The notes under the pieces were generated by a model. That model was given only the letters and a program-made list of their open reading frames with translations. It searched no databases and had not been told where the DNA came from. A stretch of 64,000 nucleotides of DNA from Dehalococcoidia bacterium (GTDB lineage: Bacteria > Chloroflexota > Dehalococcoidia > Lucifugimonadales > Australimonadaceae), in NCBI GenBank assembly GCA_963668465.1, contig OY764542.1, forward strand, positions 1,377,702 to 1,441,701, written 5' to 3'. The translations under genes and the position numbers were made by a program. Numbering within the stretch: the stretch's first letter is position 1; each line of letters starts with the position of its first letter. Shown one piece after another: positions 1-64,000 of the stretch.

Positions 1-207
1 AGCAATCAGATGTTGACTTTTCGCACGCGTGTAACTGGAGTTGACCGTCAATTCCAGGGGAAGAAGACTCGGACCTCCCAAGGGCGATAGAGCGGAACAG
101 CTACATTGCCCCCTTGGACAGACCTGACCGATGGCTTCTTGTACGAAGAGAACGTCCCCACGGATGCCTAGCCTTTCAGCCCCATAGCACCGCTGCCGGG
201 GCTGCGA

Positions 208-233
208 GATTCCTGCCTCCGCAGGAACGACGG
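208..233. repeat. REP-like hairpin element, family 1 (GATTCCYGCCTSCGCRGGAAYGACGG)
   Basis: gattcctgcctccgcaggaacgacgg; internal stem ttcctgc/gcaggaa; related copies at 1777, 4685 and 10632. Confidence 0.65.
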
Positions 234-318
234 GTAGACCTCGTACAATAGAAGTGTGGGCAGCACCGTGCCCCGAGAGTGGCGAGGGGCGGTGGGGGCT
301 GCGCGGGGTGGGTGCCGT

Positions 319-1233
319 ATGGGGGCTGCTGGAACGATCCTGGTCACCGGAGCTACGGGGTACATCGGCGGGAGGCTTGTGCCCCGGCTGCTGGAGGAGG
401 GGCGCAGCGTGCGCGTCCTCGTCCGGGACCGGGAGCGCGTGCGGTCGCGTCCGTGGGCCGGGCGGGTCGAGGTGGCGGTCGGGGACGTGCTCGACCGCGG
501 GTCGCTGTCCGAGGCGCTGACGGGCGTCGACGCGGCGTACTACCTCGTGCACAGCATGTGCAGCGGCTCCGCCGCCGGGTTCCACGAGCTGGACGTCCAG
601 GCTGCCCGCACGTTCGGGCAGGCCGCCGCAGAGGCGGGCGCCGGGCACGTCATCTATCTCGGTGGGCTGGGGTCGGGGGCGAACCTCTCGCCGCACCTGC
701 GCTCGCGGCAGGAGTGCGGTCGTGCGCTGCGCGCGGGCGGGGTCGCGGTCACGGAGTTCCGCGCCGCGGTGGTCGTCGGGGCGGGCAGCATCTCGTTCGA
801 GATGGTCCGCTACCTCGTGGAGCGTCTGCCGGTCATGGTCTGCCCTCGATGGCTGTACTCGCGCGTGCAGCCGATAGCGGTCGACGATCTGCTCGACTAC
901 CTCGTTGCGGCGCTCGACACGCCGTCGTGCCGGGGTCGCATCGTCGAGGTGGGCGGGAAGGACGTGACGACGTACGAGGGGCTGATGCTCGGCTACGCGC
1001 GGGCGCGGGGGCTGCACCGGCTGATGCTCGCCGTCCCGGTGCTGACGCCTCGGTTGTCGTCGTACTGGGTGCACTGGTTCACGCCGATCCCCACCGCCAT
1101 CACGCGGGCGCTCGTGGAGGGGCTTCGCAACGATGTCGTGGTGACGGACGACCTGGCGCGGTCGTTGTTTCCGCACATCGAGCCTCGCGACTATGCGTCG
1201 GCGCTCGGGGGTGTGTTGGGGGAGGTGGGGTAA
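319..1233 (+). CDS. NAD(P)-binding NmrA/atypical-SDR-like oxidoreductase
   Basis: ORF 256..1233; Rossmann motif ILVTGATGYIGGRLV follows the internal ATG at 319; start could also be 256. Confidence 0.75.
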   Translation: MGAAGTILVTGATGYIGGRLVPRLLEEGRSVRVLVRDRERVRSRPWAGRVEVAVGDVLDRGSLSEALTGVDAAYYLVHSMCSGSAAGFHELDVQAARTFGQAAAEAGAGHVIYLGGLGSGANLSPHLRSRQECGRALRAGGVAVTEFRAAVVVGAGSISFEMVRYLVERLPVMVCPRWLYSRVQPIAVDDLLDYLVAALDTPSCRGRIVEVGGKDVTTYEGLMLGYARARGLHRLMLAVPVLTPRLSSYWVHWFTPIPTAITRALVEGLRNDVVVTDDLARSLFPHIEPRDYASALGGVLGEVG

Positions 1234-1238
1234 GCGAT

Positions 1239-1345
1239 ACGCCCATCCTGGCGTTCGCTCGTCGAAGGGGGAGGGACCGGGTGTTGCGACGTGGAAGGTA
1301 ATCCTCGTTGGTACGCAGGGCGCCCACGAGGGACGCCCCTACACC
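1239..1345. repeat. about 107-bp interspersed repeat, copy 1
   Basis: acgcccatcctggcgttcgctcgtcgaaggggg...cgcagggcgcccacgagggacgcccctacacc aligns end to end with 1646-1752, roughly 85-90 percent identity by eye. Confidence 0.8.
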
Positions 1346-1602
1346 AGGCGGGGCGCGCCGTGACACGCGGCCCTTTCGCGGTCGCGGCAGGGGCGCGTAC
1401 GCTGGTTGGTGGCGAGGCGCCGCCATCGCGGACGGCGTCGGGGGGCTGGCCCGGCCCTGGGGGCAGGTCCGTAGGAGTGGCGTGGCCAGTTTTGGCTCAT
1501 TTTGGCGCACTTTTTCGCAACCCGGGCGTGCGGTCCACGCCTGCGGGGCGCGTCGACAGAGGAGGTGCGGGGAGGACAACGGTGGCCGCGGGGCCGTTCG
1601 CA

Positions 1603-1628
1603 TGGTTCGACAGGCTCACCATGAGCGG
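1603..1628 (+). repeat. REP-like element, family 2 (GTGGTTCGRCAGGCTCACCAYGARCGG)
   Basis: tggttcgacaggctcaccatgagcgg; copies at 4719 (+), 59872 (+) and 29352 (reverse orientation). Confidence 0.75.
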
Positions 1629-1645
1629 CTCTGGATGGCGGGGTC

Positions 1646-1752
1646 ACGCCCATCCTGGCATTCCTCCGTCGAGGGGGAAGGGACCGGGCATTGCAACATG
1701 GAGGGTAGTCCTCGTTGATACGCAGGGCGCCCACGAGGGACCCCCCTACACC
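1646..1752. repeat. about 107-bp interspersed repeat, copy 2
   Basis: Full-length alignment to 1239-1345. Confidence 0.8.
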
Positions 1753-1776
1753 GGGCACCACGCCCCGCCCCTTCTG

Positions 1777-1802
1777 GATTCCCGCCTGCGCGGGAATGAC
1801 GG
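1777..1802. repeat. REP-like hairpin element, family 1
   Basis: gattcccgcctgcgcgggaatgacgg; stem tcccgc/gcggga. Confidence 0.7.
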
Positions 1803-1808
1803 GGCCTT

Positions 1809-1850
1809 CACCCCCATCCTGGCCTTCCCCCATCGAGGGGGAAGGGATCT
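1809..1850. repeat. Truncated third copy of the 107-bp repeat (5' part only)
   Basis: cacccccatcctggccttcccccatcgagggggaagggatc matches the first about 40 nt of the copies at 1239 and 1646. Confidence 0.6.
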
Positions 1851-1895
1851 GGTGAGGTTGGCCGGGGGCGGGTGCGACCGTTACACTTGTGTCCC

Positions 1896-3380
1896 ATGTT
1901 CGACACTGTGCTCATCGCCAATCGCGGCGAGATCGCCTGCCGCGTCATACGTACGTGCCAGCGCCTCGGCATCGAGGCCGTCGCGGTGTATTCGTCGGCG
2001 GACGCGAAGGCGAAGCACGTGCAGATGGCGGACCGCGCCGTCCACATCGGCGGGGCGCCGGCGTCGGAGTCGTACCTGAACGGCGAGTCGATCATCAAGG
2101 CCGCGAAGAAGGTGAAGGCGCAGGCCATCCATCCCGGCTACGGCTTCCTCTCCGAGAACCCGTCGTTCGTCGAGGCGGTCGAGAAGGAAGGGCTAACGTT
2201 CATCGGGCCGTCGTCGAGGGTCATCGCGCAGATGGGCGACAAGATCATGGCGCGCCGGCTCGCTCGCGAGGCAGGGGTGCCCATCAGCCCCGGCGCGGAG
2301 GGGGAGATCGACGACTCGCAGGCGGTGGCCATCGCTCGCGGCATCGGCTTCCCGCTGATGATCAAGGCGGCGGACGGCGGCGGCGGCATGGGCATCCGCG
2401 TCGTGAACGACATCGAAGAGGTGCCGGAGGCGGTGGCCCGCGCGCGGTCGCAGGCGCTGAACGCGTTCGGCAGCAGCCGCGTCTACATGGAGCGCCGCAT
2501 CCTGAACGCGTCGCACGTCGAGGTGCAGGTCATCGCGGACCACTTCGGCAAGGCGCTGCACCTGTTCGAGCGCGACTGCTCGGTGCAGCGCCGCAACCAG
2601 AAGGTTGTCGAGGAGACGCCGTGCCCCAAGCTCACGCCGGAGGTGCGGAGCGCGCTGCTCGAGTCCGCGGTCCGGCTCGTGAAGAGCATCGGCTACACGA
2701 ACGCGGGCACCATCGAGTACCTGTACGACGCCAGGGAGGAGCGCTTCTACTTCCTGGAGATGAACACGCGGCTGCAGGTGGAGCATCCCGTCACGGAGAT
2801 GGTCACGGGGCTGGACCTCGTCGAGCTGCAGCTGCGGGTCGCGGCGGGCGAGCGTCTGCCGCTGTCGCAGAGCGACATCCACCAGCGCGGGGCGGCGATC
2901 GAGGCGCGCATCTACCCGGAGGACCCGGTGATGCTGCTGCCGACCGCGGGCACGGTCTCGGCGCTCGTCGAGCCGGAGGGGCCGCACGTGCGCGTCGACA
3001 GCGCGCTGTACGAGGGCTACGAGGTGTCGCCGCACTACGAGTCGATGATGGCGAAGCTCATCGTCCACGGCGAGACGCGGGAGGAGGCGATCGCCCACAT
3101 GCTGGCGGCGCTCGACCAGTACGTCGTCGAGGGGCCGGTCGTCAACATCCCGCTCGTGCAGCGCGTGCTGGCGCACAAGGACTTCAGGAACGCCGCGTTC
3201 GACAACGCATTCCTCGAGCGGATGCTGAACGAGCCGGCACGCGACAGCGCGATCGCCGCCGCGATAGCCGTCGTCATGGCGCTGGAAGAGGAGCCCCCGC
3301 GAGAGATACAGTTCAGCAGGTGGCGGATGCACGGCCGACGAATGGCCATGGTGAACCGCCTCAGTAACGGAGCGTTGTAG
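1896..3380 (+). CDS. Biotin carboxylase (ATP-grasp subunit of a biotin-dependent carboxylase)
   Basis: MFDTVLIANRGEIACRVIRT N-terminus, GYGFLSEN, MIKAADGGGGMGIR glycine loop, EMNTRLQVEHPVTE; start taken at ATG 1896 inside ORF 1872..3380. Confidence 0.93.
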   Translation: MFDTVLIANRGEIACRVIRTCQRLGIEAVAVYSSADAKAKHVQMADRAVHIGGAPASESYLNGESIIKAAKKVKAQAIHPGYGFLSENPSFVEAVEKEGLTFIGPSSRVIAQMGDKIMARRLAREAGVPISPGAEGEIDDSQAVAIARGIGFPLMIKAADGGGGMGIRVVNDIEEVPEAVARARSQALNAFGSSRVYMERRILNASHVEVQVIADHFGKALHLFERDCSVQRRNQKVVEETPCPKLTPEVRSALLESAVRLVKSIGYTNAGTIEYLYDAREERFYFLEMNTRLQVEHPVTEMVTGLDLVELQLRVAAGERLPLSQSDIHQRGAAIEARIYPEDPVMLLPTAGTVSALVEPEGPHVRVDSALYEGYEVSPHYESMMAKLIVHGETREEAIAHMLAALDQYVVEGPVVNIPLVQRVLAHKDFRNAAFDNAFLERMLNEPARDSAIAAAIAVVMALEEEPPREIQFSRWRMHGRRMAMVNRLSNGAL

Positions 3381-3796
3381 TGAAACGGATGCGCGTGCGA
3401 GTCAACGACGATTGGTACGACGTCGAGGTCGGCGACCTCTACCAGAGCCCGGTGGAGGTCGTCGTGGACGGCGAGACGTACCTGGTGGAAGTCGGCAACC
3501 CGGGAGACGCCGGCGTTCCGGTGCGGCGGTCGGCGCCCCGCAAGGCGGAGCTTCCCGGTCTGCGCGGCATCACGCAGGGCGACGAGCACGTCATCCGCTG
3601 TCCGCTGCCCGGCAAGATCGTCTCCGTCACCGCCACGAAGGGCCAGGAGCTGGAGGCGGGCGACGAGATCTGCCTGCTCGAGTCCATGAAGATGGAGCAG
3701 AGCGTGCGCATGGCGCGCAGCGGCGTGGTGAAGGGCATCAAGATCAAGAAGGACCAGGCCGTCGAGGCCGGTCAGCCGTTGCTGGAGATCCAGTAG
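3380..3796 (+). CDS. Biotin carboxyl carrier (biotinyl/lipoyl-domain) protein
   Basis: GTG start overlapping the upstream stop; biotinylation motif CLLESMKMEQSV; C-terminal G-QPLLEI. Confidence 0.85.
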   Translation: MKRMRVRVNDDWYDVEVGDLYQSPVEVVVDGETYLVEVGNPGDAGVPVRRSAPRKAELPGLRGITQGDEHVIRCPLPGKIVSVTATKGQELEAGDEICLLESMKMEQSVRMARSGVVKGIKIKKDQAVEAGQPLLEIQ

Positions 3797-3799
3797 GCG

Positions 3800-4168
3800 A
3801 TGTTCAACCGGGCCCCCACGACCCTGAACGAGTACTACGTCTGCGCTCTCAGCGAGGTGCAGGAGAAGGGCGTGCTCAACATCGAGATCGAGCACCCCAA
3901 GTACCGAGGGTGGGAGATAGCCGTCTTCTGGGATGGCGAGAAACTCGGCACGCTGGAGAACTTCTGCCCGCACCAGGGCGCGATGCTCTCCTGGGGCACC
4001 ATCGAGCCGGGGCAGGTCATCTGTCCGCTGCACTCCGCCATCTTCGATTTCGTCACCGGCGAGTGCCTCGACCGCTACACGTACGACGCCGTGGCCTTCG
4101 AGACGTTCGTGCGCGGAGACGAGGTCTGGGCGCGCCTGCCGGGCCGCCCGATGCCTCGGGGCGGCTAG
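3800..4168 (+). CDS. Small Rieske [2Fe-2S] ferredoxin-like protein
   Basis: CPHQGAMLSWGTIEPGQVICPLH = CxH-x16-CxxH Rieske motif; 4 nt after the BCCP stop. Confidence 0.8.
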   Translation: MFNRAPTTLNEYYVCALSEVQEKGVLNIEIEHPKYRGWEIAVFWDGEKLGTLENFCPHQGAMLSWGTIEPGQVICPLHSAIFDFVTGECLDRYTYDAVAFETFVRGDEVWARLPGRPMPRGG

Positions 4169-4205
4169 GCTGCGAGGTTCGCCTGAGGGCTAAACCGCTT
4201 AACGA

Positions 4206-4451
4206 ATGAAGGCCACGGCGTACTACCGAAACATCGTCGAGAAGAGAAGGCCGTACCTCCGCGATGAGTACTGTGAGCGTGTGATGCAGAGCCCGCAGCA
4301 AACGCGGCCGGACCCTCGCCCCGGCCGCACACGCGTATGGGGTTACGTAGAGGAACTGCAGCACTACCTGAGGGTCGTAGTTGAGGACGACGGCGAGACG
4401 GTGCACAATGCATTCATCGACGGGGAGGCAGAGCGATGGTTGACACGGTAG
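4206..4451 (+). CDS. DUF4258-like small protein (putative toxin component)
   Basis: 81 aa; ...GRTRVWGYVEELQHYLRVVVEDDGETVHNAFID pattern typical of DUF4258; overlaps the next gene by 16 nt. Confidence 0.55.
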   Translation: MKATAYYRNIVEKRRPYLRDEYCERVMQSPQQTRPDPRPGRTRVWGYVEELQHYLRVVVEDDGETVHNAFIDGEAERWLTR

Positions 4452-4669
4452 TGCGAAAGCCGGAAACCGTCTACGACAAGGAATCGGACATCCTGCGGAT
4501 GCAATTCGAGGAGAAGCCGAGTGTCCGGTCGGTAGAAGTCGCTGAAGGCGTCGTCCTTGACTACGATGAAGCGGGCCATGTCGTGGCGATAGAAGTCGAC
4601 GGCGCGAGCGTGCTCTTGCGCGAGTTCGCCAGCAAGGCCGGGGCTGCGTTGTCGCGCGCTGCACGCTGA
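4436..4669 (+). CDS. DUF2283 family protein (putative antitoxin component)
   Basis: YDKESDILRMQFEE...VVLDYDEAGHVVAIEVDGAS matches the DUF2283 pattern; RBS ggggagg 7 nt upstream. Confidence 0.65.
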   Translation: MVDTVVRKPETVYDKESDILRMQFEEKPSVRSVEVAEGVVLDYDEAGHVVAIEVDGASVLLREFASKAGAALSRAAR

Positions 4670-4684
4670 GGAGCAGGGCTGCCG

Positions 4685-4710
4685 GGTTCTGCCTGCGCAG
4701 GAACGACTGG
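4685..4710. repeat. REP-like hairpin element, family 1
   Basis: ggttctgcctgcgcaggaacgactgg. Confidence 0.6.
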
Positions 4711-4718
4711 GAAGGCGC

Positions 4719-4745
4719 GTGGTTCGACAGGCTCACCATGAGCGG
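4719..4745 (+). repeat. REP-like element, family 2
   Basis: gtggttcgacaggctcaccatgagcgg, near-identical to 1603-1628. Confidence 0.8.
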
Positions 4746-4872
4746 GGTGACCTCACCATGACCGGGATGGCCTCCCTACGAACTCATCTATGCCGCCATG
4801 TCAGTCCCGCAGAGTGATACCATCTAGTCCCGTGGCGCAGGGCGCTGCGAGACATCCCCGACGCAAGGTCCC

Positions 4873-7833
<2,961 letters not shown>

Positions 7834-7838
7834 GGGGA

Positions 7839-8192
7839 TTACTCCCAACTCTCGTCCCGCCAGCGGACGGGGGTCTTTTCCCTGAATCGCGCCCCGTACA
7901 AGGCGGGTGCCAGCAGGTCGAACTGTTCCTGAGTCAGTTCGTCGTCAACGTAGTCTTCCATCCGCTCGTACGGGTCGACGAGCGTCAACTGGATGTAGAC
8001 CGGCTCCGGCTTGTCCTCTAGGACGACCTTCGCCATAAAGCCATGCTCGCCGGTATTGCCAAGCCATTCCTGAACGACGTCAACGCTGGCAACGCCGTCC
8101 AGGCTCTCCCAGTTGGCAACAGCCTCTTGCACAAGTTGGTATCCGTCACGCGCCATACACGGATCGTTGATCGGGGCGGTGGGGAGTGTCAA
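7839..8192 (-). CDS. Hypothetical acidic protein (117 aa), co-oriented immediately downstream of the DpnI-like gene
   Basis: Open frame with non-artefactual composition; lower GC than the core genome. Start uncertain: TTG at 8192 or ATG at 8156. No family recognised. Confidence 0.5.
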   Translation of the reverse strand: MTLPTAPINDPCMARDGYQLVQEAVANWESLDGVASVDVVQEWLGNTGEHGFMAKVVLEDKPEPVYIQLTLVDPYERMEDYVDDELTQEQFDLLAPALYGARFREKTPVRWRDESWE

Positions 8193-8199
8193 GGATTGG

Positions 8200-8979
8200 T
8201 CAGGCTATGACCCTGTAGCTTCCTCGCCTGTCGACGAACAGGAGCACTCCGCCCCTGGCTAGCACCTGTATCTGCTGGCGAATCTTCGCCTGCACATTCC
8301 GGTTGTCCGTGTGTCGCGAGGCGAGTTCGGCCTCGAACCGCCGATAGAAGTCCCCTAGGGTGAACTCCTCGGCCTCCGTCTCTTGCTGCAGCACACGGAC
8401 GCACGACAGCACGTCGGCAGCCCAGCCTCCCTTTTCGCCCGCAAGGAACTGGTAGCGTTGCCAGTCGTCACGGGCCTGGACAGGACTGCGGGGCACGCCG
8501 GCTTCAACGACCTGCACTCGCCCTTCTTCCGGTAGTTGTCCCAACAGGATGTTCGAGCCCACCCAGCCAGCCCGCTTCGCGTGGGGCGGCAACGGAGGTC
8601 TCCGTTCAACAACGGCGGGGCTCAGGAAGTGGCCAGGAACCACGAAGAGGTCGGTCACAGCAGCAGCGTCCATCGAATACTGGAGAAACGCATAGTGCGG
8701 CGCTCGACCTGCGGCGATGGCCCGCATTTTGGTGTAGTACTCAGAATTGCTGACCCTTCGCCCGAACGGTTTGTTTTGGCCCTTGAGTTGATACAGAGAC
8801 CCACAGTTCGAGCACGAGTAATCCCAAACAGCGGTATTGGCCTTAGCCTCATCGAGACGGTCGGAAGCGCACGCAAGGCAGTAGAGGTTTCGAGTCGCCC
8901 AATCTTCCGTCAAGCGCCGAGCGATTTGACTCGGACTCTTGTACCCCTCGGCTACGGCTAGATTCAAGCGTAAGTCCAT
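8200..8979 (-). CDS. DpnI-family methyl-directed (Gm6ATC) type IIM restriction endonuclease
   Basis: Start at ATG 8979 (MDLRLNLAVAEGYKSPSQIARRLTEDW). Cys4 cluster YCLAC...CSNCGSLYQLKG, RRAGWVGSNILLGQLPEEGRV, C-terminal winged-helix-like KIRQQIQVLARGGVLLFVDRRGSYRVI. Colinear with S. pneumoniae DpnI from memory. Confidence 0.8.
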   Translation of the reverse strand: MDLRLNLAVAEGYKSPSQIARRLTEDWATRNLYCLACASDRLDEAKANTAVWDYSCSNCGSLYQLKGQNKPFGRRVSNSEYYTKMRAIAAGRAPHYAFLQYSMDAAAVTDLFVVPGHFLSPAVVERRPPLPPHAKRAGWVGSNILLGQLPEEGRVQVVEAGVPRSPVQARDDWQRYQFLAGEKGGWAADVLSCVRVLQQETEAEEFTLGDFYRRFEAELASRHTDNRNVQAKIRQQIQVLARGGVLLFVDRRGSYRVIA

Positions 8980-9027
8980 GGGGCGCGGATTATAGACACC
9001 CCCACGTGCCCCCGATAGCCTCAATCC

Positions 9028-9471
9028 ATGCGCGCGCTCAGGGTTGGACTCGCACGGCGGATGGTGGGGAGGGTCATCCCCGCGGTGTTCCGTCGCGCGA
9101 ACGCCGTCATCGCGTGGGTGGCGCGCTCGCCGCTGCACCCGCTGCTGCTCGGGACGGTCCTCGTCGTGCGCTGCGAGGGGCGGCGCACCGGCAGGACGTA
9201 CCTCGTGCCGGTGACGTGCCGGCCGTCCGGCGGCGAGGCGCTCCACGCGCTGACGAGCGCTCGCGGTAGCTGGTGGCGCAACGTCGAGAGCGGCGCTCCG
9301 GCGACGGTCTACTACCGGGGCAGGGAGCGCGAGGCGCGCATCGACGTCGTGCGGGGCGTCGACGCCCCGTCGGAGGTCGAGCGTGCGCTGGCGTCGCGGG
9401 GCGTGGTCGCGCGGACGCTCGTCGCGCTGCCGGCGTCGGAGTCGGTGCTGCTTCGCGTGTGGCTATCGTAG
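9028..9471 (+). CDS. Deazaflavin (F420)-dependent nitroreductase/quinone-reductase family protein
   Basis: SPLHPLLLGTVLVVRCEGRRTGRTYLVPV ... SWWRNVESGAPATVYYRGRE pattern of the PF04075-type family. Confidence 0.65.
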   Translation: MRALRVGLARRMVGRVIPAVFRRANAVIAWVARSPLHPLLLGTVLVVRCEGRRTGRTYLVPVTCRPSGGEALHALTSARGSWWRNVESGAPATVYYRGREREARIDVVRGVDAPSEVERALASRGVVARTLVALPASESVLLRVWLS

Positions 9472-9498
9472 GGATGTGACACCGTAGGGATGTGACAC
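9467..9498 (+). repeat. Perfect 16-nt tandem duplication (cgtagggatgtgacac x2)
   Basis: 9467-9482 and 9483-9498 are identical; the first copy contains the stop codon of the upstream gene. Confidence 0.9.
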
Positions 9499-9568
9499 GC
9501 GCTACTTGGAGGGTATCGGCGGGGGCGCTAGACTGGCAGTGGCGGCTATGCCGTCGGAGAGACAAGTG

Positions 9569-9862
9569 ATGAGCAAGGACATCAAGTTCCCTCAGGAGTA
9601 CGAGGATGCGATCGCGTCGCTCGACTGGGAGCAGATGCGCGTCGACCTCGAACAGTTCGGGCGGGACAGCCGCTATCTGGCGTCCATCGTTCCGGACTTG
9701 CGCGAACAGCACCCGGACTGTTGGGTCGCGGTGTATCACGAGCAGATAGTTGGCTTCGACCCCGACCTCAAGGAACTGCTGGCGCGGTTGAGTGCCCAGG
9801 GGCTCAAACAAAACCTTGCCATCAGGTATGTCTCAAGAGAACCTGTGCTGTTGATCGTGTAG
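9569..9862 (+). CDS. DUF5678 family protein
   Basis: MSKDIKFPQEYEDA...HPDCWVAVYHEQIVGFDPDLKELLARL; RBS ggagag 8 nt before ATG 9569; longest ORF starts at 9506. Confidence 0.6.
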   Translation: MSKDIKFPQEYEDAIASLDWEQMRVDLEQFGRDSRYLASIVPDLREQHPDCWVAVYHEQIVGFDPDLKELLARLSAQGLKQNLAIRYVSREPVLLIV

Positions 9863-9863
9863 C

Positions 9864-10298
9864 GTGGCGATAGAGGGATACTTCGATTCAAGCGGCGAAC
9901 CCGCACCATACGTCGGGGGCAGCGTCTATCTTCCACGGCTCGGTGACGGAAACAGAGTGGGATTCCTCCTCGACACGGGAGCGGACGCTACCACCCTGCA
10001 TCCCGTCGATGCGCACAAGCTGGGCATCGATGGCAGCGCCCTTGGTCCGGCATCATTCCAGACGAGTGGGGTCGGGGGCCAGGCACGATACACGCCGGAG
10101 TACGCCATCGTCTCCTTCTACGATAAAGACGCAGAGGACTGGCGCAGCTTCCGCATACAGGTCTACATCGCTTCCCCTGAGAACCAGCACTCAGCCGGAA
10201 GTCTCCCGTCGCTGCTTGGGCGCGACATCCTCAATCGCTGCCGTTGCACGCTCGATGCCGCCGAGAACCATGTCGTTCTCGAACCTCGGCGCACTTAA
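9864..10298 (+). CDS. Retropepsin-like (clan AA) aspartic protease
   Basis: GTG start 1 nt after the DUF5678 stop; catalytic FLLDTGADATTL; C-terminal LLGRDILNRC typical of bacterial retropepsin-like proteins. Confidence 0.75.
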   Translation: MAIEGYFDSSGEPAPYVGGSVYLPRLGDGNRVGFLLDTGADATTLHPVDAHKLGIDGSALGPASFQTSGVGGQARYTPEYAIVSFYDKDAEDWRSFRIQVYIASPENQHSAGSLPSLLGRDILNRCRCTLDAAENHVVLEPRRT

Positions 10299-10631
10299 GC
10301 TCCGAGGGGATCTGACACGCGCCACTTACGCGGTCGCCCCTGCAGGCGGTACGCTGGTTGATGCAAGGGGCGTCCTTCATGGGGCTCCCTCGCCGTAGGA
10401 GCGGCGTGTTACAGAATGTTGCAGATTGTTCCACCTGCGGCAGGAACATCAGCGCGTTTCACTCGTAGCACCGTACTTCCATAGGAGTACGAGCGGTGTC
10501 ACAAACCGCCACGCCCATGCACAATCGCATATGAGCAAGGGCTTAGCTCCGGCTTGAGGTGTAACAGACCATCACGCCCGCCTTGCCTGTTCACTTCAGA
10601 ACGCGGCGGGTGTGCGCTTACGCGCATGCCT

Positions 10632-10658
10632 GGACTCCCGCCTTCGCGGGAGTGCAGG
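10632..10658. repeat. REP-like hairpin element, family 1 (divergent copy)
   Basis: ggactcccgccttcgcgggagtgcagg; stem ctcccgc/gcgggag. Confidence 0.45.
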
Positions 10659-10698
10659 AGAAGGCGGGAATCGACGGGCGAAAGCGGGAAGGCGGGGC

Positions 10699-11475
10699 CT
10701 AGCGGCTCGGGGGCGGGGACGAGAACGCGACGCCACCCGCGAGCGAGCCGCCGTCCACCAGCAGGTCCGCCGCCGCGATGAAGTCAGCCTCGTCCGATGC
10801 GAGGAAGACGACCGCCTTTGCGATGTCCGGCGGCATGCCCTGCCGTCCCACGAGGTTCGACACGCCGCGGCCCTCCGACGGCAGCTCTTCCTGGCCAACG
10901 GGCGAGCCGATGCGGTTGGGGGTCAGGGAGTTCACCCGGACGCCGAACTGCGCGAACTGGATGGCGAGCGAGCGGGTGAGGTTCAGCACGCCGCCCTTCG
11001 CCGCCGAGTACGCCGTCGCGTCAGCGCGGCCCCGGTGGCCGGACGTGGAGGCGATGTTGATGATCTTGCCGCCGCGCCCCTGGTCGCGCATCTGCCGTCC
11101 CGCGTACTTGCACGTCAGGAACACGCTCTTGAGTGTCACGTCGATGATGCGGTCCCACTCGTCCTCGGGCAGGTCGAGCGCGGGGGTGTGGTCGGTGATG
11201 GCCGCGTTGTTCACGAGGATGTCGACGCCACCGAAGGCCTCGACGGTCGCACTCACCATGTGCTGCACGTCCTCGCTCGACGATACGTCGGCCTGGACCG
11301 CGATGGCGCAGCCGGGATTGTCGGCGTTGATGGCGTCGGCGACGGCCTGCGCCGCCTCCAGCCGCACGTCGACGAGCGCAACCTTCGCGCCCTCCCCGAC
11401 GAAGTGGTGGCCCACCGACTCGCCGATGTTCCGTCCTGCGCCCGTAACGATTGCTACCTGGTTCTCCAGTCTCAT
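10699..11475 (-). CDS. Classical SDR family oxidoreductase (3-oxoacyl-ACP reductase-like)
   Basis: Start at ATG 11475 (MRLENQVAIVTGAGRNIG); NNAA, YSAAK catalytic motif. Confidence 0.9.
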   Translation of the reverse strand: MRLENQVAIVTGAGRNIGESVGHHFVGEGAKVALVDVRLEAAQAVADAINADNPGCAIAVQADVSSSEDVQHMVSATVEAFGGVDILVNNAAITDHTPALDLPEDEWDRIIDVTLKSVFLTCKYAGRQMRDQGRGGKIINIASTSGHRGRADATAYSAAKGGVLNLTRSLAIQFAQFGVRVNSLTPNRIGSPVGQEELPSEGRGVSNLVGRQGMPPDIAKAVVFLASDEADFIAAADLLVDGGSLAGGVAFSSPPPSR

Positions 11476-11494
11476 GCGTTTGCTCCTGTTGGGG

Positions 11495-12640
11495 TTAGCC
11501 CGCCTGCTCCGCCGCCGCGACAGCCACGCCGACCGGCACGACCCGGGAGGCCGATACCTTGAACGATAGCGCAATCGCATCGCCCTCGCTCACCGATTCG
11601 CCCGGGTGGACGTCCGCCTTCACCAGCGCTCCGCCCACTTCCACCTGGCAGTCGAGCGTGTTGCCGAGATACACGACGCTCTGCACCTTGCCGGAGAGCA
11701 CGTTGACGTCGTCACCGGCGGGTGGGGCGCCCGCGTGCAGCATCACGTTCTCCGGCCGCACGGCCACGGCAACCCGCGTCCCCTTGCTTACCGCCTCCGC
11801 AGTCGTGCAGCGCAGCACGCCGTGCTCCGTCTCCACGCCGGTCACGCCGCCTGTCCCCACGGTATCCGTGGCAGTGCCCTCGAAGAAGTTGGCCGAGCCG
11901 ATGAACTCCGCCGCGAACCGGTTGCGTGGAGCCTCGTAGATCTCGCGGGGCGGGCCGTACTGCACGAGGTGTCCGCTGTCCATCACGGCCACCTGGTCGG
12001 AGAGCGTCAGCGCCTCCAGCTGGTCGTGCGTCACGAACAGTGTCGTGATGCCGAGCGTGGAGGTGAGCTGCTTCAGCTCCATGCGCATCTCCTCGCGCAG
12101 CTTGGCATCCAGGTTGCTGAGGGGTTCGTCGAGCAGGAGCGCCTTCGGTTCGTTCACGAGCGCCCTCGCCAGCGCGAGCCGCTGCTGCTGGCCGCCGCTC
12201 AACTGCGGCGCGGGGCGTTTCTCCAGGCCGTCCAGGTGGACGAGCGCCAGCGAGCGCATCACGCGGTCCCGCGTCTCCGTGTTCGAGAACTTCTGCGGCC
12301 CCTGTTTCAGTGGGAAGGCCACGTTGTCGAACACGTTCATGTGCGGCCATATCGCGTACGACTGAAAGACCATGCCCATCGGCCGCTTGTGCGGCGGCGT
12401 CCACATGCCACGGCTCGACGACACGAGCACCGCGTCCTCCAGCGTGATGTCGCCGTCGTCCGGGCGCTCGAGCCCCGCGATGCAGCGGAGCGTCGTGGAC
12501 TTGCCGCAGCCGGACGGGCCGAGCAGCGTGAAGAACGCGCCCGCCTCGACGTCAAACGAGACGTCGACGACCGCGTGCACCTCGCCCTGGTCTGTCTCGA
12601 ACTGCTTGTACAGGTGGCTCACCTGAAGCGCTACGGTCAC
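11495..12640 (-). CDS. ABC transporter ATP-binding protein (Fe3+/spermidine-putrescine importer type, with C-terminal TOBE-like domain)
   Basis: [44 protein letters not shown]. Confidence 0.92.
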   Translation of the reverse strand: MTVALQVSHLYKQFETDQGEVHAVVDVSFDVEAGAFFTLLGPSGCGKSTTLRCIAGLERPDDGDITLEDAVLVSSSRGMWTPPHKRPMGMVFQSYAIWPHMNVFDNVAFPLKQGPQKFSNTETRDRVMRSLALVHLDGLEKRPAPQLSGGQQQRLALARALVNEPKALLLDEPLSNLDAKLREEMRMELKQLTSTLGITTLFVTHDQLEALTLSDQVAVMDSGHLVQYGPPREIYEAPRNRFAAEFIGSANFFEGTATDTVGTGGVTGVETEHGVLRCTTAEAVSKGTRVAVAVRPENVMLHAGAPPAGDDVNVLSGKVQSVVYLGNTLDCQVEVGGALVKADVHPGESVSEGDAIALSFKVSASRVVPVGVAVAAAEQAG

Positions 12641-12653
12641 GTTCGACCTCCCC

Positions 12654-14402
12654 TTAATGTTGCCTGCTCAGGCGCTGACCCACGATCCGCGTGAGCACGA
12701 CGAGGATGATGATGAGCAGCACGAGCACCACGCCCGCCGCTGCCGCGAGGCTGAGCCGTCCGCCGAAGAACTGCTGCCAGACGTAGGCCGAGATGATGCG
12801 GTTGGAGCTGGACTGCAGCAGCAGGGCGACGGTCAACTCGCGTCCGCTGTGGATGGCGACCCACAGCCAGCCCGCGACCAGCGACGGCATGAGCAGCGGC
12901 AGGATGATGCGCCGGAACGTGCTGAACCAAGCCGCCCCGCTCATCGCGCCGGCCTCTTCGAGCTCGCGGTGTATCTGGAACATCGCCCCGTTCGTCGTCC
13001 GTGTGCCGTAGGCGATGAACAGCGAGACGTGCGCGATGACGATGAGCCATATCGTGCCGTAGGTCGGGGTGAGGATGAACAGCCCGATGATGAGCCACGC
13101 AAGCCCCATGACGATGCCCGGCACGGTGTGTGGCATGAAGGCCAGCATGTCCAGTATCGACTTGCCGCGAGCCTTGCTCCGAACCACGAACCACGAGACG
13201 ACCGCCGAGAGCAGCATCGTCAGCGCGGGCACTACGAGGATGAGCAGCAGCGAGTTCCGCAGCCCCTGCATGAACTCGTGCCTGCCGGGTCCGGTGAGGA
13301 TGAAGCGGTATGCGTCCAGGCTCACGAACTCCAGCGCCTTCGGGAGCGGCGCCTGGTAGAACGGGATGAGGCTCGCCCAGAAGAGGATGAACATCGGCAG
13401 ACCAAACGTGAGGATGAAGAACAGGATGATGAGGCCTGCGCTGATGTAGCGGCCTGTCGGACCCAGTTCGATGCGCCGCGGACGGTAGCCCTTCCCTGTC
13501 ACTGTGGCGAAACGCTGCTGTATCCGCGTCACGCGGTGGTAGATGATGATGCCGACCACGCCGAGGATGCCCGCGATAGTCGCAAGGCTCGTGGCGAAAC
13601 CGTAGTCGGGCGGGACCTGGCTCGTCGCCAGGTAGATCCGCGTGGCGAGCACGTGGATGTCCGCAGGCATCCCCATCACGCCGGGAATCTCGAACACGCC
13701 GACCGTCGACGTCGCGATGTAGACGACCACGCCCAGGATGCCGGGCGTCATGATAGGCAGCGTGACGTGGCGCGCCGTCTTGAACGTGCCCACCTGCGAC
13801 ATGGATGACGCTTCTTCCAGTGAGGGGTCCATGCTGCGGAAGAGCCCGATGACCATGAGGAAGATGGTGGCCGCGAGCCGCAGCCCCTCCACGAAGATCA
13901 TCGCCCACATCGTGTTCGGGTTGAACGGCCCTTTGTCCCAGTCCAGCAACGCCGTGAACGGCAGGTTCACGAGGCCGGTCCGGGGGTTCAGCACGAGCAC
14001 CCACGCGATGGCGAACATGGCCGCTGGCATCGCGCTGTTGATGACGATGGAAACAAAGCCGAAGTTGCGCAACGGTGTGTTCGTGCGCTCGATGAGCCAT
14101 GCGAAACCGACGCCGATGATGAGGCCGACTATGATCGAGCCGACCGAGAACCAGAACGTATTGATGAGCAGTTCGTACGTGAGCGGATTGAGGAACGTGT
14201 CTACGTAGTTGTCTATGGTGAACGTGCCGCCGCGCTCACCGGGCCCCGCCGTGCGGAAGCTGAACCACAGCACAAGCACCAGAGGCACGACGACGAGGAA
14301 TGCCAGCAGCGCTCCCAGAGAGCCGATGACGATCAGCACCTGCGGATCCGTCCGCAGGCCCCGGCGCAGGGTGCGCCCCACTGTTGTCTGCTGCCCGATC
14401 AT
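12654..14402 (-). CDS. ABC transporter permease, fused two-domain (FbpB/ThiP-like)
   Basis: 582 aa, multi-TM, duplicated binding-protein-dependent permease architecture; operon position between the ATPase and the SBP. Confidence 0.85.
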   Translation of the reverse strand: MIGQQTTVGRTLRRGLRTDPQVLIVIGSLGALLAFLVVVPLVLVLWFSFRTAGPGERGGTFTIDNYVDTFLNPLTYELLINTFWFSVGSIIVGLIIGVGFAWLIERTNTPLRNFGFVSIVINSAMPAAMFAIAWVLVLNPRTGLVNLPFTALLDWDKGPFNPNTMWAMIFVEGLRLAATIFLMVIGLFRSMDPSLEEASSMSQVGTFKTARHVTLPIMTPGILGVVVYIATSTVGVFEIPGVMGMPADIHVLATRIYLATSQVPPDYGFATSLATIAGILGVVGIIIYHRVTRIQQRFATVTGKGYRPRRIELGPTGRYISAGLIILFFILTFGLPMFILFWASLIPFYQAPLPKALEFVSLDAYRFILTGPGRHEFMQGLRNSLLLILVVPALTMLLSAVVSWFVVRSKARGKSILDMLAFMPHTVPGIVMGLAWLIIGLFILTPTYGTIWLIVIAHVSLFIAYGTRTTNGAMFQIHRELEEAGAMSGAAWFSTFRRIILPLLMPSLVAGWLWVAIHSGRELTVALLLQSSSNRIISAYVWQQFFGGRLSLAAAAGVVLVLLIIILVVLTRIVGQRLSRQH

Positions 14403-14509
14403 GACGCGCCGCTCACTCCTGAGGCAGAACTGTGCTGCCCCTCAGGCCACAAGGCGCCGGGACGATGCTGTCATCATCCCGGCGCCCTCACTGCATGAGA
14501 CTTCGAGCC

Positions 14510-15643
14510 CTATCCGGTCGGGATGCCGATGGCCTCGAGGTACTTGTCCGTCAGTCTGCCGAAGTGGTCGTTCAGCTCGGTCCCCGGCGGAACGATCTTC
14601 GAGCCCTTGGACTTGACCAGGTTGGCGTACGGCGTGTCCTCGACAAGAGCCAGGTCGGACGTCGGGCGAACCTTCGTCCAGAGGGCACGACCTTCGGGGC
14701 CCATCAGGAATGCGGCGAACAGCTTGGCTGCATTCGGGTTGGGCGAGTTCTTCGGCACGAAGTGGTGCACGGGCTCCACCGAGATGGTCTCGACCGGAAC
14801 GATGTCCAGCGGCGCTCCGTCCTCGCGCAGGTTCTCGAAGGAACTGAGGTTGATCTCCAGCGCACAGGAGACCTCGCCGGACGCCACGAGGTCGCCGACG
14901 ACGCCATTGCCGCGCTGTGCCTTGAGGTCGTTCGCCTTCACGGCAGACAGGTACTCCGCAACCCGGTCCTCCTCCCAGAGGCCGGGGCGCGAGTCCCCGT
15001 ACTCAGGCAGGTTCGTCAGGTAGATGAAGCCCTTCAGCCGGTTCTCGACAACGATCTCGCCCTCGAGGCTCGGGTCGAGCAGGTCCTCGTAGGACTGCGG
15101 GAACTCGCTCGCTGAGAGCCTGTCGGTGTTGCAGATGGGCGCGTGCGGCACACCCACCTTCAGCCAGATGCGGTTGTCCGAGTAGACGAGGTTCGGGTCG
15201 ACACCGAGTTCCTCGACGATGTCCGTCAGGTCTTCGGCGAGGTCCTCCTCGATCACGCGGTTGTCGCGCCCGGGGTCGGTAACGTCAACCGAGATCTTGC
15301 CCGCCTGCGCCTCCAGGAAGAGACGCTCTCGCAGCTCGGCGCTGTTCGCGGTGATGAGGCTCACCTTGACGCCGGGGTAATTCGCCTCGAAGGCGCCGAT
15401 AATGGCGGTGGTGCGCTCTTCCGTGTCGGTCGTCGCCCAGACGATCTCGCCTTCCTGCTGCGCCCCAGCGTACAACTGATCCAGCAGGCCGGGGACCGGC
15501 GTAGGGGTCGCCTGGGGCGCCGGCGTAGGCGTCGGAGTCGCCGTGGGGTCACTACCGCAGGCAGCAAGCGACGCCACGGCCATCAGAGCCGCGAGCGCTA
15601 CCAGCGCAGCACGCGCACCGGTGTAGACAGCTTTCCCTCTCAT
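14510..15643 (-). CDS. ABC transporter extracellular solute-binding lipoprotein
   Basis: Start at ATG 15643 (MRGKAVYTGARAALVALAALMAVASLAACGSDPTATPTPTP: signal peptide, lipobox, PT linker); operon context. Confidence 0.8.
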   Translation of the reverse strand: MRGKAVYTGARAALVALAALMAVASLAACGSDPTATPTPTPAPQATPTPVPGLLDQLYAGAQQEGEIVWATTDTEERTTAIIGAFEANYPGVKVSLITANSAELRERLFLEAQAGKISVDVTDPGRDNRVIEEDLAEDLTDIVEELGVDPNLVYSDNRIWLKVGVPHAPICNTDRLSASEFPQSYEDLLDPSLEGEIVVENRLKGFIYLTNLPEYGDSRPGLWEEDRVAEYLSAVKANDLKAQRGNGVVGDLVASGEVSCALEINLSSFENLREDGAPLDIVPVETISVEPVHHFVPKNSPNPNAAKLFAAFLMGPEGRALWTKVRPTSDLALVEDTPYANLVKSKGSKIVPPGTELNDHFGRLTDKYLEAIGIPTG

Positions 15644-15824
15644 GTCATCCTCCCTGTGACGAATGAGGGATATCCCACCTGTGCTGCGTCGGTTTGTGCG
15701 GGGTCCGCATACGGGGCAGGCAGGCTGGGCATAACCCACGCTGGAAACTAACACTGCGTATGCAGAGCGTCAACGCGCAGGCAGCACGAGGGTCAGAAGG
15801 GGGAGTTCGGAGCGCCGGTACGGT

Positions 15825-17111
15825 TCAGACGCGCGAGAGGGAGGGATCCATGCGCGGGAGGAGGTCGGTGCGCCAATCGTCGGCTGCGGCAAGGACGCTC
15901 TCGGCGGCGCGCAGCTCGTAGTAATTGGGCGAAACGCCCGGCGGGTCGCCGCCGTCCTGTACGGTCCGCACCGCCTCTTCGAGCAACTTCCTCGCGGTGA
16001 TGATCGCCTTGTCCGCAGGGCCCAGGTGCTCGCGGGAGCGGTCCACGATGGGGCCCATCATCTCCTGCACCGCGCGGTCCTGGGTGTTGATACCAACGAT
16101 GCCAGTGAACGTCTCCGTCTTCTGCGCAGCACGATCGATCAACCAGCTGTTGGAGCGATTGCGGATGGCGCGGAACCCGTTCTCCGCGTCCACGTCCACA
16201 CCGAAGATGTTGCCCGTTTCCTCGGGCCCGGCCTCGCCCTTGTCCAGCGGCGTAGCCTCGTTGTAGTACCAGTTCCACACGAGGCAGTGGTAGTCGTCTA
16301 TAGGCACCCAGTGGTGGCCGTGGGTCTGGTTCTGCACTCCTCTGCCCGCCGGGCGCAGCTGCGTCCACGGCATCACGAAGTGGTAGCCCCGCACGTACTG
16401 CTGGTCCGTGCCAAGCTGGCGGACGCCGAAGTAGCGGTAGCCGTAGTCGGTAACGTCCACTTCCAGCGACGGCGCCGCGCCCTGTACGAATGCATCGTTC
16501 ATCGGGATACCGGGCTGCGAGGGATTCGCGCGCAGCGCCCGGTGCATGATGGGCGCGTGGGAGGTGTCTATCCCGCCCTCGAGCGCCTGCAGCCAGTTGC
16601 ACTCCTCCACAACCTTCGTCACCACGCGATGCTCCGCGGGCACGCTCGTCCACGCGAAGTTGGGGGGCGGGGGCTGCTTCTCCTTCGGCCCCATGTACAC
16701 CCACAACACGCCTCCCACCTCGGAGACGGGGTACGAGACCGTCTTGACCTTGGACGCGAACTGCTTCGGCTCGTTCATCTGGTCGACGCACTGGCCCGTC
16801 ACGTCGAACTTCCAGCCGTGGTAGACGCAGCGCAGGCCGTTCTCTTCGTTCCGGCCGAGCCAGAGCGACGTGAGCCGGTGCGGGCAGTACTCGTCGAGCA
16901 CGCCCACGCGTCCGCTCGTGTCGCGGAATGCCACCAGGTCTTCGCCGAGAAGCCGCAGTCGCACGGGCGTGCAGTCCGGCTCCGGCAGCTCCCAGTCGAG
17001 CAGCGCCGGCAACCAGTAGCGGCGGAGCGTTTCACCCATCGGCGTACCGGCGCCAACCCGGGTGAGTAGTTCATTCTGCTGAGCAGTGAGCATCGCCTGA
17101 TGCGCCTCCAA
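15825..17111 (-). CDS. Rieske non-heme iron aromatic ring-hydroxylating oxygenase, alpha subunit (phthalate-family type, no beta subunit adjacent)
   Basis: CPHRLTSLWLGRNEENGLRCVYHGW Rieske motif; mononuclear iron region LEGGIDTSHAPIMH; start may be ATG 17093. Confidence 0.88.
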   Translation of the reverse strand: MEAHQAMLTAQQNELLTRVGAGTPMGETLRRYWLPALLDWELPEPDCTPVRLRLLGEDLVAFRDTSGRVGVLDEYCPHRLTSLWLGRNEENGLRCVYHGWKFDVTGQCVDQMNEPKQFASKVKTVSYPVSEVGGVLWVYMGPKEKQPPPPNFAWTSVPAEHRVVTKVVEECNWLQALEGGIDTSHAPIMHRALRANPSQPGIPMNDAFVQGAAPSLEVDVTDYGYRYFGVRQLGTDQQYVRGYHFVMPWTQLRPAGRGVQNQTHGHHWVPIDDYHCLVWNWYYNEATPLDKGEAGPEETGNIFGVDVDAENGFRAIRNRSNSWLIDRAAQKTETFTGIVGINTQDRAVQEMMGPIVDRSREHLGPADKAIITARKLLEEAVRTVQDGGDPPGVSPNYYELRAAESVLAAADDWRTDLLPRMDPSLSRV

Positions 17112-17169
17112 ACGCGCGGACTATCCGCAAGATACTCCCAGCCCCACGGACGGGCAAGCCTCCACGATG

Positions 17170-17202
17170 CCACCGTGAGAGCGACAACCGCTCTCACGGT
17201 GG
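17170..17202. promoter_or_regulatory. Perfect 14-bp inverted repeat in a divergent promoter region (candidate operator or hairpin)
   Basis: ccaccgtgagagcg-acaac-cgctctcacggtgg, between the starts of the Rieske oxygenase (-) and the GT39-like gene (+). Confidence 0.45.
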
Positions 17203-17264
17203 ATGCGGTAGGATGAACCGGTACACTCCTACCATCCTCCCCAACAGCCTCTGAGCAGCCTCGC

Positions 17265-19079
17265 TTGAACACCACCTGTCCGCAATGCGGCACCGCGAAC
17301 GCCGTGCACCACCGCTTCTGCTTCTACTGCGGCTACGCGCTCATGCCCGCCGGTGTTCCTTCCACCTCAACTCCGTCACGTTCAACCCGATGGCAAGCGC
17401 CTGCGGAAGCCGCCGTCGAGGGCATCGGCGTTGCGTGGGGAATAACACGGGGGCTGAGTCAGCTAGCGTTCGGAGCCTTAGCTCCCCTGGCGCGTGCGTT
17501 CGCCGCTCTCCCGGTGTTCGCCAGGCAGCCCGCAAACGCAGATAGCCGGATACGGCTGTGGGAGATCGCAGTCATCGCAGCGCTGACCTTCGTTGCAGCG
17601 GTCATCCGTACCCAGAACCTCGAGACGGTGCCGCCCGGCGTCGCGAACGACGAAGCGGAACTGGCGCTCGAGGCGCTGCGCATCTCTCGGGGCGAGGTAT
17701 GGCCCGGGGCCTGGACCGGCGTCACGCTGGGCACACCCGCAGGGCTCGTCCACCTGCAGGCGCTGCTCCTGCTCTTCCAGGACGCGAGCATCGCCACGGC
17801 CCGATGGAGCGCCGTACTCCCTGGTGTCGCGCTCATACCCGTGGCCTATCTCCTGATGCGCCAGCTCTTCTCGGCCAGGACGGCCATCCTCACTGCGGCG
17901 TTCCTCACCTTCCACATCTGGGTCCTCGTGTTCAGCCGCATCGCATTCCCAACCATGCCCGCCGTCTTCTGCTTCGCGGCAAGTATGTGGCTGTTCATCG
18001 CAGGCGTTCGGTCGAACCGTTGGTGGGCCGCCGGACTCGGAGGCGTCCTGTTCGGACTCGGTTGGTACACCTACAAGTCGTTCCCCGTGTACGCCCTCGC
18101 AGTATGGGGAGTGCTCCTTCTCTTCCTGCTACTGCGCCCGGAAACGCGACGCAAGGAGGTCTACTGGTTCCTCGGCGCTTCCGTTGCGGTCAGCGCGCAC
18201 ATGATCTTCTTCTACCTCACATCGGACGTCATCGAGGCGTCGCTACGCCTGTACGACAGGACGCCGCTCTCGCCCCTGCCCCTCATGAGCCGGGCGTGGG
18301 AGGTCATCACGTACGTCCACACGCCGATGCCGCGCGAGGGTAACGTCGGGACCGGAGGGATACCGCTGTTGCACTTCAGCACGGAGGTATTCTTCTGGAT
18401 AGGGCTGGCAACGCTCCTCCTGTCCATCAGAAGGCGCTCCAGCCAACTGTTGCTCGCGGGATGGCTCATCTCGCTCGTGCCCGCCATCCTGACGCCGGAC
18501 GCGGAGAGCCGACGCTACCTGCTCGGCATCGTCTTCGTCCTCGCAATCGCGGCCGTTGGGCTGGACGCCATCGTCTCGCTCGTGCACAACCGCTGGAACC
18601 GGTTTGCAGGCGCGCTCCTCATCCCTATCCTCGCGGGGTGGTTCGGAAACACGGTAGCCGCTGTCGTGCTGGCCGCATTCGTGCTGCTCTTCGCCGGACA
18701 GCAGGCCCGCGACTACGACAACTGGCTCATCGAATCGGAGTGGGCGCTGGCCCGCAAGGAGGTCGAGGCGGTGCGGTTCGCACAGTCGCTGGGCACCGGG
18801 TACGAGGTACGCCTTTACAACGACCGCCTGCCCGAGGCGAATGCCGTCGTGCAATGGTTCCTCCACGATACGGAGACCGCCAACGGTAGTCCGATCTTCG
18901 GGGGGAGCGGCGAGATAGACGCGGAGACGGTGAGCGGGCCGACGGTCTGGCTGTTGGCCGAGAACTACCTGACCCTCGTCCCGCAGTTAGAGACGGCCTT
19001 CCCGGAGGGGAGCCTTTCGTTCGAGAACAACGAGCAGGGAGAGTTACTGTACGCGGCGTACGTGCTGGATACCTCGTAA
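17265..19079 (+). CDS. Membrane protein: N-terminal zinc-ribbon fused to a GT-C/GT39 (ArnT/PMT-like) glycosyltransferase-like domain
   Basis: TTG start; CPQCGTANAVHHRFCFYCG zinc ribbon; more than 10 predicted TM helices; first-loop acidic motif VANDEAE; YTYKSFP segment. Confidence 0.6.
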   Translation: MNTTCPQCGTANAVHHRFCFYCGYALMPAGVPSTSTPSRSTRWQAPAEAAVEGIGVAWGITRGLSQLAFGALAPLARAFAALPVFARQPANADSRIRLWEIAVIAALTFVAAVIRTQNLETVPPGVANDEAELALEALRISRGEVWPGAWTGVTLGTPAGLVHLQALLLLFQDASIATARWSAVLPGVALIPVAYLLMRQLFSARTAILTAAFLTFHIWVLVFSRIAFPTMPAVFCFAASMWLFIAGVRSNRWWAAGLGGVLFGLGWYTYKSFPVYALAVWGVLLLFLLLRPETRRKEVYWFLGASVAVSAHMIFFYLTSDVIEASLRLYDRTPLSPLPLMSRAWEVITYVHTPMPREGNVGTGGIPLLHFSTEVFFWIGLATLLLSIRRRSSQLLLAGWLISLVPAILTPDAESRRYLLGIVFVLAIAAVGLDAIVSLVHNRWNRFAGALLIPILAGWFGNTVAAVVLAAFVLLFAGQQARDYDNWLIESEWALARKEVEAVRFAQSLGTGYEVRLYNDRLPEANAVVQWFLHDTETANGSPIFGGSGEIDAETVSGPTVWLLAENYLTLVPQLETAFPEGSLSFENNEQGELLYAAYVLDTS

Positions 19080-19229
19080 GAGTACGAGCGATCAGCTGAC
19101 TGACTCTGTCCCCATTCTGGTATGGCGCTATCTCCCACAGGTAAGAGTATTGAACCGCCAGCAATCAGTTGGCAGATTTCGCTGCTTGCGCGGTTTCATC
19201 GTTTCCGGTAATACAGAGCGAGGCTTCCC

Positions 19230-19637
19230 ATGGACCTTTCCTTCTCTGACATCACCCGCGAAGCATGGCTCCTCTTCGGCGCCATTCAGTTCGCCGCAGT
19301 GGTTGTGTTTCTGACCGTCCGGCCCATCAGCAGATGGGCAACGCGGGAGCTGAAGGGTTATAGCGCCACTTCGTGGACGGTCCCACCTCTCTGGGTGGGG
19401 ATCGGGAACGGCATCGTCGAAAGACTGCTGATAGCAGGGGTCGTCTTCCTCTCACCGGAAGACGCCGTACTTGTCGGCATCGCCTGGCTGACGCTGAAGA
19501 CGGCGCTCTCACTGCGCGGATTCTGGGGTGAGGACACCGCACGCCGGGTGAACGGCATCATCTTCCTCTGGACATCGGTCGCCTCCATGCTCGTAGGAGT
19601 TGCTTCTGGCTTTCTCCTGCGAGCCCAGGCGGCTTGA
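19230..19637 (+). CDS. Hypothetical small membrane protein
   Basis: 135 aa, about 4 hydrophobic helices; overlaps the MATE gene start by 4 nt. Confidence 0.5.
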   Translation: MDLSFSDITREAWLLFGAIQFAAVVVFLTVRPISRWATRELKGYSATSWTVPPLWVGIGNGIVERLLIAGVVFLSPEDAVLVGIAWLTLKTALSLRGFWGEDTARRVNGIIFLWTSVASMLVGVASGFLLRAQAA

Positions 19638-21067
19638 GCGTGCGGCCCATGCGTCAAAGACGCATCCGCTCCGCCTACGCAACCCGCGACCTGACGCAGG
19701 GCGGCGTACGGCGCAACCTCTGGTTCATCGCATGGCCGCAGATGGTCGCCGGCGTCTTCAATGCGTCCGACCAGCTGGCCGACATCTTCTGGGCCGCGAA
19801 GGTTGCCGGGTTCAACGCTATTGGCGGGATCGGCGTCGCGCAGGCGTACGGCCACCTCATCATGATGGCTCGGATGGGTCTGGACGTAGGGATGCAGGCC
19901 GTCATCGCCCGGGCGGTCGGCGCGCGGCGGATCGACCTCGCGAACCACGCCATGATGCAGGCGTTCACGCTCACGTTCCTTCTCTCGCTCGTGCTGACCA
20001 TCTTCGGGGTCCTGCTCGCCCCGCTCCTGCTCCGCATCGTGGGCGTGAGCGAGACGGTCGCAGACATAGCGGTCTTCTACCTGCAGTTCCAATTCGTCTC
20101 GTCGGGGATCCAGAGCTTCCGGCAGACGACGGGCGCTGCACTCCAGGCGTCCGGCGACACGTTCACGCACATGAAGTCCACGATAGCGTCGCGGGTGCTG
20201 CACCTCATCATCAGCCCCTTCCTCATCTTCGGTTGGTTCAGCGCGCCGGAGATGGGCATCGCCGGAGCGGCGGCAGCGAATGCCGCGGCACAGGTCGTGG
20301 GCGTTGTGTGGAACCTGTACGCGCTCAGCTCGGGCTCCTCACGGCTCAAGCTCTCGCTGCTCGACTACCGCGTGGACCTGCCGCTGATGTGGCGCATCAT
20401 CAAGATCGGCGCTCCCGCCACTGCGACCCAGATGGAGCGCGGCCTCTCCGAGATGGTGCTCATCAGGCTCGTCTCTCCCTTCGGGGACCTGCCGCTGGCG
20501 GCGTATTCGCTGACCCGCAGGCTGGAGCGGATGACGAACATCGGCAGCCAGGGGATGGGGCGGGCATCCGGCATCCTGGTTGCGCAGAACCTCGGCGCGG
20601 AGCAGCCGGCCCGCGCGCGGAGCACCGTCAAGTGGGCAGTGGGCTATGTGATGGTCATAAGGGGCGCTGCGGGCCTCCTGCTCATCGTCTTTCCGGAGTT
20701 CTTCGTCAGCCTGTTCAGCAGTGACCCGGAGTTCGTCGATACCGCCGTAGTCTGGCTGCGCATACAGGCCGTGGCGGGCACCCTGCTCGGCGGCGGGCAG
20801 GTGTTCCAACAATCGTTCAACGTGGCGGGCGACACCCTGGCGCCCATGCTCGTGACGTTCATGAGCATGTGGGTCATGGAGATCCCGATAGCGTTCGCGC
20901 TATCGAGGTGGACGTCTGCCGAAGCGCTGGGCATCGCCATCGCGATCGCCATCGCGATGCTCATCCGCTTCGCGCTCTACGGCGGCTACTACTTCACAGG
21001 CAGGTGGCTGCGCATCGGCATTCTTCCGCCGCCCTCCCCTGCCGAAGAGCCTGCGCGTTCGCCCTGA
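19634..21067 (+). CDS. MATE family efflux transporter
   Basis: 477 aa, 12-TM pattern; N-terminal LTQGGVRRNLWFIAWPQMVAGVFNASDQLADIFW typical of MATE; start TTG 19634 or ATG 19649. Confidence 0.88.
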   Translation: MSVRPMRQRRIRSAYATRDLTQGGVRRNLWFIAWPQMVAGVFNASDQLADIFWAAKVAGFNAIGGIGVAQAYGHLIMMARMGLDVGMQAVIARAVGARRIDLANHAMMQAFTLTFLLSLVLTIFGVLLAPLLLRIVGVSETVADIAVFYLQFQFVSSGIQSFRQTTGAALQASGDTFTHMKSTIASRVLHLIISPFLIFGWFSAPEMGIAGAAAANAAAQVVGVVWNLYALSSGSSRLKLSLLDYRVDLPLMWRIIKIGAPATATQMERGLSEMVLIRLVSPFGDLPLAAYSLTRRLERMTNIGSQGMGRASGILVAQNLGAEQPARARSTVKWAVGYVMVIRGAAGLLLIVFPEFFVSLFSSDPEFVDTAVVWLRIQAVAGTLLGGGQVFQQSFNVAGDTLAPMLVTFMSMWVMEIPIAFALSRWTSAEALGIAIAIAIAMLIRFALYGGYYFTGRWLRIGILPPPSPAEEPARSP

Positions 21068-21071
21068 CGCG

Positions 21072-21638
21072 TTAGCGGTTCAGCTCTATCGGCTGCGAGC
21101 ATTCACCAGTCGCTTCGTCTATGTGCTCCAGCCGCTGACCGCGGCCCTTCATCAGCACGAGTTCCACAGCGCCTTCCGCTTCCGCAGCCTGCCGGTGCAC
21201 GTTGAACGGCCCGTCGTACAGGTAGCCGAACTCTCCCGGAAGGATGTGGTGGTCCTGCACCAACTCCAGCGTCGCGAGCGGGCGCGAGCCGTCGTCGACG
21301 CGGCGCCATGACGTGTAGCGCTCGCTGCCCTCCAGCAGGCCGATCACGACCCAGCCCTCGTGGCTGTGGATGGCGGTCGGTGTGTTCGGCGGGTACTGCG
21401 CGAGCAGCAGGCGGAACAGGCCGTCCGGGTCGTCGTACAGTTTCTGTCCCGGCAGGCCGGAACTGATGGTGGCAGGCTCGCCGATGCTCCAGAAGTAGTC
21501 GCGGCTGTTCTCCCCACCGAAGCGTTGCAGCATATGGCCTAATTGGAGGATCGACTCCATGCCGGCTTCATTGGCGTCGAGCGACCGCCTGACATCATGG
21601 CCGAACTCTTCAACGGTGTAGCGGCTGACTATGCTCAC
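21072..21638 (-). CDS. Cupin-fold (cysteine-dioxygenase-type-I-like) metalloprotein
   Basis: TAIHSHEGWVVIGLLEGSERYTSW plus a later H in the beta-barrel region. Confidence 0.55.
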   Translation of the reverse strand: MSIVSRYTVEEFGHDVRRSLDANEAGMESILQLGHMLQRFGGENSRDYFWSIGEPATISSGLPGQKLYDDPDGLFRLLLAQYPPNTPTAIHSHEGWVVIGLLEGSERYTSWRRVDDGSRPLATLELVQDHHILPGEFGYLYDGPFNVHRQAAEAEGAVELVLMKGRGQRLEHIDEATGECSQPIELNR

Positions 21639-21869
21639 GAAGGCCTCCTCGTGCAGGTGGAGTCATGTCGAATAGACAATGAACGGAAGAATCCTACTAC
21701 TATCGTCCTACGGAGACGTGGGAGCCTCACTGATCATGAGACGATGTATCGGATGGCTTGCGTTTGTAGTCACTGGTTGTTGCATGCACTATAATCCGTC
21801 ATTGCGACGGCAAAATCCGCCGCTTGGCTCCTGGCACTGGAACGAAAAGAACCTTGGGAGGGTCATCTG

Positions 21870-23009
21870 ATGAAAGTGCGAATGCTACTGGTCATATCGG
21901 TTCTTGCCGTCGCCTTGACCGCGATGGTCGCCTGTGGCGACGACGGGGAATCGGAAAGGGTTACGGAACTCGAATCTGAAGTGGCTTCGCTTCAGTCCGA
22001 GATCTCCACGCTAGAGGGGCGACAGGCGGCGGAAGACACGCTGAGTGTCGTGCTCGAACGTGGCAACCTCGTCTGTGGCGTCAAGGCGGACACCCCCGGC
22101 TTCGGCGTCTTCAACGCAGATGGCACTGTGGACGGGAACGATGCGGACTACTGCCGCGCCGTCGCTGCCGCGGTCTTCGGCGACAGCAGCAAGGTTGAAT
22201 TCAAGGAGGCCACCTCGGCCAACCGGTTCGAGCTCCTTGCCGCCAGGGAGATCGACGTGCTCATCCGCACCACCACCTGGACGGCGAGCAGGGACGCGGA
22301 CCTGAATGTCGCCTTCGCCCCCACCACGTTCTACGACGGCGCGGGCATCATGGTGAAGGCCGACGCCGACCTTTCGAGCGTGGACCAGCTTGGCGGCGCG
22401 ACCGTCTGCATCCTGGACGGCACCAGCACCCAGGGCGCGGTCTCCGACTACTTCACCGAACAGGGTCTGCGCTACGAAGAGTTGACCTTCCAGCAGAACC
22501 CAGAACTGCGCGCCGCATTCATCAGCGGCCAGTGCGATGCCTGGTCTTCCGACAAGTCCCAGCTGGGCGGCCACCAGTTCACGCTCCAGACCGACGACGG
22601 CATCTCGGCTGTGGTGCTTCCCGAGACGCTCTCCAAGGAGCCGCTCGGCCCGAGCATCCGCGACTACGACTCTGAGTGGGAAGACCTCGTGCGCTGGATC
22701 GTCAACGGCATGATCATCGCTGAGGAGCAGGGCGTCACCTCCGGCAACGTCAGCCAGATGGCTGCCAACCCACCGAACAACACCGTCGCCCGCCTGCTCG
22801 GCGTTGGCTTCGACGGCGGCGCTCCGAGCAACCTCGGTATCGGCCACGGCAAGATCGAGGGCACGTTCATGCAGGACGTCATCGCCCAGGTCGGCAACTA
22901 CGGCGAGGCATACGACGCCACGCTTGAAAGGGTCGGACTCACACGTGCGGGCTCCCCGAACGCCTCCTACCTGGACGGCGGTCTCCTCTACGCCCCGCCG
23001 ATGCGCTAA
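21870..23009 (+). CDS. Amino-acid ABC transporter substrate-binding lipoprotein (AapJ-like)
   Basis: Signal peptide and lipobox LTAMVACGDDG; RBS gggagg upstream; SBP family-3 pattern; operon with two permeases and an ATPase. Confidence 0.85.
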   Translation: MKVRMLLVISVLAVALTAMVACGDDGESERVTELESEVASLQSEISTLEGRQAAEDTLSVVLERGNLVCGVKADTPGFGVFNADGTVDGNDADYCRAVAAAVFGDSSKVEFKEATSANRFELLAAREIDVLIRTTTWTASRDADLNVAFAPTTFYDGAGIMVKADADLSSVDQLGGATVCILDGTSTQGAVSDYFTEQGLRYEELTFQQNPELRAAFISGQCDAWSSDKSQLGGHQFTLQTDDGISAVVLPETLSKEPLGPSIRDYDSEWEDLVRWIVNGMIIAEEQGVTSGNVSQMAANPPNNTVARLLGVGFDGGAPSNLGIGHGKIEGTFMQDVIAQVGNYGEAYDATLERVGLTRAGSPNASYLDGGLLYAPPMR

Positions 23010-23031
23010 CCCCAACGCGCATAGACAAAAC

Positions 23032-23068
23032 GAGCGGGCAGGAATTGACGATTCCTGCCCGCTCTTGT
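23032..23068 (+). terminator. Intercistronic stem-loop / partial terminator after the SBP gene
   Basis: gagcgggcaggaat-tgacg-attcctgcccgctc (14-bp perfect stem) followed by ttgt. Confidence 0.6.
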
Positions 23069-23120
23069 CAAATAGCGCCGGTCACTGCGCCCGCAAGCGC
23101 GAGACCGGCTGGTTAAGACG

Positions 23121-24362
23121 ATGCAAGAACGCCTACCCGAAACCCGGCGCAGCAGCAGGCTCCCTGCCGTGCTCTCCAGGCCTTTGGCCGTCATCGCCGC
23201 CCTCGGCGCGGGCATCTGGTACCGGAACAGGTACCGCCACCTGGTGATCAACGTGGCGGTAGGCGGCTTCGGTGCAGCATTCGTCCTCTACATCGCCAGT
23301 TCCGTCTACGCCGCCAACTTCTTCGACTTCGATTTCCTCCTCGAACCCTACGGCAGCCCGGACCGGAGCTCCATCCTGCCCGGCCTGAACGTGGAAGCAG
23401 GAGACCCCCGCTGGCAAGCCATCCTCAAGGGCGCCGGGAACACGATCTCGGTCGTCGTCTTCGCCATCGCGGTCTCCACGTTCCTCGGCCTCGTCATCGG
23501 TGTAGCGCGCCTCACCCCGAACCCGCTCCTCAGCCGCGTTGCCAAGCTCTATGTCGAGCTCTTCCGAAACCTCCCGCTCCTGCTCATCATGTTCTTCTTC
23601 GCGTTCGCCATGTTCAGAGAGTTGCCCCTGATCCAGGATCGCGCAGGATGGAGCGGCGTGCTCTTCATCAGCAACCGCGGAGTGGCCGTGCCTTGGGTCG
23701 AAGCGGGCAATGGCCTATGGCCGTTCTGGTTGATAGCACTCGCCGCAGGCATAGCAGCAGCGGCAGTCATCCGGGGCCGGCGGATGAAGCTGGAGAACGA
23801 CACCGGGCAGAGCACGCACCCGAATACCTGGGCAACCGCAGCCTTCGGAGGCGTGGCAATCGTCAGCTACCTCGCGCTGCTGCTGCCTGTCCGTGTAACG
23901 CTCCCGGAGATTGTGCAGGCCGCGTCAGGTTTCTATTCCTATGAGGGCGGCAACGTGCTCAAGCTGGGCTACGTCAGCGCGCTGATCGCGCTCTCGCTCT
24001 ACTTCAGCGCCTTCATCGCGGAGATCGTCCGGGGTTCTATACAGGCCATATCTCGCGGACAGAGCGAAGCGGCGGCGGCGCTCGGCCTTTCCGCGTACCA
24101 GCAGCTCACCCTGATCATCCTGCCACAGGCGCTGCGCATCATGATCCCCGCTCTGAACAACGAGTACCAGAACGCGAACAAGGACTCGACACTGGCCCAC
24201 GCCATCGCCTACGGAGAGATAGTTCTCATTTCCAACCGCATCGTGAATAACGAGGGCAGCCTGCTCCAGACCTACTTCTTCATCTTCGTCGTGTTCGTGC
24301 TGACCAACCTGGTCATCTCGTTCATCATGAACACCATCAACCGGAACGTGCAGGTCAAATGA
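23121..24362 (+). CDS. Amino-acid ABC transporter permease (AapQ-like)
   Basis: 413 aa multi-TM; EAA-like loop SQSEAAAALGLSAYQ...ILPQALRIMIPAL. Confidence 0.88.
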   Translation: MQERLPETRRSSRLPAVLSRPLAVIAALGAGIWYRNRYRHLVINVAVGGFGAAFVLYIASSVYAANFFDFDFLLEPYGSPDRSSILPGLNVEAGDPRWQAILKGAGNTISVVVFAIAVSTFLGLVIGVARLTPNPLLSRVAKLYVELFRNLPLLLIMFFFAFAMFRELPLIQDRAGWSGVLFISNRGVAVPWVEAGNGLWPFWLIALAAGIAAAAVIRGRRMKLENDTGQSTHPNTWATAAFGGVAIVSYLALLLPVRVTLPEIVQAASGFYSYEGGNVLKLGYVSALIALSLYFSAFIAEIVRGSIQAISRGQSEAAAALGLSAYQQLTLIILPQALRIMIPALNNEYQNANKDSTLAHAIAYGEIVLISNRIVNNEGSLLQTYFFIFVVFVLTNLVISFIMNTINRNVQVK

Positions 24363-25708
24363 GCGCCGTCACCGCATCCCAGCCGCGGGTAGCGCAGCGC
24401 ATCGAATGGGCGAGGGCGAACCTCTTCAATTCGAGGCTCAACTCGCTCATCAGCGTCGTCACGATTGCCATCGGACTCCTCCTCGCCTTCCTGATCACGA
24501 AGTTCATCCTGTTCGATGCGAATTGGGCACTGGTCTCCCTCAACCGTAGGCTGTTCTTCGTCAGCGGCTATCCGGGCGAGGAGCTCTACCGGATATGGAT
24601 AGCCGTCTTCGCTGCCGCCATACTGGCCTCGGTCTCCTACGGTATCTGGGTTGGCAGGTTGCGGCCCTACCTCATCACCGTCGGCGTCATCGCCGTCGTT
24701 GTGCTCACGTTAGGCCTGGGGACAAACCTCTACATAGAGGAGACCCCGTTCACCCAGGAGATAACGTCCGGCGGCCAGACCTCCACCATCAGTGGCATAG
24801 ACCGCGAGTTGGTGTGGGAGCAGGGCTGGGCGCCTCGCTGGCTGTACGCCTTCTCCCTGGGGCTCGCGCTGCCGTTTGGAGGCTCCTGGCTCATCATGGC
24901 CGCGCTCCTGGTGACGCTGGTCCTGGGAGCGCTGCTCGGCAAGCACGTCCTGAGCCGGTGGAGAGGCAGCCCCGTGCTGCTGCAGTCCATCGGCGCCGGG
25001 TGGGTGCTGCTCGTACCCGCTGCAGTGCTGCTGCAACTCGGGGTCTCCATCAACAGCTGGGGAAGTGCGTTCCTGGACATCCTCATCTTCGCAGTGGGGG
25101 GCTTCTTCTCGTTCTTCATCGGCCTGGTGCTCGCACTGGGACGTATCTCTCCCTACCGGGCCATACGCTACGTGTCGGTTGGATACATTGAAATCGTCCG
25201 CGCCGCACCGCTCCTGGTCTGGCTCCTGTTCGCGACCTTCCTCAAGGACGAGCTGGGGCCACTGGGCGAAGCGTTCAGCAGCATCTCCCTGGTCTTCCGC
25301 GTGATGATCGTGTTCGCCTTCTTCGGCGGGGCCTACATCGCGGAGGTCATCCGGGGAGGCTTGCAGTCCATACCCCGTGGACAGTACGAGGCGTCGAATG
25401 CGCTCGCCCTGAATTCACTGCAGAAGTACGTATTCATCATCCTGCCGCAGGCGATCAAGGCCGTCATCCCCGCGATAATCGGCCGCTTCATCGCTCTATG
25501 GAAGGACACTGCCCTCCTCGCGGCGATATCCCTGATCAACACCCTCGAGCAAGCCAAGAAGATCCTCGCCGGCCAGACGGACATCGCAGACGGCGCGTTC
25601 TTCGAGATCTACATCGTGGTCGGCCTCATCTACTGGAGCGTTTCCTACATGCTGTCTCTTCTCGGTGGGGCCGCAGAGAAGAGGCTGAGCGCAGGCGAGA
25701 GGCGGTAA
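24359..25708 (+). CDS. Amino-acid ABC transporter permease (AapM-like)
   Basis: 449 aa multi-TM; GQYEASNALALNSLQKYVFIILPQAIK; 4-nt overlap with the upstream gene. Confidence 0.88.
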   Translation: MSAVTASQPRVAQRIEWARANLFNSRLNSLISVVTIAIGLLLAFLITKFILFDANWALVSLNRRLFFVSGYPGEELYRIWIAVFAAAILASVSYGIWVGRLRPYLITVGVIAVVVLTLGLGTNLYIEETPFTQEITSGGQTSTISGIDRELVWEQGWAPRWLYAFSLGLALPFGGSWLIMAALLVTLVLGALLGKHVLSRWRGSPVLLQSIGAGWVLLVPAAVLLQLGVSINSWGSAFLDILIFAVGGFFSFFIGLVLALGRISPYRAIRYVSVGYIEIVRAAPLLVWLLFATFLKDELGPLGEAFSSISLVFRVMIVFAFFGGAYIAEVIRGGLQSIPRGQYEASNALALNSLQKYVFIILPQAIKAVIPAIIGRFIALWKDTALLAAISLINTLEQAKKILAGQTDIADGAFFEIYIVVGLIYWSVSYMLSLLGGAAEKRLSAGERR

Positions 25709-26455
25709 ATGGATAAGCAAGACGCTGCCGAGATAGTGCAGATCGAGAAAGTGGTCAAGCGGTTTGGCGACTTCACTGCCCTCAAGAGTGTGGACCTGAC
25801 CGTGCGTGAGGGAGAAGTTGTCGTCATCATCGGGCCGTCCGGCTCCGGAAAGTCCACCCTGCTGCGGACCATAAACCAGCTGGAGAAGCACGATCAGGGA
25901 CGGATCGTCGTCGACGGCATCGAACTGACTGACGACGCGCGAAGCCTGCAGCGGATACGCGCCGAGATCGGCATGGTCTTCCAGCAGTTCAACCTGTTCC
26001 CGCACCTCACCGTCATGCGGAACATCACCATCGGCCCGCAGAAGGTTCGGCACTTGCCGAGGCAGGAGGCGGAAGAGCTCGCCCTGCAACTGCTCACGCG
26101 GGTGGACATCCCCGAACAGGCCGACAAGTACCCCGGCCAGCTCTCCGGCGGGCAGCAGCAACGTGTCGCCATCGCTCGTGCACTGGCCATGAACCCCCGA
26201 CTGATGATGTTCGACGAACCGACCTCCGCGCTTGATCCGGAGATGATTAACGAGGTGCTGAAGGCCATGATGGAACTCGCGGCCGACGGCATGACCATGA
26301 TTTGCGTCACGCACGAGATGGCCTTCGCGCGAAACGTGGCCGACCGCGTCATCTTCATGGATGAGGGCGAGATCGTAGAGATGAGTACCCCGGGGGAGTT
26401 CTTTACCAACCCCAAGGAAGAGCGTGCCAAGGCCTTCCTCGACCAGATCCTCTGA
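25709..26455 (+). CDS. Amino-acid ABC transporter ATP-binding protein
   Basis: [48 protein letters not shown]. Confidence 0.95.
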
Positions 26456-26458
26456 CGC

Positions 26459-27064
26459 TCACCCCAACGCCCGGCGCATGACGTGCCGCCGCTTCCCCGC
26501 GCGCGCCACTTCCGAGAACCCGTGCGCCTCGAAGACCGGAATGAACCCGCAGAAGCGGTAGCTCGGGCCGTCGGGCGGGACGGGGTACGCCTCGATAACC
26601 GACGCCCCATGCTCCCGAGCGTGCCGCGACGCCTCCTCGATGAGGCGCTCCATCAGCCCGCGATGCCTGAATGCGTTTCGCACGTAGAAGCACGTGAGCG
26701 ACCAGACGGTGCTCTCATTCTCTCCCGGCTCCTCCACGCCCCCGAGGCCAACGAACGTCTCGCGAGGCGCCACCGAGCACCACGCGGCAGGTTCGCCGTC
26801 CACGTATGCCAGCAGGCCCACGCGGCCTCCGCCCCCGATCCTCTGCCGCATCGCTTCCTTCATGTGGGCGCGGTCATGCGGCATCCTGCCGTCGGCGTCC
26901 CTGCGCCACATCCGGCACCAGCACCAGCGAGGCCCGCCGCGCGACTCGAACAGCTGCTCGAAATCAGGCCAGTGCGCGGCGTCCACCTCGCGCACTTCCA
27001 CTGCGTTCGGACTGCTGGTTGGGGGAGTCACCGTCATAAGATGGGGGATATACTCCTCTCTCAC
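26459..27064 (-). CDS. GNAT family N-acetyltransferase
   Basis: FYVRNAFRHRGLMERLIEEASRHAREHGASVIEAYP acetyl-CoA-binding-like motif. Confidence 0.75.
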   Translation of the reverse strand: MREEYIPHLMTVTPPTSSPNAVEVREVDAAHWPDFEQLFESRGGPRWCWCRMWRRDADGRMPHDRAHMKEAMRQRIGGGGRVGLLAYVDGEPAAWCSVAPRETFVGLGGVEEPGENESTVWSLTCFYVRNAFRHRGLMERLIEEASRHAREHGASVIEAYPVPPDGPSYRFCGFIPVFEAHGFSEVARAGKRRHVMRRALG

Positions 27065-27075
27065 GGAGGACGCAA

Positions 27076-28248
27076 ATGCTGAACGGACAGAGAGTCTTTG
27101 ACGCAGACACGCACATCCACCCCTCGGTGGAGGCGCTTGAGCCCTATTTCGACAGCGAGTTCAGGGAGCGCATTCCTGAACTCGAGCAGTACAAGATCGG
27201 CGCTCGCTCCGACCAGACGACCACGCCCCGCGAGGACCCGTCGCGCCACCACTACGCAGTGAGCCTCAGCCCCTACAGGAGGCACCTGGGCGACGCCGAG
27301 CCGCGCGAGGTCCCGAAGGATGCCCACTCGCGCCTGCACTTCGGCGAGTACACCGGCGAGAAACTCCCCGGCGTCGGCGTCATCGACGACTCGTTCGAGC
27401 AGCGCGTCGCCGACATGGACGAGGAGGGCACTGACGTGCACATGATGGTGCCGGACGTCGCCATCGGCGTATCGCTGCTCGGCGACCCTGCGCTGGAGAT
27501 GGGGCTGATCCGCGCCTACCACCGCCTCGTGAGCGATCTCGCCGCAGCACATCCGGGCCGGTTCAAGGCGCTCCTCGCCGTCTCCGGCACGGACGTAGAG
27601 GGCTCCGTCGCGGAGGTCGACCGCTGGGGGAAGGAGCGGTGGGCTGCCGGCGTTCTGCCGTTCGCGGGCGTTGGCGAGCCGATGGACCACCCGCGGATGG
27701 AGCCGATCTGGGCCTCCGTCGCCAACCGAGGACTCGGCGCGGTGCACCACAGCATGACGTGGGCGCCCCCCTACTTCCCCGGCTACAAGGACATGGACAA
27801 CAACCGCTTCCTCGCTCGCCTCTGCTCCCACCCATGGGGCGCGATGAAGACGATGGCCTCGTTCATCGGCGCAGGCATCATGGACCGCTACCCCATCAAC
27901 TTCGGGGTGCTGGAATCAGGCGTCGGCTGGCTGCCGTTCTGGGTGCGGCGCATGGACGTGAACGCCGCCTACGTGGGGTTCACAGCCGACCTGCAGCACA
28001 AGATGAGCCAGTACGTCGCGAACGGGCGCTTCTTCGCGAGCATCGAGATGACGGAAGAGGAGGACATGGTCCGCATGGTCATGGACTTCCTCGGCGAAGA
28101 CATCCTGATGTACGCGTCGGACTACCCGCATGCGGAGTGCCAGTTCCCCAACTCACCCTCCATCGTGCAGGCCTGGCCGAGCATCGGTCAGGACACCATG
28201 CGGAAGTTCATGTGGGACAACGCCGTCCGCTTCTTCGGTGAGCCCTAG
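27076..28248 (+). CDS. Amidohydrolase_2 (ACMSD-like metal-dependent hydrolase/decarboxylase) paralog 1
   Basis: VFDADTHIHP N-terminal metal motif; C-terminal ASDYPHAE. Confidence 0.85.
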   Translation: MLNGQRVFDADTHIHPSVEALEPYFDSEFRERIPELEQYKIGARSDQTTTPREDPSRHHYAVSLSPYRRHLGDAEPREVPKDAHSRLHFGEYTGEKLPGVGVIDDSFEQRVADMDEEGTDVHMMVPDVAIGVSLLGDPALEMGLIRAYHRLVSDLAAAHPGRFKALLAVSGTDVEGSVAEVDRWGKERWAAGVLPFAGVGEPMDHPRMEPIWASVANRGLGAVHHSMTWAPPYFPGYKDMDNNRFLARLCSHPWGAMKTMASFIGAGIMDRYPINFGVLESGVGWLPFWVRRMDVNAAYVGFTADLQHKMSQYVANGRFFASIEMTEEEDMVRMVMDFLGEDILMYASDYPHAECQFPNSPSIVQAWPSIGQDTMRKFMWDNAVRFFGEP

Positions 28249-29309
28249 TCGATGCCGTAGAGCGCGGCGGGGTTGGCGGTGAGCACCTTCTCCGCGAGGC
28301 TCGCAGGGATCTCCTCCCGCTCGCCCTTCTCCCGCAGGATGCTCAGCGCGTTGATCTCCGCTGACTGGTCGGCGTGGCCGTAGTCCGTCCCGATGACGAG
28401 GTTGTCGCTCCCCGTCCGTGACGCGATGTAGTTGAGGTCCTCGTGTGTCTGGCAGGCGACGTAGAACCGGCACTCGCGCAGCAGGTCTTCCTGCAGGTCA
28501 ACGTCCACCAGCCATGCCATGCGCTCCTTCCGCGCCGCCAGCTCCGCGAGGGCGAACGGCACCCAGGACGACATCGCCTCCACGAACCCGACACGCAGCC
28601 GCGGGAACTTCTCCGGGACGCGCTCCAGCACGAGCGAGACGAACGCATCTATCGGCGGCAGGCGATGCTGCCAGATGGGGTTCGTCATCCCCTCCGTCAC
28701 CTCGCCCGCGCCGATGTGGATGCACATCGCCATGTCCAACTCTTCCGCCTGCCGGTAGAGCGGGTAGAAGTAGGGATCGCCCGCCGAGCGCTGTCCCGCC
28801 TCGACGCCGCGCTTGATCGCTCCCGCCGCGCCGTTCTCCTTCGCCCACGCCATCTCTTCGACCGCGGCGTCGATGCTCAGCACGGGCATCGACGCGACCC
28901 ACCGGAGGCGTCCGTCCGACTCCGCACAGCGGCTGGCTATCCAGCGGTTGTAGGAGCGGCAGAGCGCCAACTCCACCTCCGGCTTCTCGCTCACGGCGCT
29001 CAGCATCGTCGTGGGGTAGAGCACCTGCACGTCGACGCCGAGCTCGTCCATATGGCGCAGGCGCGCGGGAACGTCTTTCAGTTCGCGGGTGGCCTCGGTC
29101 GTACCGGTACGCACATCGTCGCGCATCCGGCGCAGGCGCATGCGGCCGTCGATGTTCCAGTAGCGGAGGAAGTTCTTCGCTATGCCGGCCGTTGCCGCAT
29201 CCTCGACGGCGACCGCGGTGATGGGGCGCAGCTTGGCATGCTCCGGCTCGAGGAAGTCCCAGGTAGCGTCGGTTTCGTCGATGTGCGCGTCCGCGTCAAT
29301 GACCTTCAT
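28245..29309 (-). CDS. Amidohydrolase_2 paralog 2
   Basis: Start ATG 29309 (MKVIDADAHIDE); GTDYGHADQ near the C-terminus. Confidence 0.85.
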   Translation of the reverse strand: MKVIDADAHIDETDATWDFLEPEHAKLRPITAVAVEDAATAGIAKNFLRYWNIDGRMRLRRMRDDVRTGTTEATRELKDVPARLRHMDELGVDVQVLYPTTMLSAVSEKPEVELALCRSYNRWIASRCAESDGRLRWVASMPVLSIDAAVEEMAWAKENGAAGAIKRGVEAGQRSAGDPYFYPLYRQAEELDMAMCIHIGAGEVTEGMTNPIWQHRLPPIDAFVSLVLERVPEKFPRLRVGFVEAMSSWVPFALAELAARKERMAWLVDVDLQEDLLRECRFYVACQTHEDLNYIASRTGSDNLVIGTDYGHADQSAEINALSILREKGEREEIPASLAEKVLTANPAALYGID

Positions 29310-29351
29310 CGTGTTGCACCTCCCCTGCCCTGCGGACGATACCACGCCGCG

Positions 29352-29377
29352 CGCTCATAGTGAGCCTGTCGAGCCAC
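29352..29377 (-). repeat. REP-like element, family 2 (reverse orientation)
   Basis: The reverse complement of gctcatagtgagcctgtcgagccac is gtggctcgacaggctcactatgagc. Confidence 0.65.
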
Positions 29378-29426
29378 AGCGGGTGGAGGCCGCCGCGCTG
29401 CGCCGAAGAGGCTTCGGAAGGAATTG

Positions 29427-29446
29427 CTGCTCATTTCTGCTCACCG
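29427..29446. repeat. 20-nt perfect direct repeat, copy 1 (ctgctcatttctgctcaccg)
   Basis: Identical 20-mer at 29544-29563; degenerate copy actgctcattcgctgctc near 29501. Confidence 0.85.
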
Positions 29447-29543
29447 GCCTCGATTCACCTCTGAATCCGGCCTTCCGCGCGAGCAGCCCAACTGTCCATT
29501 ACTGCTCATTCGCTGCTCTTTCCTAGTCAATTCCTGCCCATTC

Positions 29544-29563
29544 CTGCTCATTTCTGCTCACCG
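29544..29563. repeat. 20-nt perfect direct repeat, copy 2
   Basis: Identical to 29427-29446. Confidence 0.85.
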
Positions 29564-29725
29564 CCTCTTAGCACGGTCGCGCACTGAATGCCCGGTTCGA
29601 CGGTCATGCAACCAGCGTACGCGGTAAGAGGCCGACCGCGAAAGGGGCGGGTGTCAGTGGCTGGGGGGCTACGTGACGTGCTCTATGGAATAGTCCATGC
29701 CAAGGGAGGGGCGCCGAGGCGCCAT

Positions 29726-31900
29726 TCAGGAACTGTCGCGCAGCAGTCCGAGGACGTACTCGGCGGTGACCGGCAACTGGAGCACCGGCTTCCCTATCGC
29801 ATCGCTCACGGCGTTGGCGACCGCAGCCGCCGTCGGCACGTTCGCCGATTCCGCGATCGCCCCGCTGTTGAAGGGACCAGGCCCATCGTCGCGACCGACC
29901 AGCACCGTTTCGAGTTTGGGGACGTCCATGATGGTGGGTATCTTGTAGTCGGCAAGGTTCAGGGCAACCGGCTTGCCCCCGTCCAAGGCGAACTCCTCCA
30001 TCATGGCCATGCCGAAGCCCTGGACGGCCCCGCCTGCGATCTGGCCCTGGTGGCCCGCCGGATTGATGATTGTGCCGACGTCATGCGAGGTGACGACGCG
30101 GAGCACCTTCACCTGTCCGGTCTCGGGGTCGACCTCCACCTCCGCCGCCTGGGCGGTGAATTCGGTCGTTGCGGGGTCGGGAATGAAGGGGGTCTTGCGG
30201 TAGACCTCGATGGTGACGTCGCCGCCTTCCGCCGCCACGAGCGCTGCGGCGGCCTCGTCGAAGGGGGCGTCGCTGGCGGTCTCCTTGAGGCGCGCCATCA
30301 GCGTCTCGGCCGCCTGTGCCACCGCCACACCCACGGCAAAGGTCGTGCGGCTTCCTCCGACACCCATATCGAAGGGGAGTTGGTCAGTCGGCACCAACCG
30401 CACGGCAAGGCGGTCGGAATCGACGCCGAGGTGCTCCGCGGCGATCTGCTGCATCACCGTGGGACCGCCCTGTCCGGGGTCGGGGATGGGCAGGATCAGG
30501 CTCAGCGAACGGTCCGCGTGCAGGACCAGCTTGCAGCTGGAGTCCCCGCCGATCGGGCCGCGCTCGTACATGGCAAGGCCACGCCCCACGAGCGGCGGTT
30601 TCGGCTCGTTCCAGCCGACCGCGCCCAGCGCAGCCTGCAGCGTCTCGACCGCCTTGATGTTGACCCATTGTTCGCCGTTCGGCGCGGTGTCTCCGGGCTG
30701 CACGAGGTTCTTCAGGCGCAGTTCAGCCGCGTCCATCCCGAGTTCGGCGGCCACGATATTCAGTTGTGATTCCACCGCAAAGGTGACCTGGGGGCCGCCG
30801 GGTGAGCGCATGTGGCCGGAGGGGATGACGTTCGTGTACGCCACGTAGCTCTTCACGTCGAATGCCGGTACGCTGTAGCAGCTTGCGGTCTGCTCCATGG
30901 CATGGAGGTTGACGTTCGGGACTGCCTTGAATGCGCCGTACGCGCCGCTGTCGAAACAGGCGCTGACCTCCAGTGCAGTCAGCATACCGTCGTTGGTGAC
31001 GCCGGTCCGCACGGTGATTGCGCTCGGGTGCCTCGTGTTCGCGGCGAGGAGTTCCTCGTCGTAGCCCATGACAATCTTGACCGGCCTTGCGGCGACCTGC
31101 GAGAGCAAGTAGGCAACCGGCGTGTCCATGGGCGAGCCCTTGCCGCCGAAGTCGCCGCCCACTGCCATCGGGTAGATCCGGATCGACGCCGGTTCCACGC
31201 CCAGTGACATGGCAAGCTGGCCCCTGAGCGCATACGGACTCTTGTTCGAGGCCCACACCTCGGCGGTGCCATCTCCCAGTACGGAGACCACGCAGGCGTG
31301 CGTCTCCATGTAGACGTGGTGCTGCTTCTGCGTGCGGAACGTGTTCTCCGAGATATGGTCAGCCGCCGCGAAGCCTGCCGCGAGGTCGCCGCGCGACCAG
31401 CGGTCGAAGGAGCAGAGGTTGGGCAGATCGGGGCGCTCGGGGTGGACGAACGCGCCGGTATAGACCGTCGGGTCGTCGTGAACGATGGGCGCGCCGGGAG
31501 TGAGCGCCTCCCCCATGTCGAAGACAGGGTCCAACTCCTCGTATTCGACCTCGATGAGGTCGAGCGCCTCCTTCGCCGCGGCGGCCGTCTCAGCAGCCAC
31601 GGCGGCGACGCGTTCGCCGATGAACCGCACCTTCTCGTAGGCCAGGACGGGGAGGTCCTTCATCGCCCGGCCTATCAGACGGGGGTAGTCGGCCCCTGTG
31701 ATGACGGCGTGGACGCCGGAGACCTCTCTCGCTCGGGAAGCGTCGACGCGAACGATCCGCGCATGGGGATAAGGACTGCGGAGTATCTTGCCCCAGAGCA
31801 GTCCCTCCATCTCCATATCGGCTGAGTACTGCTGTCTGCCCGTTACCTTGTCCGGCCCCTCGACACGCCTCGTCGGGGTTCCAACAACCCGATTCGTCAT
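29726..31900 (-). CDS. Xanthine dehydrogenase/aldehyde oxidase family molybdopterin-binding large subunit
   Basis: 724 aa; N-terminal a/b-hammerhead RVEGPDKVTGRQQYSADM; GGDFGGKG; C-terminal GxGxxP/E-type segments. Confidence 0.88.
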   Translation of the reverse strand: MTNRVVGTPTRRVEGPDKVTGRQQYSADMEMEGLLWGKILRSPYPHARIVRVDASRAREVSGVHAVITGADYPRLIGRAMKDLPVLAYEKVRFIGERVAAVAAETAAAAKEALDLIEVEYEELDPVFDMGEALTPGAPIVHDDPTVYTGAFVHPERPDLPNLCSFDRWSRGDLAAGFAAADHISENTFRTQKQHHVYMETHACVVSVLGDGTAEVWASNKSPYALRGQLAMSLGVEPASIRIYPMAVGGDFGGKGSPMDTPVAYLLSQVAARPVKIVMGYDEELLAANTRHPSAITVRTGVTNDGMLTALEVSACFDSGAYGAFKAVPNVNLHAMEQTASCYSVPAFDVKSYVAYTNVIPSGHMRSPGGPQVTFAVESQLNIVAAELGMDAAELRLKNLVQPGDTAPNGEQWVNIKAVETLQAALGAVGWNEPKPPLVGRGLAMYERGPIGGDSSCKLVLHADRSLSLILPIPDPGQGGPTVMQQIAAEHLGVDSDRLAVRLVPTDQLPFDMGVGGSRTTFAVGVAVAQAAETLMARLKETASDAPFDEAAAALVAAEGGDVTIEVYRKTPFIPDPATTEFTAQAAEVEVDPETGQVKVLRVVTSHDVGTIINPAGHQGQIAGGAVQGFGMAMMEEFALDGGKPVALNLADYKIPTIMDVPKLETVLVGRDDGPGPFNSGAIAESANVPTAAAVANAVSDAIGKPVLQLPVTAEYVLGLLRDSS

Positions 31901-31927
31901 CCTGTCTCCTCCCTGAACGTCGTCCGC

Positions 31928-32974
31928 CTACAGGCCGTAGAACGTCCTGGGGTTATCCTCCAGCATCTTCACGGCGGCCTCATTGCTGATCTTGCCAGAG
32001 TCCGCCCAATACCGGACCTCGTTCAGCGCACTGACGTTTGCGGATATGTCCGAGTGGCAGTAGTCCGTGCCGATCATGAGGTTGTCCTCGGTGCCGAGCG
32101 TGAGCAGGTACTCGACGTCGTCCACCGGGTCGATGGAGACGAACAGGCGGTTCTCCCGGAACAGGTTCTGCGGCATCTGCAGTTTGACGTCCCGTTCATG
32201 GAGGGTGTCCGAACGTTCATTCATGGCTATCTGTGACAGGACGTACGGGATCCACGATGCTCCAGCCTCGATGAACCCGAACCGGAGGTTGGGGAACTTC
32301 GCGGGCAGTTTCGACCGCACGACCGAAAGGAAGGCAGACATGATGGGGAAGCCCCGGTCCCCGTCGCTGCCTGGATGGCCGGTGTGTATGCAGAGCGGCA
32401 TGTCCAGGTCGTTCGCTGCCTCGTACACCGGGAAGAAGTGCGGGTCGCCCACCGGTTTCAGGAGGTCCAGCCCCCGCTTGAAGATGCCGCAAGCGCCGTT
32501 CTCTTTCGCCCAGCGCAACTCCTTGATGGATGCGTCGGTGTCGAGCCACGGCAGCACTGCCGCCCAGCGCAAGCGCCCGCCGGTCTGGTCGCATCTCTCT
32601 GCCACCCAGCGGTTGTAGGAGTGGGCAAGCGCCGCCTCCGGCTCCGGGTTGAGCGAGATGTAGCGGATGAAGAAGGTGGGGAAGAGCACCTGAACGTCCA
32701 CGCCCATCCGGTCCATGTCCTCCAGCCGGCCCTCGAGGTCTTCGAGCTCCCGCCGGGGTCGCGCCGGGTGATGTTCATCGTCCCGGACCGCCCTTACCTG
32801 CAAGCGGCCCTCCACCAGCCAGAACCGGCTCCGGTGAGGGTCGAGGTTCGCGTGCTCGATCGCATCCTCGGGCGGTGTCATCGTCGTGGGGGTATACCTG
32901 GCAAGAGCGCCTTCCAGTGCCTGCCAGGTGGATTCGGTCTCGTCTACATGCGTATCGGCGTCGATAACCGGCAT
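31928..32974 (-). CDS. Amidohydrolase_2 paralog 3
   Basis: Start ATG 32974 (MPVIDADTHVDE); GTDYCHSD. Confidence 0.85.
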   Translation of the reverse strand: MPVIDADTHVDETESTWQALEGALARYTPTTMTPPEDAIEHANLDPHRSRFWLVEGRLQVRAVRDDEHHPARPRRELEDLEGRLEDMDRMGVDVQVLFPTFFIRYISLNPEPEAALAHSYNRWVAERCDQTGGRLRWAAVLPWLDTDASIKELRWAKENGACGIFKRGLDLLKPVGDPHFFPVYEAANDLDMPLCIHTGHPGSDGDRGFPIMSAFLSVVRSKLPAKFPNLRFGFIEAGASWIPYVLSQIAMNERSDTLHERDVKLQMPQNLFRENRLFVSIDPVDDVEYLLTLGTEDNLMIGTDYCHSDISANVSALNEVRYWADSGKISNEAAVKMLEDNPRTFYGL

Positions 32975-33200
32975 CGTCCAGCCTCCTGTCCCGCAGCGTG
33001 GCCCCATCATACTCCGCCCGAGGCGGGCTGCACGATGGGAACCCTTGAGATAGGTAAATCGTAACGCTTCCACGTTACCGCGCAGATTATCGTATCGGTA
33101 ACTTGACACTCCTGCTGAAGGCTCCGATACTCCGCGAACATCGCAACGGAATCGTACATCACCCTGTCTGTTAGGAGTTCCAGAGAGAGGAGACCCTGAA

Positions 33201-34298
33201 ATGAGTGATTGCCTGGCTGCGGTAGTGACGGACGTTCTCGCCCCTGTCGAACTGCGGCGCGTTCCCCTCCCCGACCTGAGCGATGGCGACATCCTCGCGC
33301 GTGTCGACGCAGCGACACTCTGCGGCACCGACGTCCACTACTGGCAGGGCGACCTCATTCCCGCCGAGAGCCGGCCATACGTGCCCGGACACGAGACAGC
33401 GGCCATCGTCGAGGAAGTACGCGGCAACCGCCTGGACGTGCTGGGGCAGCCGGTGGTCAAGGGCGACCGCATCATCGCCAGCTACACGCACTGCGGTCAC
33501 TGCTATTTCTGCACCGTGGCCGGGCAGACCAATCTCTGCGTGAACAGCTACGCCTTCGGGCGCCAGCGGGCGGACGTGTTCCCCTATCTCCAGGGCGGCT
33601 GCGCGGAGTACCACTACTACCCACCGACGAGCGACGTCGTGAAGGTGCCCGAGGAAGTCTCCTCGCCGCTCGCCGCATCCGCCGCCTGTGCGTTGAGGAC
33701 CGTGGTGCACGGCTTCGAGCGGCTCGGCGCGATAGAGCCCCACGAGACCGTCGTGGTGCAGGGATGCGGGCCGCTGGGGCTGTACGCCTCAGCGCTGGCG
33801 CGCGACCGCGGCGCCGCGAAGGTCATCGTCATCGGCGCGCCCGCAGAACGGCTCGCCGTCGCGAAGGACTGGGGCGCGGACGAGATCCTGAACATCGACG
33901 AGGTCACCAATGCGGCTGACCGCATCTCGTGGGTCCGCGAGCAGACGCGCGGGATAGGGCCCGACATCGTGGTGCAGTGCGCATCGTCCGCGGCGAACCC
34001 CGAAGGCCTGACGATGGTGCGCCGTGGCGGGCGGTTCGTCGCGATCGGCGTCGAGGGCAAGGACATAACGCTGCCCGGCGGCCTTATCACGGTGAAGTCG
34101 CTACAGGTGAATGGGGTGATTGGCGGGGTTGGACGGCACTTCTACAAGGCGCTCCAGTTCCTGGCAACGCGCCAGGACCGCTTCCCGTTCGAGCGCCTCA
34201 TCAGCGGCACCTACACATTGGACACCGTCACCGACGCGCTGCAAGCGATGTCGGAGTTCCGAGAGGTCAAACCGGTCGTGCTCCCCCGCACGGCGTAA
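33201..34298 (+). CDS. Zinc-binding medium-chain alcohol dehydrogenase family protein
   Basis: CGTDVHY, GHETAAIVEEV, structural Zn Cys cluster CGHCYFCTVAGQTNLC, QGCGPLGL Rossmann motif. Confidence 0.9.
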   Translation: MSDCLAAVVTDVLAPVELRRVPLPDLSDGDILARVDAATLCGTDVHYWQGDLIPAESRPYVPGHETAAIVEEVRGNRLDVLGQPVVKGDRIIASYTHCGHCYFCTVAGQTNLCVNSYAFGRQRADVFPYLQGGCAEYHYYPPTSDVVKVPEEVSSPLAASAACALRTVVHGFERLGAIEPHETVVVQGCGPLGLYASALARDRGAAKVIVIGAPAERLAVAKDWGADEILNIDEVTNAADRISWVREQTRGIGPDIVVQCASSAANPEGLTMVRRGGRFVAIGVEGKDITLPGGLITVKSLQVNGVIGGVGRHFYKALQFLATRQDRFPFERLISGTYTLDTVTDALQAMSEFREVKPVVLPRTA

Positions 34299-34340
34299 GC
34301 AGGACGGCTCCACAAGCATTCAGAACGAGGAGTTGAGGGA

Positions 34341-35387
34341 ATGGCGGACAACGAGTACCTGATCATCGACGGCGACGGACACATACAGGAACACGACGAC
34401 GAGATACGGGAGTACCTCGACGAGCCCGTCAGGAGCGGCATCAAGGACGGGCCCAATTTCCCGTTCTTCCCCACGCTCGACGGCTATCAGCGGGACGTCT
34501 TCCGCGCGGCTGCGGGCTTGCACCCCGGCTACGTCGGCGCCGAAGAGTGGCTCAGCTTCATGGACGAGACCGGCATCGAGTCCACCGTCCTCTATCCGAC
34601 AGCCGGCCTATCGGTGGGCATGATCCAAGACGCCGATTGGGCCGTGCTGCTCTGCCGCGCCTACAACAACTGGTTCCACGACCGCTACTCCCGCAGGAGC
34701 CCCCGGTTCAAAGGGGTAGCGCTCCTGCCCCTGCAGGACGTGGACGAGTCCGTCAAGGAGCTGCGGCGTTCAGTCACCGAACTCGGCATGGTCAGCGCGA
34801 TGCTCCCGGCCAACAGCGCCGACATGGGCGTGCGCAGGCCTCTGGGCGACACGTCATTCTGGCCGATATACGCGGAAGCCGAACGCCTGAACATCCCGCT
34901 GGCGGTCCACGGAGCGCCGTCCATCGGACTCGGCACCAACTTCCTCGCTCGCACCGAGGCTGTCCTGCTTGAGCACCCCCTCGCCCAGATGATCCAGGCG
35001 AGCAGCATGATGATGTCAGGCCTGTTCGACGAGTACCCCAAGCTCCGCGTCGCCTACCTGGAAGCCGACACCGGCTGGGTGCCGTACCTCATCGACCGGT
35101 TCACCGGACGGACGCGCGAAGGCGTCACCGACCCGGTCGACCTGTTCACGAGCGGGCGCATCTTCCTGAGCTGCCAGAGCGGCGAGCAGAGCCTTCGCTA
35201 CGCCATCGACCGCCTCGGAGACCAGGTCGTGCTCTACGCCAGCGACTACTGGCACGAGCACCCGGCCGAGATCGTCGAGGACATCGAGATCCTCCGGAAC
35301 AGGGGCGACCTCTCCGACGACGAGAAGCGCAACATCTTCCGGAACAACACCATCCGCTTCTACGAACTCGAAGAGGCGGTCGCCTAA
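34341..35387 (+). CDS. Amidohydrolase_2 paralog 4
   Basis: IIDGDGHIQE; ASDYWHEH. Confidence 0.82.
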   Translation: MADNEYLIIDGDGHIQEHDDEIREYLDEPVRSGIKDGPNFPFFPTLDGYQRDVFRAAAGLHPGYVGAEEWLSFMDETGIESTVLYPTAGLSVGMIQDADWAVLLCRAYNNWFHDRYSRRSPRFKGVALLPLQDVDESVKELRRSVTELGMVSAMLPANSADMGVRRPLGDTSFWPIYAEAERLNIPLAVHGAPSIGLGTNFLARTEAVLLEHPLAQMIQASSMMMSGLFDEYPKLRVAYLEADTGWVPYLIDRFTGRTREGVTDPVDLFTSGRIFLSCQSGEQSLRYAIDRLGDQVVLYASDYWHEHPAEIVEDIEILRNRGDLSDDEKRNIFRNNTIRFYELEEAVA

Positions 35388-35431
35388 CCGGGAGCCATTC
35401 GGCGGCCCCGACAGATAAAACGGAGGTAACC

Positions 35432-36490
35432 ATGTTACGAAGATTGCAGTTCCTGCTCGGGTCCGTACTGTTCGTTGCGCTGCTCGCTGCATGCGGCAGC
35501 GACCCCACGCCCACGCCGCTGCCGGCCCAGCCGACCCCGACGCCGGAGCCGGAAGTTCTCGAGCTGCAGATGATCAGCGCCTGGGCCGAGGGTATCTCCC
35601 TGGAGGAGTTTGGCGACCGCAATGTCATCAATGCCGTCGAGCAGGCCACCGGCGGGCGCGTACGCATCGTCCGGGCAGGAGGCCCTGAGTCCGTCCCGAC
35701 GTTCCAGCAACTCGTGCCCACGAGGGACGGCCTGTTCGAGGTGAACTCGACGACGTGCGCCTACCACCCGGACTTCACCTCGCTCGCCTGCGGGTGGAAC
35801 GCCGTCAAGGGCTCGCTGGACAGCAAGGTAGCCTGCGGCATGTGGGACCTGCTCGACGAGTTCTACACGAACGAGGTAGGCGTGAAGTACCTGGGCGGAG
35901 TCAGCCCGCGGGTCGGCAGCAGGACCTACCTGACCAAGCCGATCGACCCGGCAACGGGGCTGCTCGACGGCATCAAACTCCGCGCCGCCGGCCCGACCGC
36001 GACTGCGTTCGTCGAGACGCTCGGCGGCACCGCCGTCGCCATGCCGATCGGCGAGCTCTACGAAGCGCTTGACCGCGGCCTCGTCGAAGGTGGCACCATC
36101 GGCGGCGGCGCACAACTCGCGGTGCAGTTCGGCTGGCACGAGCACTTCAAGTACGTGGTGGAGCAGTCCGTCGGTGCAGGCCAGCTGGCCTGGGTGATGA
36201 ACCTGGACGCGTGGAACAGCCTTCCCCCCGACCTCCAGCAAGGCGTGATCGACGGCATGACACTCGCCAACCACTGGGCCGCCGAAGAGTTCTTCCGGCT
36301 CGACCAGGAAGCGCTGGGGGTCATGGCCGACTCCGGCGTGGAGATCATCACGCTGACCCCTGAGGCCGCCGCGTACGTGGACAGCGTCAACCTGGAGTCG
36401 CAGTTCGCTTTCCTCGAGGCTAACGAGCCTGCGTCCTACGTCCAGCGGATGCGAGACGCGACTGCCTGCGTCCAGAACGCGACAGGATAG
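35432..36490 (+). CDS. TRAP transporter substrate-binding lipoprotein (DctP-type)
   Basis: Signal and lipobox LLAACGSDPTPTP; followed by DctQ- and DctM-type genes. Confidence 0.75.
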   Translation: MLRRLQFLLGSVLFVALLAACGSDPTPTPLPAQPTPTPEPEVLELQMISAWAEGISLEEFGDRNVINAVEQATGGRVRIVRAGGPESVPTFQQLVPTRDGLFEVNSTTCAYHPDFTSLACGWNAVKGSLDSKVACGMWDLLDEFYTNEVGVKYLGGVSPRVGSRTYLTKPIDPATGLLDGIKLRAAGPTATAFVETLGGTAVAMPIGELYEALDRGLVEGGTIGGGAQLAVQFGWHEHFKYVVEQSVGAGQLAWVMNLDAWNSLPPDLQQGVIDGMTLANHWAAEEFFRLDQEALGVMADSGVEIITLTPEAAAYVDSVNLESQFAFLEANEPASYVQRMRDATACVQNATG

Positions 36491-36505
36491 TCGGACGAAA
36501 AGCGA

Positions 36506-36559
36506 GGCGGGCATGAGCATCCGGCGGTTCGGCTGAGGCCGGACCGCCGGATGCCCGCC
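36506..36559 (+). other. Strong intercistronic stem-loop after the TRAP SBP gene
   Basis: ggcgggc/gcccgcc (7 bp) plus atccggcggt/accgccggat (10 bp) nested stems; no U-tract. Confidence 0.55.
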
Positions 36560-36608
36560 CGCGAATTGACGGCGGCGCTGCCGCCGTCCCCGTAAGGAGA
36601 CGCACCTC

Positions 36609-37154
36609 TTGAAGCGACCGCTGCACATGCTGGGCAGGGCGTTCGACATCGTGGTCGACGTAGGGGCGTTCGCCGCCACCTGGCTGATAGCGGTCATGGC
36701 GCTGACGATCGGCCTTGAGGTGCTCATGCGTCGGGTGTTCAACAACTCGCTGCCCTGGGTGATCCAGATCAACGAGTATGCCGTCATGGCGATCCCGTTC
36801 CTCGCCGGCGCATGGCTGCTCAAGCGCGACGGGCACACCCGCCTGACACTGGTCATGGAGCGGGTGAGCCCACGAACGGCAAACCTCATGAAGGTGGGCA
36901 CGTCCATCCTCGCGGCCGCTATCTGCGCCGTGCTGGTTTGGAAGACGGGCAGCCGCGTCTGGGAGGGCTTCGACGCAGGGACGATCATCCGGGGCGACGC
37001 GTTCAGCATCCGGCAGGTCTGGATCTGGTGGGTGCTGCCGTTCGGATTCGCAACGCTCTGCATCCAGTTCCTGCGCGATGCATACGCCTCGTATCGCGAT
37101 CGGGACCGTGTAGAGGGTGAGGCGTTCACCCCATCGGAGCTCGCCGAGATATGA
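36609..37154 (+). CDS. TRAP transporter small permease (DctQ-type)
   Basis: 181 aa, 4 TM; TTG start; position between the SBP and large permease genes. Confidence 0.8.
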   Translation: MKRPLHMLGRAFDIVVDVGAFAATWLIAVMALTIGLEVLMRRVFNNSLPWVIQINEYAVMAIPFLAGAWLLKRDGHTRLTLVMERVSPRTANLMKVGTSILAAAICAVLVWKTGSRVWEGFDAGTIIRGDAFSIRQVWIWWVLPFGFATLCIQFLRDAYASYRDRDRVEGEAFTPSELAEI

Positions 37155-37216
37155 CCTCTCCCATCCGAACGACGTCCGCACGAGACTGCAGCCCACGTAA
37201 GGCGGAAGGCTGAGCA

Positions 37217-38530
37217 ATGGAGTGGTGGGTAGTCCTTATCATCGGCTTCACGCTGCTGGTCCTGCTGCTCATGTCCGGCATACCGGTCGCGTTTGCGTTC
37301 GCCGGGCTGAACATCGTCGGCCTGATCTGGGTGACGGGCGGCACGCAGGGCCTGCTGCTCCTCACGGGCAGCATCGTGGACTCCGTCGCCAACTTCCGGT
37401 TCATCGCGGCGCCCATGTTCTTCCTCATGGGGGCCGTGCTCTACCGCTCCGGCGCGTTCGGGCTGATCATCGACGCCGTCGACAAGTGGATCGGCAAGGT
37501 CAGAGCGCGCCTTCTCTACGTGACGATGGGCTCCGGTACGATCCTCGCCACGCTGAGCGGAGCGGGCATCGCGGACACAGCGCTGCTTGGCTCGACGCTC
37601 TACCCGGAGATGGAGAAGCGGGGTTATTCGCCCCGTCTAGCCTTGGGGACGATATTCAACTCCGGCCTGCTCGCCGCCATCATCCCGCCAAGCGGTCTCG
37701 CGGTGCTCACGGCAACGCTGGCACAGATACCCGTGGGCAAGCTGCTCGTGGCGGGGTTCTTCCCTGGCCTGATGATGGCCACCACGTACGTCATCTTCGT
37801 GTTCATCCGCGTGCGTCTGAACCCGAGCCTCGCGCCCATCTACGACGCTCCCCCCGCACCCCTGAAGATCAAACTCTATGCGACGGCCAAACTCGCTCCG
37901 TTCTCCATCGTCTTCTTCATGGTCATGGGATTCATCCTCCTGGGCATCACGACGCCGAGCGAGGCTGCCGCCACCGGGGCCATAGGAGCGGTGGTCGTGG
38001 CGCTCATCTACCGGCGCCTGTCGATGCATGTGCTCAGCGACGCGCTCCGCGACGCGATGCGCATAGCCGGGATGATCCTCATGATCATCAGCGGGTCCAT
38101 CGCCCTGAGCCAGACACTGGCGCTGAGCGGGGCCACGCAGGGCTTCCTGAACGTGCTGGTGGACCTGGACCTGTCGCCGACGCTGCTGCTGCTCGCCATG
38201 CTGGGCGCGCTGATCCTCTTGGGCCTCTTCCTCGACCAGATATCGATGATGATGGTCGCGATTCCCATCTTCTCGCCGATCATCGGCCCGTTGGGGTTCG
38301 ACCCCATCTGGTTCTGGATGCTGTTCCTGGTGGCGATATCCATCGGGGCGGAGACGCCGCCCTTCGGCCTCGTGCTGTTCGCGCTGAAGGGCGTCATCCC
38401 GACCGCCAGCATCACCGAGATCTACAAGGCCGCGATACCGTTCGTCGTCCTCGACCTCATATCGCTGGGCATCCTCGTCGCCTTCCCCCAGATCGTTCTC
38501 TTCCTGCCGAATCTGGCTCTGGGGACCTGA
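37217..38530 (+). CDS. TRAP transporter large permease (DctM-type)
   Basis: 437 aa, about 12 TM; typical DctM segments (GSGTILATLSG, FGLVLFALKGV). Confidence 0.9.
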   Translation: MEWWVVLIIGFTLLVLLLMSGIPVAFAFAGLNIVGLIWVTGGTQGLLLLTGSIVDSVANFRFIAAPMFFLMGAVLYRSGAFGLIIDAVDKWIGKVRARLLYVTMGSGTILATLSGAGIADTALLGSTLYPEMEKRGYSPRLALGTIFNSGLLAAIIPPSGLAVLTATLAQIPVGKLLVAGFFPGLMMATTYVIFVFIRVRLNPSLAPIYDAPPAPLKIKLYATAKLAPFSIVFFMVMGFILLGITTPSEAAATGAIGAVVVALIYRRLSMHVLSDALRDAMRIAGMILMIISGSIALSQTLALSGATQGFLNVLVDLDLSPTLLLLAMLGALILLGLFLDQISMMMVAIPIFSPIIGPLGFDPIWFWMLFLVAISIGAETPPFGLVLFALKGVIPTASITEIYKAAIPFVVLDLISLGILVAFPQIVLFLPNLALGT

Positions 38531-38563
38531 CGGGGCTCGGCGTAAGAGTGTGATGGAACGTGA

Positions 38564-38586
38564 AGGGGCGCCCGGTGGGCGCCCCT
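38564..38586. terminator. Bidirectional hairpin between convergent genes
   Basis: aggggcgccc-ggt-gggcgcccct, 10-bp GC stem. Confidence 0.55.
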
Positions 38587-38612
38587 CATAGGTTCTTGGC
38601 TGAGAAGCCCGG

Positions 38613-39686
38613 CTAGTTCTGGAGCCCGTACAACTCCCTGGGGTTGTCCCAGAGGATGCGTTCACGGCTCTCGGCGGGCATGCGCTCGTCGTTCTCGAAC
38701 GTCTTGAGCGCGTAGATCTCGGTTGCGGAGTCGGCGTGGCCGTAGTCGGTGCCGATGACGAGCCGGTTGCCGCCCACGTAGTTGTGGATCTGCTCCAGGT
38801 CGTCGTTCAGCTGCACCGTCACCCAGATGTTGTTCTCGGTGAGCGGGTCGCTGCTCAGGCCGTCTCCGCGCCGTTCCATCCGGCGGGCGAGGTCGTTCAG
38901 CAGGTAGGGGATCCAGTCGGCGCTGAACTCGATGATGCCCCATTTCGTGTTGGGGAACCGCTCCGGCAGGCCGGACATCAGCAGCGTGTGGAAGGCGGAG
39001 AGGCCGCTGAACTTGTTGCGCTCGAACTGCGTCTCCCGGCTGCCGAAGATTGCGTCCAACTCGAAACTCCCGGTGCCGGAGTGCGGGCAGATGGGCATGT
39101 CCAGCTCCGCTGCCCACTCGTAGACCGGGTAGAAGTACGGGTCGTTGATGAGACGGTTGCCGACCTCGATGCCGCGCAGGTTGATGGCGACCGCGCCGTT
39201 GTCCTTCGCGAACCGCAACTGGCGCTCCGCCTCCTCCAGGTCCAGCACGGGCATCGCCGCCGCCCACTTGAAACGCCCCTTGCCCTCCGCGTAGATGTCG
39301 GCCATCCACCGGTTGTAGCTCCGGCAGAGGGCAACCTCTTCTGCGGGATTGGTGGTGATGGGTCCCGTCCACATGGAGGGGTAGAGCACCTGCAGGTCGG
39401 TGCCGAGCTCGTCCATGTGGGCGATACGCGCCTGCACATCCAGCATGAACTTGGAGTCGGTCGGCAGCACGACGTTGCCGACGAAGAGGCCGAACTCGCC
39501 GCGCGGGCCGCCGCCCGGCCACGCCGTCCTGATGGCGCGCCCGCCGACGATCCAGTACTTCATCACCTCGCCGTTCTCGAGCGTCTGGTAGGCCGTGCCA
39601 GGCCTGAAGTGGCGCTCCGACGGGTCCATGTAGTCCCACGTCTGGTCTATCTCTATGACGTGCGCGTCTGCGTCTATGATGCCCAT
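38613..39686 (-). CDS. Amidohydrolase_2 paralog 5
   Basis: MGIIDADAHVIE; GTDYGHADS. Confidence 0.85.
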   Translation of the reverse strand: MGIIDADAHVIEIDQTWDYMDPSERHFRPGTAYQTLENGEVMKYWIVGGRAIRTAWPGGGPRGEFGLFVGNVVLPTDSKFMLDVQARIAHMDELGTDLQVLYPSMWTGPITTNPAEEVALCRSYNRWMADIYAEGKGRFKWAAAMPVLDLEEAERQLRFAKDNGAVAINLRGIEVGNRLINDPYFYPVYEWAAELDMPICPHSGTGSFELDAIFGSRETQFERNKFSGLSAFHTLLMSGLPERFPNTKWGIIEFSADWIPYLLNDLARRMERRGDGLSSDPLTENNIWVTVQLNDDLEQIHNYVGGNRLVIGTDYGHADSATEIYALKTFENDERMPAESRERILWDNPRELYGLQN

Positions 39687-39703
39687 CGTCTGCCTCCTCA
39701 GGA

Positions 39704-40261
39704 TCAGACCGGCAACACCGGCTCCGTGGTCTCCGGCAAAGCTACCTCAAATGCATTCAGGAAGCACGCATTGGTGACGTACTGCCCCGCCAGCGCGATG
39801 AGGTCTATCGTCTGCCGGGTCCCGAACTGCGCGATGGCCGCATCATACGCCCCCTGCGATACCTGGTGACCGCTCAGCATCTCCGTCACGAACGTCACGA
39901 CGGCCGACTCGTCGTCCGCCATCGCAGGCAGCGGTGAACGGTCGCGCATCGCGTCCACAAGTTCCGCGCTCACACCGGCCTTTCGGGCCATGGGGGCGTG
40001 CGCGTTCCACACGTAGGGACAGTCCATCTGCCGCGCCGTCGCGAGGATGGCAAGCTCCTGTACGTGCTGGGGGAGCGTCAGCTCCCAGCGCACGTAGTTG
40101 CTCAGCGGACGCCGCCGCAGGGCCATCTCCGGACTCAGGGCAGCGACGGCGCCGGGCCCCAGGGGCACGGTCCCGCCGCTGTCGGCGATGAGCGCATCGA
40201 AAGCGCCGCGCAATTCCTCCGTCACCGCGTCCCGTGTTACCTCCGGCAGACGTGTCATCAC
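39704..40261 (-). CDS. Carboxymuconolactone decarboxylase (AhpD-like) family protein
   Basis: 185 aa; ARQMDCPYVWNAH core motif of the CMD family. Confidence 0.75.
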   Translation of the reverse strand: MMTRLPEVTRDAVTEELRGAFDALIADSGGTVPLGPGAVAALSPEMALRRRPLSNYVRWELTLPQHVQELAILATARQMDCPYVWNAHAPMARKAGVSAELVDAMRDRSPLPAMADDESAVVTFVTEMLSGHQVSQGAYDAAIAQFGTRQTIDLIALAGQYVTNACFLNAFEVALPETTEPVLPV

Positions 40262-40740
40262 GCGCCTCCTTCCTTGCGCTCGGCCTCATGCAGGGCCTCA
40301 TGTGCCCGCAGCGTGGCCGGGCGAACGTCGCGTCCGCGCTCGGTGCTCAGGCTGATCGAGTTCAGCCACTTCACGTTCGCGCACGTGTCTATCTCCGCGG
40401 TGCCGCACGCGGCGGGGTTCGGTATGAGGAAGCGCACCGGGCCGCCCTTCTCATGCGGCAGCGGCTCGCCATCCAGCGCGTACAGTAACAGCGCCTGGTC
40501 GGCGACAGCCGCCAACGGGATGCTCGCCGCGAACCCGCCTTCCGCCTCCAGCGTGAGGAACTCTGCGCCCGGCTGCGCCGACGCCGCTTCCAGCACCGAC
40601 GCGATGCGCACCGCCGACCCCTCGCGTCCCGGCGAAAGCGTCGACACGTCGTCCACCTGTCCGGGCAGCGCCGCGAGGTCCGCGTGGCCCAACTCCAACG
40701 GATGCCCCACCAGTCCTGAAACGCTTACCGTCATCGCCAT
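40258..40740 (-). CDS. Small molybdopterin-binding oxidoreductase-domain protein (sulfite-oxidase fold)
   Basis: Start ATG 40740 (MAMTVSVSGLVGHPLELGHADLAALP); LDGEPLPHEKGGPVRFLIPN. Confidence 0.65.
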   Translation of the reverse strand: MAMTVSVSGLVGHPLELGHADLAALPGQVDDVSTLSPGREGSAVRIASVLEAASAQPGAEFLTLEAEGGFAASIPLAAVADQALLLYALDGEPLPHEKGGPVRFLIPNPAACGTAEIDTCANVKWLNSISLSTERGRDVRPATLRAHEALHEAERKEGGA

Positions 40741-40753
40741 GCCCTCCTTCCTG

Positions 40754-41221
40754 CTAGTCCTCGAACCACTCGGGCGGTACCCGCACCGCGACCATCTCAC
40801 CCGTCGCCGTCTCGACGCCGCCTGAGGTGAGCGAGCAGCTCACCAGCGCCTTGCGCCTCACCAACTCCGTCACCCGCGCCCGCATCGTCAACGGCTGGTC
40901 TATCGGCGTCGGCTTCCGGTAGGTCACGTGCAGCGACGCCGTCGCGTACCAGATGACGGGCCCCGAGCCGACCTCGCGCTCCTCGAGTTTGTACGCCTCC
41001 GCGATGGCCGTCCAGATGCTGTGGCAGTCGATGACGCTGCCAATCATGCCGCCGTAGAGGATGTGCCTCGGCCCCGCCGCGAACTCGGGACGAGGCATCC
41101 ACGTGCACACCGTCTCATCGCCGTCCCAGTAGCTGGGCAGCTTCAGGCCGTCCTTCGCGTCCGGCCCACACCCCCAGCAGTGGTTGCCGGCCAGCAGATC
41201 TTGAAACGCAACGTCGCTCAC
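40754..41221 (-). CDS. PaaI-family hotdog-fold thioesterase
   Basis: NHCWGCGPD N-terminal motif; GGMIGSVIDCH; about 155 aa. Confidence 0.75.
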   Translation of the reverse strand: MSDVAFQDLLAGNHCWGCGPDAKDGLKLPSYWDGDETVCTWMPRPEFAAGPRHILYGGMIGSVIDCHSIWTAIAEAYKLEEREVGSGPVIWYATASLHVTYRKPTPIDQPLTMRARVTELVRRKALVSCSLTSGGVETATGEMVAVRVPPEWFED

Positions 41222-41294
41222 GAAATGATGCTCCTACGCCATCGAGGTCAAGGGTAGTCTAGCGGCAAGCCCAGCCGCCGGGCGAGCAGGACGC

Positions 41295-41445
41295 GAACAA
41301 GGTGGCCAAACCCCTGTGGATTCTGGCCACCTTGTTACCTGCCTTACGAGTAAATCGAGTGCTCCATCTGGCCACCTTGGCCACCTTGTGCTGCTGTGCG
41401 CAAGGCCACGGCCTGCTTCCCGTGAAAAATGAACAAGGTGGCCAA
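41295..41445. repeat. Cluster of five GGCCACCTTG / CAAGGTGGCC motifs (direct and inverted) in a divergent intergenic region
   Basis: gaacaaggtggccaa at 41295-41309 and 41431-41445 (perfect 15-mers); inverted tggccaccttgtt at 41324-41336; tggccaccttggccaccttgtg at 41369-41390. Confidence 0.85.
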
Positions 41446-41667
41446 CGAATTCACAAGTTTGCGCCGGAGTCATAGGTCCTGTTGATGGCTGAGGCCGCCA
41501 GCCATAGATGCGGTCTATACCTGTGGCAGGGAGCCTAGTCATGCAGCCAGCGTAGCGGACGCGAGGGCGACCGCGTAAGTGGCGGATGGCACAACGCAGG
41601 GCAGCCCCGGACTCCACGCGACGCCGCGCGGGAACTCCAGCCGGGTACGCTAGAATGACGCCACGAC

Positions 41668-42498
41668 ATGGAACTGGAACCGGGGATACACCAACTCACC
41701 TTCGGACGGGAGCCGTTGCCGGGGTTCCCGCCGCCCAACGCCTACCTCGTATTCGGCTCGGACACCGCCGTCCTCATCGACACCGGCTGGGAGAACGAGG
41801 ACGACCACCACGCGCGCGCCTCCTACATCCGTGAGGTCAACGCGCCGCCTGTTTCCGAGATCATCATCACGCACCGCCACCCGGACCACGGAGGCGGCGC
41901 GCTGCACATGCACCGCGAGACCGGCGCGCCGCTCGCGTGCCACCCCAACGACCGCGAGGCCATCGAGAACGACCGCCTCCACGGCGAGTTGCACGTCGCC
42001 GACGACCTGCAGCACGGCGACCGCCGCGAACTCGGCGGCCTCTCGCTCGAAGCCGTCTGGGCGCCCGGCCACACCTCGGGCTCGCTCGCCCTTTTCGCAC
42101 CGGAGCGCAAGGCGCTCTTCACCAGCGACACCGTCCTCGCCGTCTCCACAACCAGCATCGGCCCGCACGACGGCAACCTCGCCGACTACATGCGGACGCT
42201 GGAGATGCTGAAGGACGTGGACGCCCGCATCATGTACACCGGCCACGGCGGCCCGGTGAAGCGGCCGAAGGCACGGCTCAACGCCCTCATCAAGCACCGG
42301 CACGAGCGCGAGCAGGCCATCCTGAACGCGCTGCGCGACGGCCCGCTCTCGCCCGCCGAACTCCGCGTGCGCATCTACACCCGCCTCCCGAAGTCGCGCG
42401 AGCGCCTCGCGGAGCGGCAGCTCCTGACCACGCTCACCAAACTCGCAGAGGAGCAGGCGGTCGTTTCCGAAGAGAACGACCGCTACGCCCTGCGGTAG
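41668..42498 (+). CDS. MBL-fold metallo-hydrolase
   Basis: ITHRHPDHGGG (HxHxDH), later GHTSGS and GHG. Confidence 0.88.
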   Translation: MELEPGIHQLTFGREPLPGFPPPNAYLVFGSDTAVLIDTGWENEDDHHARASYIREVNAPPVSEIIITHRHPDHGGGALHMHRETGAPLACHPNDREAIENDRLHGELHVADDLQHGDRRELGGLSLEAVWAPGHTSGSLALFAPERKALFTSDTVLAVSTTSIGPHDGNLADYMRTLEMLKDVDARIMYTGHGGPVKRPKARLNALIKHRHEREQAILNALRDGPLSPAELRVRIYTRLPKSRERLAERQLLTTLTKLAEEQAVVSEENDRYALR

Positions 42499-42517
42499 CG
42501 GAGAACGGACGGAGCGC

Positions 42518-43024
42518 ATGCGTATCCTCGGCGTCGACCCCGGCACCCAGACAATGGGCTACAGCATCCTCGATCTCGACGATGGCAGCGAGACGCCACG
42601 CTGCCTCGCGTGGGGGACGTTCGACGGCGGACGCTCGAAAGAGATCGCGGAGCGGCTCCACCTGTTGCACGGCGAACTGCAGGCGCTCGCGGAGCGCTGG
42701 ACGCCGGACCAGCTCGCGATAGAGGAGCCGTTCGTTGCGCCGGCGCGCGGCGCGAAGTCCGCCATCGCCGTGGGGCAGGCGCAGGCCGTCGCGCTGCTCG
42801 TCGCGGCGCAGGCAGGCATTCCCATCCACCGGTACTCCCCCGCAACGGTGAAGAGCGCCGTGGCCAACTACGGGGCGGGCGACAAGGCGCAGGTGCAGCG
42901 CTCCGTCCGCATCCTCCTCGGACTCGGCAACGAGCCGATGGCGGAGGACGCCTCGGACGCCATCGCCATCGCACTCTGCCATGTACAGGCGCTCCGCACC
43001 GCCGCGCGGCTGAGTGCACGATGA
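42518..43024 (+). CDS. ruvC: Crossover junction endodeoxyribonuclease RuvC
   Basis: MRILGVDPGTQTMGY, AIEEPF, DASDAIAIALCH. Confidence 0.93.
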   Translation: MRILGVDPGTQTMGYSILDLDDGSETPRCLAWGTFDGGRSKEIAERLHLLHGELQALAERWTPDQLAIEEPFVAPARGAKSAIAVGQAQAVALLVAAQAGIPIHRYSPATVKSAVANYGAGDKAQVQRSVRILLGLGNEPMAEDASDAIAIALCHVQALRTAARLSAR

Positions 43025-43632
43025 GCATCATCGCGGGCGTCGAGGGCACGATCGAGGCGAAGTACGCCGACTCCGTCGTCGTGCGCGTCGGCGGCGGCAT
43101 CCTGCTGCGCGTCTTCGTCCCTGCGCACGACCTCGGCGGACTGCCCGGCGCGGACAGCCCCGTGCGGCTGCACACCCACCTCATCGTCCGGGAGGACGAC
43201 CTGCAGCTGTACGGCTTCGCCACCGAGCACGGACGACGGCTGTTCGAGATGCTCATCGGCGTGAGCCAGGTCGGCCCGAAGGCCGCGCTCGCCGTCCTAA
43301 GCGTGCTCTCACCGGAAGACCTCGCCACGGCGATCGTCGCGGGCGACGCGACCGCCATCAGCCGCGCGCCGGGCGTCGGCAAGCGCACCGCCGAGCGCAT
43401 CATCCTCGACCTCAAGGGCAAGCTGGAGGAGGAGATCGGCGCGCCGCTCGTGACCGGCGCAGGCGTCGCCACGACCGCGGGTGGCACAGGCGATCCCGCC
43501 CTGCAGTGGCTCATGGCGCTCGGCTACTCCGCGCTCGAAGCGCGTCAGGCGCTCGCCACCGAGGACGGCACAGCCGACGCCCCCACCGACGAGCGCGTCA
43601 GGCGCGCGCTCCAGCGCATGGGCGGCGGCTAA
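43021..43632 (+). CDS. ruvA: Holliday junction branch migration complex subunit RuvA
   Basis: ATG 43021 overlapping the ruvC stop; MSIIAGVEGTIE, LYGFATEHGRRLFEMLIGVSQVGPKAALAVLS, PGVGKRTAERIILDLK (HhH). Confidence 0.92.
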   Translation: MSIIAGVEGTIEAKYADSVVVRVGGGILLRVFVPAHDLGGLPGADSPVRLHTHLIVREDDLQLYGFATEHGRRLFEMLIGVSQVGPKAALAVLSVLSPEDLATAIVAGDATAISRAPGVGKRTAERIILDLKGKLEEEIGAPLVTGAGVATTAGGTGDPALQWLMALGYSALEARQALATEDGTADAPTDERVRRALQRMGGG

Positions 43633-43712
43633 CCGGCGGAGCCATCCCCAGCGTCACCAGCCCCTTGCCTACTGCGCCCCGCACAGCCAATGATGCTTGC
43701 GGGCGACATCTC

Positions 43713-43904
43713 ATGGTGCATAAGGTAAGAGACGCGATCCGTATGGTGGAGCGGGATGGCTGGTTCCTGGTGCGTACGCGCGGGAGCCACCGGCAGTTCC
43801 ATCACCCCACGAAACCCGGAACGGTTACCATACCGGGGCGCCTGGGCGAAGACGTGCGACAATGGCTCTGGGACGGTATCAGGAAGCAAGCGGGACTGAA
43901 GTAG
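43713..43904 (+). CDS. hicA: HicA-family mRNA interferase toxin
   Basis: 63 aa; RDAIRMVERDGWFLVRTRGSHRQFHHPTKPGTVTIPG is the canonical HicA pattern. Confidence 0.88.
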   Translation: MVHKVRDAIRMVERDGWFLVRTRGSHRQFHHPTKPGTVTIPGRLGEDVRQWLWDGIRKQAGLK

Positions 43905-43915
43905 AGGCGGCAGGC

Positions 43916-44338
43916 ATGCGGTACTTGGTCGTCATCAGCAGAACTCCCAACAACTACTGCGCGGGAGCGCCGGACGTTCCCGGCTGCATCTCCACCGGCA
44001 GCACGCCGGAAGAGATGAAGGTGAACATCCGCGAAGCACTCGAATTCCACTTCGAGGGAATGTCGGAACACGGGGAGACGCTGCCCGAGCCAACCGCGCG
44101 CGCAATCGTGGTAGAGGGCTATAACGCTGTCGTCTACCGCGAGGACGGAGCGTGGAAGGCATTTGCGGAGGAACTCTGGCCCATCGTCGCTGCCGCCGAC
44201 ACGCCGGAGCGGGCGGAAGCGCTCTTCCGCGAGACGCTTCCCGCCTATCTCGGCTCTCTCCGCGCTTCCGGCACGCCTGTGCCCCCTCCTGCGGCGGAGG
44301 TCTTTTTCGTCGACGTCAACCTCCCCGTGCCTGCCTGA
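43916..44338 (+). CDS. hicB: HicB-family antitoxin with two tandem HicB-fold modules and no recognisable DNA-binding tail
   Basis: YLVVISRTPNNYCAGAPDVPGCISTGSTPEEMKVNIREALEFHFEGMSEHGETLPEP, then a second module YNAVVYREDGAWKAFAEEL...ADTPERAEALFRETLPAYLGSLRASGTPVPPP. Confidence 0.8.
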   Translation: MRYLVVISRTPNNYCAGAPDVPGCISTGSTPEEMKVNIREALEFHFEGMSEHGETLPEPTARAIVVEGYNAVVYREDGAWKAFAEELWPIVAAADTPERAEALFRETLPAYLGSLRASGTPVPPPAAEVFFVDVNLPVPA

Positions 44339-44344
44339 GGCCCC

Positions 44345-45118
44345 ATGCCATTCGACTTCCCCTACGACGACTGGGCCGACATCTACGATGCGGTGCACGC
44401 CGACCTCACGCACGACATCGACTTCTATGTCGAGCTGGCGCGCGAGTCGGGTGGCCCCGTCCTGGAACTCGGCTGCGGCACGGGACGCATCAGCCTCCCC
44501 ATCGCGCGGGCAGGCGTTCCCATGACGGGCATCGACATCTCGCCGCGCATGATCGAAGTCGCGCAGGCCAAGGCCTCGAAGCGAGGACTCTCCGAGCGGT
44601 GCGTCTTCCAGTCCGGCGACATGGCAACGGTCCAGCTCGCAGAGCGCTTCCCGCTCGTCATCATGCCGTTCCGCTCTTTCCACAGCATGCTCACAACCGA
44701 GGAGCAGCGGCAGGCGCTCGCCCGCGTGCGGGAGCGGCTCGCGCCCGGCGGCGTCTTCGCGATGGACACGTTCAACCCGGACGTGAACGCACTCGTGGGC
44801 GATAACGCTTCGCTCGCCTACCACCTGAAGGACGTCGAGCGCGAGGGAGGCGGGACCATCGTCGTCTGGGGGCAGAACGGCTGGGACCCCGTCACCCAGG
44901 TGAACGACACCCGCCTCATCATCGAGGAGGTCAGCGACGAGGGAGTCGTCGAGCGCCGCCTCCTACGCGATTTCGAGCAGCGCTACACCTTCCGGTACGA
45001 GATGGAGCACCTGCTGGAGCTGTGCGGCTTCGACATCGAATCTGTCTACGGCGACTTCGACGGCGGCCCCGTCACCGAGGACAGTGAAGACCTCGTCTGG
45101 GTGGCGAGGGCCACGTAA
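44345..45118 (+). CDS. Class I SAM-dependent methyltransferase
   Basis: VLELGCGTGRISLPIAR motif I; DISPRMIE. Confidence 0.85.
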   Translation: MPFDFPYDDWADIYDAVHADLTHDIDFYVELARESGGPVLELGCGTGRISLPIARAGVPMTGIDISPRMIEVAQAKASKRGLSERCVFQSGDMATVQLAERFPLVIMPFRSFHSMLTTEEQRQALARVRERLAPGGVFAMDTFNPDVNALVGDNASLAYHLKDVEREGGGTIVVWGQNGWDPVTQVNDTRLIIEEVSDEGVVERRLLRDFEQRYTFRYEMEHLLELCGFDIESVYGDFDGGPVTEDSEDLVWVARAT

Positions 45119-45129
45119 AGGGGCACGCC

Positions 45130-45642
45130 ATGGCCGACTACTTCGACTGCATCACGGACAAGCAGGCCGACCTCATCCGGCAGGCGTCGGTCTTCTTCGT
45201 CGCCACCGCCGACCCCGGCCTCGCGCCGGGGATGCACGTCGGCGCGGTGAACGTCTCGCCGAAGGGCGGTGTGCCGCTCCACGTGCTGGACGAACGCCGC
45301 GTGGCGTATCTCGATTACACCGGCAGCGGCAACGAGACGGCGCGCCACTCGATGGCGGGCGGACCCATCACCGTCATGGTCTGCTCGTTCGATAGCGAGG
45401 ACGCGGCCGTCGTGCGCCTGTACGGCCACGCCACGGTGACGCCTGTCGCCGAGTCCCCGCTCGCCGAGCAACTGCTCGCCGCGCCCGCGGAGGAGATCGC
45501 ACTGCCGCAGCGGCAGGCCATCGTGGTCGACGTCGAGAGCACTGCCACGAGCTGCGGCTACGGCGTGCCGGTGATGACGTTCGACGCGCAGCGCACCGTG
45601 CGGGAACGCGGTCGCCGCTACAAGGTGCCCCGCAAGGCGTAG
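45130..45642 (+). CDS. Pyridoxamine 5'-phosphate oxidase-family (FMN-binding split-barrel) protein
   Basis: ASVFFVATADPG...VNVSPKGG pattern. Confidence 0.65.
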   Translation: MADYFDCITDKQADLIRQASVFFVATADPGLAPGMHVGAVNVSPKGGVPLHVLDERRVAYLDYTGSGNETARHSMAGGPITVMVCSFDSEDAAVVRLYGHATVTPVAESPLAEQLLAAPAEEIALPQRQAIVVDVESTATSCGYGVPVMTFDAQRTVRERGRRYKVPRKA

Positions 45643-45710
45643 CGCACTTTACACCTGCCCCTCGTTAGGCTAGGTTCACGCCGTATCGGACGGCGCTGAC
45701 GCGTCGTGGA

Positions 45711-46715
45711 GTGGGGACTTACTTGACGGCTCTCCTCGAAGTGAACGGGCTGCGCACGCACTTCTTCACGTCTGCCGGCGTGGTGAAGGCTGTGGACGGG
45801 ATCACCTTCGACCTCATGGAAGGCGAATCGCTCGCCATCGTCGGCGAGAGCGGCTGCGGCAAGAGCATCACCGCGCTCTCCATCATGAGGCTCATCCCCA
45901 GCCCGCCCGGACGCATCCTGGGCGGGTCGATACGCTTCATGGGCGAAGACCTCCTCGCGCAGGACGACAAGGCCATGCGCGACATCCGGGGCAACCGCAT
46001 CGGCATGGTGTTCCAGGAGCCAATGACCTCCCTGAACCCCGTGCTCACGATAGGCCGGCAGCTCACCGAGGCCGTGCAGCGGCACCTCGGCTACGACAAC
46101 GAGGCAGCCCACGCCCGTGCGTCGGAGCTGCTGGAGCTCGTCGGCATACCGGACGCCGCGAACCGCCTCCGCGCCTACCCGCATGAGTTCTCCGGCGGCA
46201 TGCGCCAGCGCGTCATGATCGCCATGGCGCTCTCCTGCAGCCCGAAGCTGCTCATTGCCGACGAGCCCACGACCGCGCTGGACGTCACGATCCAGGCCCA
46301 GATCCTCGAGCTCATCCAGCAGGTGCAGCGGGAGCTGGGCATCGCGGTCATAATCATCACGCACAACCTCGGCGTCGTCGCGCGCTACGTCGACCGCATC
46401 AACGTCATGTACGCGGGCCGCATCGTGGAGCGCGGCACGCTTCACCAGGTGTTCGACGAGCCGCAGCACCCCTACACGAAAGGGCTGCTGGCGTCCGTGC
46501 CCCGGCTCGACAAACCGAAGGGCGAGCGCCTCATCCCCATCGAGGGGATGCCGCCGGACCTGAGCAACCTCCCCGCAGGCTGCGCGTTCCGCGAGCGCTG
46601 CGCGTATGCCATCGCACGCTGCGAAGAGGACGTGCCGGAGGTGCGCCACGTCAGGAGCGCGGCTGCCGAGCACCACGTCGCCTGCTGGGCCGTCGAAACC
46701 GGGAGCGCCGCATGA
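45711..46715 (+). CDS. Oligopeptide/dipeptide-type ABC transporter ATP-binding protein (OppD/DppD-like)
   Basis: GTG start; [36 protein letters not shown]-terminal oligopeptide-ABC extension with [10 protein letters not shown]. Confidence 0.92.
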
Positions 46716-47719
46716 CCACGTCATCCGCGGATTCCCCTCTCGTCGAAGTGAGCCGGGTGAAGAAGTACTTCCCGGTCACCTCCGGCATCGTATTCAAGAA
46801 GCGCGTCGGCGAGGTCAAGGCCGTGGACGACGTCTCGCTCACGATACGACGCGGCGAGACGCTCGGCCTCGTGGGCGAGAGCGGCAGCGGCAAGAGCACG
46901 CTGGGACGCTGCATCCTGCAGCTGCACCAGCAGACCGAGGGCGAGGTGAAGTTCGACGGCATCGAGATGAGCACGCTGAGCGGCAGGGAACTGCGCACCA
47001 TGCGTCGGCGCATCAACGCCATCTTCCAGGACCCGTACTCGTCGCTCAGCCCGCGCATGACCGCGGCGGGCATCATCGGGGAGCCGGTGAGCGTCCATGG
47101 GCTCGTGCAGGGCAAGGCGGAGATGCGGGAGCGCATCCAGCACCTGCTGGATGTCGTCGGGCTCAACCCCTACATGGCCGACCGCTTCCCGCACGAGTTC
47201 TCCGGCGGCCAGCGCCAGCGCATCGGCATCGCACGGGCCATCGCGGCGGAGCCGGAGTTCATCGTCGCCGACGAGCCCGTCTCCGCGCTCGACGTCTCGA
47301 TACAGGCGCAGATCATCAACCTCCTCCAGGAGTTGCAGGAGCAGTTCGGGCTCACGTACCTCCTCATCGCGCACGACCTCTCCGTCGTGCGGCACATCTC
47401 GGACCGCGTCGCGGTCATGTACCTGGGCAAGTTGATGGAGCTCGCGCCCTGCGACGATCTCTACGAGGACCCGCAGCACCCCTACACCAAAGCGCTGCTC
47501 TCCGCCGTGCCGGTGCCCGACCCTACGGTGGAAGAGGCCCGCGAGCGCATCGTGCTGCAGGGCGACATCCCCAGCCCGCAGAACCCACCGCAGGGATGCG
47601 TCTTCCACACGCGCTGCCCCATGGCCATTGACGACTGCCGCGCCGTCGTCCCGCCGCTCAAGGAGACGAGCCGCGGCCACTGGACGGCCTGCATCCGCGT
47701 CGGCCCCGGCGCTGTCTAG
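46712..47719 (+). CDS. Oligopeptide/dipeptide-type ABC transporter ATP-binding protein (OppF/DppF-like)
   Basis: [44 protein letters not shown]. Confidence 0.92.
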
Positions 47720-47720
47720 A

Positions 47721-48785
47721 TCAGCCGCCGACCTCGATCCCGTAGAGCTTCGAGACATTGTCCCGCAACAGCCCGGCGCGAACGTCCGCAGGCAGGCTGC
47801 CCATGTCGCGCGCGACGATCTGCCGCGAGTCCGGCCACGTCGAGTTGCCGTGCGGGTAGTCGCTGGACCACATGCAGTTGCCGGCGCCCCACCAGGAGAG
47901 GAGCCTGCCGCCGACCGCGTCGTTGAAGAAGGTGGCGTACACCTGCCGGTTGAAGTACTCGCTGGGGAGCATCGTGAGGTCGAGTGCCACCCTGTTCGTG
48001 CCGTGGCGCTGGAAGTAGTAGTCCCACTGCTCAAGCACGAACGGCAGCCAGCCGATCTCGTTCTCGACGAGCACCAGCTTGAGCCGCGGGAAGCGCTCCA
48101 GCACTCCGGAGAAGATGAAGTCGTAAAGGGCGTCCATCGCGTAGACGAGCTTCATGTTGACGCTCGTCCGCTCCTGTTCGATGCCCCGCTCTCCCTGGCC
48201 GAACGACTGCCGCAGGTTGTAGCCATGACCGCTGAGGATGTGCAGCGACACCGGCATGTCGAGCTCCTCGGCGCGCGCCCACAGGGGGTCGTAGTGGCGC
48301 GACGTGAAGGGCAGCGCGGGGTCGGGCACCTGCCACACCACCACTCCGGACATCCCCGCCTTGCGGCTGCGCTCCATCTCCTCGACGGCAGCCTCGATGC
48401 GGTACGTCGAGAGCAGCGCGAGGCCGATGAGCCTGTCCGGGGCCGCCGAGCAGTAGTCCGCGAGCCAGTCGTTGTAGACCCTGGCGCACGCCTCCTCCAG
48501 GTCACGGTCGCCGAGGACGAGCGTCTTGAGGCCGTGGGTCGGATACAGCACCTCGGCGCTGACGCCGTCGCGGGCCATCTCGTTGACCCGTTCCCACTTG
48601 TCCATCCCACCTGGGGCGTCGTTCCTCCGAGCGCCGCCGAGGTCGGGAACACGTTCACGGAGCGCTGCGGGAAGGTTCTCCTTCCACAGGCCCGCCGGCT
48701 CGATCACGTGCGAGTCCGACGAGATGAGCACCTCATCGACCTCGGCGCCGACCTCAGGAGCGTAGGTCCGTTCGAGGATCCCCAT
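47721..48785 (-). CDS. Amidohydrolase_2 paralog 6
   Basis: LISSDSHVIEP; SSDYPHGN. Confidence 0.82.
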   Translation of the reverse strand: MGILERTYAPEVGAEVDEVLISSDSHVIEPAGLWKENLPAALRERVPDLGGARRNDAPGGMDKWERVNEMARDGVSAEVLYPTHGLKTLVLGDRDLEEACARVYNDWLADYCSAAPDRLIGLALLSTYRIEAAVEEMERSRKAGMSGVVVWQVPDPALPFTSRHYDPLWARAEELDMPVSLHILSGHGYNLRQSFGQGERGIEQERTSVNMKLVYAMDALYDFIFSGVLERFPRLKLVLVENEIGWLPFVLEQWDYYFQRHGTNRVALDLTMLPSEYFNRQVYATFFNDAVGGRLLSWWGAGNCMWSSDYPHGNSTWPDSRQIVARDMGSLPADVRAGLLRDNVSKLYGIEVGG

Positions 48786-48924
48786 GGCAAGCCTCCTCCT
48801 CCATCAAGGGCGGGCCTTTCCGGTTCATCGCTGGCGCGAGTGTACCCCAGCAGGCGCAGCGCGCACCGCGTCAGGGGGTGGTGACGCAGATAGGTGTCCG
48901 TCGTCTTTCCCGCAGGGGTCGCGC

Positions 48925-50118
48925 CTACCTCTTGCCCGAAAGCCCCGTGAGGAGCGTTCCCCGGTCGATCTCCCCGAGCAGGCTCCCGTGCTCGCCGACC
49001 ACCGCGATGGGGTATTCGGTCTCGGCTGCCATCGGAACGACCTCCTCGATGAATGCATCCGGGTCCGTGGTGACTGCTGGGACGAGGTGGGCCTCTTCCA
49101 GGGACTCCTTACGCTGGAGGAGCAGGCCCCTCGCTTCCTCCGCCGTCAGCATCCCCTTGAGGGTGAAATCGCGCGCGATGAGGAACACCGCGTCGAGGCT
49201 GTGCTGGTTCATCGCGTACAGCGCGGCGCGGGGTCCCTGCCGTTCGTACATGACCACGCCGGGCTCCTGCATGATGGCCTTGGCCTGGATGACCTTCGCC
49301 CGCGATACGTCCCGCACAAAATCGGTGACGTAGGCGTCGGTCGGAAGCGTAACGACCTCCTCGGGCGAGCCCATCTGGATGATCTCGCCATCCCGCATGA
49401 TCGCGATGCGGTCGCCCATCTTGAGGGCCTCGTTCAGGTCGTGGGTGATGAACACGATGGTCTTCTGGAGTTCCGTCTGCAGGGTTAGGAGTTCGTCCTG
49501 CATCTCCCTCCGTATGAGCGGGTCGAGCCCGCTGAAGGGCTCGTCCATGAGCAGCACGGTGGGATTGGTCGCAAGCGCCCTGGCGAGGCCGACGCGCTGC
49601 TGCATCCCGCCGCTCATCTGATTGGGGTGGTTGTGTTCCCAGCCCTCCAGCCCCACAACCTTGATGGCCTCGAGAGCGGCCTCGTACCTCTGTTCCCTGT
49701 CCATGCCCCGCACTTCCAGCCCGTACACCACGTTGTCGATGACGTTGCGATGCGGGAGGAGGCCGTAGTGCTGGAAGACCATCGCGGTCTTGCTGCGCCG
49801 GAACTCCACCAACTGATTGGCGGAGTAGCCCTGGATGTCCTCGCCGTCGAAACAGACCTGCCCCGCAGTGGGCTCAGTGAGCCTGAGGAGGCAGCGCACC
49901 AGGGTGGACTTGCCACTGCCGGACAGGCCCATGACCACGAAGACTTCTCCCGTGTCCACAGTGAACGAAACGTCACGGAGTCCGACGACGACGCCCAGCG
50001 CCCGCCGTATCTCCTCGCGGGACATGGACTCGCACTCCGGCTGCAGGGCAGCCTCCGGGTTTTCGCCGAACACCTTCCAGAGGTTACTGACCTCTATCCG
50101 ACCACTGCCCTGCTCCAT
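48925..50118 (-). CDS. Glycine betaine/proline-type ABC transporter ATP-binding protein with C-terminal CBS pair (ProV/OpuAA-like)
   Basis: [49 protein letters not shown]-terminal CBS-like repeats. Confidence 0.9.
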   Translation of the reverse strand: MEQGSGRIEVSNLWKVFGENPEAALQPECESMSREEIRRALGVVVGLRDVSFTVDTGEVFVVMGLSGSGKSTLVRCLLRLTEPTAGQVCFDGEDIQGYSANQLVEFRRSKTAMVFQHYGLLPHRNVIDNVVYGLEVRGMDREQRYEAALEAIKVVGLEGWEHNHPNQMSGGMQQRVGLARALATNPTVLLMDEPFSGLDPLIRREMQDELLTLQTELQKTIVFITHDLNEALKMGDRIAIMRDGEIIQMGSPEEVVTLPTDAYVTDFVRDVSRAKVIQAKAIMQEPGVVMYERQGPRAALYAMNQHSLDAVFLIARDFTLKGMLTAEEARGLLLQRKESLEEAHLVPAVTTDPDAFIEEVVPMAAETEYPIAVVGEHGSLLGEIDRGTLLTGLSGKR

Positions 50119-50804
50119 GTGCGGATGGCTCCCATCGAATGGACCAATCCAACCCGATACTTACAGGATAGTAACGTTTAACGCCAATCGCAATGGAATT
50201 TTACTCCGGAATACGGCCTGCATCCGGCATGTATGCCGAAATCAGCAACGCAACGCGGCCACAGGCAGGGCGTGGGCGGTCGGCAGCTGCAGGCTGAGGG
50301 CGTGGCAGGGGTGATGAGTGCCTCTGCGACATCCGCCCCTTACGCGGTCCACCCGCTTCCCGTTACGCTGGTTGCATGACTCTGCCCACAGCCCGCCACC
50401 AGCCCGATGCAACACGATGCAACAGAATGAACACCGATGAGCGCACCCAAACTTTGAATTTCGAGTGGAATCTTGAAACCTTGAACGCGGGAAGCAGGCC
50501 ACGGCCTTGGAAACACCCCGGTTCAAGGAGTTCAAGATCCTCATTTCGGGCATGCGATTCACTCGTAAAAGGGCGTTCAAGATTTCAAAAAGAGGGCAGG
50601 TTTGGAATCTTGAACGGCGCTCAGGGCGCGGTTGTCATTCCGAGCGAAGCCGAGGAATCTCTCGGGAGGCGTCCCACTGCGAGCAAGCGCTCCCCGAGAG
50701 ATGTTTCGACTCCGCCTCTGGCTCCGCTCAACATGACATCCGCCCCACGCCTCACCCGTATCGGTTAAACTGATACTCCACAGCCCCCGTTCTCGGAGCG
50801 ATAC

Positions 50805-53282
50805 ATGACCACCCGCCAGCGCATGGCCCCCCTCCGCTACGACCCTGCGGAGATCGACCGCAAGTGGCAACAGCGGTGGGCCGACGACAACCTCTACCAG
50901 GTGAACGACGACGACCCCCGGCCCCGGTGGTACGCCCTCACCATGTACCCCTACCCCTCCGGCGACCTCCACATCGGCCACTGGTATGCCATGGCCCCGT
51001 CCGACGCCCACGCCCGCTTCATGCGGATGCGCGGCTACAACGTGCTGCATCCCATGGGGTTCGACGCGTTCGGCCTTCCGGCTGAGAACGCCGCCATCAG
51101 CCGGGGCATCCACCCGTTCATCTGGACGATGGGGAACATCGACCGCATGCGCGCCCAGCTCCGCTCCATGGGCACGGTCTATGACTGGGACAGGGAGATC
51201 GTCACCTGCCAGCCGGACTACTACGCCTGGAACCAGTGGTTCTTCCTCAAGATGTACGAGCAGGGACTCGCCTACCGCGCCTCGGCCCCCGTCAACTGGT
51301 GCCCCACCTGCCAGACCGTGCTCGCAAACGAGCAGGTCGTCGACGGCAAGTGCGAGCGCACCGGCGACATCGTCATCCGCCGCGAGATGGACCAGTGGTT
51401 CTTCCGCATCACCGACTACGCCGACGAACTGCTGGACTTCTCCGGCGTCGTCGACTGGCCCGAGCGCATCAAGACGATGCAGACCAACTGGATAGGCCGC
51501 AGCGAGGGCGTCGACATCTCGTTCGACATCTCGGAATACGGCCTTGACGAGCGCGAGATAACGACCTTCACGACGCGCATCGACACCATCTTCGGCGTCA
51601 CGTTCGTCGTCCTCGCGCCGGAGCACCCGCTCGTCGAGCGGCTCACGACACCGGAGCAGCGGGACGCCGTCGAGGCGTACGTCGCCCGCGCCCGCGAGGC
51701 CACCGAGATAGACCGGCTCTCCGTCGAGCGCGAGAAGACCGGCGTCTTCACCGGCTCGTATGCCGTTAACCCGCTCAACGGCGACCGCGTGCCCATCTGG
51801 GTGGGCGACTACGTGCTGCTCACCTACGGCACCGGCGCAGTGATGGGCGTCCCCGCCCACGATGCCCGCGACTTTGAGTTCGCCCGGAAGTACGGGCTGG
51901 AGATCCGTGTCGTCGTGGCGCCGCCACGGTGGGACGGCGCTCCACTCCGGGAGGCGTGGGTTGAGAAGAGCGGCTCGCAGGTCAACTCCGGGCATTTCAA
52001 CGGGATGCCGAACGCCGAGGGGTACGAGGCGATCGCCGACCACGTCGAGCAGCAGGGCTGGGGCAGGCGCACCGTCGGCTACCGGATGCGTGACTGGCTC
52101 ATCAGCCGCCAGCGCTACTGGGGCACGCCCATCCCCATCGTCTACTGCAACGACTGCGGCGCGCAGGCCGTGCCGTACGACCAGCTTCCCGTGGTGCTGC
52201 CCGACGACGCCGAGTTCAAGCCGACCGGGGAGTCGCCGCTCCGCTACCACGACGGCTTCCTCCACACGACCTGCCCCGCCTGCGGCGGCCCTGCGACCCG
52301 CGAGACCGACACGATGGACACGTTCGTGGACTCGTCGTGGTACTTCCTGCGCTACGTCAGCCCGGACTTCGCCGAGGGCCCGTTCGACCCCGCGCGCGTC
52401 GACTCGTGGAACCCCGTCGACCAGTACACCGGCGGCGCGGAGCACGCGGTGATGCACCTGCTCTACGCCCGCTTCTTCACCAAGGTCGTCCGCGATCTCG
52501 GCCTCATCGACTTCGGCGAACCGTTCCTGCGCCTCTTCAACCAGGGCACCGTGCTCTCAGACCACATGAAGATGAGCAAGAGCCGCGGCAACGTCATCGC
52601 CCCGGACGAATACGTGAAGGACCTCGGCGCGGATGTCGTGCGCCTCTACCTGATGTTCATGGGCCCCTGGGAGGGCGGCGGCGACTGGAGCGACTCCGGC
52701 ATCAACGGCGTCGCGCGCTGGGTGAACCGCCTCTGGGACCTCTGCCTGAGGGACACCGACACACTGCCCGAGGCCGAGGCCGTTTCCGATCGCGCCGTCA
52801 TCCGCAAGACGCACCAGACCATCCGCGGCGTCATCGAGAGCCTGGAGCGCTTCAAGTACAACACGGCTCTTGCGGCGATGATGGAGCTGACCAACGAGAT
52901 GTCGCCCGCCTACGACGCCGGCGCCGTGTCGCGCCGCGCCTGGAACGAGGCCGTTGAATCGCTGCTGCTCCTCCTCGCGCCGATGGGCCCACACCTCGCC
53001 GAGGAGCTCTGGGAGCGCACAGGGCACCCGTACAGCGTCCACAACCAGCCTCTGCCGGAGTGGGACGAGGGTCTCGCCGCCATCGAGGAGGCGACGCTCG
53101 TCGTGCAGGTGAACGGCAAGGTGCGCGACCGCATCCCCGTCCCCGCCTCGATCTCCGAGGGCGACGCCAGGGAAGCAGCGCTCACCTCGGAGAAGGTGGT
53201 CGCCTACACGGAGGGCAAGCAGGTCGACAAGATCGTGTTCGTCCCCGGCCGCTACCTCGTCAGCGTCGTCGTCAAGGGATGA
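50805..53282 (+). CDS. leuS: Leucine--tRNA ligase
   Basis: 825 aa; PYPSGDLHIGH (HIGH), CP1 editing insertion, KMSKSRGN (KMSKS). Confidence 0.98.
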   Translation: MTTRQRMAPLRYDPAEIDRKWQQRWADDNLYQVNDDDPRPRWYALTMYPYPSGDLHIGHWYAMAPSDAHARFMRMRGYNVLHPMGFDAFGLPAENAAISRGIHPFIWTMGNIDRMRAQLRSMGTVYDWDREIVTCQPDYYAWNQWFFLKMYEQGLAYRASAPVNWCPTCQTVLANEQVVDGKCERTGDIVIRREMDQWFFRITDYADELLDFSGVVDWPERIKTMQTNWIGRSEGVDISFDISEYGLDEREITTFTTRIDTIFGVTFVVLAPEHPLVERLTTPEQRDAVEAYVARAREATEIDRLSVEREKTGVFTGSYAVNPLNGDRVPIWVGDYVLLTYGTGAVMGVPAHDARDFEFARKYGLEIRVVVAPPRWDGAPLREAWVEKSGSQVNSGHFNGMPNAEGYEAIADHVEQQGWGRRTVGYRMRDWLISRQRYWGTPIPIVYCNDCGAQAVPYDQLPVVLPDDAEFKPTGESPLRYHDGFLHTTCPACGGPATRETDTMDTFVDSSWYFLRYVSPDFAEGPFDPARVDSWNPVDQYTGGAEHAVMHLLYARFFTKVVRDLGLIDFGEPFLRLFNQGTVLSDHMKMSKSRGNVIAPDEYVKDLGADVVRLYLMFMGPWEGGGDWSDSGINGVARWVNRLWDLCLRDTDTLPEAEAVSDRAVIRKTHQTIRGVIESLERFKYNTALAAMMELTNEMSPAYDAGAVSRRAWNEAVESLLLLLAPMGPHLAEELWERTGHPYSVHNQPLPEWDEGLAAIEEATLVVQVNGKVRDRIPVPASISEGDAREAALTSEKVVAYTEGKQVDKIVFVPGRYLVSVVVKG

Positions 53283-53289
53283 GCGGGGA

Positions 53290-54012
53290 ATGACGTCCCT
53301 GCGGGGCTTCGCCAGCGAGCCGGGCAGGCCAGGGCTGGGTTGGGCAGGTCCACTGCGAGTCCGCGCGCTGCTCCTGATCGGTCTGCTCGCCGCCTCCGGG
53401 CTCTCGGCAGCCTGCCTGCCGCCGACCCCAACCCCGACGCCGGTGCTGTGTGAGTTCGAGGGACACGTCGTAGCCGACGACGGCATGTCCTGCGCCGAAC
53501 CCACCCCTACGCCGACCCCAACTCCCGTCACCACCCCAACTCCCACCCCCGGACCGACGGCAACCCCGACTTCCACGCCTACGCCCAGCCCCACGCCTAC
53601 GTCCACACCTACCCCCACTCCCGCGCCGCAGAGAGTCTCGGTCGATTTCCTGATGGAGTTCATGAAGACCAACCGGGAGCAGTTGCTGGGCTCCTACGGA
53701 GGAGAGCAGATCGAACTGTTCACCAACGCTGTCGTGGCGGTGGAGGCCTATGAGAATTTGACCTGGTCCATCCTCATGGCCGAAGACTCAGTGCCGGATG
53801 AGACAGAAGAGCACGTCACGAACGTGTGGCAGATCCGGGCAGAGGTGTCATCCGACGTTGCGGCCGCCGCCGCTGTGGGCGAACCCTACGCGGTCGAGTG
53901 CGTCGTAGACCTGATCGACACGAAAGACGAAGAGGCCGAAGACGCCGATACGGGAGATGACGTGACCCCTCTCAAGAGGACAAACCGGCTGTACTGCTTC
54001 GGGCAGAGCTGA
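53290..54012 (+). CDS. Hypothetical lipoprotein with long Pro/Thr-rich linker
   Basis: LLIGLLAASGLSAAC lipobox; TPTPTPTPVTTPTPTPGPTATPTSTPTPSPTPTSTPTPTP; acidic C-terminal domain; no family recognised. Confidence 0.6.
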   Translation: MTSLRGFASEPGRPGLGWAGPLRVRALLLIGLLAASGLSAACLPPTPTPTPVLCEFEGHVVADDGMSCAEPTPTPTPTPVTTPTPTPGPTATPTSTPTPSPTPTSTPTPTPAPQRVSVDFLMEFMKTNREQLLGSYGGEQIELFTNAVVAVEAYENLTWSILMAEDSVPDETEEHVTNVWQIRAEVSSDVAAAAAVGEPYAVECVVDLIDTKDEEAEDADTGDDVTPLKRTNRLYCFGQS

Positions 54013-54033
54013 GCAGACGTTGAAGCATCAGCG

Positions 54034-54411
54034 ATGAATCCCATCGAAAGGCGCAGGTTCCAGACGCTCGTACGGGGGATGCTCCCCGCCCCGTTTGTCT
54101 ACGTCGCCGTCGCCGTGGTCTACTTCGCGTTCTTCGGCAACGAGCCGTTCTTCGGCGCGCGGCTCGCCACCATCGTGGCGGTCGCCACCGGAATCGCCGT
54201 GCCCCTGGTCTCACTCCTCGTGACCGCGAACGCACTCACGAACGAGCGCCCTCCCGCACGCCTGGCGCAGACGCTCCTGCTGCTGGCCCACGCCCCCGGC
54301 CTCGTAGGGTTCGTGCTCACGGTTGGCGCAGACCAACTCTGGTACAGCCTCGCCCTCGGCGCGGAAGGCTTCGCCATCCTCCTCGTCATCCGCTCCCGGC
54401 TGGGCGGGTAG
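54034..54411 (+). CDS. Hypothetical small membrane protein (about 4 TM)
   Basis: 125 aa, hydrophobic helices separated by short charged loops. Confidence 0.5.
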   Translation: MNPIERRRFQTLVRGMLPAPFVYVAVAVVYFAFFGNEPFFGARLATIVAVATGIAVPLVSLLVTANALTNERPPARLAQTLLLLAHAPGLVGFVLTVGADQLWYSLALGAEGFAILLVIRSRLGG

Positions 54412-54453
54412 CATTACATAGAGCCAACACCTTACCTGTCGGAGCAATTCACC

Positions 54454-55407
54454 ATGTCCACTCTGCCTCACAAGTGTCCTATCTGGAAAACCCCGGCAGA
54501 TAAACAACTGAATCGAGGACTATACGCCATTGAATCTCCTCGCGCCGGGGGGCCGTATCTCATAGATTTGGACGCCGTCGATCGTGCCGAGTCACTAAGT
54601 GATAGGGCCAAGGCACGACTAACTACTATGCTTGTTCATCAGCGACAGCAAGGGATTAGAGTGCCCTTGGTGACGAGAGAAACCTTATATTATGCCTCGT
54701 CGAGAGCTTCGCTGCCTGTCTACGAGCGAGCAAAGAGGTTGTTGAAATACCTTACTAATTCCATCCCTCTCGGAACTTCTGCTAATCTGGAGTGCTCAGC
54801 TGACGAGCCCCTAATCATCTCCGAGTCCGTTGATTCGGCTGAAGTTCGGTCGTTCCTGGATTATCTAGAAGACCGTGGGTGGATAGGATGCAAGCATCTT
54901 CTTGGAGGTAACGCGCACTGCACAATTACTATTGATGGCTATGCAGAGATTGAAGGGGTGCAGCAGCAGGTAGATTCCGCCCAGGCTTTCGTGGCGATGT
55001 GGCTTGACGACGAAATGAACGATGCCTTCCAAACGGGCATCGCGCAAGCAATCGAGAATACGGGCTATGCAGACTATCGTGTTGATATAGAGATAGCACA
55101 TTCCTCAGATGCCGGTAAAATAGACGACACGATAATCGCAGAGATTCGCCGCTCACGTTTCTTGATTGCCGATTTCACTCACGGAAATACTGGTATCCGT
55201 GGCAGCGTCTACTACGAAGCCGGATTCGCCCATGGCTTGGGAATTCCCGTCATCTATGCTTGCAGAAAAGACCAGCTCGACAAACTCCATTTCGACACTC
55301 GGCAGTATTACCACGTCGCTTGGGAAACGCCTGAAGAGTTGCGTAAGGACCTCGAAACGCGAATCCTAGCTGTGGTTGGCGAAGGACCATTGAAGAATAA
55401 CCGATGA
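54454..55407 (+). CDS. Unknown N-terminal region + wHTH-like segment + nucleoside-2-deoxyribosyltransferase/TIR-like C-terminal domain protein (AT-rich island)
   Basis: 317 aa; RBS ggag upstream. C-terminal FVAMWLDDEMNDAF...RVD...KIDDTIIAEIRRSRFLIADFT...SVYYEAGFAHGLGIPVIYACRKD...LHFD pattern. Mid segment VRSFLDYLEDRGWI...ITIDGYAEIEG. Composition clearly AT-richer than the flanks. Confidence 0.6.
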   Translation: MSTLPHKCPIWKTPADKQLNRGLYAIESPRAGGPYLIDLDAVDRAESLSDRAKARLTTMLVHQRQQGIRVPLVTRETLYYASSRASLPVYERAKRLLKYLTNSIPLGTSANLECSADEPLIISESVDSAEVRSFLDYLEDRGWIGCKHLLGGNAHCTITIDGYAEIEGVQQQVDSAQAFVAMWLDDEMNDAFQTGIAQAIENTGYADYRVDIEIAHSSDAGKIDDTIIAEIRRSRFLIADFTHGNTGIRGSVYYEAGFAHGLGIPVIYACRKDQLDKLHFDTRQYYHVAWETPEELRKDLETRILAVVGEGPLKNNR

Positions 55408-55424
55408 TGGCCTTGAACTTGGCC

Positions 55425-56078
55425 CTACTCCGGGCGCAGCAGCCAGACGCGAGCGAACGGGTGCGGCTCGGAGGTCTCCGCCTCGATGCGCATCCCCGAC
55501 TGCGCGAACACCCAGAGCCAGTCGTCCAGCGTGTACTTGTTGTGGATGCGGAACTGCTCCAGCGCCCGCTCGTAGCGCGTCTCCTCCGGCTCGCCCGGCT
55601 CGACCAGCCTACGCTCGACGTACTCCCGCATCGGCTGGCGGAACCAGTCGAACAGCAGCATCCGCCCGTCCGGCTTCAGCACCCGTGTCGCCTGCTTCCG
55701 CAGGAACGAGAACGGGTCGTCGAACCCGTGCAGCACCGCCGCCATCGTGAGCAGGTCGACCGACCCATCGTCGTACGGCAGCGGCGCGCTCTCCACGTTG
55801 GCCAACACGAGCGTTGGCACGGGCCCGGCGTAGTCGATGGCGCGCGCGTTCTCGATCATCGCCTCGTTGGCGTCGACGCCGTGGAGTGTCGCGTCCGGCA
55901 GTCGCTCGGAGAGGTCGCGCAGGAAGAGGCCGGGCCCCGGCCCCACGTCCACGATCACCGGCGCAGGCGGCAGCACCGGCGCGACTTGCTCGTCCCAGAA
56001 CCGCCAGAACGCATCGTTGAAGCGCAGCGTGTACCGCTCCAACTGGCGGCGGAGGGCGCGGTCGTCCCGCTGCGTCAT
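55425..56078 (-). CDS. Class I SAM-dependent methyltransferase (paralog B)
   Basis: Start ATG 56078 (MTQRDD...); VDVGPGPGLFLRDLSERLPDATLHGVDANEAMIENA; LLFDW. Confidence 0.82.
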   Translation of the reverse strand: MTQRDDRALRRQLERYTLRFNDAFWRFWDEQVAPVLPPAPVIVDVGPGPGLFLRDLSERLPDATLHGVDANEAMIENARAIDYAGPVPTLVLANVESAPLPYDDGSVDLLTMAAVLHGFDDPFSFLRKQATRVLKPDGRMLLFDWFRQPMREYVERRLVEPGEPEETRYERALEQFRIHNKYTLDDWLWVFAQSGMRIEAETSEPHPFARVWLLRPE

Positions 56079-56719
56079 CGCGGCACCCCCGCAAGGGCGA
56101 CGTGGCTGGTGCGCGGATGTGCCTCGCCGACGAGGTCGAACCCGCCCTCTGCCAGCAGCCACCGCCACTCGTCCAGGGTGAAGCGGTTGTGGTACGGCTG
56201 GAGGCTCATCAGTGCCGCCGGGTCGTTGCCGAACCCGCCCCTACCCTCGATGTAGCCGGGGAGCGTCTGCCGTTTCCAGTCGAAGAGCAGGTAGACCCCA
56301 CCCGGACGGAGCATCCTGCGCACCTCCGCCAACAGCACGAATGGGTTGTCGAGGAAGCAGGCCACGTTCGCGGAGATGCAGAGGTCGAGCGACGCGTCCT
56401 CCACCGGGTACGGCGCGTGATTGAGATCGTGCAAGGTGAACGACGACGCTGCGGTGGCGTAGTCGAGCCCTTTGGCGTTCGCGAGCATCGCCTTGGACAC
56501 GTCCACGCCGCGCAGCGTGGCGTCCGGCAGCCGCGACGACAACTCCTGTAGGAGCAGTCCCGCTCCGCAGCCGAGGTCGGCGATGGCAGGAGCGTCGCCG
56601 GTGCGCGGGCGCACCTGGGACTCGAAGAACTCCCAGAACGCGAGCGGGTAGCGCCGTCCGAAGTCCGACGACATCCGCTCCACCATCGCGCTCTGGTTCC
56701 AGCGGGAATCGGTGGTCAT
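56075..56719 (-). CDS. Class I SAM-dependent methyltransferase (paralog A)
   Basis: Start ATG 56719 (MTTDSRW...); ADLGCGAGLLLQELSSRLPDATLRGVDVSKAMLANA; LLFDW; ATGA overlap with paralog B. Confidence 0.82.
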   Translation of the reverse strand: MTTDSRWNQSAMVERMSSDFGRRYPLAFWEFFESQVRPRTGDAPAIADLGCGAGLLLQELSSRLPDATLRGVDVSKAMLANAKGLDYATAASSFTLHDLNHAPYPVEDASLDLCISANVACFLDNPFVLLAEVRRMLRPGGVYLLFDWKRQTLPGYIEGRGGFGNDPAALMSLQPYHNRFTLDEWRWLLAEGGFDLVGEAHPRTSHVALAGVPR

Positions 56720-56727
56720 GCCGCCGC

Positions 56728-57138
56728 CTACGCCTCCATGTTGACGGTGACGCCCTGCTCTTTGAAGACGTCGCTGCCGGCCTGCATCGCGTTGAACGCG
56801 GCGGGCAGCCCGGCGTACGGGATCGCCTGCAGGAATACTTCCGCTATCTCCTCCGGCGTAATGCCGAGGTGCAGCGCATAGCGGGTGTAAGCCCCGACCT
56901 GCGGCGTGCGCCCCAGCGCCGTCATCATGCCGAGCACGATCATGCAGCGCGTCCTGAGGTCGATGCGCTCGCGCGACCATACCTCGCCGAAGTTGAAGCC
57001 GATAACGAAGTCCTCCAGCCCCGGGACCATGTCGAGCCCGGCGGCATTGCCGGTGCTCCGCGAGCCTTCCGAGCCACTGATCGCTTTTCGTACCGCGCGT
57101 CCCCGCGCCTTGCTCTCCTCCGCCTGGTGCAGCGTCAT
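56728..57138 (-). CDS. Carboxymuconolactone decarboxylase family protein
   Basis: Start ATG 57138 with aggagg RBS 7 nt upstream; FGEVWSRERIDLRTRCMIVLGMMTALG...EEIAEVFLQAIPYAGLPAAFNA. Confidence 0.82.
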   Translation of the reverse strand: MTLHQAEESKARGRAVRKAISGSEGSRSTGNAAGLDMVPGLEDFVIGFNFGEVWSRERIDLRTRCMIVLGMMTALGRTPQVGAYTRYALHLGITPEEIAEVFLQAIPYAGLPAAFNAMQAGSDVFKEQGVTVNMEA

Positions 57139-57218
57139 GAGCAGTCCTCCTGTAGTGAATGTGTGCCGCACGATGTCGGCGGGCGCGATGCTACACGAGA
57201 AGGCGCTCCTTCGGCGCG

Positions 57219-59795
57219 TCAGGAGAGCGAGAACGTCGAGCCGTTCGGCCCGCGCGTGACCTCGATGCGCACCGGGAACGCTTCCTTGATGTCGTCCATG
57301 TGCGTGATGACGAGGATGCGCTCGAACCGGTCCTCGATGGCCTGGATGACCTCCAGGATGCGGTCACGCCCCTCGGCGTCCTGCGTGCCGAAGCCCTCGT
57401 CGATGAAAAGCGTGGGCAGGGGCGCGCCCGCGCGCCACGCGAGCACCTTGCTGAGGGCGATACGCACGGCGAAGTCGATGCGGAAGCGCTCGCCGCCGCT
57501 GAACATCTCGTAGGCGCGGGAGCCGAGCTCGTCCGCGATGACGATCTCCAGCGTCTCGACCGCGTCGCCGCCGCTCCTGCGTTCCTTCTGCGTCTCCAGC
57601 TTCAGCGTCATCCTGCCGTCGGTCATACGGCGCAGCAGGTCGTTGGCCTCGTCTTCCATGCGGGGGATGGCGGCTTCCATCAGGAGCGCCTGCACGCCGC
57701 CCTTGCCGAACGCGAGCGCGAGCTCGGTGTAGGCGCTCGCCTCGCCGGTCAGCGTGCTCCGCAGGGCCTCAGCCTGCGCGAGGTCGGCGGCGGCCTGCGC
57801 TATCTGCTGCATCTCGTTCTCCAACGAGCCCTTGCGCGCCTGCAGGCTGTCGCGATTCGCGGACGCGATCCGCAGTTGCTCGTCGACCTGCCCACGCTGA
57901 GCAGTCCACGACGGCAGCTCCGCCAACTCCTCCGCTATCGCCGCGCTTGCCTGTTCGGCGCGCGTGGCGTCGCCCACCGCTTCCGACGCCCGGGCGCGCG
58001 CCCGGGCGAGGGCCGCCGCGTCGTCGTCCATGCGCTCACGCGCTGTGGCGAGCGCCTGCCGCTCCTCCTCCCACCGCGCGAGGTCCCGCACCTGTGCTTC
58101 CGCCGCGCTGAGCGCCGTCGGATCGAACGAGAGCGCTTCGAGTTGCTCCCGCAGTCCTCGTGCCGCCGCCTGCTCGTCCTGCGCGTATGCGCCACTGGCG
58201 AGCGCGGCCTCGTTCTGCTGGAGCAGCGGAACGGCCTGCTTCAACTGCTCCGCCGCCCGCTCTGCCTCCTCCCGCTGCACGGTAAGGCGGCTCTGCTCAT
58301 CCGCGATGCGCTGCTGCTCGGCGGCGAGTTCGCTCTGGGCCCGCTCCGCCCCTGCTGCGGCCTCGACGGCCTGGTGCTCCAGTTGCTCTGCGCGCTGCTT
58401 CTGCTCTTTGTGACGCTGAAGCAACCCTTCTATCTCGCTCGCGTAGGACGCGCGTATCTGCGCGATGCCGTCCGGCCCGAGCTGGCTGCTGCAGAGCGGG
58501 CACGTCGCCGCGTCCACATGGTCGTGGCCGAGCAGGTTGAGCTTGCCTCTCAAGTCTCTGCCGCTCTTCTCTATCTGCTCGTTGTCCCGCCGGAGCGTTT
58601 GCACTTCCAGGGTGAGCTGCCGCCGGGATTCCTCTGCGCTCCCCGCCTCGGTCCGGCGGTTCTCCATAGCTGCCTGACGCTCGACCAGCTCATCATGCGC
58701 GCGCTGGAGCGACGGCAGCGACTCCGCCCTCGGCGTGAGTTGAGTGTCGACGTGCTGCCGCTGCGCCTGGATGTCGCTCTCGAGCCGGGCGCGGGCCTGG
58801 CCTATCGCGTTCTCCAGCGGCGCCAGTTGCGTCTGGAGCGCAAGCGCCTGTTGCGCGGCGTTCGTGAGTGTTCTCGCCCGTTCCTGCGCCTGCTGCAGTG
58901 CAACGACTCCCTGTTCGATCTCACCTGCGCGCTCGATGGTGCGCTGCCACCCGACGAGACGCTGGTTGAGGCCCGTCGCCTCTGCCTCTTCCTCGGTCTG
59001 CCGCTGGCGCGCGCGCTGCGCTGCAACATTCTGCTCGTCACGCTCCGCCTGCCGGCGTTCCAGGTGCGCGACCTTGTCGCGGAGCAGTTGCAGCCGCTCA
59101 GCGAGGCCATCCACGGATGTGGCCGCCTCGGCGAGTTCACGCTCCGCTTCGGCCAGCGCCGTACGCGTCTCATCGGCTGCTGCGGCGCGCTCGCGCAGGT
59201 GGTCGACGTTGATGGCGTTCGCCTCGAGTTTCGCCCGTGCGTCGCGTCCCCGGAGGCGGGCCCGCTCCGCGAGCTCGTCGTACCGCCCGAGGCCCAGCAC
59301 CTTGGCAAGCACTTCCTTGCGCGCGCCGGGGGTGGCCATCGTGAACTCGTCGGCGCGACCCTGTACGAGGAACGCGCTGTTCACGAACGTCACGTAGTCC
59401 ATGTTGATGATGCGCTCGATCTCCGCCTCGGTCGCCCTGATGGTGTCGCCGGTGATGGGCCGAAACTCCCCGCCGGCGGTCTGAACAGCGAGCTCCAGCG
59501 AACTCTGCGGATTGCGCCTCGCCTGCGAGTAACGGCGCGAGACGCGGTAGCGCTCGCTCCCGACGTCGAACACCAGCTCGACCTGCATCTCGGTCTGACC
59601 GTGGTGGAGGAGCTGCTCGTGCCGCTGACCGCGCGCCTTGCCCCAGAGCGCCCACGTGACGGCGTCCAGCAGGGCGGACTTGCCGTTGCCGTTCGGCCCG
59701 CAGAGGCACGCGACGCGTATGCCCTCCATGTGGAGCGTGGGAGCGGCGTCGCGGTAGGAGAGGAAGTTGGAGAGCGAGAGGCTTATCGGGAGCAA
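57219..59795 (-). CDS. sbcC: SbcC/Rad50-family SMC-like ATPase
   Basis: 858 aa; TTG start. N-terminal LSNFLSYRD...LCGPNGNGKSALLDAVTWALWGKARG (Walker A), long coiled coil with central zinc hook CPLC, FSGGERFRIDFAVRIAL signature, LFIDEGFGTQD Walker B. Confidence 0.88.
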   Translation of the reverse strand: MLPISLSLSNFLSYRDAAPTLHMEGIRVACLCGPNGNGKSALLDAVTWALWGKARGQRHEQLLHHGQTEMQVELVFDVGSERYRVSRRYSQARRNPQSSLELAVQTAGGEFRPITGDTIRATEAEIERIINMDYVTFVNSAFLVQGRADEFTMATPGARKEVLAKVLGLGRYDELAERARLRGRDARAKLEANAINVDHLRERAAAADETRTALAEAERELAEAATSVDGLAERLQLLRDKVAHLERRQAERDEQNVAAQRARQRQTEEEAEATGLNQRLVGWQRTIERAGEIEQGVVALQQAQERARTLTNAAQQALALQTQLAPLENAIGQARARLESDIQAQRQHVDTQLTPRAESLPSLQRAHDELVERQAAMENRRTEAGSAEESRRQLTLEVQTLRRDNEQIEKSGRDLRGKLNLLGHDHVDAATCPLCSSQLGPDGIAQIRASYASEIEGLLQRHKEQKQRAEQLEHQAVEAAAGAERAQSELAAEQQRIADEQSRLTVQREEAERAAEQLKQAVPLLQQNEAALASGAYAQDEQAAARGLREQLEALSFDPTALSAAEAQVRDLARWEEERQALATARERMDDDAAALARARARASEAVGDATRAEQASAAIAEELAELPSWTAQRGQVDEQLRIASANRDSLQARKGSLENEMQQIAQAAADLAQAEALRSTLTGEASAYTELALAFGKGGVQALLMEAAIPRMEDEANDLLRRMTDGRMTLKLETQKERRSGGDAVETLEIVIADELGSRAYEMFSGGERFRIDFAVRIALSKVLAWRAGAPLPTLFIDEGFGTQDAEGRDRILEVIQAIEDRFERILVITHMDDIKEAFPVRIEVTRGPNGSTFSLS

Positions 59796-59871
59796 AGCAG
59801 CCTCACTGGCGGGAGTGGCAGGATTCTATCAGCGCACCGCCCGCCTCTCTCCCCTGCGCTGTCCTCATTTC

Positions 59872-59898
59872 GTGGTTCGGCAGGCTCACCACGAACGG
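59872..59898 (+). repeat. REP-like element, family 2
   Basis: gtggttcggcaggctcaccacgaacgg. Confidence 0.7.
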
Positions 59899-59908
59899 CT
59901 GCCAGCAG

Positions 59909-61168
59909 CTAGGGCCGCCAACCCGCCTCTCGTGCGAGACGCTCCAATTCGCCGGGCTCGTCGATGACGGCGACGCGGTCGAGAAACTCGGCGAGGTCCG
60001 CAGAGTCGGCGCGTATCGTGCGCAGTTGCGGCTCGATGGGGCTGATCGACGCCGGGCCGTCCGCATACGTGCCGTGGAAGGCGAACCATGCCGTGTTCAG
60101 CTTGCGGATGCTGTGGCCCCGTTCCACGAACTCCAATCTCCGCTCTTCCAGATACGCCTCCGCCTCCTCAACCTTCCCTTCATCCAGCAGTTCTTCCAGC
60201 CGGGCACGGGTCTCCCGCATCTCGTACCGGAAGTCGAACACGCCGGGCTCTGGCGTGGGCCGCGGTTCTCCGGCCTTGGGGGGCTGCCACGGCTCGCGCG
60301 TCACCACCTCGCCGGTAAGCAGTTCGAGCGCCCTGTCGCTCAGTTCCTCCGCCGCGATGTTGGCAACGGTCTCGTTCACGCTCGTGAGTTCGCCGCCCGC
60401 GAACCATGCGCGCCCCAGCGGGTGGAAGATGAGCCAGTGATGCACCCACTCATGGCTCGCAACCGACAACGCCCCGCGGAGCGACGTGTCCGGCGTCACC
60501 TGCGCGGGGTACGTCGCCACGCCACCGATGCGGGCGACGATCGCGGAGATGTTGTCGTCGAGCGATTCCACCTTCCGTTCCAACTCATCCTGCTCCGGCA
60601 GGCTGATGTCGGAAGTGAGCAGACGGTCGTCCAGCCGGACGATGGCGTCGCGAGGCGAGCGCACCAGCACGTGGCCGCCCTCCTGGAACGCAAAGTCCAC
60701 AGGAGGCCAACGCACCGGTCCATAACGCGCGATGACGCCCAGGTCGTCGGCGCTCTGCGATATCGCGCCCTCCAACGTCTCCTCCACCACTGGCGCGAGT
60801 TCCGAGCGGCGGCGCTCCAGCGTCCTCCGTTCTTCTTCCAACGTCGCGACCTCGGCATCGGATGCCCCCTCGGCAAGGGCGCGCTCTATCTCCCGCCGCT
60901 TGGCGCTCAGCTCCCCACCTACCCGGAAGAACTCCTGCGCCCGCTCCAGCCGTTCGTCCGCGTCCGGCCTGCCGAAGACGCCCACGGCCAGGTTCAACCA
61001 TTTGTCCGGGAAGTGGACTATCTCCCAGCGTACGAGGTCCTGCTCGTAGGGAGCGGAGGTTCGGTACAGCTGCTCGACGGAATCGCCGCGTCCTATGCCA
61101 GCGGCGATCAGGAGCATGGCCGCCAGTGTCCACAGGCCGAGCGTATAGTTCCCCTTCAGCGCTCGCAT
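59909..61168 (-). CDS. Membrane-anchored HExxH protein (putative zinc metallopeptidase, aminopeptidase-DUF-like)
   Basis: N-terminal TM LGLWTLAAMLLIAAGIG; SVASHEWVHHW (HExxH); C-terminal NTAWFAFHGTYADG. Confidence 0.5.
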   Translation of the reverse strand: MRALKGNYTLGLWTLAAMLLIAAGIGRGDSVEQLYRTSAPYEQDLVRWEIVHFPDKWLNLAVGVFGRPDADERLERAQEFFRVGGELSAKRREIERALAEGASDAEVATLEEERRTLERRRSELAPVVEETLEGAISQSADDLGVIARYGPVRWPPVDFAFQEGGHVLVRSPRDAIVRLDDRLLTSDISLPEQDELERKVESLDDNISAIVARIGGVATYPAQVTPDTSLRGALSVASHEWVHHWLIFHPLGRAWFAGGELTSVNETVANIAAEELSDRALELLTGEVVTREPWQPPKAGEPRPTPEPGVFDFRYEMRETRARLEELLDEGKVEEAEAYLEERRLEFVERGHSIRKLNTAWFAFHGTYADGPASISPIEPQLRTIRADSADLAEFLDRVAVIDEPGELERLAREAGWRP

Positions 61169-61221
61169 GACCCCGCCTCATCCTCTCTCGGTGGTTCGCG
61201 TGTTGCTCTGCCGCTTGTGCG

Positions 61222-61250
61222 TTGCACGTTCATTACCGGTTAACTATTAT
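61222..61250 (+). promoter_or_regulatory. Sigma-70-like promoter candidate for the EF-G2 gene
   Basis: TTGCAC (61222-61227), 17-nt spacer, TATTAT (61245-61250); RBS gaggggagg before GTG 61293. Confidence 0.5.
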
Positions 61251-61292
61251 GCGCGCACAGACCCACCTCGGCGTTGAGGGGAGGCGCCTATC

Positions 61293-63323
61293 GTGGAACA
61301 ATTCACGACGCAGCAGATTCGTAACGTAGTACTTCTGGGACACTCAGGTGCAGGTAAGACGTCGCTTGGAGAGGCGATGCTCCACACAACCCAGGCCATC
61401 AGCCGCGTGGGACGCGTCGAGGACGGCAGCACCACCTCCGACTTCGAGCCCGAGGAGCACCGCAGGCAGACCAGCCTGCAACTCGCCATCCTCCCGTGCG
61501 TCTGGAAGGGAGTGAAGATCAACTTGATCGACACCCCCGGCTACGCGGACTTCGTGGGCGAAACCGCATCGGCGCTGCGCGCCGCCGACGCCGCGGTGAT
61601 CGTGCTCTCCGCCCCCAGCGGCGTGGAGGTAGGCGCTGACATAGCGTGGCAGCGCATCAGCGACCTCGGCCTCCCCACCATGGTCTTCGTCAACAAGATG
61701 GACCGTGAGCATGCCGACTACGAGGCCACGATGGCCCAGGTCCGTACACACTTCGGAAGCCGCTGCGCACCCATCAACCTGCCCATCGGCGCGGAGGCCG
61801 CGTTCAGCGGCGTCGCCAGTTGCGTTGAGGGGAATGCTCCCGCCGGGATGGAAGACGCCATCGCGGGGGCGAAGGACTTGCTCGGGGAGGCCGTCGCCGA
61901 GACCGACGACGACCTTACGCTGAAGTTCCTGGACGAAGGCTCCCTCAGCGACGAGGAGATAGCCCAGGGTCTGAGCAACGGCGTTCGGACCGCACAGACC
62001 GTGCCTGTGCTCGCAGGCTCGTCCGCGACCGGCGTGGGCATCGCCGAACTGATGGACGCCATCGTGAGCTACATCCCATCGCCTGCCGATTCCCCGGCGG
62101 TGGCAGCCACGAAGGGCGGCGCAGACGTGGAACTGACCACGGACCCGAACGGTCCACTTGCCGCGTTCATCTTCAAGACGACCGCCGACCCATTCGTCGG
62201 AAAGCTCTCTTTCTTCCGCGTGATGAGTGGCACGCTCTCTGCGAACAGCGAGGTGCTGGAAAGCGGTTCAGGCGACACCGAGCGCATCGGCCAGGTATTC
62301 GTCCCCATCGGCAAGAAGCAGGAGAGCGTCCCAAGCCTCGCGGCAGGCGACATCGGCAGCGTCTCGAAGTTGGCGCACGCTGTTACCGGGGACACGCTCG
62401 CCAACAAGGCAGACGCCATATCCGTGCCCCGGATGGAGTTCCCGGAGCCCGTTTTCCACATCGCCGTGCATCCTAAGAGCAAAGCAGACCTTGAGAAACT
62501 CTCTTCCTCTCTCGCACGGATCACAGAAGAGGACCCTTCACTGGTCCTTCACCGCGATCAGGCAACAGGCGAGTTGATCATCGCGGGCCAGGGCAGCACC
62601 CACGTGGAAGTGATGGCCGAGCGCGCGAAGCGGAAGTTCGGCGTCGAGCTTGAACTCGCTCCGCCGCGCGTGGCCTACCGCGAGACCATCTCCCGGATCA
62701 CGAAGGTCGAGTACAAGCACAAGAAGCAGTCCGGGGGTCACGGCCAGTACGGGCACGTGCTACTGCGGCTGGAGCCGCGCGGCAGGGGTGAAGGGTTCGA
62801 GTTCGCCTCCGAGGTTGTCGGCGGAAACGTTCCGCGTGAGTACATCCCCGCCGTGGAGAAGGGCGTACACAAGACGATGGATGAAGGCGCGCTCGCGGGC
62901 TTCCCCATCGTAGACGTGAGAGTCGTCCTCACGGACGGGAGTTCCCACTCGGTGGACTCGTCCGGCCAGAGTTTCGAGATAGCCGGAAGCATGGCAATGA
63001 AGAAGGGTGTTGTCGAGGCATCCCCAACCTTGCTGGAGCCGGTGATGCGCATGACCATCGTTGCCCCGGAGCAGTTCGCGGGCGCGGTGGTGAGTGATCT
63101 GAATACGCGGCGCGCACACATATCGGGCATGACCCCCATGGGTGGCGTCGCACACATCGAAGCGGAAGTGCCGCAATCGGAGGCGCTGCAGTACTCCACC
63201 CACCTGCGCGCGCTCACACAGGGACGCGGGACCCTCTCCATGCAATTCGACCATTACGGCGAGGTTCCGGCGCACCTGACTCCGAAGATAGTGGAGGAGT
63301 CGCAGGAGCTGGCCAGGGCTTAA
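61293..63323 (+). CDS. Elongation factor G paralog (EF-G2 type translational GTPase)
   Basis: 676 aa; G1 LLGHSGAGKTS (not the AHIDAGKTT of canonical EF-G), DTPGYADF, NKMD; colinear with Thermus EF-G-2 from memory. Confidence 0.88.
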   Translation: MEQFTTQQIRNVVLLGHSGAGKTSLGEAMLHTTQAISRVGRVEDGSTTSDFEPEEHRRQTSLQLAILPCVWKGVKINLIDTPGYADFVGETASALRAADAAVIVLSAPSGVEVGADIAWQRISDLGLPTMVFVNKMDREHADYEATMAQVRTHFGSRCAPINLPIGAEAAFSGVASCVEGNAPAGMEDAIAGAKDLLGEAVAETDDDLTLKFLDEGSLSDEEIAQGLSNGVRTAQTVPVLAGSSATGVGIAELMDAIVSYIPSPADSPAVAATKGGADVELTTDPNGPLAAFIFKTTADPFVGKLSFFRVMSGTLSANSEVLESGSGDTERIGQVFVPIGKKQESVPSLAAGDIGSVSKLAHAVTGDTLANKADAISVPRMEFPEPVFHIAVHPKSKADLEKLSSSLARITEEDPSLVLHRDQATGELIIAGQGSTHVEVMAERAKRKFGVELELAPPRVAYRETISRITKVEYKHKKQSGGHGQYGHVLLRLEPRGRGEGFEFASEVVGGNVPREYIPAVEKGVHKTMDEGALAGFPIVDVRVVLTDGSSHSVDSSGQSFEIAGSMAMKKGVVEASPTLLEPVMRMTIVAPEQFAGAVVSDLNTRRAHISGMTPMGGVAHIEAEVPQSEALQYSTHLRALTQGRGTLSMQFDHYGEVPAHLTPKIVEESQELARA

Positions 63324-63432
63324 CCGCTTTTTGGCTGTTCTCTCGAGCGCCCTCGGGAGCATGAGGGCGCCGCCTTCCGCCATTCCCCCGGCGGACAAGG
63401 CATCTAGTACAACGGTTTGAAGGAGCATGCCC

Positions 63433-64000
63433 ATGCAGGGAGTGATTCTCGCTGCCGGCGACGGCGGCAGACTCCGGCCTTTCACGTACCGGACGCCGAA
63501 GCCGCTCATAGTGCTGAGAGAGCGTCCGCTCATCTGGTATCCGCTGACCGCGATGGCCGAGGCGGGCATCAGAGAGGTCGGTATCGTCGTCGGCTATCGC
63601 GCAGAGCAGATCATCGAGGGACTTACGGGATGGGCGCCCGACGGGATGCGGCTGGAGTTCATCCACAACCCGGAGTTCGAGGGCGGCAACGCGGTGTCGG
63701 TGCGCGCCGCACGGGACTTCGCGGGAGGCGGGCCCTTCATGCTCGCGATGAGCGACCACATCATCGAACCCGGTGTCGCCGCACGGCTGACGGGAGAGTG
63801 CGAGCACCCGGCGATGCTGGGCGTGGACTCGGCCGCGTCCATGGAGAGCCAGTTGAGCGACGCCACGAAGGTGCTGGTGGACGACGACGGCTTCCTCCGG
63901 CGTATCGGCAAGGGGCTGCGGCGCTGGAACGCGGTGGACATCGGCGTATTCGTTTTCCAGCCGTCCATCTTCGCCACCCTGGATCACCTCTATGCGCAGG
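63433..64000 (+). CDS. Sugar-phosphate nucleotidyltransferase family protein (3'-truncated by the window end)
   Basis: MQGVILAAGDGGRLRPFTYRTPKPL = GxGxR NTP-transferase signature; RBS gaaggag 7 nt upstream; no stop before 64000. Confidence 0.8.
   Translation, partial: MQGVILAAGDGGRLRPFTYRTPKPLIVLRERPLIWYPLTAMAEAGIREVGIVVGYRAEQIIEGLTGWAPDGMRLEFIHNPEFEGGNAVSVRAARDFAGGGPFMLAMSDHIIEPGVAARLTGECEHPAMLGVDSAASMESQLSDATKVLVDDDGFLRRIGKGLRRWNAVDIGVFVFQPSIFATLDHLYAQ

Follow-up and report, generated by a model that had tools for sequence, protein, structure and literature searches.

An AT-rich single-gene insert encoding a candidate sensor-effector protein with a C-terminal NDT/DNPH1/TIR-like domain

Introduction

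The closest analogues of the protein described here are Swarozyc and the NDT-like effectors of type II-A retrons, and it is a member of neither. Swarozyc is a TIR-like NADase that binds the phage portal through an auxiliary HTH/winged domain (bioRxiv 10.64898/2026.05.01.722283). The type II-A retron proteins, of ~300 aa, combine an NDT-like domain with a winged helix and are toxic defence effectors (PMC7736814). In addition, Anantharaman et al. (2013) predicted that fusions of AbiJ-NTD1 to an NDT domain are abortive-infection toxins and proposed that they act on DNA (PMC3710099). The literature on NDT and defence, on PF05014 and on systematic screens of NDT-like and TIR-like proteins yielded analogues and no account of the architecture found in our protein.

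Results

The window, that is, the whole 64-kb stretch of DNA analysed, contains an insert of 1013 nt (54412-55424) with a GC content of 50.7% and a single ORF (54454-55407, plus strand, 317 aa). Other 1013-nt segments across the 64 kb have a mean GC of 0.660 (sd 0.025, minimum 0.595), which places the insert ~6 sd under the mean and makes it the strongest outlier of this length. The same is seen at third codon positions: the GC3 of the insert gene is 0.516, compared to 0.86-0.94 in the genes for LeuS, the 125-aa membrane protein, the methyltransferase, CMD and SbcC. The compositional break coincides with the borders of the ORF. Upstream, 42 nt separate the ATG from the preceding stop codon (54411); downstream, the insert gene stops at 55407 and the convergent methyltransferase ORF ends at 55425, with 17 nt between them. 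The orthologue of this methyltransferase in contig L087 is recorded with the Pfam domains Methyltransf_11/23/25/31. Beyond the immediate flanks, the window encodes LeuS, two more small genes and SbcC.

Two metagenomic contigs, L089 and L090, carry empty sites. They come from close relatives, whose LeuS shares 95.9% and 92.8% amino acid identity, respectively, with that of the window. In both contigs the membrane-protein and methyltransferase genes converge with only 15-20 nt between them, and in L089 five nucleotides, gcgcc, stand in place of the whole insert. The empty sites put the insert borders at 54412 and 55424, in exact agreement with the initial annotation. The existence of empty sites in sister genomes shows that the gene was acquired horizontally, as the initial annotation had supposed. 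That annotation had also described the 317-aa ORF, a gene AT-richer than its flanks and a break at the ORF borders with the methyltransferase 17 nt past the stop; windowed GC, codon usage and the empty sites bear this out, and the DNA string and peptide motifs it quoted (FVAMW, KIDDTIIAEIRRSRFLIADFT, VYYEAGFAHGLGIPVIY and HFD) are all present. The 64-kb window contains no integrase or transposase ORF, no tRNA or tmRNA and no Rfam family. No convincing direct or inverted repeats were found at the insert borders, and a scan of 53900-55900 returned neither a sigma-70-like promoter nor an intrinsic terminator.

Table 1. Features of the insert and its flanks, with positions in the window.
Feature	Position	Strand	Basis
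Core flank, gene of the 125-aa membrane protein	54034..54411	+	ORF; stop codon is the left insert border; GC3 0.889
Left insert end, AT-richer leader of 42 nt before the ATG	54412..54453	+	Absent from the L089/L090 empty sites; consensus promoter not found
CDS, 317 aa, stop codon included, sole insert gene	54454..55407	+	ATG start; full-length homologues of 45-70% identity
N-terminal domain, residues 1-88, without matching fold	54454..54717	+	Three-stranded sheet (16-38), helices 39-83
Winged helix, residues 89-159	54718..54930	+	Secondary structure of models; Foldseek
Linker helix, residues 160-176	54931..54981	+	Helix 160-171/175 in both models; G162, Y163 conserved
Flavodoxin-like NDT/DNPH1/TIR-like domain, residues 177-317, putative N-glycosidase effector	54982..55404	+	Foldseek, PF05014, PDLC00733
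E255 codon (GAA), predicted catalytic nucleophile	55216-55218	+	Profile alignment to Rcl/DNPH1
Right insert end, 17-nt spacer before the convergent methyltransferase stop	55408..55424	+	Sequence; L089 empty site
Core flank, class I SAM-dependent methyltransferase, convergent	55425..56078	-	217 aa by orthologue comparison

The same site is occupied by other alleles of the gene in sister genomes. In syntenic relatives the 125-aa membrane protein is 97.6% (L088) and 81.6% (L087) identical to that of the window, and it is also encoded in L089 and L090; the identity of the methyltransferase is 92-95% in L087, L088 and L089. The same-site alleles of the insert gene are only 70% identical, while the flanking genes are 92-99% identical. 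The dS between the alleles is ~1.45 versus 0.2-0.5 in the flanks, a ratio of ~5 that is approximate since dS is compressed in genes with GC3 above 0.9. The dN/dS between the alleles is 0.13-0.20, which indicates that the gene is under purifying selection and hence functional. Low dN/dS combined with a dS ~5 times that of the flanks speaks against faster protein evolution as the source of the 70% identity and points to a swapping of old alleles. In L087 and L088 the sequence upstream of the alleles is longer, and the 42-nt leader cannot be aligned with it. The site illustrates cleanly, in nature, how a defence-type gene can act as a replaceable cassette.

The C-terminal domain has an NDT/DNPH1/TIR-like fold, with E255 at the position of the DNPH1 nucleophile. 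Both the flavodoxin-like fold and the catalytic placement of E255 had been suggested in the initial annotation. In Foldseek searches with the structure model (pLDDT 85.6), the top matches of the C-terminal ~140 residues were NDTs and DNPH1/Rcl, with the TIR domain of SPARTA below them. The NDT and DNPH1 matches (8qc0, 9emx, 2a0k, 7o62, 4kxl and 8rpt) have a probability of 1.0; target-normalised TM scores of the catalytic-domain matches are 0.5-0.68, and their E-values are only 2e-3 to 3e-2. The SPARTA TIR-APAZ chains 8i87 and 8spo also reach a probability of 1.0, over 138-156 aligned columns and at an rmsd of 3.9-5.0. Profile searches agree with the fold. PF05014, of the Pfam clan Nribosyltransf, matches the window protein with 17 bits (E = 0.0065), under its cut-off of 28.8, is matched by 39 of 51 family members (E <= 0.01), and exceeds the cut-off in relatives from Bacillus (31.7 bits) and Leptospira (29.2 bits). 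The PADLOC model PDLC00733 'Effector/TIR', which we take to be a CBASS effector model, matches the window protein at 1.3e-8 and all 11 family members tried (the window protein and 10/10 relatives) at E-values of 1e-8 to 1e-13. None of the TIR-type models of Pfam (TIR, TIR_2, TIR-like PF10137, DUF1863 and DUF4062) gave a match at E <= 10, and the search of the whole protein against PDB sequences, NCBIfam and Pfam returned nothing significant except the weak PF05014 match.

The motifs of the catalytic domain are FVAMWF, KIDDxIIAEIRRSRF, ADFTHG, RGGVYYEAGFAHGLG and HFDTRQY. When the profile is aligned to Rcl/DNPH1 from rat and human, GGVYYEAGFAhGLG is paired with LGVGYELGRAVALG, at a weak E of ~0.5 for Rcl. 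E255 (in GGVYYEAG), within the motif G-x-x-x-E-x-G that follows the central strand, is aligned with the Glu of GVGYELG, which is the catalytic residue in the Rcl motif GVGYE. At least 90% of the sequences in one alignment of the family (A1) have E255, which is invariant in another (A4) and forms part of an invariant, enzyme-like constellation with D240, R249, H279, D281 and T282. Four Arg residues of the domain are invariant or nearly so (R233, R235, R249 and R283).

Residues 1-176, for which the structure model has a pLDDT of 92.7, comprise two domains and a linker. Judging from the model, residues 1-88 are a new, highly conserved domain with a confidently predicted fold. The initial annotation had been unable to place the N-terminal part, and the first ~88 residues stay without a match even in fold searches: neither Foldseek (PDB, BFVD) nor Pfam, NCBIfam, PADLOC or PDB sequences returned one, and the Foldseek matches of the N-terminal model in PDB and BFVD fall in the winged-helix part only. 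The family motifs of this domain are CPIW, SPRAGGxY, KARLTT and PxVT, and C8, I10, W11, R30, G33, T57 and P71 are invariant in the family alignment. Such strong conservation across phyla would not be usual in a receptor whose targets are fast-evolving phage proteins.

The winged helix, earlier assigned to residues ~125-167, occupies residues ~89-159 according to the model and Foldseek. It consists of H1 (89-103, with the motif ERAxRLL), S1 (109-113), H2 (117-122), H3 (128-140) and a wing (144-158). Its Foldseek matches, with probabilities of 0.99-1.0, are MarR, PadR, TubR, AspA, the C-terminal domain of CRP and eS10; the full-family profile gave only one marginal match in PDB, to the N-terminal wHTH of P1 ParA. 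The H2-H3 region is acidic, with a mean net charge of -3.4 over 51 sequences, and none of its positions carries a conserved K or R in these sequences, which makes DNA binding or sensing by the winged helix doubtful.

The family has no name, and no partner gene is obligatory for it. It comprises 13,920 clusters at 50% identity in many phyla (3,800 such clusters at E <= 1e-30), and occurs in at least 589 species-level genomes, mostly of uncultured Chloroflexota and other environmental lineages. The gene has a lower GC content than its flanks in 82 of 84 loci, with a mean difference of -0.093. Relatives are also carried by conjugative and mobilizable plasmids. The plasmid relatives from Bacillus and Leptospira, labelled 'nucleoside 2-deoxyribosyltransferase' in RefSeq, keep residues ~116-309 and differ in the N-terminus, and one relative has an added C-terminal HARE-HTH. 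The swapped N-terminus and the added HARE-HTH suggest a modularity typical of sensor-effectors. A tblastn search of phage genomes (INPHARED) gave no match. PHROG 16139 matches residues 135-305 at 2.7e-40.

The neighbourhoods of 84 loci share no conserved neighbour, which supports the view of the initial annotation that the gene is stand-alone. The commonest neighbour cluster is present in 13/84 loci, and no small neighbour (>=70 aa) and no salvage context is conserved among the 84. The recurring neighbours are R-M genes. Upstream of the gene we found Methylase_S (7), N6_N4_Mtase (5), Polbeta/NTP_transf_2 (5), N6_Mtase (4), Type_ISP_C (3), DUF1156 (2) and HerA (2); downstream, N6_N4_Mtase (4), HNH (3), UvrD (3-4), DUF499 (2), AAA_21 (2), HEPN_Swt1 (2), T1RH and RE_XamI. 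R-M or AAA_15/21 clusters lie within 7 kb in 35/84 loci and within 1.5 kb in 29/84; the count of 35 is a lower bound that scores only neighbour families recurring among the 84 loci, and was set against a rough general-knowledge expectation, not matched random genes. In six of the 84 loci the gene lies inside a type I R-M operon. The order in L023 is hsdM, NTase_sub_bind, Polbeta+hsdS, the gene and hsdR, with gaps of 39 and 18 nt around the gene, and the same gene set is found in L030, L043, L044, L045 and L054. The relative on the Leptospira plasmid is flanked by genes for a SEFIR protein and a 772-aa methyltransferase. In the window and ~58% of the loci the gene is surrounded by housekeeping genes, not by a defence island; L001-L003 likewise have housekeeping neighbours. 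Conserved housekeeping or salvage contexts had been named in the initial annotation as evidence that would speak against a role in conflict; the contexts vary, with R-M or defence-type genes near the gene in the 35 loci above.

Swarozyc (KpSwz; DUF4062) resembles the window protein in being a single protein of patchy distribution, near defence genes, with a conserved Glu in the catalytic domain. In sequence space that domain takes a position intermediate between TIR and NDT, and a helical stalk joins it to a phage-sensing HTH/winged-helix module. The order of domains is reversed, the window protein having its sensor at the N-terminus and its enzyme at the C-terminus, and the 88-residue N-terminal domain is an addition. 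Membership is ruled out by this opposite order and by the lack of a PF13271 match at E <= 10. The type II-A retron effectors (RcaT of Retron-Sen2 and the effector of Retron-Eco1/Ec86) share the combination of an NDT-like domain and a winged helix; however, the NDT domain is N-terminal and the wHTH C-terminal, opposite to the window protein, and these effectors need a reverse transcriptase encoded beside them as well as an msr-msd RNA. The window has neither an RT-sized partner ORF nor an Rfam RNA, which, together with the domain order, rules out membership. The PADLOC retron-effector profiles do not match the window protein, and no reverse-transcriptase family is among the 25 commonest Pfam families of nearest neighbours on both sides of the 84 loci.

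Other systems resemble the window protein in the catalytic domain. With DNPH1/Rcl and NDT (PF05014) the window protein has in common the flavodoxin-like fold, the nucleophile motif G-x-x-Y-E-x-G and the order of surrounding strands; it differs by a six-residue insert (HGxxGxRG) before the motif, the family-specific HFDTRQY, a 175-residue N-terminal extension and an accessory, mobile context instead of a metabolic one. The match to PDLC00733, a defence-effector profile of 388 aa, covers positions 258-367 (the C-terminal ~110), so that only the catalytic domain is common, the match of one family member reaching profile position 171; no cyclase or signalling partner is near the window gene. The TIR domain of SPARTA TIR-APAZ is a structural match, and its oligomerisation-activated NADase serves as a model for the mechanism proposed below, whereas the window protein has no Argonaute partner and no APAZ, and identity is low (15-16%). 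The AbiJ-NTD1-NDT fusions also join an N-terminal sensor domain to a C-terminal NDT domain. AbiJ-NTD1 is described as mostly alpha-helical and ~140 aa long, whereas the N-terminus of the window protein, compared by description, is a beta-sheet followed by a winged helix, and the AbiJ_NTD Pfam model does not match it. We also rejected an effector of CBASS, Pycsar or Thoeris, as no CD-NTase, cyclase or ThsB-type TIR partner is among the recurring neighbours of the 84 loci and the window neighbours are core genes, and a type II toxin-antitoxin system, as the insert has only 42 + 17 nt of non-coding DNA, which leaves no room for an antitoxin gene, and no small neighbour is conserved.

Discussion

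We propose, with a probability of roughly 0.55, that the insert encodes a self-contained, horizontally exchanged sensor-effector protein of biological conflict, whose activity would most likely be anti-phage. The family is large, unnamed, mobile and often found beside R-M genes, which makes it a good candidate for a new single-gene anti-phage system. The initial annotation had called the protein a sensor-effector. A winged helix and an effector fold are indeed present, while sensing of DNA by so acidic a winged helix is questionable.

In the mechanism that we envisage, the enzyme would be held inactive in the resting cell. An infection cue would bind to the N-terminal module and thereby drive oligomerisation; duplex DNA is a less likely cue than a phage protein or some other ligand. 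The conservation of residues 1-88 would be more in line with a conserved ligand or with an autoinhibitory contact than with a receptor for phage proteins. Active sites of NDT and TIR enzymes form between subunits, and oligomerisation might complete those of the window protein. The activated enzyme would then hydrolyse the N-glycosidic bond of an essential nucleotide, either NAD(P)+, as TIR-like NADases do, or a (deoxy)nucleoside phosphate, as DNPH1 does, and growth or phage replication would stop through abortive infection or nucleotide depletion.

The same fold could serve a DNA-directed N-glycosylase that cooperates with restriction systems or acts as they do. Its N-terminal module would bring the NDT-like domain to DNA that is foreign or modified, and bases would be excised. 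NDT and DNPH1 act on 2'-deoxyribosyl substrates, and the gene is often beside or inside type I, type ISP and MTase-HNH R-M loci. The HARE-HTH of one relative is a domain linked to R-M systems, the Arg residues R233, R235, R249 and R283 are compatible with such a function, and the fusions of Abi N-terminal domains to NDT have been proposed to act on DNA (PMC3710099). On the other hand, H2-H3 is net acidic (mean -3.4) without a conserved basic residue, and most loci, the window included, lack an R-M partner. To our knowledge, the known NDT, DNPH1 and TIR-like enzymes use free nucleosides, free nucleotides or NAD+, and we regard a DNA glycosylase as unlikely. A purely selfish toxin or addiction gene of a mobile cassette, persisting by its own transfer and post-segregational effects and not by protecting the host, appears quite improbable. 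The absence of an antitoxin partner, or room for one, in the window, borders without an integrase, transposase or repeat signature, and long-term purifying selection in chromosomes all argue against it. It would account for a gene that is polymorphic in its presence, with alleles replacing one another at a single hotspot, for the persistently foreign composition, for the carriage on conjugative and mobilizable plasmids and for the MNT/HEPN-type pairs among the neighbours.

The top fold and sequence matches being NDT and DNPH1, the protein might also be a metabolic or sanitising enzyme, either a DNPH1-like dNMP N-hydrolase or a salvage nucleoside deoxyribosyltransferase, encoded by an ordinary accessory gene. 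The RefSeq name of the Bacillus and Leptospira relatives and the housekeeping neighbours in the window and L001-L003 agree with such a function. It is made very improbable by the sister genomes that lack the gene, the foreign composition in 82/84 loci, the R-M-embedded loci, the lack of a conserved salvage context and the ~175 conserved extra N-terminal residues, which canonical NDT and DNPH1 (~130-160 aa) do not have. Least probable of these alternatives is a one-component regulator, in which the NDT/TIR/SLOG-like domain would only bind a nucleotide signal and the winged helix would be the DNA-binding output. An N-terminal wHTH followed by a C-terminal Rossmann-like ligand-binding domain does resemble such regulators, and MarR and PadR are among the fold matches; against this stand the invariant enzyme-like constellation, an acidic H2-H3 and the lack of a conserved adjacent operon that could be regulated.

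More tentatively, the anti-phage reading may be extended to a new immune mechanism, as opposed to one more NADase, which we consider a speculative and rather unlikely possibility. In this extension a DNPH1-like N-glycosidase, switched on by an 88-residue sensor whose fold had not been seen before, would destroy phage-specific deoxynucleotides, for example 5-hydroxymethylated or otherwise hypermodified ones, or would excise bases of phage DNA. Such 'restriction' at the level of the nucleotide pool or the DNA base would explain the habitual pairing with R-M systems, and the alleles would circulate among unrelated phyla as a cassette of ~50% GC that replaces itself at fixed chromosomal hotspots.

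If the anti-phage prediction is true, the family would rank among the larger of the single-gene defence families that have yet to be named, mostly in lineages beyond the reach of E. coli-centred defence screens. The retron II-A effectors and Swarozyc are two ways of wiring an NDT/TIR-like N-glycosidase into immunity; the family would add a third and independent one, and residues 1-88 would be a new sensor fold. The insert gene has kept a GC3 near 0.5, compared to ~0.9 for the genes of its host, and the synonymous divergence of its alleles is saturated.

Insertion and allele exchange at a single site

The single-gene island at window positions 54412-55424 is the strongest compositional outlier of the window, because its GC content is 0.507 against a mean of 0.660 (sd 0.025, minimum 0.595) over the other 1013-nt windows. 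The low GC is a codon-level effect: GC3 is 0.516 in the island gene versus 0.86-0.94 in the neighbouring genes for LeuS, the 125-aa membrane protein, the methyltransferase, CMD and SbcC. Windowed GC and codon usage thus agree with the initial annotation, which had described the gene as AT-richer than its flanks. Between the end of the upstream core gene (54411) and the island-gene ATG lie 42 nt; on the other side, 17 nt separate the island-gene stop codon from the end of the convergent methyltransferase ORF at 55425, the latter spacing as described before.

Coordinates of the island gene and flanking features in the window
Feature	Position	Strand	Remarks
ORF of 240 aa	53290-54012		Directly after leuS; long Pro/Thr-rich (PTPTPTP) repeats, signal-like N-terminus
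Island-gene CDS, 317 aa	54454..55407	+	ORF as initially annotated, present in the window sequence with all motifs quoted for it
Two tandem paralogous class I SAM-dependent methyltransferase genes, then the CMD (carboxymuconolactone decarboxylase-like) gene	55425-56980	-	

Using the flanking methyltransferase as a probe, we recovered from metagenomes two contigs of close relatives, L089 and L090, in which the site is empty. Their proteins are close to those of the window (amino acid identity of 95.9% for LeuS, 95.4% for the methyltransferase and 93% for SbcC in L089; 92.8% for LeuS in L090), and in both contigs the membrane-protein and methyltransferase genes converge with 15-20 nt and no gene between them. 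L089 has five bases, 'gcgcc', in place of the window's 1013 nt. The empty sites therefore set the insert borders at exactly 54412 and 55424, where the compositional break had been drawn, and the island is a real insertion.

Two other relatives, L087 and L088, carry the island gene at the same site and encode the homologous proteins P0002 and P0003. Their flanking proteins are 92-99% identical to those of the window, except for the membrane protein (82-98%) and SbcC (81%). Flank dS is 0.2-0.5, whereas the island alleles share 70% identity with that of the window at a dS of ~1.45 (near saturation), a comparison to be read with the compression of dS where GC3 exceeds 0.9. The alleles therefore predate the divergence of the host genomes by far, and they are exchanged at one hotspot; the proposed horizontal acquisition is borne out by both the empty sites and the divergent alleles. 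The island gene is under purifying selection, with dN/dS of 0.13-0.14 relative to the window and 0.20 between L087 and L088. The upstream leaders of the three same-site alleles are mutually unrelated. In L087 the insert measures 1.9 kb and contains a 157-aa ORF besides the island gene. On either side of it lies a copy of the methyltransferase 3' end, the two forming a direct duplication of 103 nt at 98% identity (L087:6945-7047 and L087:8953-9055), which suggests integration of a circular intermediate by homologous recombination. Neither a tRNA nor an integrase, a transposase or terminal repeats were found in the window.

Domain architecture of the island protein

The AlphaFold2 model, built with a 51-sequence alignment (pLDDT 85.6 for the whole chain; 92.7 for residues 1-176 modelled separately), divides the protein into three modules, 1-88, 89-159 and 177-317, with a linker helix at 160-176. 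The last module is a flavodoxin-like domain, the NDT/TIR-like fold read initially from the sequence. Its best Foldseek matches are nucleoside 2'-deoxyribosyltransferases (NDT), DNPH1/Rcl and the SPARTA TIR domain, all with probability 1.0; E-values reach only 2e-3 to 3e-2, as the query is multidomain. PF05014 matches the island protein weakly (17 bits; cut-off 28.8), is matched by 39 of 51 family members, and exceeds its cut-off in divergent plasmid relatives. The PADLOC 'Effector/TIR' profile PDLC00733 matches the domain at 1.3e-8 and ten relatives at 1e-8 to 1e-13. In a domain-profile alignment, GGVYYE255AGFAhGLG of the island family pairs with LGVGYELGRAVALG of Rcl/DNPH1, which places E255 (YYEAG), as predicted, on the known catalytic Glu of Rcl/DNPH1. 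Fold and active-site motif speak for membership of the NDT superfamily, which is only borderline at the Pfam threshold. Further invariant polar residues (D240, R249, H279, D281, T282; also R233, R235, R283) suggest a phosphate-rich ligand. In P0009, a 64% identical homologue, the catalytic motif region (family alignment columns ~347-365) reads GIVQCVFRSWLCLRSRDS instead of GIRGSVYYEAGFAHGLGIP, which looks like a local assembly frameshift or a decayed copy.

The first ~120 residues had been left unplaced. This holds for residues 1-88, modelled as a three-stranded sheet followed by helices, which have no match in Pfam, NCBIfam, PADLOC, PDB sequences, PDB folds or BFVD folds. The module carries the family motifs CPIW, SPRAGGxY, KARLTT and PxVT, and C8, I10, W11, R30, G33, T57 and P71 are invariant in family alignments. 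From residue 89 onward the sequence can be placed: the winged helix, initially put at ~125-167, spans 89-159, with Foldseek matches to MarR, PadR, TubR, AspA, the CRP C-terminal domain and eS10 (probability 0.99-1.0). Across the family its H2-H3 is net acidic (mean -3.4) and lacks conserved Lys/Arg, the conserved basic residues (R92, R95, K/R98) all lying in H1; canonical DNA reading is therefore doubtful. The winged helix also evolves fastest when same-site alleles are compared (60-66% identity, dN/dS ~0.26).

Family distribution and gene neighbourhoods

A word-indexed search returned 2,974 relatives; the best 120 of these have a query coverage of 87% or more, 44-70% identity and lengths of ~280-390 aa, and those named by their source are all called hypothetical. 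In an exhaustive profile search, the matching 50%-identity clusters numbered 13,920 with E <= 1e-3 and, at the stricter E <= 1e-30, 3,800. At least 589 GTDB species representatives carry the family, including Dehalococcoidia, other Chloroflexota, Opitutales, Latescibacterota, Binatia, Thermodesulfobacteriota, Alpha- and Gammaproteobacteria, Poribacteria, Nitrospirales and Bdellovibrionales. Several carriers (Poribacteria IRC4_bin_27, CAR4_bin_12, RHO1_bin_59, SB0666_bin_1) are, judging by their names, presumably sponge-symbiont bins, and many other carriers among L005-L083 belong to a single series of long-read MAGs; the family may be commoner in certain habitats.

Family genes have lower GC than their flanks in 82 of 84 loci (mean difference -0.093; above 0.03 in 75), mostly 0.44-0.57 against a host GC of 0.47-0.72. 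A conjugative Bradyrhizobium plasmid carries a full-length copy adjoining a large helicase and a ThiF-like protein. Plasmids of Bacillus mycoides and Leptospira interrogans retain the wHTH and NDT part (~116-309) with a different N-terminus, the Leptospira copy being flanked by a SEFIR protein and a 772-aa methyltransferase; one relative has an additional C-terminal HARE-HTH. Sensor-effector defence proteins typically exchange terminal modules in this way while the effector stays constant. The PHROG family phrog_16139 (function not assigned) matches residues 135-305 (wHTH and NDT) at 2.7e-40, and tblastn against 50,697 GenBank phage records gave no match.

All-against-all clustering of the ORFs around the 84 loci supported the gene being stand-alone: the commonest neighbour family occurs in 13 loci, and an obligatory partner gene is absent. 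Recurrent neighbours are almost all of restriction-modification (R-M) or defence type: N6_N4 methylase-HNH fusions, type I HsdS/HsdM/HsdR, type ISP enzymes, AAA_15/AAA_21 ATPases, MNT/HEPN-type pairs, DUF1156, DUF499, HerA, HEPN_Swt1 and XamI. Such clusters lie within 7 kb in 35/84 loci, counted with no matched random-gene control, and within 1.5 kb in 29/84. In L023 the order is hsdM, NTase_sub_bind, Polbeta+hsdS, family gene, hsdR, with gaps of 39 and 18 nt around the family gene; L030, L043, L044, L045 and L054 have the same gene set. A position inside a type I R-M operon is the classical place of anticodon nucleases and Abi genes. The other loci, including that of the window, are single-gene insertions amid housekeeping genes.

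Predicted function

We favour, at a probability of about 0.55, an auto-inhibited sensor-effector N-glycosidase. The protein would rest in an inhibited state until an infection cue bound by the N-terminal module triggers oligomerisation; the oligomer would then hydrolyse NAD(P)+ or a (deoxy)nucleoside phosphate, leading to arrest of the infected cell or starvation of the phage. This reading draws on the NDT/DNPH1/TIR-like fold with its conserved Glu, the modular, sensor-like N-terminus and the independence from a partner, all of them observed. Mobility, purifying selection and a frequent R-M neighbourhood are likewise observed. Of the rival readings, a DNA-directed glycosylase cooperating with R-M is unlikely and a selfish toxin cassette less likely still; a metabolic DNPH1/NDT enzyme is quite improbable, and a non-catalytic regulator is the least probable.

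The auto-inhibited effector would work like known TIR/NDT-type effectors, and two precedents back this mode of action. In Swarozyc, a TIR-like (DUF4062) NADase, the HTH/winged auxiliary domain binds phage portal rather than DNA (bioRxiv 10.64898/2026.05.01.722283), a precedent that the acidic winged helix fits. Membership is rejected, however, since the island protein has no PF13271 match and the reverse domain order. Retron II-A effectors also combine NDT and wHTH (PMC7736814), again in the opposite order, and are rejected as the locus lacks RT and ncRNA. CBASS, Pycsar, Thoeris and a toxin-antitoxin module are rejected for want of a partner gene. Literature searches found no paper on this architecture, and PADLOC-DB 2.0 has no model covering the full protein.

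The initial observation is confirmed, and its reading as a horizontally acquired one-gene sensor-effector is supported, its function being predicted. A single-protein sensor-effector with an NDT/TIR-like enzyme is of an already known kind, of which the island protein is a predicted variant; new here are the empty sites, allele swapping at one hotspot, family size, R-M embedding and doubt over DNA binding by the winged helix. The interest lies mainly in the size of an uncharacterised family, its unmatched N-terminal fold and its clean population-genetic signature.

Other features of the region

The Pro/Thr-rich ORF has somewhat lower local GC (0.60-0.65); its counterpart in L088 has 116 aa (90% identity), and L087 has none. 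The tandem methyltransferases are ~38% identical to each other, and their arrangement with CMD is kept in L087 and L089. Two milder GC dips (0.56-0.58) at window 50000-50800 and 21400-22200, one of them non-coding and upstream of leuS, contain no Rfam family at gathering thresholds. Between CMD and SbcC, L087 has a second low-GC insertion (L087:10687-13876; GC 0.48-0.49, GC3 0.43-0.46) of two genes, one for a NOV_C-domain protein and one for a SACS (sacsin-like) protein. It is missing from the window at the corresponding site (~57172-57218), and it is another variable cassette near the island site.
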